A DNA stretch of 63,878 nt, filler included, from Reclinomonas americana ATCC 50394 (taxonomy: Eukaryota), in the NCBI GenBank assembly GCA_048213135.1. It is 7 parts of 3 records of this genome, joined end to end, with 100 filler letters (N's around TTAATTAATTAA, not from the genome) between each part and the next. Parts side by side here need not be neighbours in the genome. Positions count along the whole stretch, not along the records: positions 2,231 to 21,482 come from PS015447.1; 6 more parts are not named here. One strand, 5' to 3'. Of this stretch, positions 1 through 63,878 are shown in pieces. Made by a program: the position numbers and the translations under genes. The notes beneath the pieces are model-generated. The model was given only the letters and a program-made list of their open reading frames with translations. It was not told where the DNA came from and ran no database searches. Every line of letters begins with the position of its first letter. The stretch's first letter is position 1.

Positions 1-81
1 AGTGAGTGGAGGGGAGAGAGAGAAAGAGACTACAACAACAAAAAAGCAACAAGAAGGACAAGAAGAATCACACATGCGCAC

Positions 82-340
82 CCAAACTTCCTCCGTGTCG
101 GCATCGTAGACCAGCTTGACCTTCCCGTAGGCGCCGGCGCCTAGTTTCTTCACCACCACGTACTTGTTGATCATCTTGGCGCCGTCCTCGGTCGACCCAA
201 AATGCACCTGGCCCGACGAGAGCACGCGAACGTGTGATGATGATGAGCCGCCACCTCTGTTCCCATCCATCGTCGTCATCTCGCCCGACTGTGGTCCTCC
301 CCCTTCGCCGTCGTCGTCGGTCACGGGGCGCACACCGGCC
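82..340 (-). CDS. Exon of a CaMKK/GRIK-like Ser/Thr protein kinase (start of kinase domain; gene runs off the window's left edge)
   Basis: Minus-strand translation ...VHFGSTEDGAKMINKYVVVKKLGAGAYGKVKLVYDADTEEVW contains the Gly-rich loop GxGxYGKV preceded by the KMINxY motif typical of CaMKK/GRIK kinases; GT donor at 81-80. Confidence 0.7.
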
Positions 341-1876
341 GCTGTTGTGTGTGTGTGAGAGAGAGAGAGTGAGTGAGTGAGTTGCTGATCAGCGCATGCA
401 TTCCCTTTCGGTGCGCGCACCATCCTTGGATTTGCTGCAGCCCATGGTTCAAACTCCGCTGTCGCCAGGCGTACGTGTGTGTGTGTGTGTGATGTGCGTG
501 TGTGTGCGTGTGTGTGTGCGTGGGGAGTTCGGGGAAAATGTCGGCGACTCCTCACAACGCGCGCACGCCCTCGCTCTCCACTGGTGTGGGTTTGAGTGGG
601 ATGCAAAGAGAGACAGAGGCCAGCAGGCGACGGCAGCCGCAACCGACGTTGAGGCGTGCGGCAACGAGCGAGAGAGAGAGAGAGAGAAGGGGGGTCAATG
701 GAGGGGACTCGCGAGCGCGGCGGCTATAGCTACGAAGTACTAGTTCGAACCCGTGGATGCAGTCGTCGTTGGCGGTGGAGGCGTGTGATGGTCTGCAATT
801 ATTGGGTGAGTGTGAGATCAATGACGCGCGCAGGGAGAGGGAGGGGAGAGAGGGGGAGAGAGACAACGAGAGTGGTTATTCGAAATCCCGATATTCCTCC
901 GATATTGCAGTCGCGGCCGTTTCTGGTTCCTGCGAGGACCCTGTTGCGGTCATGCGCAGCGGTATGCCGTGCGATGAGGGGTCTCCTCCCCGTCAGCCAC
1001 ACACACCACCACAGCCGTCGTGCCGTTCCTGCGTGGAACGCAATTGTTCGGATTCATGGTGTTGCATCGCATTGACCAGTTTTTTTGTAGAGCTCACGAC
1101 GGAGGGACTTCTGTGGATGAAAGGCCCACTTTTCGTCTCTCCAGATGCGTTCACCACTGAAGCCGTGCATTCTCGCAGCAATGCGGATCGGAGCCGACCT
1201 GTGGTCGCGCCTGTGCCGGCGGTGCGTGCAAAAGACAAAGCGATTGCGGTGTGAGCTGTCTGTGTGAATTCGGCAAGCGGGTTGCGTTTGGGGATGACCT
1301 GACGCCGAATGGATTCATAACGGCCAGCTCCTGCAGCTCGAACTGCAGCAAACCAGCGATTTGATCTGCAAACTGAATTGGAATTCGAATTCAATTGCAA
1401 ATCCTCCAGGTTGAATCAGGGTTGTCAACAGTTCAACCCGGCCAGCATTGTATACCCCTCCCCTACTAGTACTGTAGACGGGCACCACGGGCAAGATCTC
1501 GATCCGCCGTTCCAATATCGCGTGAGCTTCGAATTCAGATTGTAGCGCTCACCTCGCTATCTGCGCCTTGCATCCAGTTTGCGGACTGCCATGGAGACGA
1601 CAGCAAGCGCCATGCAGCCGGCCACAGCTTTGGATTTCACCATCCGACGAGCCAATCGACTGCCACTCATACAATACAATCGAGATCGAAGTGCACAAGT
1701 GAAGTGCCTGCCACGCGCGCTTTCGACATTTGGCGTGCTCCGTTTCCCGCACGCACACACACACACACGACATTTGCGCGCGCGCGTGTGTGTGAGCGTG
1801 AGCGTGAGCGTGTGCGCTTCTGATCGCGCGTCATCGCCACCTCCTCGTCTCTTTCTCCCTTCTCTCTGTTGAGCGG

Positions 1877-2113
1877 ATGGCAGAAAAGTTGTTTCTGAAG
1901 GTGGTGGAGGGACTGTATGTGTTTCGCTATCCGGGCTACGACTACAACAAGCCGAGCTCGCACCCCTCCAACGTGTCGGCACTAACGGTTGAGAAGCGAG
2001 ACAAGTACCTCACGCAAGTCAACGAGCATGTGCGCTCCCGCCACTGCGGCTGCTACATGGTGGTCTCGTGGGATCGCAGGAAGTTTGCCGAAGATCTCTT
2101 TGTCGATGGCTCG
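1877..2113 (+). CDS. 5' exon of a hypothetical protein, possibly PTEN/tensin-like domain (truncated by contig end)
   Basis: MAEKLFLKVVEGLYVFRYPG...DKYLTQVNEHVRSRHCGCYMVVSWDRRKF with coding-like codon usage and a GTGCGT donor; only loose resemblance to the start of PTEN-like domains. Confidence 0.35.
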
Positions 2114-2130
2114 GTGCGTGCGTGCGTGCG

Positions 2131-2230
2131 NNNNNNNNNNNNNNNNNNNNNNNNNNNNNNNNNNNNNNNNNNNNTTAATTAATTAANNNNNNNNNNNNNN
2201 NNNNNNNNNNNNNNNNNNNNNNNNNNNNNN
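2131..2230. other. Artificial contig linker N44-TTAATTAATTAA-N44 (further copies have their cores at 21527-21538, 26072-26083, 31649-31660, 37004-37015 and 61292-61303)
   Basis: Identical 12-mer giving stops in all six frames, embedded in N runs, six times. Confidence 0.97.
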
Positions 2231-2271
2231 GTAGTGAGCAAGAGTATGCGAGCAGCAAAACAACTGACGTA

Positions 2272-4582
2272 CCGCTTTTGCTGAGGACGAGATCAGCCGT
2301 TCAAGGTCGACTTGCGGAAGAAGCTGAGGTACGTGGGCCGGCGGTGCCAATCGTCCCGGCGGTGCTGGCGGGTACGGGTGGTGCGGTTGTGGTGGAGGTG
2401 GTGGCGGTGGCAGTGGCACAGGGTTTGCAGGGGCAACAGATACCACACCAAAGCGTATTGGCGAGCCGTCCTTATTAAGCGGCACATCATAGATATCGCG
2501 CGCCTTGGCCACCTCTGGTTGTGGTCGTCGAAGCGACAAGAACGGATTGGAGGGGCTCGCCGGCGATTGCAGTGACTTGGGTGACGCCGGCGACGGTGAT
2601 GAAGCCTGCTGAGCGAACGGACCGGTCGGCAGTGGAGATGACACGGGTGCCGAGATCGCCGCCAGCGCCGACACCACAGCGTCACCAACCTCCTCCGACT
2701 TCTTTTCCTCCGGTTCCCACTCGCTGCGAACGCTGTCGACAAGACTCTGCAGCGACTGCAGCGCCTCGCCGAAGCCGCCAGTGCGCTCATTCACCTGGCC
2801 GATGCGCTCCAAGCTGCGCCGCAGGGAGACCAATAGATCGCCGTGTGACCTTGGTGGAGCGCGCTCCATCTGAGCGCAGTGGGCGAGTGAGCACCACATC
2901 ACATGCCGCACACTCACCATGTAAGCTTCTCACCGTGGGCAACTGCGGTGGCGGGAGCGTGTGCACTGGGCGCGCCTCCTCTCGTCGACCGGGCACTGGC
3001 ATGGGAAATTGCAGCGCTGGTGAATTGAAGAACTTGTTGCCACTTGACGACGCCGAGCCACCCGCCGCCGCCGCCGTCGGAACCCCACTCGACGACGCTG
3101 AACTGCTGCCAGCACCAAACGAGGAGGGAGAACTGAAGTGCAACAGGAGAACATTGCGCAGCTGGTTGAAGCCGAAGCGCGGCGTGCCGAGAAGTGCTCG
3201 CAGAGGTGGATCGCACACCACCACCATCTCCCTGGCCGAGTACAAGTTATTCTGCTCAATGTACCGCCCGAGCCACCTGCCAGCCGAGGATCAGTTAGGA
3301 GTGAAGCTTGCGCAACGCATTTCATATCCCCCCACTCACCGAAACACTTGCTGGTACGTACACGGACCTCGCTGGTAGCCAGGCACGTACTTGGACAAGA
3401 ACGCCGACAGCTGCGGGCCAACCAGCACCTTTTCCGACGAACCCTCATTCGCCTCCTCCATGGCCTCCACATTCTCTTCCTCGTCGTCGCTGGCATCGGC
3501 AGCCTTCAGCTCGTCCTCCGTCTGTGCCGAGTCAGCAAGGCACACAAGAGAGAGAGAGAGAGAGAGATTGCAGAGAGACGCAACGAGATCGGGCTTGGCG
3601 CTCCACGTGCCGGGAGGCGACTCGACGGCCACCTGCGGCAGCGTGTGCGTCCACACCGGTGGATCCACATTGTACTCCTTGACGAGACGATCGTGTGGCG
3701 TCGGCCCCAGCTCTCGCAGTCGATTCAGCAGGTTGCACGCCAACGCCATCCCACTCTGCGTTCCGAAAAACAGGCCATACGCTTCCCGACTGCCTGCCGC
3801 TGTGCGCACAACCCGGAAAAACACAAAGCATGACTCTCACACAAACAAGCGACGCCATGTTGATGCCCAGCTTACCATCAACATCCAGCATCGTAGTCAC
3901 ACGAATGAGCTCCTCCGAGCGCACCTTGAGTGTCGACAGCGAGCCTCGCGACTCCTCCAGCACATGCACCTCGGGCATTCTCCACGACGGTTTCCCCGAC
4001 TCGTCCCCTCCCAATGACTCCACCGTCGCCGGCAACAGGCCCACATTGTGCATCGCCACCAGCGTGGCACTGGCTGGTGGTGGCTTGGGCACTGGAAACT
4101 CACGTGTCGGCATGTGCAACACCAGCACCGCGACATCGATCTTGAGTGCGGCCGCCACTCGCTCACGCAAATGCCGAACACTGCGCGCGTATTGACGCAC
4201 AACGGTGCCATTCGGCAACAACACTAGCACGCTGACCAGTGGCCCTGTGCCCAGTGAGAGAGAGAAAAGTGTCAGCGGTGGAATGGACTCTTGACTCCTC
4301 ACACACTCATGCATTGTGTGTGCATGTCACGCAACAATCAGGGTCGTCTAGAACAGGTGGAGGTGCTGGTTGCACGGGTGCTGGTGGTGCTGGCATGTTG
4401 ACACCAAAGCGAGGCGGAGGTGGAACGGGAACGGCGGGTGCTTGTGGGCGGCCAAACATCAGCTGATGTGGTGCCTGTACAGGCTGTGCTAGCCGTGGTG
4501 CCGGTACAGGTTGTGGTAGCTGTGGTGGCTGCGGGCGAGGCCCATTGTCCTCGTTTTCGTTGGGTGATGCTGCGCGTTGCAT
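2272..4582 (-). CDS. Multi-exon SWIB/MDM2-domain protein with Pro-rich termini (3' truncated)
   Basis: Spliced segment QLSAFLSKYVPGYQRGPCTYQQVFRWLGRYIEQNNLYSAREMVVVCDPPLRALLGTPRFGFNQLRNVLLLHF matches the SWIB pattern (YIxxNNL...CDxxLxxLxG...LxxHF); likely ATG at 4582. Confidence 0.7.
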
Positions 4583-4695
4583 GCGACTCGACTTGACTTT
4601 GTTTGTCTGTCGTCCGTCACGCAATGACGTGCGGGACATTAGTGAAGCCGGTATGCAACATGCAAGTTGCGAGTGTGCTTGAGTACGTTCATTAA

Positions 4696-6999
4696 TTATG
4701 TGCACACGCTCTTGAAACCCATTCTTCCGCCAATCTCAAGGTCGTTGAGCACCTGCGCGCGTCCAGCCAGCGGTGTGAGTGCATGCAGAGAGTTACCGGC
4801 ATACACGAACACGCAACTGTACGAATTCCAGTGTACACCATGAGGCACGTGGAGGCGGCGATGAGGGAGCCGATGACGAGGACGACGGCGCTCTGCTTGC
4901 GGTACTTCTTCACCACGTAGCCAATGGCCATGTTGCCGATCAGAGCGGAGAAGAGACCGGCGAAAAAGTACACGATACCGAAACCGAGTGGCATGCGGCC
5001 GAGGCTGATGAACTGGAAGGTGGCCGACGAGGCGGTGAACCCCTGCAGCGTTTGTGCACAAGTGAGAGTCGCAGTGAATAAGGCCACAGACAGAAGAGGG
5101 CGCGGGACGGGACGCAACAATCATGAGCGCGGCGGTGGCCGAGGCCACTTGCGGATTGACGCCCAAGTACAACAGGATTGGACCCTTGATCATGCCGCCA
5201 CCAATGCCCAGCAGACCGGCGATGACTCCCGCAAACACCGAGAGAGCGGGAAGCACGAACAGATTGCGCCGTGTCCACTTGATGTCTGACGACTGCGTGC
5301 GCATGTCAGTTTGTGCTGCAAGACAGCAAAGAAAACACATCAACGCGACAAACCAGCGACGGATAGCCGATGCTTATCTGCACAATAACAACAGCACGCA
5401 TGTGAGGGTGGGGCAACAACAAAGGTCACAGTGACATGCGCAAGAACGCAACCTTCAGGTCATGCTCGCGGATGAGACGGCGGCCAACAAACCAGGTGAT
5501 GCCGACGAGGACCGGCACCGAGAGCAGCACGAGCACCCAGTACAGCGGACTGCAGCTGGCCACTCCAAGCACACTCGGTGCTGGTGTCGTGCCTCAGCAC
5601 ACAGCAAACGAACACATGCATGCGCGTGCAAGCCACAACGCACCTCCGTGACCGCCCTTGAGCATCATCAGAGTAAAGACCACCACCCACGAAATGCCGA
5701 GGAGCAGCAGCTTGTCCCACGGTGTCTTGCTCTCCTTGACCTTTAGTTTGGTGACTTGCGGGTTCTCCACTGCGGCGAGTGGTGCAGGTGAGCGGAGGAG
5801 AAAAAGTCCATTTCACCCCTCGTGCACACGCAACAAATGAGCGGCTCGTCGTCCGACAGATCGTCATCGTCGTCGGCGGTCGATGTGACCGACCCCGACG
5901 ACGCCAGCAGCTTCTTGCCGTCATTGGTGCCCTTCTTGGTGGCCACCACCTGCATCTCGGTCTCGGCCTTGGCACGAGCCGCGGCAGCCGTGCGTTCTGC
6001 CACCAACACCAATCAACCAACATCAGTGAACGATCGCGCAGAAGCGAGAGCAGCGCGCATGGAGCGGAGCAGCACCTTTGCGATGCAGCTGCACGCCCTT
6101 CTCGATGGTCTTCCACGCCGAGAAGCCCAGCACACCGAGCAGGAGAATAACGACGAGCCAGGTGGGGAACATGACGTTGAGGAAGACGCCGAGCGTGGTG
6201 CCGAGCAGTGTCGACGGCTCCAACACCAGTGCCGTTCCTGCACCACAACTCGCGGTCAGCAGAAGACCACCGTGCCTCCCTTCCCCAACACCACACGCAC
6301 GCACCATAATCGATGAGTGGGCGGTCGGCCTCGGGATGGCGCTGCCACACGTTGAGCGAAAAGTTCCCGATGGAACCACCAAAGATGGCCACGGTCGACA
6401 GCGCCACCGCCAGGCCCGTCGAGTACTGGCCCACCAGCAAGAAGATGGGAATGAACAGGCCTCCACCACCAATGCCACCGGCACCGGCAAACGCACCACC
6501 CACAAACATGCACTGTGTGACAGTCAGCAGCAATCGGAACACACGCCACCATTTTTGCTCGCAGCTTGCTCACCACCAGAGCCACAATATCGCGTGTGGT
6601 GAACGGCAGCAGTCGCTTCACATCGCACACGCCTGCGTAGCAGAGCTCCACGTTGGGGCAGTCATCGGCCACGTCTTCATCGCACAGGCTGTTTGTTAAC
6701 CCCCCATGAGAAGAATGCATGCTTAGTGATGACTCTGACACACACACCTGCAGACTGCGGTGTTGTTTGAGGCGCGACAAGGCATGTGATTGCAGTCGTG
6801 CCACGTGTTGCATGCGTCGCCTGCTGCACCGTCGCCCCACCCAACATCTGTTGATTGCACGCAAGTGTGAGTGAGAATGCATTCATGTGTGTGAGCGGAA
6901 GAATGCATGCATGCAACTGTCAGCATGCGCGACACTGATGATGCAGCATGCGGCGACGAGGATGAGGAGTACGGCCACGGTGTAGTGCCGTGGTGTCAT
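4696..6999 (-). CDS. Sulfite exporter TauE/SafE (TSUP) family membrane protein, multi-exon
   Basis: Two Gly-rich repeats, AGAGGIGGGGLFIPIFLL and AGLLGIGGGMIKGPILLYLGVNPQVASATAA, the RPLIDY motif, many TM segments and a signal-like N-terminus. Confidence 0.88.
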
Positions 7000-7136
7000 C
7001 GCCCTCTCTCTCTCACACAACAAGAAAAGGCAAGGGACGAGGACTGATTGTGATCACTCGTGATTGCTTTCATTCCGACGTTCAAAAATGAGGAGGGGGG
7101 TTGAATTAATAAGCGGGCGGTGGAAGAAAGAGGCGC

Positions 7137-8154
7137 TTAGCTGCGGGCAGCGTAGTACTCGTGCACCTTGGGGTGCGCGTGCGCCTTCTCGTGCACAGTC
7201 ATGAGGTGCGAGTAGCTGTCGGCAATGGTGGTGGGGATGTGGTCGAGGTTGCCCGACTGCATGCGCATCAAAAACAACAACATCAGCGACAGAAAGAAGG
7301 AAAGGCGGGAAGGAGGGTGGAGGCGTAGTATGCACCTTGATGGCGTCAATCGACTGCATAATGTACAGATCGGCGACGGTGATGTTCTCGCCGACGGCGT
7401 AGCCACTGCCCGTGGTGTTGAGCGCGAGGATCTCCTCCAGTCCGCGCAGCAGCGTGGGGATGTCCTTCGCGGCCAGCTCCTCGCGCATGGCCTTCTTCTT
7501 CTCCGGATCCTGCTCCTTGAACGACGGACCCATGCGGTAGCTGCAACATGCAACAACAATGGTGAGTCTCTCATGGAGGCCAAGCAAGAACACAGCCGTG
7601 TGCAACGCAACAAGAGGTCGTGGAACGCATCGAGCAGCTCGTCCACGCGCAGCTGGGCGAGGTCGTCGCTGGGGTACAAGCCCACCTGCTTGGCCACGTA
7701 TCTGCGCACCAAAAACAACACAAACAGTCAAAAACAAGAAAAAACGCGGAGAATTACATGCATTATTGCATGCATTGTCATCTCTCACTCACCGAGCAAT
7801 GGGGATGCTCTGCGTGTACTTGACGCCGTTCACCTACACAGTGTGCACAGCAGTGAGTATAATGCAGTGTGCGTGCACACACAGAGAGAGAGAGAGGAAG
7901 ACGCAACGTGCAGCTCGGGCAACGCATTGAAGCGCACCTCGCCGGCGGCCTTGCGGCGGCCAAACTCCTCAAAGGAGATGCGCTCTGTGTGCGTGCGCGC
8001 GCGCCTTCAGTGAGACACACACACAAAGAGAGAGAGAGGAGAGAGAAAAGAGTGGCAAACCATCCTCAAACGAGATGCCACCAATGTGGAACAGCAGGCG
8101 CGCAAGCTCAGCGCGGCCCGGGAACGGGAAGTAAGTCAACTTGTACTCAGCCAT
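7137..8154 (-). CDS. Glutathione S-transferase (sigma-like), copy 1
   Basis: MAEYKLTYFPFPGRAELARLLF...LPELHVNGVKYTQSIPIARYVAKQVGLYP...VGENITVADL...HPKVHEYYAARS* after splicing. Confidence 0.93.
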
Positions 8155-8469
8155 GGAAGAAGAAGAAAGAGTGGTGGTCAGCGCTCACGAGAACACAAAG
8201 AAAGTTTGGAATAATCAAAATTGCGCACGCGCTGCGATATTTCTCCGAGCGAGCTCCGAGGTCGGAGTGCATGCAATGCCGGCTCGCGCTTGCTCGCTGC
8301 GTGCGAGAGCGAGCACTCCCGGTCGCACGGATGCGAGCATTTATTTCGGGTCGACGTGGCACACATGCACACATGAACGCAGCGGGAATGAAAAGAAACA
8401 AACGGATCAGGATTTGCAAGCACATTTCACTCGCGCTGGCCATATGCATGCCACAGCTCCCCCTCGAGC

Positions 8470-9389
8470 TCACTTTGCGTGCATGGCCTTCCACTCCTGC
8501 ACTTTGGGGTGCTCCGCCACGCGATTGACAATGCTGATGATGAGCGGGTAATCGTCGGCAATGGTCGCCGGCATGCCCTCGATGCGTCCGCCACGCAAAT
8601 AGTTAATGTTTTGCGCCAGCCACAAGTCGGCCACAGTCATATTCTCGCCCACGGCCCACCCGCTGCGCGTGGGATTCGTCGAGAGGATCTGCTCGACTCC
8701 GCGCAGGCAGTTGGGCACGTCCACGGTCACGGCGGTGGCCAGGCGCGTTTTGCGCACCTCAGGATCCTTCTCGTGCACCGCCGGTGAAATGCGGTACACA
8801 ATGTCGTGCAGCGCGTCCAGCAGCTCATCCACGCGGAATGCCTCCATTCTGTGCACGAGAAGGTTGGCCAGAAGAGAGAGAGAGATGGAGAAGAGGAGAA
8901 GAGGGCGCTTCGCAACGGATCCTCTGGGTACAAGTGGGCGAGACGAGCAGCAAAGCTGCACAAGAGGCGCGTTCAGTCAGAGAGGGCGGTGAGTGGAGAG
9001 ACGCTCATACACAAGGGAGCGGACACACCGTGCCATTGGCACACACTGAGTGAACTTGACGCCGTCGACCTGCAGCTTGCTCAATCAGTCTCTACCAAAA
9101 TGTGCATTTTGCATCTCTGACTCTCTCTCACACACACGCACAATCATCTCTGGCACTTGGCCGAAACGCAGTTCACCGGCGGTCTTGCGACGCGCAAACT
9201 CCTCAAACGAAATGCGTTCTGTGAGTGCATGTGTGTGTGTGTGTGCGATCGGAACAATGCACGCGATGATCGCCTGACAACAACGCGACGCATACCATCC
9301 TCAAACGGAATGTCGCCCAGGAAGAGCGCAAGGCGAGTGACCTCCACACGGCCGGGGAAGTCAAAGTATGTGACCTTGATTTCAGACAT
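8470..9389 (-). CDS. Glutathione S-transferase (sigma-like), copy 2
   Basis: MSEIKVTYFDFPGRVEVTRLALF...FGQVPEMIVDGVKFTQ...VGENMTVADL...HPKVQEWKAMHAK*; tandem paralog of copy 1. Confidence 0.92.
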
Positions 9390-9507
9390 GTGGAACGACG
9401 ACGATGATGACTCCGCAAGAGTGTTACAAACGGGATGATTGCAAAGCGGACAAGCCGCAATGGAACAACGTCGCCACCGCGCATGTTTTTACGTTACGGG
9501 AGGCGAC

Positions 9508-12500
9508 TCAGGCGGGGCCAGTGGGCGTGACCCACGTTCTCCACCCATACCGTTCTGAATCGGTCTCGAAACCGGTAATGGTTCGACGACAGAGCGGGCA
9601 CTCGGCACCGCCACGCGCCGTCAGCATACCGGCGCACGAGTGGCACAGCACCTGGTGGCTGCACGGCTGGAGTNNNNNNNNNNNNNNNNNNNNNNNNNNN
9701 NNNNNNNNNNNNNNNNNNNNNNNNNNNNNNNNNNNNNNNNNNNNNNNNNNNNNNNNNNNNNNNNNNNNNNNNNNNNNNNNNNNNNNNNNNNNNNNNNNNN
9801 NNNNNNNNNNNNNNNNNNNNNNNNNNNNNNNNNNNNNNNNNNNNNNNNNNNNNNNNNNNNNNNNNNNNNNNNNNNNNNNNNNNNNNNNNNNNNNNNNNNN
9901 NNNNNNNNNNNNNNNNNNNNNNNNNNNNNNNNNNNNNNNNNNNNNNNNNNNNNNNNNNNNNNNNNNNNNNNNNNNNNNNNNNNNNNNNNNNNNNNNNNNN
10001 NNNNNNNNNNNNNNNNNNNNNNNNNNNNNNNNNNNNNNNNNNNNNNNNNNNNNNNNNNNNNNNNNNNNNNNNNNNNNNNNNNNNNNNNNNNNNNNNNNNN
10101 NNNNNNNNNNNNNNNNNNNNNNNNNNNNNNNNNNNNNNNNNNNNCGTGTGTCGCGCAAGCTGTCGCACACCATGCACGCACGACGTGCGCACAGCACCGA
10201 CAACTCGACGAGTTCAGTCACCAGCTGCGCCGCGGTCGGCCGACGTCCCTGGTTGGCGTCGACGCAGCTGCAGGAGAAGAAGAGGGCACGCTGCGAGGTG
10301 AGTGCAACACAGCACCACAACGGCAGCATTCGCAATGCTCACCGCAAGAACAGCTGCACAATGCGCTCGCACAGCTGCGCCGGCCACACGCGACCGGCAC
10401 TCGAATCACCCATTTCCGAGGCGCGCGCCGCCACCACGTCCTCATCCGCTCCCTCCAGCTCCGCCAGCACATCGTGTACGTAGTCAATGTCTTTGCCCGT
10501 GAAGAGCTGCATCAACACCAGGCCCAACGAGTACACATCGGCACTCGGACGCAGACGACCGCGGAACGACTGNNNNNNNNNNNNNNNNNNNNNNNNNNNN
10601 NNNNNNNNNNNNNNNNNNNNNNNNNNNNNNNNNNNNNNNNNNNNNNNNNNNNNNNNNNNNNNNNNNNNNNNNNNNNNNNNNNNNNNNNNNNNNNNNNNNN
10701 NNNNNNNNNNNNNNNNNNNNNNNNNNNNNNNNNNNNNNNNNNNNNNNNNNNNNNNNNNNNNNNNNNNNNNNNNNNNNNNNNNNNNNNNNNNNNNNNNNNN
10801 NNNNNNNNNNNNNNNNNNNNNNNNNNNNNNNNNNNNNNNNNNNNNNNNNNNNNNNNNNNNNNNNNNNNNNNNNNNNNNNNNNNNNNNNNNNNNNNNNNNN
10901 NNNNNNNNNNNNNNNNNNNNNNNNNNNNNNNNNNNNNNNNNNNNNNNNNNNNNNNNNNNNNNNNNNNNNNNNNNNNNNNNNNNNNNNNNNNNNNNNNNNN
11001 NNNNNNNNNNNNNNNNNNNNNNNNNNNNNNNNNNNNNNNNNNNNNNNNNNNNNNNNNNNNNNNNNNNNNNNNNNNNNNNNNNNNNNNNNNNNNNNNNNNN
11101 NNNNNNNNNNNNNNNNNNNNNNNNNNNNNNNNNNNNNNNNNNNNNNNNNNNNNNNNNNNNNNNNNNNNNNNNNNNNNNNNNNNNNNNNNNNNNNNNNNNN
11201 NNNNNNNNNNNNNNNNNNNNNNNNNNNNNNNNNNNNNNNNNNNNNNNNNNNNNNNNNNNNNNNNNNNTGGATCGGCGTAGCGCAAATCGCCGGCAAACAC
11301 GGTGCGAACAGTCTGCACACCACGCCACACAACAAAAACATCAGTCACTGCGAGTCGGTGCTGTGTGCGAGCACAAGTGACCTGATCCGCCTTGAACCAG
11401 TGCGCAATGCCGAGGTCGCCAACACACGCTCGTCCGGCGTCATCAAACAGGATGTTGTCGGGCTTGATGTCGCGATGAATCACTGAGCGTGTATAGTGGT
11501 GAGGAGATGCTGCACTGACGGGCGCGAGAGAATGATTGTCTTACCATTCTGTTGTGCAGGTTCGGCACGGATACAAGCAGCAAAAAACGTGAGCAACAAG
11601 GAAAAATCAAAACCTACGTGAAGATCGTGTCAACATCGCACCTTGCTGCAGTGCACCACAGTGCGGTGGTAGTGAGCGAATAGCGACGTATACAGAGAAG
11701 AGAGAGAGTGTGTGCATCCCTCGTACCTATGAATCCCGGCCACCACTTCCGCACATCGCAAGATGCATGCAATGCGTTCCTCGATGGTCATGGGAGGCAG
11801 ACTGCGCTGCTGGTAGTGCAATAGCCGGTGGCTCAGGTTGTGCTCACTGCGCCAGATTTGGTGAGTGCGCTCTATTTTGATTGACCAAGACGCAATAGCA
11901 GACTGCTGCACCTCATGGCCTCCAACACGATGCATCGGTCGGCGGTGTCCGACTCAGCGAAACCAATCATGCGCACCAGACCAGGGATGCACAACTTGGT
12001 CAACATCTCCACCTGCATCAAGAGAGAGAGAGAGGAACAATCGTTAGTGTGTGTCCAATCCCACATGCATCCAGGAGGAGGAGGAGGAGGAGGAGGAGAT
12101 TGCGACGAAACTTCGGTGCCAAACGACGCAATGTTCCACGGAGAGGCGGCGTCAAACACCTTGACCACCACCGGCTGCTGGCCCCACATGCCGCGGTACA
12201 CCGCCGCTTGCCCTCCCTCCGCCATGCGTTGTGAGAGGCCTCCTGTTATGGTCACAATCTGTGACCACGTGAACACCGTCGGCGACACTGCATCGCATTG
12301 GCCCAGACTTGCGTGAGCCAACAAAACAAGCGCGGAAACATGAGCGCGCGACGCACATACCCTGCTGATGCATCTGTTGCTGCAAAATGGCCAGATCACG
12401 ACGAGCCGCTTCGGCACGCTCACATTCCTCGGCGCGCTGCCGGTCAAGCTGCTCCAGCGCCGCCTGCATCTGCACCAGTTGTTCGTTGGCGGCGGCGAGC

Positions 12501-13763
12501 TCCTGCTGCACGAGCTGTGAGGAGCGCACGCCAGAGTCGACGGTGCCGTTCTTGTACTCGTGCAGGCGCGTGCGCAGCCGCTCATTCTCCGCCGTCAGCT
12601 CATCCACCTGCTTGCGCAGATGGTGCGCTTCGTCGGCGGCGTCATCGAGTTGTTCACGCAGATCAGCCGCCGACTCGGTGGCCACCGACAGCTGTAACCG
12701 GAGCGAGTCTTTCTCCTGGTAACTGTCCTCCAGCGCCAACTGCATCTCGGTGAGCAGGTCGCTGGAGACCGCCGCCGCCGCCGCCGCCCCCGCTACATCG
12801 GCATCATCGCGCCGAGCAGCACGCGCCGCCGTGAGCGCCTGCTGTAATTGCACAATCTGCCGACCACGCGCGCGATCAGTGCCGACGACACACTCGCGTC
12901 ACAGCACATGCAGCACACGCACCACGGCACGCTGTGCAGCCACCTCCTCGGCCAACAACTCAGCGCGTCGCGAGGATGACGATGACGACGACGGCGACGC
13001 ATCCGCTGCGGCTCGGCTCTGGATGACAATGAGTTCATCCATCGGAATAACATACAGCTCGACAGACAGCTGTCGACACGCACCGGACTCTTGGCCGCAC
13101 CCCCGGCTGCCGCGGACTTTTGCCGCGATCCACTACCAGCACCTTGCGCTACGCAAAAGAGCAAAAAAGCAGGCAGGCCGTGTGAGCATACGCGCCACTC
13201 AGGGGGAAGCAATCGAACAAAACCCACCCTGGCCCATCTTTCTTCGCAAGTACTCGACCACCGCCGTGCGCCCGTGCTTCTCGGCCGTATCCAACGCCGT
13301 CTTGCCCTTGTTGCTACGCGCATTCAGCAGCGACACACCGTGATTACGCACGAGGTACTTGACAACATCGAGGTGGCCGCACGAGGCCCCGAGATGCAAC
13401 GCCGTCTTGCCCTTGTCGGTGGCGCGCATCACCAGCTGCGGCCGCTCTCGACACAAGTACTCCACTGCAGCAGTGTGCCCATTGGAGGCCTGCCCCCACA
13501 CAGACACCAGTGAGAACGCAAGCACACAACGCAGTGAGAGAGACACAGAAACACACCGCACGATGCAATGCTGTTTGACTATACTTGTCCATGCTGCGCA
13601 ATCATCACATGTGAGCAACAGTGAGAGAAGACGCGATGAGTGGCACGACACGCACCTCTCCAGCACCGCCTTGCCATGCTCACGCGCCAGAGCTCGCAGC
13701 TGCTCAACGTTCCCATCGCGCCCAGCAACACGCACTTGCCGACCTCTACAAAACACACTGTTC

Positions 13764-13802
<39 letters not shown>

Positions 13803-13836
13803 CATGATAGAGAGGGAGACGCAACACTGAGGCCAT
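9508..13836 (-). CDS. Ankyrin repeat + coiled-coil + IRAK/Pelle(RLCK)-like kinase + C-terminal RING finger protein (spans two N gaps)
   Basis: ANK repeats (GKTALHLGASCGHLDVVKYLV), coiled coil at about 12360-12860, kinase motifs (EGGQAAVYRG, VVVK, HRDIKPDNIL, DLGIA, ADVYSLGLVLMQLFTGK) and a RING end (PCSHQVLCHSCA...CPLCRRTI); likely ATG at 13836. Confidence 0.75.
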
Positions 13837-13973
13837 CCTCTCTCACAGTCAACTATGTCGGATAATCAGATCCGACAACACAATGGAATGGATCTTCGTT
13901 TATACGCGACGCTCGCCTTTGTTCATTACACGTCTTTCTCTCTTCTCTCATGCTTTCTACAGGAATGTGCTGA

Positions 13974-14288
13974 TTACAACTTGGAGACCATCATATCGAC
14001 GAGCAATCGTCGCCACACGGGTTCGGGGAGACCGCGCGCACGCAGGCGCTCAGCAATCTCCTGCTTCAACTCGGTGGGAAGCAGGCGCACAGGCCCACAC
14101 TCTTGCACGCTCTCGCCTTGTGTCACTGGTGCGGAGGATGACGAGGAGGCAGCGTCATTGTCATTGTGCAGCTCGCGAAGGATCTCTGAGGCCGCTGGAA
14201 ATGCTGCGCGCGTGTCTCTCTGTGAGTGAGTGTGAGACTGAGGGGAAGCGCAGTGTGACAGACCAAACGCTGGCCGCTCCTCTGTCAT
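13974..14288 (-). CDS. Small hypothetical protein (~90-104 aa), head-to-head with the secretin-like gene
   Basis: ORF MTEERPAF...AFPAASEILRELH...LLPTELKQEIAERLRARGLPEPVWRRLLVDMMVSKL*, with a probable short intron near 14217-14263. Confidence 0.5.
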   Translation of the reverse strand: MTEERPAFGLSHCASPQSHTHSQRDTRAAFPAASEILRELHNDNDAASSSSSAPVTQGESVQECGPVRLLPTELKQEIAERLRARGLPEPVWRRLLVDMMVSKL

Positions 14289-14328
14289 GCATTCGCCAGA
14301 GACAATCGCAATGAGTCACTGCTTGAGA

Positions 14329-15052
14329 ATGGCGTGGGGTGAGCGCGCGTCTTCTCTCTTTCTCCACCTTCGCTTGCTCCACTCACTTGTGTGCGTGTGT
14401 CTGTGTGTGTGCACAAAGATCGTCGCAACACACGCAATCCATCGCTGTATGACACGCGCGCCCTGATGGACCCTCAGTTGCGAGCGTGTCTTCCACTCGC
14501 TCACTCGTTGCACACTGTCTCTCTCACACGCACACCCTCACAGAGCACCATATGTCGCACAGCAGCGCGACCGGTACACCAACATGTTTGATCCACGGTT
14601 GCGTTCCCGCTCGCTTTCTCTTCTGCTCTCTCTCTCTCTCGCTCACTCTTTTGCACTCTTGCAGGAGTCGCTACTTTGAGGACTTCCCGTACCGCGAGCG
14701 GGCGACGTACTCTCGCGGCTCGGCCCTCGGCAATCCCGATTTCGGCAACTTCCGCTTCCGCAAGGGCTACTCGGCCGAGCTCACGCTGCGCGACGGCGAA
14801 ACGGCCATGTTGTCGGGCGACTCGCGCAGCAAGTCGTACCGCACGCACTACTCGCCCGAGTACCGCTCCTCGTTCTTCTACTCGTGGCTCGGCAAGCTGA
14901 TGCGCCTGCTCTGGCTCGATCGCCTGTTCGGCTTGCATGTCGACACGGTCAAGCATGTCCGCACGCGATCGTATGTGTTTGTCACCGCGCGCATCCTCCC
15001 CGATGCTGCTACGGCCACAGCAGCGCCTTCGCAAGCCTCCGAAGTCTCATAA
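14329..15052 (+). CDS. Secretin-domain (GspD/GspD-like) protein, 169 aa; exons 14329-14338, 14419-14476, 14544-14597, 14665-15052
   Basis: GT-AG splicing gives one continuous ORF. The C-terminal part SAELTLRDGETAMLSG...SWLGKLMRLLWLDRLFG...VRTRSYVFVTARIL follows the secretin consensus TxVxVxDGETxVLGG...PxLGxIPxLGxLF...RxELLIFITPRII. Confidence 0.72.
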
Positions 15053-15211
15053 ACATCGGTCGAAGTTGTCCGGTCCGTCCGTCTTCATCGCGTCCGTCGT
15101 CGCTTGTCTCCATCCCGCGCTCGCGCACTCCCCGCTGTCTGTGTCTGTTCCCGCACCTCCACTTGTGTGGCTGGTGGTGGCGAGCACAGAGCACAAGAGA
15201 AGAGAAGAAAG

Positions 15212-18146
15212 ATGGGCACCAAGGGTTCGAAAGCCTCGCCCGACCTCAACTACTACACGCCGACTGGCCTCTACCCGTCGTGCCCGTGGGATGACAAGCA
15301 GGTCAAGTCTCTCTCTCTCTCTCTTCCTCCGTCACACGCACGCACACGAATAGGAGCTGAAAAAACTCCACGCGCACCTCACACACAGGTAAAGAAGCTG
15401 GTCACTCGTCAGCGTGTGGCGCCGCGGTGGCCTGGCAAGCAGGAGCGCTCAGCAGAGGCGGGCGAGGAGTGTCCCATTTGCTATCTCGTTGCGTGGTGGA
15501 ATGACTTCTGAGTGCGCGCGCGCGCGGACATCTCGCTCTCCGGGCTCCGGCGTTTTCGCGCACGCCATTCTCTCTCTCTCTCTTTCTGTGTGTGCATTGT
15601 GCGTGTGAGTGTCGTCTCTCTTGTGGTGTCTTGTCAATGTGCGCATGTGCAAAAAAAAGGTGCGGTTGCGAATGATCTCTGTTGCGCGTTCTCCGTCTTC
15701 GGCGCATCAGTGTCATCATTATCAATCGAGAATAGTCACTGGCCACACTCATTGCACATCTCACTCACTTCATTCTTCATCTTGCAGGCGTATCCAGCGC
15801 TCAACACATGCACGTGCTGTCGGCAGACGCTGTGCACTGGTCAGTCAGTGTGTCTTGTCTCTGTCTGATTCGTGAGTGCGTGTGCGTGCTCATTTGGCGG
15901 TGTTGGTGGCGGCGCAGAGTGCTACTTGCAAGTGAAGAGCCCGACGTATCCTGCGGCCTCCGAGTGCCCGTTCTGCAAGAAGCGGAACTTTGACGTCAAG
16001 TACTTTGGCGTGCGAGCGCTGGAGGAGCGAGTGAAGGAGGAAGAGGTCGGAACCTCGATCTCTCTCTCTCTCTCTCGCTTACAGTGGTGATGGCGTTTCT
16101 TATTTGGTGTTTTGTGTGCAGGAACTGTTGCGAGTACAGGAGCTGCAGCGCAAGGCGCGTGAGTTGCAGGAGGAGGAGCGGCAGCGGAAGCGCGCCCAGT
16201 CACTACGCTCCAGTGCGAGTCCTGTGGCCGGTGTTGCGGGTTCGCCGGCCTCGGTGGGCAGTGCCGATGCCTCTTTTGATCCCACCGAGTTTGGTTTCTC
16301 CAGTCGCGAGGGCTACGAAGCGGGTGCGTAGACACCGTCCTCGAGACGTGCTGTGCACTCCATTGCGCTCACACGATTGGTATGACACACGCAGCACGGA
16401 ACGCGGCACAAAGTGTGCGAGTGCCGCCGCCGGGCATTATTGAGATTGGTGGGCGCTCACGACGCCACCGCTCGCACCGGGAGCACTCGGGTGGTGGCGG
16501 CAGCGGCAGCCGCTCCCATCGACACTCGTCTCGCCGTGCCTCGCGCGATGCAGTGGTGCGTTGTTGTTGTTTGCCGGTGCTGACTTGGTCCTTCCCCCAT
16601 CACCAGGAATACTCATGCTGGTGTGTGTGTGTGTGTGTGTGTGTGTTGTCGCGTCGGCAGCAGCAACAGCAGGCGGATGATGTGATGCAACTCTCATTCA
16701 ATGTCGGTGATTATATTCCCGAGAGCCTGCGTGACATGGCGCGCACGTTGCCGACAGGCATGGATGTGGACTACGAATCTGCCATGCTCTCCGAAGCCAT
16801 TCGCCTGTCCATCTTGGCGGCGCAAGAGGACGCTGCTCGTACCGAACAGCAGCAACAACAGCAACAGCAGCAACAACAACTGGCGGAGGGCTCTGCGGAG
16901 CTGCAATTACAGTCGCCGCAATTGGAGTCGGAGAAGGCCGTGCGAGTGCGAAAGGAGGAAGAGGAAGACGACGAGGACGATGGTAGTCACATTTTTGGTG
17001 GTGACGCAGTTACGCGGGCAATTGCACAGAAACTGTCGTCGAGGGACGATGAATCGTTGACGCGGTTACGACGGGGCGATACTGGCGCGCCGAGCGACGA
17101 GCAGCACGTGGATGCAATGTTCTATTTGCGAGCCGTCGCGGCGGCGCATCAGGCGGCAGAGGCCGCACGACACCCAGGTATGGATGGACCGCTGTCATTC
17201 TTGCCGGAGATGTGCGTACGTGTTGACTGTATTTCTTATGCAGCCGTGGTCACCATGCCGTCGGCATCGCCGCTTGCTGAATCACCGCTTGATGCGGCCA
17301 CAATGCCGGGATCCGCAGGCGCTCTTGCTGTTGCTGTTGCGTTTGCCTTGTGCGCGCGGGCAACCGTCTTTCCATTTCTCACACACTCTGCAGGAGAAGC
17401 TCGATGGCCCGGCTTATGGCGGCGACGAGGCAGGCTCGTCGCTGTCGAATTCACCACGCGACAGCACGGCTCGCCTGCGGTCGGCCAGTCTGTCGTCGCA
17501 GTCGACCAAGCCGAAGGCCGGTCTGTTGGGCACCATGTCGCAGGAAATCACCTCGTCGTCGCCAACCTCGGAGGGTCTGACGACGGGCAAGGAGGATGGG
17601 GAGCACTCACCAAAGGGTGCGTCGGGCTTCACTGTGCCTGGTCTGGCCGACGATTTTGGTGTGGTCGACGAGGACATGGGCGATCGGGATGCGGTACGTG
17701 TGTGTGTGCGTGTGCGTGCGCGTGTGCGATGCTGTAACTCACCGGTGTCATTCCGCCGAACAGCGCGAGGAGCTGCCTCTTAGTGGCCTGTTGATGTCGC
17801 AGAATCCGGCCGTGATGACTCTGCCTCCCACTGGTCGTCGGAGAAGTAGCAGCACGTCTCCGATTGCTGAGCGACGGACGGGAAAACTGGAAGAGGGTTC
17901 GCTTCGCCGTTTCTTCTTTTTCTCGTCGTGCGGCTTCGCGTGCGCTCACCGTGTGTGACAGGTGTCGCCGCCTCGTCAGCATCTTCGTCAACCCCGCCAC
18001 CACCACCACCACCACTGCCACCCGGTGCCTTGCGGCCCAGTGCCAGTGTGGAAGGCGGTGCTGCTGCCCACGGTAGCGACGATGAAGAGGAGGACGAGGA
18101 GGCCATTCTTGCGCTGGCAATCGCCATGTCGCTGCGTGAATCATGA
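15212..18146 (+). CDS. DA2/GW2 (Sip5)-like RING E3 ubiquitin ligase with UIM-like motifs
   Basis: MGTKGSK...PTGLY...VKKLV...APRWPG...ECPICYLAYPALNTCTCCRQTLCTECYLQVK...CPFCK, followed by a coiled coil; UIM-like MLSEAIRLSI and ILALAIAMSL. Confidence 0.85.
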
Positions 18147-18319
18147 TAGAGATTGCTGCGGTTCCCCGCCCGCCCTCCCTTTGTCTCTCTCTCTCTCTCT
18201 TTTTGTTGTTTGTTTGGTTTGTACGTCGCGCGGTTGCTGTCTCGTCGACGGTGTGTTTGTGTGGATTCAGAAAAAGAAGAAGAAGAAGAACAGAAAAGTG
18301 TATTGTTTTCTCTGGTGTG

Positions 18320-19534
18320 CTACTGCAAAGGTGTGGTCGATGCGCACGTGTTGCTGTCGTCGGCGGTCACATTCAGTGGCACCACTCCCACCGTGACATT
18401 GTCGTCGGCGTGCGGTGCGGTGACGGCGCTCTTGGCGAGGAAGAGCGCCAGGCTGTCGCAGTTCGCGTCGCTCATACTGGCGTATTCGTCGATCAGGCGC
18501 GCAACCGCATTCGCGTCCAACGCATCCCACAAACCATCGGTGGCCACCAGGAGGCACACATCGCGGCGAGTGACCTTGTACTCCACAATGTCCGGCTCGG
18601 GGATGACGAATGGGCGGAGGTAGCGATCGCCGATGGCGCGTGTCGCAGCCAGGACGCCTTGCACGCGAAGGATGCCGCACGGCTGTGCAGGACGCAGGTA
18701 CCCACCCGGCAGCGCCTCGATGCGCTGCCTCTCGCTCTTCTCCGTCGGCGAGTGCAGGCGGGTGAGCCACTCCAACTTGAAACCGGGTCCGTGTGATCGA
18801 CGGCGGACGACGGCACACCGACTAACGCACAGTGTCTGAGTATGCAAGGCTCTCTCTCTCTCTCACCCTTCCTCACACTCACCTGTCGCCCGTGTTGGCC
18901 ACCAAGCACACGTCGGGACGCGTTGGGTGGATGGCGACAACACACGCTGTCGAGCCGATATTGCTGGGTGGCGCCTCGCAATTGTTGAATCGCAAGCCGC
19001 CCGCACGAACAACGCGCGCAGCAAAGAACCGCTCAAAGTCCTCGTCGAGTTGTACGAGTGCGGCACTCAGCACCGCCCTGTGAATGTCGCACGGTGCTGT
19101 CACGAGGAGAAAACCAGCGAGCGAACAAGCAAGAAGCAAACAAACAGCTGCACCCTGTACACGAGGAGGCACTGGGTTGCAGCTTGGCCTCAGCTGCCAG
19201 CGGCAGGCGATCGCGCAAAAAGGTCGAGCACATGGAACCGTTGTGTCCGTCAAATACAGCATAGAGCTCTGCAATCCTCACACATGAGGAACGACTCGAA
19301 TTGGACATTTGCGATCGACGTCAAACGCAAGCACCGCATCCGTTGGACAGCGTGACCGCGGTATGCGCGTCCTCCTGATACGGGCGGCTACCGATAAGAG
19401 AGGCGAACTGTTCGTGCGAGAATCGCAGACGGGCAACCTGCATTGGCGTCTGGAAGCACACATGTGTAAGCGGCAAGATTGCATTGGGATCGGAACAACG
19501 CGTTCACCTTTGGCGACGAGTTCGTGGAGCCCAT
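18320..19534 (-). CDS. Protein phosphatase 2C (PPM family)
   Basis: GSRPYQEDAH, YAVFDGHNG, GSTACVV, VANTGD, LAATRAIGD, LLVATDGLWD and DDNVT motifs. Confidence 0.93.
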
Positions 19535-20197
19535 GGTGATGGCGGTTGTCTGTTGTCGGCGCACGTGACGCGATCAAGAAGGGTGTGTGGTGATGTAGAG
19601 TGGGAACGGGGCAAAAAGCGGAGAGCGAGGAGGAAGTGATCATGTCACAACATGGAAAGTGAAAAAATAAAGAACACGTCGGAATCGTCCAGACAACCTA
19701 CATCGAATGATCGCATAGGACACACAATAGCGCACGACGGGTAGTTGAATAAGCACCACACTTGTTTCATTTTGCGGAAGAAGAAAACAAACGACAAGAA
19801 GAGAGGACAAGAATGCCGAAAAAAACTGAGGAAATGCCCGAGAGCGAAAAACAACAATCCACTACAGAAAATCGTGGAGAGAGCCACACGAGGGGGGACA
19901 AGAGAAAAAACAAGGAGAGCATGTTCTGCGGCGGATCCCTATCAGGAGACCAAAACGTGAGCACTGCCCGAAACACGAGCAAGCTGCACCCACCGCAAAA
20001 ACAACAACAATCCTCCATCCTCCTCCTCCCCTCAGCGGTAACACACACAATCCACGCTCCACAGCAGACGCCGTCGCCGCCNNNNNNNNNNNNNNNNNNN
20101 NGGCAACACACAGCTGCTCCAGCCACCCCTGCCACTCCACCCACCGCCTGCTCGCCCCTGCCTCATCCGGAAGGGAGTGAGGGTCTCTGTGTTGGGT

Positions 20198-21312
20198 TTA
20201 GTTCATGCGGCGGATCAGCGAGTTGATGTACTCCTCGCGGTTGCCGGCATCGCCACCCTCCACAAAGTGAGTCTTCTTGTAGCTGAAGCCACCACGGGGG
20301 GAGTTGAGCTTGAACGGCCACAGGAAGTTGGAGCAGCGAGTGAAGTTGGGTCCCACAGTGACCAGCTCGTGAATGAGGTCCTCGACAGACTGGATGCCGA
20401 ATGAGCCCAGTGCCTTGTCGATGATGGAGTTGTCGGTGAGCGGCACGCGCTGCTTGTTGACCTTGAAGTAGCCGCGCTTGTAGACGAGCTCGCGGACGGT
20501 CTTGAGGTTGGGGTAGCCGTACGCAATGTAGGGCTCGACCAGGCGCAGCATCTTGAGAGTGGACTTGTTGACCTTGATGAGCACGGCAGTGTTGATCTGG
20601 CGCAGGCGCAGCAGCTGCAGGATCTTGCGCTGCTTGGGTGGCACACCAATCAGACCGCGGATGCGGACGACAATCGCCAACTTGGCATCGTCCTCCTTGT
20701 AGACGTTGCCGCCGCGCTTGGCCACACGGCGCAGCTGGATCTTCTGTTGCTCCACCTGGCGGTACTCCTTCACATACTGCTCAGCCTTCTTGAAGATGGC
20801 CTTTCGCTTCTGCTTGCGCTCCTATTGTGCGGCAAACGAGCAATCACGCACGTGTTAAAAACTCAAATCACCATGCCATGCGTTTCTCTCCCCTCTCTCA
20901 CTCCTCACCTTCTTCTGTGCGACAGCAGCCTTCGTGCGGCGCTCAGTGAGCTTCTTGAGGGTGGCGATCTTCTTCGCGTATGAAGCGGGGACGGGTCTGC
21001 ACACCAAAAGAGAGAGAGAGAGCAATCAGTACATCATGACACCAGTCAGTCCACGCCCCCTCTTTCATGCTCGACACTGTCTCCCACCCACTTCCACACA
21101 CAACAGCGCACACGAGCGGGAGAGGAGGGGAGAGGGCGGGGGGAAGAGAGCGGGCATGTGCATGCGCGCATGTCATGTGGGGGCGCCATCGACACACGCA
21201 CAAGCACACACACAAGACGCGACCACACACGCTGTCTGTCTCCACAATATACATTCGCTGCTATGCTTGTGTGCGTGTGTGCGACGGAAACGACGGATAC
21301 GCACCCCGACAT
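20198..21312 (-). CDS. RPL7: 60S ribosomal protein L7 (uL30)
   Basis: [10 protein letters not shown]...[12 protein letters not shown]...[24 protein letters not shown]...[11 protein letters not shown]...[23 protein letters not shown]; first exon ATGTCGGG at 21312. Confidence 0.96.
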
Positions 21313-21583
21313 TTGCTCGTGTGTGGTGTGGTGAGTGAGTAAGGAAACCGGTTGATTGGGGTGGAGTGGTGGAAATTCGTTGCTTAGTTATCTCTTCACG
21401 CACGTCGTTCGTGAGAAAGCACTGCCATGGCACACAGCAGCATGAGTATGGGCGCAGGCTCGGACCTGGAGAGCGCGTTTGGNNNNNNNNNNNNNNNNNN
21501 NNNNNNNNNNNNNNNNNNNNNNNNNNTTAATTAATTAANNNNNNNNNNNNNNNNNNNNNNNNNNNNNNNNNNNNNNNNNNNNC

Positions 21584-21927
21584 CAGAACGGCTACTCACC
21601 CGAGGACAAGTACTGCCCGTTCTACAAGCTGGTGTGGATGGTGCGCAACATGATCACGTTCTACCAGGAGGCACGCAAGGGTGAGTTATATTGTGTTTGC
21701 ACACCGTGGTCACTCTGGCGTCTGCTGAACCGTCTTCTTCGTGTGTAGCCATTGAGCAAGACAAGATCCGCTGGGCCACCATCAAGTCGCGCATGCCATG
21801 GGCACTGGACGAGCTGAAGAAGATGAAGTTTGCGAACCCGCACGACGGACAGGAGAAGCTGGAGGGTGACTTCCGCAACATGTTGGAGCGCATGCAGACG
21901 GCATTCCGCAGCCTCGAGGAGGACTAA
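21584..21927 (+). CDS. ATP6V1A: V-type ATPase catalytic subunit A, 3' end only
   Basis: [27 protein letters not shown]...IRWATIK...MKFANPHDG...[11 protein letters not shown]. Confidence 0.92.
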
Positions 21928-22174
21928 AAAGACGCGAGTGGGGGAGATTGTAGAACCGAACTCCGTCTGCTGTGGCGTTTCCTCTTTTGCGTCGTCGTCG
22001 TCATTTTGTGCCGTTTTTAGTGATGGTGGTTGGCGGGGTGTGTGTGTGTGTCTGTGTTGGACGCGGTAGCTGGCGTGATTTCTCGATTCTCGCACTCTTT
22101 TTTCTTCGCTTTCGTTTTGCTCTTTCATCTTGTTCGGAATGTGTATACTCGTTTACTTCAAAGTGGTTGTTGCG

Positions 22175-24456
22175 TCATCGCTGTCCTTCAAACAGTCGAC
22201 GTCGCTCGGCAACGCTCATACTCGAGAGGTCCCGCCCGTCGTCCACTGCCCGGTTCACACCGAAACGCGCTGGCAGACGAGCTGTGCCAAGGACACTCGT
22301 GTCGTGAGTTCACCCGTGCACGTGATAACCATCAGTGCGGCGCATACGCAACTGGAGACGTGCACCAGGTTCTGGATCGCGGCCTCGATTTCCGAAGGCC
22401 GATTTTCCTCTCTCGGCCACTCACGAGCGGGCACCGTCGGTCGCGTCAGCGATTGTTGGCGCAGGGACTCGCCGAACGAGATCACCGCCGAGAGGGAGGT
22501 GGGAAGTTGGTCCACGGCGTTGCGCACCGCGTTTGCCGTGTCGGCATCGTACAACTCGGGGACCATGGCGTCCGTGTACCGCACGATCTGGCTGACATAA
22601 TCCGGGTCCGGATGTGCGTCCACTCGGCGCGGTGGCGCCGGCAGGTCCTGCAGCATGGGGTCGAGTGGCGGCACAAACTGACGTCGGCTGGCCGGCTGTG
22701 ACGATGGTGCAGCAATCTCGGCAGCCGGTGGCGACACGGGCTCTTCGCCTCGGACGGGGGAGAGGGCAGAGGGTGGATGTGAGCTCGGCTGCAACGCCTC
22801 ACAGAGCCACACCAGTTGGTACTCGAACATCGATCGCCGCAACTCGTTCCTCACATCCGCATCAGCTGCGCAGACGGATCAGACGTGAAACGAGACAGCA
22901 CCACAGCGAGGATCTTCACGCAACAGTCGTCGTCGCTGGGCGGCGCCGTATCCAACGGCAGAGACAGGCAGGTGGCCAGAGTCATCTGCTGCTCCGCTGC
23001 CGCGCTGCCGCTCACCAGTGACGCGCGCATGCGAATGTCCGCCGCCTCCGCGTGAGTTCGCATCAGCAGCGGAATGTGCCGTACATCGGGGCAGGTGAGA
23101 GGGGCCAGCGGGATACGCACGCGCAATCCGTCGGCATCTTCGTCGATAGGACCCGGCGAGTAAATTGACTCGACGTAATCGGCGACCCGCTGCGGTTCGC
23201 CAGTGACAGCATGCACAACTTCCAGCACAATGTGGGCGCGCGGATGGAACACGGATTGCAGACTGGAGATAATGTTCCAGAACGCCAAGCGCAGTTCGTC
23301 AAATGTACGAATGTCAAAATGCCTGCCCCACGGAAACCGTCGGCGCACAAGCGACAAGTATGTGGCTCCCAGATCGGCAAACTCCATGTCGTAGAAACCC
23401 ATCGTGTAGACGGCAATCTCCTCTACTGGCATCTTCAGCTCTGCCACCATGCGATCCAACTGTCGCTCAAAGGAGCGCAACGACACTGCGTCGACACCGT
23501 CGTTCATGGTCGGGTGGCCGTCGGTGAGGAACAGAACCACGGGATGACGATTCTGCACGCAACAACGCACACATAATCCACAATGAGTGCATGTAATGCA
23601 TACAGAGAAAGCAGTCGATGCCCTGACGAACCATGCCCGTCTCTCGGCGTCGACGGGCCGCCTGCTCACACGCATTCAGAATACCATTGTACAGCGCGTC
23701 GAGAAACGCGTCTGTGCTGTAGCCGGCGTCGGTGGGCAAGCTGCTCATCCAATCCAGCATCGACTGCACCGTGCGGAGCGTTTGCTCCCGGTGCACTTCG
23801 TCGGGCGAGTTCATCGACGAGAACGGCAGCACCTCCACCACTCGACCGGCATACGCAATCACCGTGGCGTCGTGCTTCCCGGCCTCCACAAACACTTGTT
23901 CTGTTGTTTCGGGCCGGCGTCTCATGAGGGATCGCGTGCGTTTCGCTGGCAGACAAAGGAGCGACAGAGAGAGAGAGAGACGCACACACACCGACATGAT
24001 CGAGGAGGAAAAGGCGGAGTGTTTCAGTGACCATGTGCAGCTTGGTGTAGCCCTCGTCGGGTGTGGCATCGTACATGGATGCACTGCGATGCATGCGATC
24101 AACACGATGAGAGGAAGAGCGGGAGAGAGTGGAAGTGAGAAACGAAACCTCATGTCGAGCACAATCGCCATATCACATCCCTGGCGACTTGTGAATGAGC
24201 ACACGCACACACACACTCTCTCATATGCACAAGTGTTGCCACTCACTGGTGCCTCGTAGGCTACTGGCGCTGCTGCGCTGGCGCCCGCCGGAGCGTCGAC
24301 AGTGAGTGTGATCAGATCGTGCACACGGCCACCGACGCGCGCGTGACGTATGTTCAGTCGAGCACTCTGTGTGTGCACGTGCTCAGTCAGAGAGGGAGGA
24401 GAGGAGGAGAGAAGAGGTTGGAGGTGACGAGTGCTACACACATCCATCGTACTCAT
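22175..24456 (-). CDS. von Willebrand factor A (vWA) domain protein, multi-exon (3' end approximate)
   Basis: Spliced MIDAS motif DMAIVLDMSASM, plus VVLFLTDGHP and VYTMGF, typical of vWA domains. Confidence 0.75.
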
Positions 24457-24563
24457 TGTTGGCGTGTGTGGGTTTGGTTTTGTCAATGAATGAAAGGTTG
24501 ATTGGCGGACGGGGCGGCGTGAAGTGACTGACTGACGCGCGTGGCGTGACTTCGTGTTTTCGT

Positions 24564-27254
24564 TCATTGTTTCGGGCGATACGAAAAGCGATCGAGCACT
24601 CCTGGAGTGCTGCCCTCTCCACCATTCTCTGCGGCCTTCTCCCTCGCCTCCTTCTCCCGCTCCAGTCGCTCGCGAATGAGTATCTGTGTGGTGGTGGGTG
24701 ATATCAGTCGGAAAAATGACAACATGCCGTTCTGCGACAGCGAGCCAAACCTTGCGCTTGTCAATCACGTTGCGGTTCTTCTCCAGGAAGCGCTTCATCT
24801 TGCGCTTCGTCTTCTTCGACTTGTGCTTCTCAGTTGCTGCGTCGTCCTCACCAGACTTTGGAGCATCGCGCTGCGTACGACGACAGGATTGAGGAAAAAG
24901 GAGTGGCGAAAACGCATTGCAGCGAGCGACGAGGCGTGGCATACCGTGCTCAGCTCGGCGCGCCTGGCAAGCACCACCGAATCGTGACCCACATCGACGC
25001 GGCCAATCATCTCCGGATCCAGTTGAATGTGTGTTGGTTGAATCTGCAGCAGCAAGCACGGTCAGCGGTACACGAGAGGTGTCGCAGTTGCCGCCATGCA
25101 ACAGACCTTGTCGAGCAGCTGCACCACTTCGGCCTCGCGACGCTGTCGCTTGGTCTGGAACGGATTCACTTCGACGGAATCGTAGTTGGCCTCGCCGGCA
25201 CCCGGCACCAAAATCGACGAGAAACCGCTGTCGTGACTGAGACCCAACACATCCTCAAATGGTCTAAAGTGTGCGTCACGAACGGCACATCGCGCAGGTG
25301 TCGTGTGCGTCATGTATGGCGCAGAGTGCTTGGACGAAATGTTGGGCCATATCTGTCGACAGGTGAGGACATTGACGAGCAGCATGCACAGATATATATA
25401 CACACACCTCCACACGTTGTCCGAAGCTGACACTGAGCAAGCCGCTCTGCGAAATCGACAGTGTCTCCACGGGTGCAGGAGCCGAGTACGCGTACAGTTC
25501 CTTGTAGGTACGCACGTCCCACACCTTGACCAGCTTGTCGTTGCCGGCAGTCACCAGATACCTGCATCGTTTGTGTGGCCAGTGAGCACTCGTACAAAGG
25601 CGTACGCATGGAAATATTTAATTGCAGTCGCCAGCACGCACCTGCCAGTGTTGTCCACGGCCACAGCGTTAATGTTTCCACGGTGTGTCAACATGGTCAC
25701 CAGGGCCTCGTTCATCTGCGGGCTCCACATGGTCACGCGTCCGTTGTGGTGACCCAGCAGCGTAACCTGTGGCACGCAATGCAGTCAGTAAACACCTCAT
25801 ACCTTCGCCGCTCACCGCATTCCACCCACCCACACACACACACAAACGCAACTCCATTGTACGGATTGTGACACATGGCGTGGCAGGCTCCCATGCGCGT
25901 ACGGTGCTCGGCCACAAACTGACTCGTGCTGACATCGTGCCACTTGACGTAGCCGGCATTGCCGACCGACACCAGCAGCCAATGATACGGCAAGTAGTCC
26001 AACACGTTCACGTCGGTCAGCTGGCGCNNNNNNNNNNNNNNNNNNNNNNNNNNNNNNNNNNNNNNNNNNNNTTAATTAATTAANNNNNNNNNNNNNNNNN
26101 NNNNNNNNNNNNNNNNNNNNNNNNNNNAAGCAGTGGATCTCGGTGCCGTCCTGATCATAAATGTACACGTACTTTTTCTGGCTGACAGCAAACAGCGTCT
26201 CGTTGTGCAGCCAGCTGCGTGATTCCACACACAATGTCAGGCGATAACAGTACGCACTGCATCATCAAAACGCCTCACAAACGCAACGCAATGTCGCGCA
26301 CGAGTTCCCGAACATGGAACTCCAGTTTCGGCTTGTACGTGTGCAGATCGATGAGCGACAGATGACCCTTGCTGCCTCCCAGCGCCAGCCACCTACATCC
26401 ACACGCACGTACGCTTGAGAATCACAACCCCTCCTCCGCACGGCATTGCTTCTCGCTCATCACCTTCCATTGCTGGTAAAGTCAAACTTGTACGGTCCAA
26501 AGTCCAACATCAAGTCAAACACCTTGCGCTGCGACTGCAGATCGACGGCCTCGACAATGGCACGCTGCTTAAATCGCTGCGTCTTCTCCATGCCCTCGGC
26601 CTCCAAGAAACTGTCACAACACTCTCGTGTTGAGACGAGAGAGGAACAACCCAACGACGCAAGCACGCGCGCGCGACAACACTGACCCTGAGTCGTCGGG
26701 CATGAGGATCTCGGCACGTGCAGCCCGCTGTGCCGCACGCTCCGCTTGCGTCTTCACTCGCTCCTGCATCTTTGACTTGCCACGCTCAAACAGCGACTTG
26801 CCCTTCTTCTTGTCGTGTTGCCAGGCGCCCATCTTCTGCAACGCCTGTGCCACCACTGGCGTGTGTTGCGGCGTGGTCACCACCACGGCATCGTCGGGAA
26901 TGGTTGTCTGTGGTGGTGGTGGTGGTCAGGAGATGTGAATGTGCACATGGCGCATAAAAACACGAGCAGACGCACCGTGGTTCGCGTGTACTCTGGCACT
27001 TTCTCCTTCCACAGCGCCTCGATGCGCGCCTTCTCCTCGTCGTCTTCAGCATCTCGCATCTCGTGGCGTTGTCGTTTCCGACGACCTGACAGACTCACTG
27101 GTGGCTCAGCATCATCCTCAGCCTCCGCCTCTGCGTCCTCGTGCTTCTTGCTGCTCTTCTTCGTCTTCGACTTTCGGCTCCCCTTGTCAGCACCATCAAC
27201 CTCCATGGCCACTTGCCGCTTGGCACGCAGAATGAGGGCCGCCGCTGCGCTCAT
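24564..27254 (-). CDS. WDR46: WD-repeat protein WDR46/UTP7 (BING4), SSU processome; spans the linker at 26028-26127
   Basis: [48 protein letters not shown] and the BING4CT segment [37 protein letters not shown]. Confidence 0.92.
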
Positions 27255-27457
27255 GTCGGTTCGTTCTTGATTGCAGGAAAGGATGCAGGACACATGAGGG
27301 ACGGCTTCACTGTGCCGGCGACGTGCCGGCCTTCACGACCATCTCTTTGCGCTGCTGCATGTACGCACTGGGTACATCGCCTGAGCCGAACAGACCGGCT
27401 CGGTGGGCACTGCTCATCGCAGAAGCGTCGACGTCGACAGACAACAACAACAACAAA

Positions 27458-28247
27458 TCAAGTCGACTCGACGTCGTCGTTCTCCCCCGCTGCTGCTGCT
27501 GGTGCTGCTGCTGGTGGCGCCACGCGGATACGCACTGCGAAATACTCGGGCGAGTGGGCGGAGGCGCTGGCCGGTCGTTCGTACGACACGGAGGGTGCGG
27601 CGCCCGAGTGGTAGGCACCAGGGTGGCGATTGTTGCTGCCGACACGCCTGCCGACAGTGGTGGCCTTCATCTTCTTCCCGACACTGATCTGCAAGTGCGC
27701 CAACTGCAGAGGCGGTGCCGTGGGCGACGTCGGCTCCACCCGTCGCGCCACACACTCCACATCGCGATCGGGGTGCGCCAATCGCGTGATACGCAGCAGC
27801 CACTCGTCGCTGTTGGCGCGCGAGCTGGACGGCTGCGGATGCTGGCCGCCCACAGCCGCCGCCGACATTACCCGGAACGCCGAGTGCGCACAGAACGGCG
27901 CACCGCCCACCACCATGCGATAGGCGCACATGGAGGGCTCCTCGACCGACAACAACTGCAACTGCTCCACGCCCTTGATGCACACAAACTCGACAGTGGA
28001 CTCACGCGCGCGACCATTGTCGCACGGCTGCCCGTGCGTGTACACTCGTGTGGTGCCCGCCGGCGACTTGCCCTGGGTGGCGCCATCGAACGTGCCCAGT
28101 CGATACACATCGCCTCCGTTGCGCTGCGTGATCTCACCCGTCATGCACACCTCGTACGTCCACCACCCAAACGTGGCCGTCGCACACAGTCGCGCCGGCA
28201 ACGACGACAGCAACTGCTGCGGTGTGCCCTTGTCTTCCGCCTTTTCT

Positions 28248-28279
<32 letters not shown>

Positions 28280-28665
28280 TTCAGGCTGTTCACCGCGTGC
28301 AGCGCCGACTGCTGTGCTGAACATGAACGCACACACAATGTCGACATCATCCTCCTCGCCTTCCTCACTCCACTGACACATGTCACCAAATGGTGAGCGA
28401 TGCAACAAACACAAACACACACACACTTCTCGCGCACCTCAAGTGCCGCATGCACAGTGTGCACACCACCACCACCACTGGTGCCATCCTGCTTGTCACC
28501 ACTGTTGCTGTTGTTGTCGTCTGTGATTTCAAAGTTGGCCAGTGCGCGCGAACCCTGCTTGCCTGCGCTCTGCTTGACAGGCATGAAGCGCGCGTGCACA
28601 GCAGCGACACCACCAATGACCAGCACAGTCACCAGCAGAACAACAAGGCAACTGCGTAGTCTCAT
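27458..28665 (-). CDS. OS-9/erlectin-like ER lectin (MRH/PRKCSH domain) with signal peptide
   Basis: Signal MRLRSCLVVLLVTVLVIGGVAA; GWWTYEVC...YTHGQPCDNGRARESTVEFVC...VEEPSMCAYRMVV...FC. Confidence 0.82.
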
Positions 28666-28716
28666 CGCAACGAAGCACACAGCGCAAACCAACGAACGGA
28701 ACAACATAACATAACA

Positions 28717-31604
28717 ATGGAAGACGAGCGCATAAGTCGCGCCCTCCGTTGCGTCTCTCTCTCTCTCCCTCTCCCTCTTTCTGTGCGGACGCACTGCTCA
28801 TTCTCTGTGTGCAGACGATGGCGATGAGGAGGCACTGATCAGTGCACTCCGCGAGTCGACTGTCGATCACCTCAAGATCCTGTCGCGTTGAGTGCACCAC
28901 ACACGCACACACTCTCTCTCCCTCTCGCTCACTCACTCACGCATCCCGCTTGTACAGCACGACTGGGATCATTGGCGCGTCTGGGCCGCGCGCTGTCTGC
29001 GCTCGGCATGCGACCGCTCTCGTCGCTGACTCTGGTCGGCTGCTCATCGGCCACCGACGACGAGGAGGAGGAAGAAGAGGAGGAGGAGGTCGCATTGCGC
29101 TCGCTGGCATCGTCGTTGCCGCCAGTGCTGACACTGCTGCTGTGCAATGTTCCGCATCTGCTGCGGTCGGTGACCTCGCAGTGGGGCCTCATGCACACGC
29201 TGCGTGTGGTCGACGAGGAGGTCGACGAGGAGACTCTGCTGTTGCTGTGCGACTCGCCGTTCTTTGCGCGCCAGCTGCAGGCGCTGACGCTCTCCAATGT
29301 GTCGCTGGACGACGATGTGTTGTCGAGCATGAGCCTGGCGTTGCCGCGGGCGTCGTCGCTGACGGTGTTGGACTTGAGCTGCAATCAGATTGGCGACAGT
29401 GGGGTGTGTGCGCTGGCGGCGGTGCTGTCGCGCTGCGCGCAGCTGCGTGAGCTCGATCTGTCGCACAACTACGTGACGCACTTGTCGGTGGGCACGCTGG
29501 CCGCGGCGGTCGGCTCCTGCCCGTCGCTCACGTCCTTGTCGCTGGCGCACAATGCGTTGCTGACGAGTGCTGGTGTGCGCGCATTTGTCGACGCTCTGCT
29601 GCCTGCGCATCCGCATCACCTTCGATCGATCACTCTGTCGCACTGCGGCGCCGATGGCACTACCAGCGCGCACGCCGCCGAGCAGCTGCGTCGGGGGGTG
29701 CCTTCGCTCCTTTACGTGGATGTGGCGGCGGAGTGCCGCGATCCGTTGCAGGCACCGACTCTGCCGCCCACCAGCGACCCGTATGCGCTGCGCAAGGCGA
29801 TTGTGCCGGTGGCCGGTCTCGGCACCCGCATGTTCCCGCTGACTGCCGCCGTGCCCAAGTGTTTCTTCCCTGTGGTGGACCACCGTGGTCTCGTGCGACC
29901 TGTGCTCCACCAACTGCTGCATGAGCTGCTGGTGAGAAGACCACACCGTGCTCATGTTTTCCTTTTTGCAACCCTTGACCTTGCCACCACAGGCTCCAGA
30001 AACGGGTCTGCAGCTGGTGGCCATTGTGGTGAGCCCCGAGCAGCGACTGATGCTGGAGGAGTACTTTATGCTGGGCGGTCGAGACAGACATCCCGAGTCG
30101 TGTCGCCGATGGGACCTGTATCGCGCCAAGTCACCGGCGTTTGCTTCCATTGTCGATGAGGTCGAGTCGCTGGGTCAGAGGTGCGATATCACGAATGCTG
30201 ATTGTGTGGCAGTGGAGATGTTCTCATTCCGTGCGTGCAGGCTGGTGCTGGTCGAGCAAAATGTGCCAAACGGATTTGGCGACGCCGTGCTGCGTGCACG
30301 CGAGTTTGTCGGGGACGATCCGTACTTTTTGGTGGCACTGGGCGACCACTTGTACGCCAGCAGCCTGTCGAGCGGCGTCACGTGCACGCAGCAACTGACG
30401 GACGCGTTCCGCCTGCATCGTCAGTCCATTACCAGTGTGGCCGTGACACCGCTGGACCATGTGACCACGGTCGGCGTCATTCGCGGTCGACCACTGGACG
30501 GTCACGTTCTCGTTCTCGAGGACATGGTGGAGAAGCCGTCTGAGGCCGAGGCCAGGTGTGGCTTGCTTCACAGTCGCTTCGGCCACACACAGTCGCTGCT
30601 CACTTTTTTCATTCTCTCTGTCTCTCTCCTCCTGCAGGGCACACTGGCAGGCACCGGCTCCACTGGGCCTGCGGCGCGACTTGTTCCTGTGCAACTTTGG
30701 GTTGGACATTTTTCCGAACAGCTGCATGCGTCGACTGGAGAATGGTCTCGGACCGGCACTGCTCGCCGGCAAAGAGTTGCAGTTGCGTGTTGCGCAACGA
30801 GAATGCCTGCTGGCCGATGGCATGCTTGGCCTGTTGGTTCACGGAAGACGGTTGGACACCGGTCTACCGTTCGACTACTTGCGTTCGTTGAATACTCTGG
30901 CGCAGCTGGAGGGAGATGAGTTGCTGCCGGCCGCGCTGCATCTCCCGGCCGCAGCCGATGGTGGTGGCGATGCAAGTGCTGTCACCGAGGCTCTCCCGAG
31001 TGACCCGTGCACGCGAGTACCGCGTGTGGCCGTGGTGTACGACGAGGACAATGCCAGTCACTTGGCCTCGCGGTACCCGGAACTGAAGGCGCTGTTGCAT
31101 TCGTCAGGTGCTGCGAAGCTGCGGTGGAACGATGAAGTTGTTGTCGGCCGTGCTCCCGGCCGTCTCGACGTCATGGGCGGTACGTGCATCGACCATCATC
31201 CTGACTCGGTCCCCATTCGCTGACTGAGTGCGCGTTCCCTGCAGGCATTTCCGATTACAGTGGAGCCACCGTGTTCCAGCTGCCCACCAGCCAGGGCAAT
31301 GTGGCTGTCGGGCAGGCGCGCACCGACGGGCTGCTGGTCATGTCGACGACCTCCACAGTGGACAGCACCACACGTGACCACTCTGTGGACATGGCGAGCG
31401 TGATCGATGCCTGCAGTCAGTCGTACGCCCGCGCTCGTGAAGTGCTGGTGGCTGGCTCCGACGACATTTGGCCCGCATACGTGGCCGGCTTCCTGTGCGT
31501 CACTCGCTCACCGCCGCCTATCTCTCTGTTTGTGTTGCACTCACATTTGGATGCAGTGCGATTGCGGTTCTCGAGTTGGGCACTGTGCTGCCGCCCGGCG
31601 GCTT
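28717..31604 (+). CDS. LRR + UTP-glucose-1-phosphate uridylyltransferase-like (GalU) + GHMP sugar kinase fusion (3' truncated)
   Basis: RI-like LRRs (LTVLDLSCNQIGDSGVCALA); KAIVPVAGLGTRMFPLTAAVPK and EQNVPNGFGDAV...LGDHLY; RAPGRLDVMGGISDYSG and WPAYVAG; exons join in frame. Confidence 0.8.
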
Positions 31605-31766
31605 NNNNNNNNNNNNNNNNNNNNNNNNNNNNNNNNNNNNNNNNNNNNTTAATTAATTAANNNNNNNNNNNNNNNNNNNNNNNNNNNNNNNNNNNNNNNN
31701 NNNNGCGCGAGAAAGGCGGTGAGTGGTCAATTGTGGAGCACCGAGAAGGTGCACTCATATGCGCAC

Positions 31767-32830
31767 CTCCAAGTCGCGCACAAACATTTGCTTGGCGTGT
31801 TGCAGCTCACGCTGCTGATATTGCACGGCACGCTTGATTCGAGAAGGAGTCAGCATCGACGCGAGGAAAGGGAGAAGATTTGACTTGAGAATATACCTCC
31901 ATCAGTTCCAGTTTTTGCGAGACCTGCAACGTGCGCTCGGCGTTCATGTTCTCGTCCAGGTACACAGGGAGCGACTGCATCCAGCGGTAAAACTCTTCGC
32001 GCTGTGCGGGCGATAAGACAACTCGTCACAGCGTGTCGACAGAGGCAAGCGAACGCACCTCCTGGAACTGTTTTCTCCTGTCCTCCTCCAACACCTTGCA
32101 CCGATCCAGCTCCTTCCGCAACGCATCTCTCTCCATGCGCAGCAAGTCAAAGTCGATTTGTGTCTTGGCATCTCCATATCCAGCTGTGACGTGGAAGTGA
32201 GGGACACAAATGTGATGCCATCATCACGCAAAAATGTTACGCACCGAGGACGACCTTGTCGGCCAGCAGTTTGCGCAGCTTCCGGTTCTCCTCCTGCGCC
32301 TCGTAGAGGGAGCGACCCTGATCGGCAAGATTGGTGACCGCCATGGCATGCTCATGCACCGAGGCGTAGGCGTATCTCGAGCCGCCGTCCACGCCCTCGG
32401 TGATACGCTTCTGCAGCTCGGTATTCTCGTCCTCAAGCTCCTGACATCTGTTGCGCAGTCGCACAATCTCGGCCCGGTAGCGTGCCACCAGCGCCGCCGA
32501 ATCCATGTACTCGTTGATAATGGGCGTGGAGACCACTCTGCGCGACAGAGGAATTCAACACAGGCTTGTGCTGCTGCAAGCCACCTTGCCACCACCTTGC
32601 CACCACACTCACCGCTTGGCACGTTCGGCGAATTTGAGCGTGCTGCACGTCTCCTCCAGGGCCGAACCCGTCGGCGACACGGTGGCGATGAATGCAGTGC
32701 GCGTGTTGCCACCCAGCGAGTCGGCAAGCAGGCGCGTCAGTTTGGAGTCGCGATATGGCACATGCGTGCGTCCGCGCTCGGTGAGCGCACTTATGCAGTT
32801 GCCGAGCGCCGACAGCGACTGGTTGATTGA
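31767..32830 (-). CDS. Kinesin: end of motor domain, neck and coiled coil (partial; contig probably inverted)
   Basis: [18 protein letters not shown]...[31 protein letters not shown]...[14 protein letters not shown]. Confidence 0.92.
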
Positions 32831-33213
32831 NNNNNNNNNNNNNNNNNNNNNNNNNNNNNNNNNNNNNNNNNNNNNNNNNNNNNNNNNNNNNNNNNNNNNN
32901 NNNNNNNNNNNNNNNNNNNNNNNNNNNNNNNNNNNNNNNNNNNNNNNNNNNNNNNNNNNNNNNNNNNNNNNNNNNNNNNNNNNNNNNNNNNNNNNNNNNN
33001 NNNNNNNNNNNNNNNNNNNNNNNNNNNNNNNNNNNNNNNNNNNNNNNNNNNNNNNNNNNNNNNNNNNNNNNNNNNNNNNNNNNNNNNNNNNNNNNNNNNN
33101 NNNNNNNNNNNNNNNNNNNNNNNNNNNNNNNNNNNNNNNNNNNNNNNNNNNNNNNNNNNNNNNNNNNNNNNNNNNNNNNNNNNNNNNNNNNNNNNNNNNN
33201 NNNNNNNGCACAG

Positions 33214-35636
33214 TTCCTGCAGCAGGAACTCACCGAGAAGTGCGTGCAACTGAGCGAGGTGGAGGCGCGTGAGCGCACGCTGCGTGAGCAGGTGGAGGCC
33301 GGTGGCGGAAAGATTGTGGAAATACTTAGGCAGTCGGTGCGCGCCAGTGAGGGTGCGCTGCAGCAGCAACGTGAGTACACAGCCATGCGGCCGCCGGTGT
33401 TGGAGACGCCGGACGAGATGCCACCATTGGCATTCGCCAATGCCGAGGAGATTGCCGCGGTGGTGTCGCGGCATGAGGTCAAGTTTGCGGAGGAACAAGA
33501 AAAGTTCTTTGCTGCCTTTGTGCCGACACTCGAGCAGTGTGTTGCACGGTGTGTGACGCAGCTGCAGACCCCCAAGGAGGCGGTGGAGATGGTACGGAGC
33601 CGCGGTGTCGGGGNNNNNNNNNNNNNNNNNNNNNNNNNNNNNNNNNNNNNNNNNNNNNNNNNNNNNNNNNNNNNNNNNNNNNNNNNNNNNNNNNNNNNNN
33701 NNNNNNNNNNNNNNNNNNNNNNNNNNNNNNNNNNNNNNNNNNNNNNNNNNNNNNNNNNNNNNNNNNNNNNNNNNNNNNNNNNNNNNNNNNNNNNNNNNNN
33801 NNNNNNNNNNNNNNNNNNNNNNNNNNNNNNNNNNNNNNNNNNNNNNNNNNNNNNNNNNNNNNNNNNNNNNNNNNNNNNNNNNNNNNNNNNNNNNNNNNNN
33901 NNNNNNNNNNNNNNNNNNNNNNNNNNNNNNNNNNNNNNNNNNNNNNNNNNNNNNNNNNNNNNNNNNNNNNNNNNNNNNNNNNNNNNNNNNNNNNNNNNNN
34001 NNNNNNNNNNNNNNNNNNNNNNNNNNNNNNNNNNNNNNNNNNNNNNNNNNNNNNNNNNNNNNNNNNNNNNNNNNNNNNNNNNNNNNNNNNNNNNNNNNNN
34101 NNNNNNNNNNNNNNNNNNNNNNNNNNNNNNNNNNNNNNNNNNNNNNNNNNNNNNNNNNNNNNNNNNNNNNNNNNNNNNNNNNNNNNNNNNNNNNNNNNNN
34201 NNNNNNNNNNNNNNNNNNNNNNNNNNNNNNNNNNNNNNNNNNNNNNNNNNNNNNNNNNNNNNNNNNNNNNNNNNNNNNNNNNNNNNNNNNNNNNNNNNNN
34301 NNNNNNNNNNNNNNNNNNNNNNNNNNNNNNNNNNNNNNNNNNNNNNNNNNNNNNNNNNNNNNNNNNNNNNNNNNNNNNNNNAAACGCTTGACATGGCGAC
34401 TCACCTTCTTCTCCTCAGGTTCGCGGCTGCACCGTCATGTACGCAGAGGCTCTGTCGACCAAGTTGCAGTCGCACCGGCAGCACACGGCATCGCTGGTGC
34501 TTCAAGCGTGCACGAATTCTGTGGATCGAGCACAAGTGCTGGCGGTGAAGCACATGCTGCGCGCCGCGTGTCGCGAGACGGAGCATGCCGCACGAAACCC
34601 GTACACCAACTGGATCAACGAGACGCAGACGCTGCTGGAGCAGACCACGGTGATTCACACGTCTCTGCGGCAGCTGCAGACCATTGTGGACGACTTGCGC
34701 ACCGAAGTGGTCGAGTGTCAAGCGGCACACGGCGAGTTTGTGAAGGAGCTGCACAGACCACTCCACAGCACCGCCGACAGCGCCGAGGAGGCGGCGGAGG
34801 CGGAACGGCAGGTGCTGTTGAGAGTGATGGGCCTCGGCGACGGCAACGGTGTTACCGCTGGTGGTGGTGGTGGCGATGATGGCAGTAGTTTGCGGAACGG
34901 AGCAGGTGGAGACGAGTCGTTGCCGCGTGCACGGGCCACAATATGTAAGTGTTTCTGCAACGCTGGCCTCTGCAACACGCAACTCATCGCCACTTCCCCC
35001 TTCCCCCCTTCCCCCGTAGCGTACTCGCTGCACCTGGATCGCTTGTCGCAGCTGCTGCAGGCGATTGTGGATCGCGTACGGCTTTTCGATGAGCGGCTGC
35101 AGCCGCGAATTCCGCCCATGCACTTTGAGGTCGACGAGGACGACATGATGTTCTTGTACGAGCCCTTCCAAGGTCCCACATCGCCCCTCTCGCCCATGTC
35201 ACCGTCGTCGGTCGACTCGCTGCCGCCACCACCTCCGCCACCTCCACGACCGCTAGGGGACTCGCCACCGTATGTGCGTGAGCCGATCTCGGTCGGTCCA
35301 CCAACCGACGACGAGGACAGCACGGCACTGGAGACGGATCCTCCGCAGTCGCCACTGGTGCGGGATGCTGAGCGCACGCAGTCGCCGCTGCGACGAGATC
35401 AAGTGCGCCCGGTCACCGACGCGGCGCAGTTGCGGCACCTGGCGCTCGCAGCCAAGCGCAGTGGAATCACGCCGGCGGCCTCGTTATCGTCGCTGGCGCG
35501 ATTCGGCGCCATGGCAGTTTTCAACGCCGGTTTCGCACCTGCCACCAAGCGCACCGACGCGGCCCCGGTGCGCCCACTGGCACCGAGTGATCTGGACGCG
35601 GGTGACGAGCCCGATGTAGTGGATTCGGAAACATGA
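33214..35636 (+). CDS. Coiled-coil/Pro-rich C-terminal region, probably the tail of the adjacent kinesin
   Basis: FLQQELTEKCVQLSEVEARERTLREQ... plus the 34437-35636 ORF with heptads and a Pro-rich tail; no 5' end of its own. Confidence 0.6.
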
Positions 35637-35894
35637 ACCCGTAGCATAATCGATGATGGTATATAATAATACTCAAGCAAACAAGCAAACAAATGTGTAT
35701 CTAATTACAAACGACGGGATACCAAGCGAGCTCACGGTCACTATCAACGCCGGCGAGCACGCACACACACACACACACGCACGCACTCCTATCAACCATT
35801 TTCGCACAGGCACACACACACACACACAACAGACAAAACGTTTCGTTTCGCCTTCTCTGGCGCCACCACTCTTCCTCTCTTATAAATGCCGACG

Positions 35895-36906
35895 CTACGG
35901 CGCCTTACCGGCCGGTGTCTCGGCCGTATGCGACCAAATCATCTTACTCGGCACGGTACTGGAGCCGTACACGGTTGCACACCGCTTCTCGAACGCATTC
36001 CGCAGCGTAAGCACCACCTCCCGGAAGAAGAGATTGGCGACGTGCTGGTGCAACGAGGCCGCGAAGCGAAAGTCCACCGAGAACACCAGCCACGAGGTGC
36101 CGTCGATGGGACCCGGCCGGATCTCCCAGTCGTTCTTCAGGTGGTGGAAGAGGCGGCCCTCACGAACCTCCACTTGCACACTGCTCGGGCGGTACAAGTA
36201 CACGGTACTCACGTAGCGCTCGGTGAAGAACGGCCGGAAGCCAACCACCAGCTCCGCATCCATGATCTGCAACCCGTGTGTCAACAGGCTGCCATGATTC
36301 ACCGGAGTGACGGGTGTTGACGGCCGGCCACCTCCGGCCCGAGGCACGGAGGCGGTGGCCTGACTGCGCGAAGGAATGCTACTCGAGGTCGTCGGAGGAG
36401 CGCGGATGCCCAGGATCCGCGAGTCCACACACCACGGAACAAAGTATTTGTAGTCGTCCACATTCGCCACCACGTTGTAGATTTGCTGTGGCGTGTACCT
36501 AACAAGCAAACGAAGACGCCATACATATTATATGAGACGAGCAAGGCGACAGGAATCGTCGCATGTGAGCACAGTAGAACACACCCAATGACGAATCCCT
36601 CTGAGTGTACTCGGCCCGGGAGCTCAGCGCCCGACGACGACGACGGTGATGACGATGATGATGATGATGATGTGGTCGGAGTGGTGGTTGAGGCACCTCC
36701 AAATGACGGCAAAAAGTTGAAGAAGGATCTCTGTGCGCGCGTGTGTGTGTGTGAGCTCAAGCCTCGTCCGAGAGAGAGAGAGAGAGGCGCAAGGTGCGCT
36801 CTCTGTGTATATGCGCAACTTGTTGTTGTTGTGAGCAGAGCGCAATGGACAAGGCGCTGCGCGACGACAGCAGTGACCGCCGGCAGAGTACTGATGGTAG
36901 TAGCAT
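35895..36906 (-). CDS. COQ10: Coenzyme Q-binding protein COQ10 (START/polyketide cyclase fold), mitochondrial
   Basis: YTPQQIYNVVANVDDYKYFVPWCVDSRI...AELVVGF...ERYVSTV...LFHHLKNDW...VDFRF...AFEKRC; Arg/Ser-rich presequence-like N-terminus. Confidence 0.88.
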
Positions 36907-37095
36907 GGACACACACACAGAGAGAACGCAAAAGGCGCGCTCACAGCACAAGCTTGGAANNNNNNNNNNNNNNNNNNNNNNNNNNNNNNNNNNNNNNNNN
37001 NNNTTAATTAATTAANNNNNNNNNNNNNNNNNNNNNNNNNNNNNNNNNNNNNNNNNNNNGCGGAGACGGAGAGGAGCACTCATTGTGCACTCACC

Positions 37096-61369: not shown

Positions 61370-61640
61370 AGCACAGTGGCAAGCGTGTGGGCTATCGACC
61401 CGCTTTCCTTGACTCTTGGGTCCTTGCATTTGCGAGGCGCAGCGGCCTACGACGTCGACAAGGGCCTGCAAGATATCGATGCAACTGAATTCCGAAACTC
61501 TGCCGAGTCCTGTTCGTCGTGAGCTCGAGGCAGCACAGTGGCAAGCGTGTGGGCTATCTGTCCGCTTTCCTTGACTCTTGGGTCCTTGCATTTGCGAGTC
61601 GCAGCGGCCAACGACGTCGAGAAGGGCTTGCGAGATCGAT
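61370..61640. repeat. Direct duplication of ~110 bp with ~160-bp spacing
   Basis: GCACAGTGGCAAGCGTGTGGGCTATC...CCGCTTTCCTTGACTCTTGGGTCCTTGCATTTGCGAG occurs at about 61370 and about 61533. Confidence 0.85.
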
Positions 61641-61866
61641 ATCGACTCGATCACCGAATTCGAAAACAGCCAACGATCACAAACACGACACAGGCAAGTT
61701 TATGCACTCAGCTGCTCATGTGTATAGATGCTGTACACAATGAGCGCAACAGCACAGAAACGCCATTGCGTTACCAAATGTGCACGTGTGAGATCGACGG
61801 TCAGAGTGGATGGACTGAAGAGGGAATTGCAACTTGAGATAAAAGAATCGAGCAGCAGAGACTTAC

Positions 61867-63823
61867 ATGCGCGTTGCCTTTTTCCATCCTGACTTGGGCA
61901 TTGGTGAGTGCAGTGAGTGTGAGAATGAGTGAGACTGATTTTCCCTCCACACACACGCACTCTCGTGAAAATCACTTGTCAGTCGCGTCGACACGTGGAA
62001 GTGTCCAAGTTGTTTGCTCAGTGAGACACTTGCTCTCACTCACACACACTCACAGACATGAGTGCGCACTCTGCTTCTCTTTGTGCGCTGTGCACTCTCT
62101 CACATTCTTTTCGCACATAATGTCTCTGCCAGTGAGCAGATGCACACTTGCACACATTCACACACTCACACATACACACACATTCATTCACACACACACA
62201 CACACATTCACTCTCTCACTTTACTGTCACACACATTCACTCTCTCTGACATACGCAACGCACATTCATTCACCCTCTCTTTCACCCCTCCTCCCTCCCT
62301 CCCTCCTCCTCTCTCCTCACCTCTCTCCCCATCTCTCTCACCACATCTCCCTCCCAAATTCGTTCGAAGAACATTCCCTCACCCGTTTTTCATTCACTCA
62401 TTCATTCCCTTCATCCCCTCCCTCCCCTCCCTCTCTCCCTTTCCCTCTCCCTTTCCCTGTGCGCAGGAGGTGCCGAGCGCCTCATTGTCGACGCCGCGGT
62501 GAGCCTTCGCGAGCGCGGCCACCACGTGGACATTTACACTGGATTCCACGACCCCACACGCTGCTTTCCCGAGACTCTGCCACCGCCGCCACTGTCCGCA
62601 CGACCGCCTTCACCTTCGTCTTCTCCTTCACCGACAACAACGCACATTCCAGTGCACGTGTGGTGCCCGCGATGGGTGCCGCGACACATCTTTGGTCGCT
62701 TCCACCTCCTCTTTGCCGTGCTGCGCATGCTGCTCGTCACCGTGCGCTTCTTGCTCACGTGCCAGCAGTGCCAGTACGATGTGTGCGTCGTTGATCAGGT
62801 GTCGGGCATTGTGCCGCTGCTGCGCTACGTCGGCCGCTGCCGTGTGCTCTTCTACTGTCACTACCCGGACATGCTGCTGGCGGAGCCGAGTGAGTGGTTC
62901 CTGGGACGTGTGTATCGGCGTGTGTTTGACGAGCTGGAGCGCTTCACCACGGCGTGTGCGCATCAGATTGTCGTCAACTCGCTGTTCACCAAGGAGACGC
63001 TGCAGCGTGTGATGCCGGCACTCGACTTTGACACCATCGACGTGCTGTATCCGCCCATTGACACGTCGCCGCCGTCGCCGGCGACGCGCAGCAGCAGCAA
63101 CAGCAGCAGAAGTTCGTCGAGAGACGACCTGGCGCAGATGAATGGCAACGGGCACGGTGCCGACAGGGGTAGGCGGCGAGCGGATAGCACCGGAAATAGT
63201 GGAGAGGTGACCATGGGCGCGGGCGTCGAGTCGGCCGTGTCGGGCATGCTGCGCTCGCGCAGTGGCTCGCTCGGCTCGCTGCCGAAGAGACCCTCGGACG
63301 ACGCACTAAGCGACGAGCACTTGCCGCCGCTACCCTTCCAGTTGCGATCTCCCCTCCCTCTCTCTCTTTCTTCGTGTTACGTCTTTGCCGCTGACAACAA
63401 GTGCCCAGCCCCGACGACAAGATCATCCTCTCCATCAATCGCTTCGAGCGAAAGAAGAATCTCCCACTGGCGGTGCGTGCACTCGAATTCTTGCGGAGGC
63501 AACTGGACGAGTCGCAGTTTGCCAATGTGAGGTTGGTGCTGGCTGGCGGCTACGACTCGCGGCTACCCGAGAACGTGGAGCACTACGAGGAGCTGCAGGC
63601 GTCGGTGCATCGGCTAAACCTCGATCACCACGTCACGTTCCTGCGCAATGTCTCGGAGAGCGAAAAGTTGCGATAAGCACTATATTTGTCGTGTGCCTGC
63701 CGTGCGCCTCTGTTCTCTCACCCGCACAAAACAGGCGACGCCTACTCGATCGGTGCTTGTGCGTGCTGTACACGCCTTCGAATGAGCACTTTGGCATTGT
63801 GCCTATCGAGGCCATGTGGGCGG
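61867..63823 (+). CDS. ALG2: Alpha-1,3/1,6-mannosyltransferase ALG2 (3' truncated by window end)
   Basis: [81 protein letters not shown]. Confidence 0.95.
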
Positions 63824-63878
63824 GTGAGTGGCGGGTGGAAGAAGGAGATGTGAGGGAGAGGGAGAAGGAGAGGGGAGA

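What the first reader, a model, noticed from the sequence alone, without database searches (positions are those of the whole stretch)
14329..15052. Intron-containing eukaryotic gene for a bacterial-type secretin (GspD-like): candidate mitochondrial type II secretion system pore component
Seen: four exons with GT-AG introns splice to a 169-aa protein, MAWDRRNTRNPSLYDTRALMDPQAPYVAQQRDRYTNMFDPRSRYFEDFPYRERATYSRGSALGNPDFGNFRFRKGYSAELTLRDGETAMLSGDSRSKSYRTHYSPEYRSSFFYSWLGKLMRLLWLDRLFGLHVDTVKHVRTRSYVFVTARIL... It keeps the secretin signatures in order (xDGETxxLxG, the amphipathic LGxxxxLxxLF helix and the final xFxTxRI strand) but has no periplasmic N-domains and seems to lack the middle beta-hairpins. 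Established: secretins are outer-membrane pores of bacterial T2SS/T3SS/T4P, and split, nucleus-encoded, mitochondrion-targeted Gsp homologs are reported only from a few protist lineages (jakobids, heteroloboseans, malawimonads, hemimastigotes). Inference: this is a GspD or GspD-like subunit of an endosymbiont-derived mitochondrial secretion system, and the host belongs to or extends that set of lineages. Introns and eukaryotic neighbours argue against bacterial contamination.
Basis: partly seen in the sequence, partly recalled or inferred. Interest (0 to 1): 0.9.

Follow-up and report, generated by a model that had tools for sequence, protein, structure and literature searches.

The report
Known jakobid mitochondrial secretin-like gene GspDL
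This four-exon nuclear gene encodes a short protein derived from the tail end of a bacterial secretin, and the same protein was published in 2021 as the Reclinomonas americana GspDL component of the proposed mitochondrial type II secretion system, so the finding is real but not new.

Summary
Exons 14329-14338, 14419-14476, 14544-14597 and 14665-15052 (+), joined across three GT-AG introns (80, 67 and 67 nt), give a 510-nt frame and a 169-aa protein. By eye, this protein is letter for letter the row "Reclinomonas americana, GspDL" in Supplementary Data 1 of Horvathova et al. 2021 (PMC8134430). Its Naegleria gruberi homologue, XP_002676354.1, is GspDL in the same table and is marked present in the mitochondrial proteome.

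The secretin link is real but weak:
- Pfam, a profile search of PDB sequences, BLASTP, Foldseek and VIA-align all found nothing.
- A profile-profile comparison aligned residues 73-161 with the last ~40% of the bacterial secretin domain (probability 86%, P 5e-6).

The neighbouring genes are eukaryotic: dynein heavy chain, ribosomal uL30 and ankyrin.

The host belongs to the lineages already known to carry this system and does not extend them. Verdict: already known, low interest.

The parts
14329..14338 (+). Exon 1: ATG and first 10 nt of the CDS (M-A-W plus the first base of D4)
   Evidence: The donor GTGAGC follows directly.
14339..14418 (+). Intron 1, 80 nt, GT...AG
   Evidence: GC 0.55, pyrimidines 0.65.
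14419..14476 (+). Exon 2, 58 nt
14477..14543 (+). Intron 2, 67 nt, GTTGCG...ACAG
14544..14597 (+). Exon 3, 54 nt
14598..14664 (+). Intron 3, 67 nt, GTTGCG...GCAG, 81% pyrimidine
14665..15052 (+). Exon 4, 388 nt, residues 41(part)-169 and stop TAA. It holds the whole conserved core of the family.
   Evidence: This exon (P0001) was the query.
14759..14998 (+). Secretin-like region, residues 73-152: strand with DGET..L.G, amphipathic helix, final strand Y-V-F-V-T-A-R-I-L
   Evidence: hhalign against 32 bacterial secretin domains: probability 86%, P 5e-6, 76 columns, template positions 106-181 of 196.
14873..14914 (+). Amphipathic helix, residues 111-124: candidate counterpart of the secretin amphipathic helical loop
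   Evidence: Helical hydrophobic moment 0.58-0.62 in 11-residue windows. The AF2 model shows helices at P0001 residues 69-87.
14287..14313 (+). Two upstream in-frame ATGs (14287, 14311) with no stop before 14329. These are alternative starts that would add 14 or 6 residues.

Best explanation
This is the nuclear gene for GspDL ('GspD-like'), one of the proteins of the proposed mitochondrial type II secretion system (miT2SS) found in jakobids, heteroloboseans, malawimonads and hemimastigotes.

Shown here:
- The gene has four exons and three GT-AG introns.
- Its product reads the same as the published Reclinomonas americana GspDL.
- It lies among ordinary eukaryotic genes.
- The family is very small and very conserved.
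- Residues 73-161 align, at profile level, with the last ~40% of the bacterial secretin domain: the strand carrying the D-G-E/Q-T-V-V-L-G-G motif, the amphipathic helical loop, and the last barrel strand.

Taken from the literature, not tested here: N. gruberi GspDL co-fractionates with mitochondria. The sister protein GspD is imported into yeast mitochondria without membrane potential and forms a ~200 kDa urea-resistant complex in liposomes.

Inferred (I put this at about 0.5): GspDL keeps only the two outer-barrel strands and the membrane-inserting loop of a secretin. It has lost the gate hairpins and the N-domains. It sits in the mitochondrial outer membrane as a subunit of a reduced, possibly mixed GspD/GspDL ring, through which the GspG pseudopilus, driven by GspE and GspF, would push a still unknown substrate out of the intermembrane space.
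For: - Gene model and 169-aa product.
- Match to the published R. americana GspDL row: four peptides, one from the N-terminus and three from exon 4, each occurred once in Supplementary Data 1, all in that row. The printed row reads the same as the product.
- N. gruberi homologue P0006 = XP_002676354.1. It is labelled GspDL and flagged 'M' in the proteome column.
- Family size: 8 proteins at E <= 0.01 among 22 candidates in the 5.8-billion-protein index, 55-84% identical. In the 1.84-billion-representative library, 10 had E <= 0.001, and 2 of those are ankyrin-repeat false positives.
- Conservation: 31 invariant columns in 10 sequences.
- Secretin link: hhalign of 15 GspDL sequences against 32 bacterial secretin domains gave probability 86.1-86.6%, P 4.4-5e-6, score 42. 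GspDL residues 73-161 aligned to template positions 106-181 of 196.
- Controls for that comparison: reversed query 14.6; 200 column shuffles mean 12.0, sd 2.1, max 19.5; 200 shuffles of 8-column blocks mean 22.1, sd 4.2, max 41.2. None of the 400 reached the real score.
- Secondary structure: the AF2 model gives long strand, helices, long strand. The helical hydrophobic moment peaks at residues 111-124 and the beta moment at 63-72 and 138-142.
- Eukaryotic neighbours: dynein heavy chain, uL30, ankyrin, GST, glucosidase II beta-like and LRR.
- R. americana GspD and GspE rows are in the same table. The main text says all four core genes occur in R. americana.
- Literature on GspD behaviour and on GspDL.
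Against: Every ordinary test for a secretin failed:
- Pfam: 0 families at E <= 10 for exon 4, and 0 families at E <= 0.01 for N. gruberi GspDL and for P0017.
- NCBIfam: one meaningless alpha-amylase row at E 0.095.
- The GspDL profile against 177,635 PDB sequences: 0 hits at E <= 10.
- The same profile against 1.84 billion representatives: no bacterial secretin.
- BLASTP against E. coli GspD: best E 28.
- Foldseek against PDB: 0 hits at E <= 0.001. The top rows were the flagellar L-ring and beta-pore toxins, not secretins.
- VIA-align against 48,161 chains: 0 with Z >= 2.

Other weaknesses:
- The AF2 model is weak (pLDDT 61.8, pTM 0.32).
- The hhalign P value is for one chosen comparison, not a library search.
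- One block shuffle scored 41.2 against the real 42.0, so much of the score comes from a few short motifs.
- hhalign's placement of the helix needs an 11-residue insertion in GspDL, so the register there is uncertain.
- No prediction program in the paper's table gives R. americana GspDL a clear presequence.
- Nothing here or in the passages I read shows that GspDL itself enters a membrane, oligomerises or binds GspD.
Confidence: 0.85

Rival explanations
1. GspDL belongs to the miT2SS-associated gene set but is not a pore subunit. Having kept only the membrane-seeking tail of a secretin, it would act as an accessory factor, for example in targeting or assembly (as pilotins do for bacterial secretins) or as a cap or regulator of the GspD ring.
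For: It lacks the gate and inner-barrel part of the secretin domain. GspD alone formed a ~200 kDa complex in liposomes, so GspDL is not needed for that step in vitro (passages). The family also has a conserved stretch upstream (around N-P-D-F-G-N-F) with no secretin counterpart in the hhalign alignment.
Against: The eukaryotic GspD is truncated in much the same way, so truncation does not separate a pore-former from an accessory. The 2023 review draws both in the pore. No data on GspDL interactions were seen.
Confidence: 0.25
2. The resemblance to secretins is convergent or due to chance. On this view GspDL is a lineage-restricted protein of another fold that merely co-occurs with the Gsp genes.
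For: All sequence-to-profile and structure searches were blank. One block shuffle nearly matched the real hhalign score (41.2 against 42.0). Short motifs of the family also produced false hits on ankyrin repeats.
Against: Three motifs lie in the same order and at similar spacing as in secretins, giving P 5e-6, and 0 of 400 shuffles reached the score. The predicted strand-helix-strand pattern fits. The authors reached the same conclusion independently with HHpred/Phyre2. The gene shares its phyletic pattern with undoubted T2SS homologues.
Confidence: 0.1
3. The gene is bacterial contamination, or an untranscribed chance ORF pieced together from GT-AG sites.
For: None beyond the general risk of assembling short exons by eye. 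Exon 1 has only 10 nt.
Against: The spliced product equals a curated published protein. Three spliceosomal-type introns interrupt the frame. The neighbours are dynein, uL30 and ankyrin genes. The GspDL profile hit no bacterial protein among the 10 hits in 1.84 billion representatives.
Confidence: 0.01

Closest known systems
GspDL of the mitochondrial T2SS (Horvathova et al. 2021, Nat Commun 12:2947, PMC8134430): the R. americana, A. godoyi (KAF0852925.1), N. gruberi (XP_002676354.1) and N. fowleri (KAF0978588.1) entries
   Same: The product reads the same as the R. americana entry over all 169 residues. Exon 4 is 61-68% identical to the Naegleria and Willaertia proteins. The invariant core is shared.
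   Different: Nothing at protein level. The window adds only the gene structure (three introns, a 10-nt first exon, two alternative upstream ATGs) and the genomic neighbours. I did not see these in the passages or tables I read.
Eukaryotic (mitochondrial) GspD of the same system
   Same: [quoted passage not shown] Both were detected in N. gruberi mitochondria.
   Different: They are separate orthologous groups. GspD was recognised directly as a secretin homologue. GspDL is more divergent and was recognised only afterwards, from its phyletic profile. The experiments (import, liposome complex, yeast two-hybrid) were done on GspD, not GspDL.
Bacterial secretins (Pfam PF00263: GspD, PilQ, HofQ and others)
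   Same: The last part of the domain lines up: the strand with D-G-E/Q-T-V-V-L-G-G, the L-G-x-L-F type amphipathic loop, and the final hydrophobic strand ending I-F-I-T-P-R-I-I against V-F-V-T-A-R-I-L.
   Different: GspDL has no Pfam match. It lacks the first ~105 positions of the domain (gate and inner barrel), the N0-N3 domains and the S-domain. It carries an 11-residue insertion after the helix and has a conserved N-P-D-F-G-N-F segment of its own. It is 169 aa, against 400-900 aa for the bacterial secretins sampled. It is a spliced nuclear gene.

Membership tests
GspDL (miT2SS, Horvathova et al. 2021) | Orthology by sequence to the listed GspDL proteins | tested here: met
   The product reads the same as the R. 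americana row. E 5e-41 and 63% identity to N. gruberi XP_002676354.1, which the paper labels GspDL.
GspDL (miT2SS, Horvathova et al. 2021) | Restricted phyletic pattern: present only in Gsp-positive eukaryotes | tested here: inconclusive
   There were only 8 true hits among 1.84 billion representatives. All the named ones are Naegleria or Willaertia. The rest are unnamed contigs whose hosts I did not determine.
GspDL (miT2SS, Horvathova et al. 2021) | Co-occurrence with GspD, GspE, GspF and GspG in the same genome | not testable with these tools
   No whole genome is held for the window. From the paper: R. americana GspD and GspE rows, and the text states that all four are present.
GspDL (miT2SS, Horvathova et al. 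2021) | Mitochondrial localisation | not testable with these tools
   Only the N. gruberi orthologue has proteomic support. The paper's prediction programs give R. americana GspDL no clear presequence.
Secretin (Pfam PF00263) | Match to the family HMM at or above the gathering score (27.5 bits) | tested here: not met
   0 families at E <= 10 for exon 4. 0 families at E <= 0.01 for N. gruberi GspDL and P0017.
Secretin (Pfam PF00263) | Remote homology to the secretin domain at profile-profile level | tested here: met
   hhalign probability 86%, P 5e-6, 76 columns. 0 of 400 shuffles reached the score, although one block shuffle came close at 41.2. This was a single chosen comparison, not a library search.
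Secretin (Pfam PF00263) | Complete secretin domain with gate and inner-barrel hairpins | tested here: not met
   Only template positions 106-181 of 196 are matched. GspDL residues 1-72 have no counterpart.
Secretin (Pfam PF00263) | Periplasmic N-domains (Secretin_N, PF03958) | tested here: not met
   No Pfam hit, and the whole protein is 169 aa. In these eukaryotes the N-domains are separate GspDN1-3 genes.
Secretin (Pfam PF00263) | Secretin-like three-dimensional fold | tested here: inconclusive
   The AF2 monomer is weak (pLDDT 61.8). Foldseek and VIA-align found no secretin. An isolated hairpin taken out of a ring is a poor search object.
Secretin (Pfam PF00263) | Assembly into a multimeric membrane ring | not testable with these tools
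   No experiment on GspDL was seen in the passages read.

The most novel reading that the evidence does not exclude
GspDL and GspD, each reduced to two strands and an amphipathic loop, alternate in a mixed ring. This would form a thin, single-walled, gate-less barrel in the mitochondrial outer membrane: a minimal secretin architecture with no bacterial counterpart. The family-specific N-P-D-F-G-N-F segment of GspDL would stand in for the lost gate or dock the separate GspDN proteins. The evidence here neither supports nor excludes this. [quoted passage not shown]
Probability: 0.25. Interest if true: 0.55.

Novelty: already known. Interest (0 to 1): 0.12.

Why it matters
The miT2SS is a notable relic of the bacterial ancestor of mitochondria, and its pore is the least understood part. 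What the window adds is small:
- the intron-exon structure;
- two alternative upstream start codons;
- the compact, ordinary nuclear neighbourhood.

A by-product of the check is more useful. The secretin ancestry of GspDL is invisible to Pfam, HMMER and structure search. It rests on profile-profile similarity to about 76 columns. Its role as a pore subunit remains an inference that nobody has tested on GspDL itself.

Tried and rejected
- First exon model: exon 3 was one base off and the frame broke. Corrected.
- Whole-genome search for other Gsp genes: no genome is held for this window.
- Public sequencing runs for 14250-15150: none was listed, and no RNA holder was listed. The junctions therefore could not be checked on reads, and read laying was not used.
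- Complex prediction with four copies of residues 20-115 of exon 4: verdict 'no answer', score 0.00, and the alignment was not used by the tool. This is neither support nor evidence against.
- The search for homologous proteins on the E. coli GspD C-domain: the 120 listed hits were all at least 81% identical, too close to build a useful profile. I used 30 loci from 61 sampled Pseudomonadota genomes instead, plus E. coli GspD and HofQ.
- In one search, picking the longest ORF chose antisense frames in some GC-rich loci. I redid this by strand and position.
- P0018 and P0019 looked like distant relatives with repeats. They are ankyrin-repeat proteins matched through a short motif and were dropped.
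- Earlier notes of this scan: nothing on this genome, sequence or topic.
- A second copy in the window: tblastn found only the gene itself.
- Rfam at gathering threshold: 0 matches in the window.

Full report
**Observation.** The exons are 14329-14338, 14419-14476, 14544-14597 and 14665-15052 on the + strand. They are separated by introns of 80, 67 and 67 nt that begin GTGAGC, GTTGCG and GTTGCG, and all end in AG. Joined, they give a 510-nt frame with one terminal stop and a 169-aa product. My first attempt had one boundary a base off. The coding sequence is GC-rich at third positions (0.78) and the introns are pyrimidine-rich (0.65-0.81). Two further in-frame ATGs lie upstream at 14311 and 14287, with no stop until 14239. 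The start codon is therefore not settled by sequence alone.

**Identity.** Exon 4 alone (P0001, 128 aa) found 8 proteins at E <= 0.01 among 22 candidates in the 5.8-billion-protein index. They are 55-84% identical, and the named ones come from Naegleria gruberi, N. fowleri and Willaertia magna. Cluster look-up gave the N. gruberi protein as XP_002676354.1 and added N. lovaniensis.

A search of the literature library for 'miT2SS' or 'GspDL' returned Horvathova et al. 2021 (PMC8134430). [quoted passage not shown]

Four peptides from the window's product each occurred once in Supplementary Data 1. All four fell in the row 'Reclinomonas americana, GspDL, accession N.A.'. The sequence printed in that row reads the same as the product over its whole length, including the unconserved N- and C-terminal tails. 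The window therefore carries the GspDL gene of that species or of something very close to it.

The same table lists R. americana GspD and GspE. The main text says all four core genes (GspD, E, F, G) occur in R. americana. Of this paper I saw passages found by term search, part 1 of supplementary file 1, and passages of files 1 and 2. I did not see the whole text or the supplementary figures.

**Context.** I submitted 46 of the window's 225 stop-to-stop frames of 110 aa or more, plus a few shorter neighbours, to Pfam. Fourteen had hits at E <= 0.001. These were dynein heavy-chain motor domains (five frames between 39868 and 47338), ribosomal uL30/L7 (20201-20821, -), ankyrin repeats (13202-13852, -), GST_C, glucosidase II beta-like, LRR, a GT4 glycosyltransferase, NTP_transferase, and weak TauE and SOGA rows. 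This is an ordinary eukaryotic nuclear neighbourhood. No second GspDL copy is in the window.

**Is it really secretin-derived?** Ordinary tests say nothing.
- Pfam gave 0 families at E <= 10. It also gave none at E <= 0.01 for two other family members.
- NCBIfam gave one meaningless row.
- A profile of 10 family members found no PDB sequence at E <= 10.
- Against 1.84 billion representatives, the same profile found 10 proteins at E <= 0.001. Eight are family members and two are ankyrin-repeat proteins matched through a short repeated motif. No bacterial secretin appeared.
- BLASTP against E. coli K-12 GspD gave a best E of 28.
- An AlphaFold2 model from the 10-sequence alignment is weak (pLDDT 61.8, pTM 0.32). 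It shows a long strand, short helices and a second long strand.
- Foldseek found no PDB match at E <= 0.001. The top rows were the flagellar L-ring protein and beta-pore toxins, that is, other long hairpins.
- VIA-align found nothing with Z >= 2 among 48,161 chains.

I then built a bacterial secretin profile. PF00263 was sought in 61 genomes sampled across the phylum of a Brenneria genome, and 59 of the 61 had a match. From roughly 197 matches, the 30 loci returned were used. E. coli GspD and HofQ were added. Together these gave 32 domain sequences.

hhalign of a 15-sequence GspDL alignment against this profile gave probability 86.1%, P 5e-6, score 41.7 and 76 aligned columns. The GspDL alignment held the spliced window product plus 14 homologues, and hhalign kept 14 of the 15. 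GspDL residues 73-161 aligned to template positions 106-181 of 196. The aligned blocks are:
- R-K-G-Y-S-A-E-L-T-L-R-D-G-E-T-A-M-L-S-G against the strand carrying D-G-Q-T-V-V-L-G-G;
- W-L-G-K-L-M-R against the P-x-L-G-x-L-F loop;
- R-T-R-S-Y-V-F-V-T-A-R-I-L against K-T-E-L-M-I-F-I-T-P-R-I-I.

An 11-residue insertion in GspDL lies between the second and third blocks.

Controls:
- Reversed query: score 14.6.
- 200 column shuffles: mean 12.0, sd 2.1, max 19.5.
- 200 shuffles of 8-column blocks, which keep the motifs but not their order: mean 22.1, sd 4.2, max 41.2.

None of the 400 shuffles reached the real score of 42.0, but one block shuffle came within a point. The P value is also for one chosen comparison. 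I read this as moderate support. [quoted passage not shown]

Hydrophobic-moment profiles fit a strand / amphipathic helix / strand layout. The helical moment peaks at residues 111-124 and the beta moment at 63-72 and 138-142.

**How it likely works.** The following comes from the literature and was not tested here.
- The eukaryotic GspD is imported into yeast mitochondria independently of membrane potential.
- It keeps the amphipathic helical loop needed for secretin membrane insertion.
- It forms a ~200 kDa urea-resistant complex with liposomes.
- It interacts with GspDN1 in yeast two-hybrid assays.
[quoted passage not shown] My inference, at about even odds, is that GspDL is a wall subunit of a reduced, gate-less outer-membrane ring, probably together with GspD. 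The main rival, at about 0.25, is an accessory role in assembly or regulation. No experiment on GspDL itself was seen in what I read.

**Comparison and novelty.** The gene is a member of the GspDL family by the only criterion that can be tested here, which is sequence. It is not a member of Pfam Secretin by that family's own threshold, and it lacks most of the domain. It is best described as a secretin-derived fragment. A literature search for 2022 onwards on 'mitochondrial T2SS', 'mitochondrial type II secretion' or 'miT2SS' listed five papers. None, by title or abstract, reports new work on GspDL. Because the exact protein is already published under this name, the finding is already known.

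**Verdict.** Novelty: already known. Interest: 0.12.

Noticed in passing
window 13977-14315 (-): A 113-aa open frame on the opposite strand has its first Met codon at 14288. That is about 40 nt from the GspDL ATG at 14329, and it overlaps the alternative upstream ATGs of GspDL. It has no Pfam hit. If it is a real gene, the two share a very short divergent promoter region.
   Followed up: partly
window 15213-16090 (+): The next gene downstream starts 161 nt after the GspDL stop. It begins M-G-T-K-G-S-K, and later exons carry cysteine motifs (E-C-P-I-C-Y-L, C-C-R-Q-T-L-C, C-P-F-C-K). From memory this resembles a SIP5-like RING protein. Pfam found nothing on the two frames tried.
   Followed up: partly
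window 14477-14543 and 14598-14664: Introns 2 and 3 are both 67 nt and both begin GTTGCG, an unusual donor. Intron 1 begins with the more usual GTGAGC.
   Followed up: no
window 39868-47338 (-): Fragments of a dynein heavy chain gene (AAA_6, AAA_7, AAA_8, MT stalk, AAA_9) are broken up by N runs.
   Followed up: partly
window 20201-20821 (-), 13202-13852 (-), 7057-7788 (-), 27461-28438 (-), 62250-63527 (+): Ordinary eukaryotic genes lie here: ribosomal protein uL30/L7, an ankyrin-repeat protein, a GST C-terminal domain, a glucosidase II beta-like protein and a GT4 glycosyltransferase.
   Followed up: partly
window 6203-6294 (-): ARAGORN calls a 92-nt tRNA-Gln (CTG). It lies inside a long open frame with a weak TauE hit (5463-6569, -). 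Rfam at gathering threshold reports no tRNA there. It may be a false call or an intron-bearing tRNA.
   Followed up: no
whole window: There are 27 runs of N, totalling 5235 bases. Seven of them are pairs of 44-N runs separated by 12 bases, for example 2131-2174 and 2187-2230. These are gaps or masked stretches, and none touches the GspDL gene.
   Followed up: no
P0004 (163 aa) and P0009 (153 aa), unnamed contigs: The closest relatives of the window's protein (84% and 76% identity) come from short unnamed assemblies. P0004 carries an odd hydrophobic stretch just before the conserved core, which looks like an intron read through by a prokaryote-style gene caller. These are likely other jakobid-like organisms that carry GspDL.
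   Followed up: no
P0017 (172 aa), unnamed: This is the most divergent family member (E 1.5e-17 to the profile). The D-G-E-T motif is changed to S-G-R-T and the helix region is altered. It could help a more sensitive profile.
   Followed up: no
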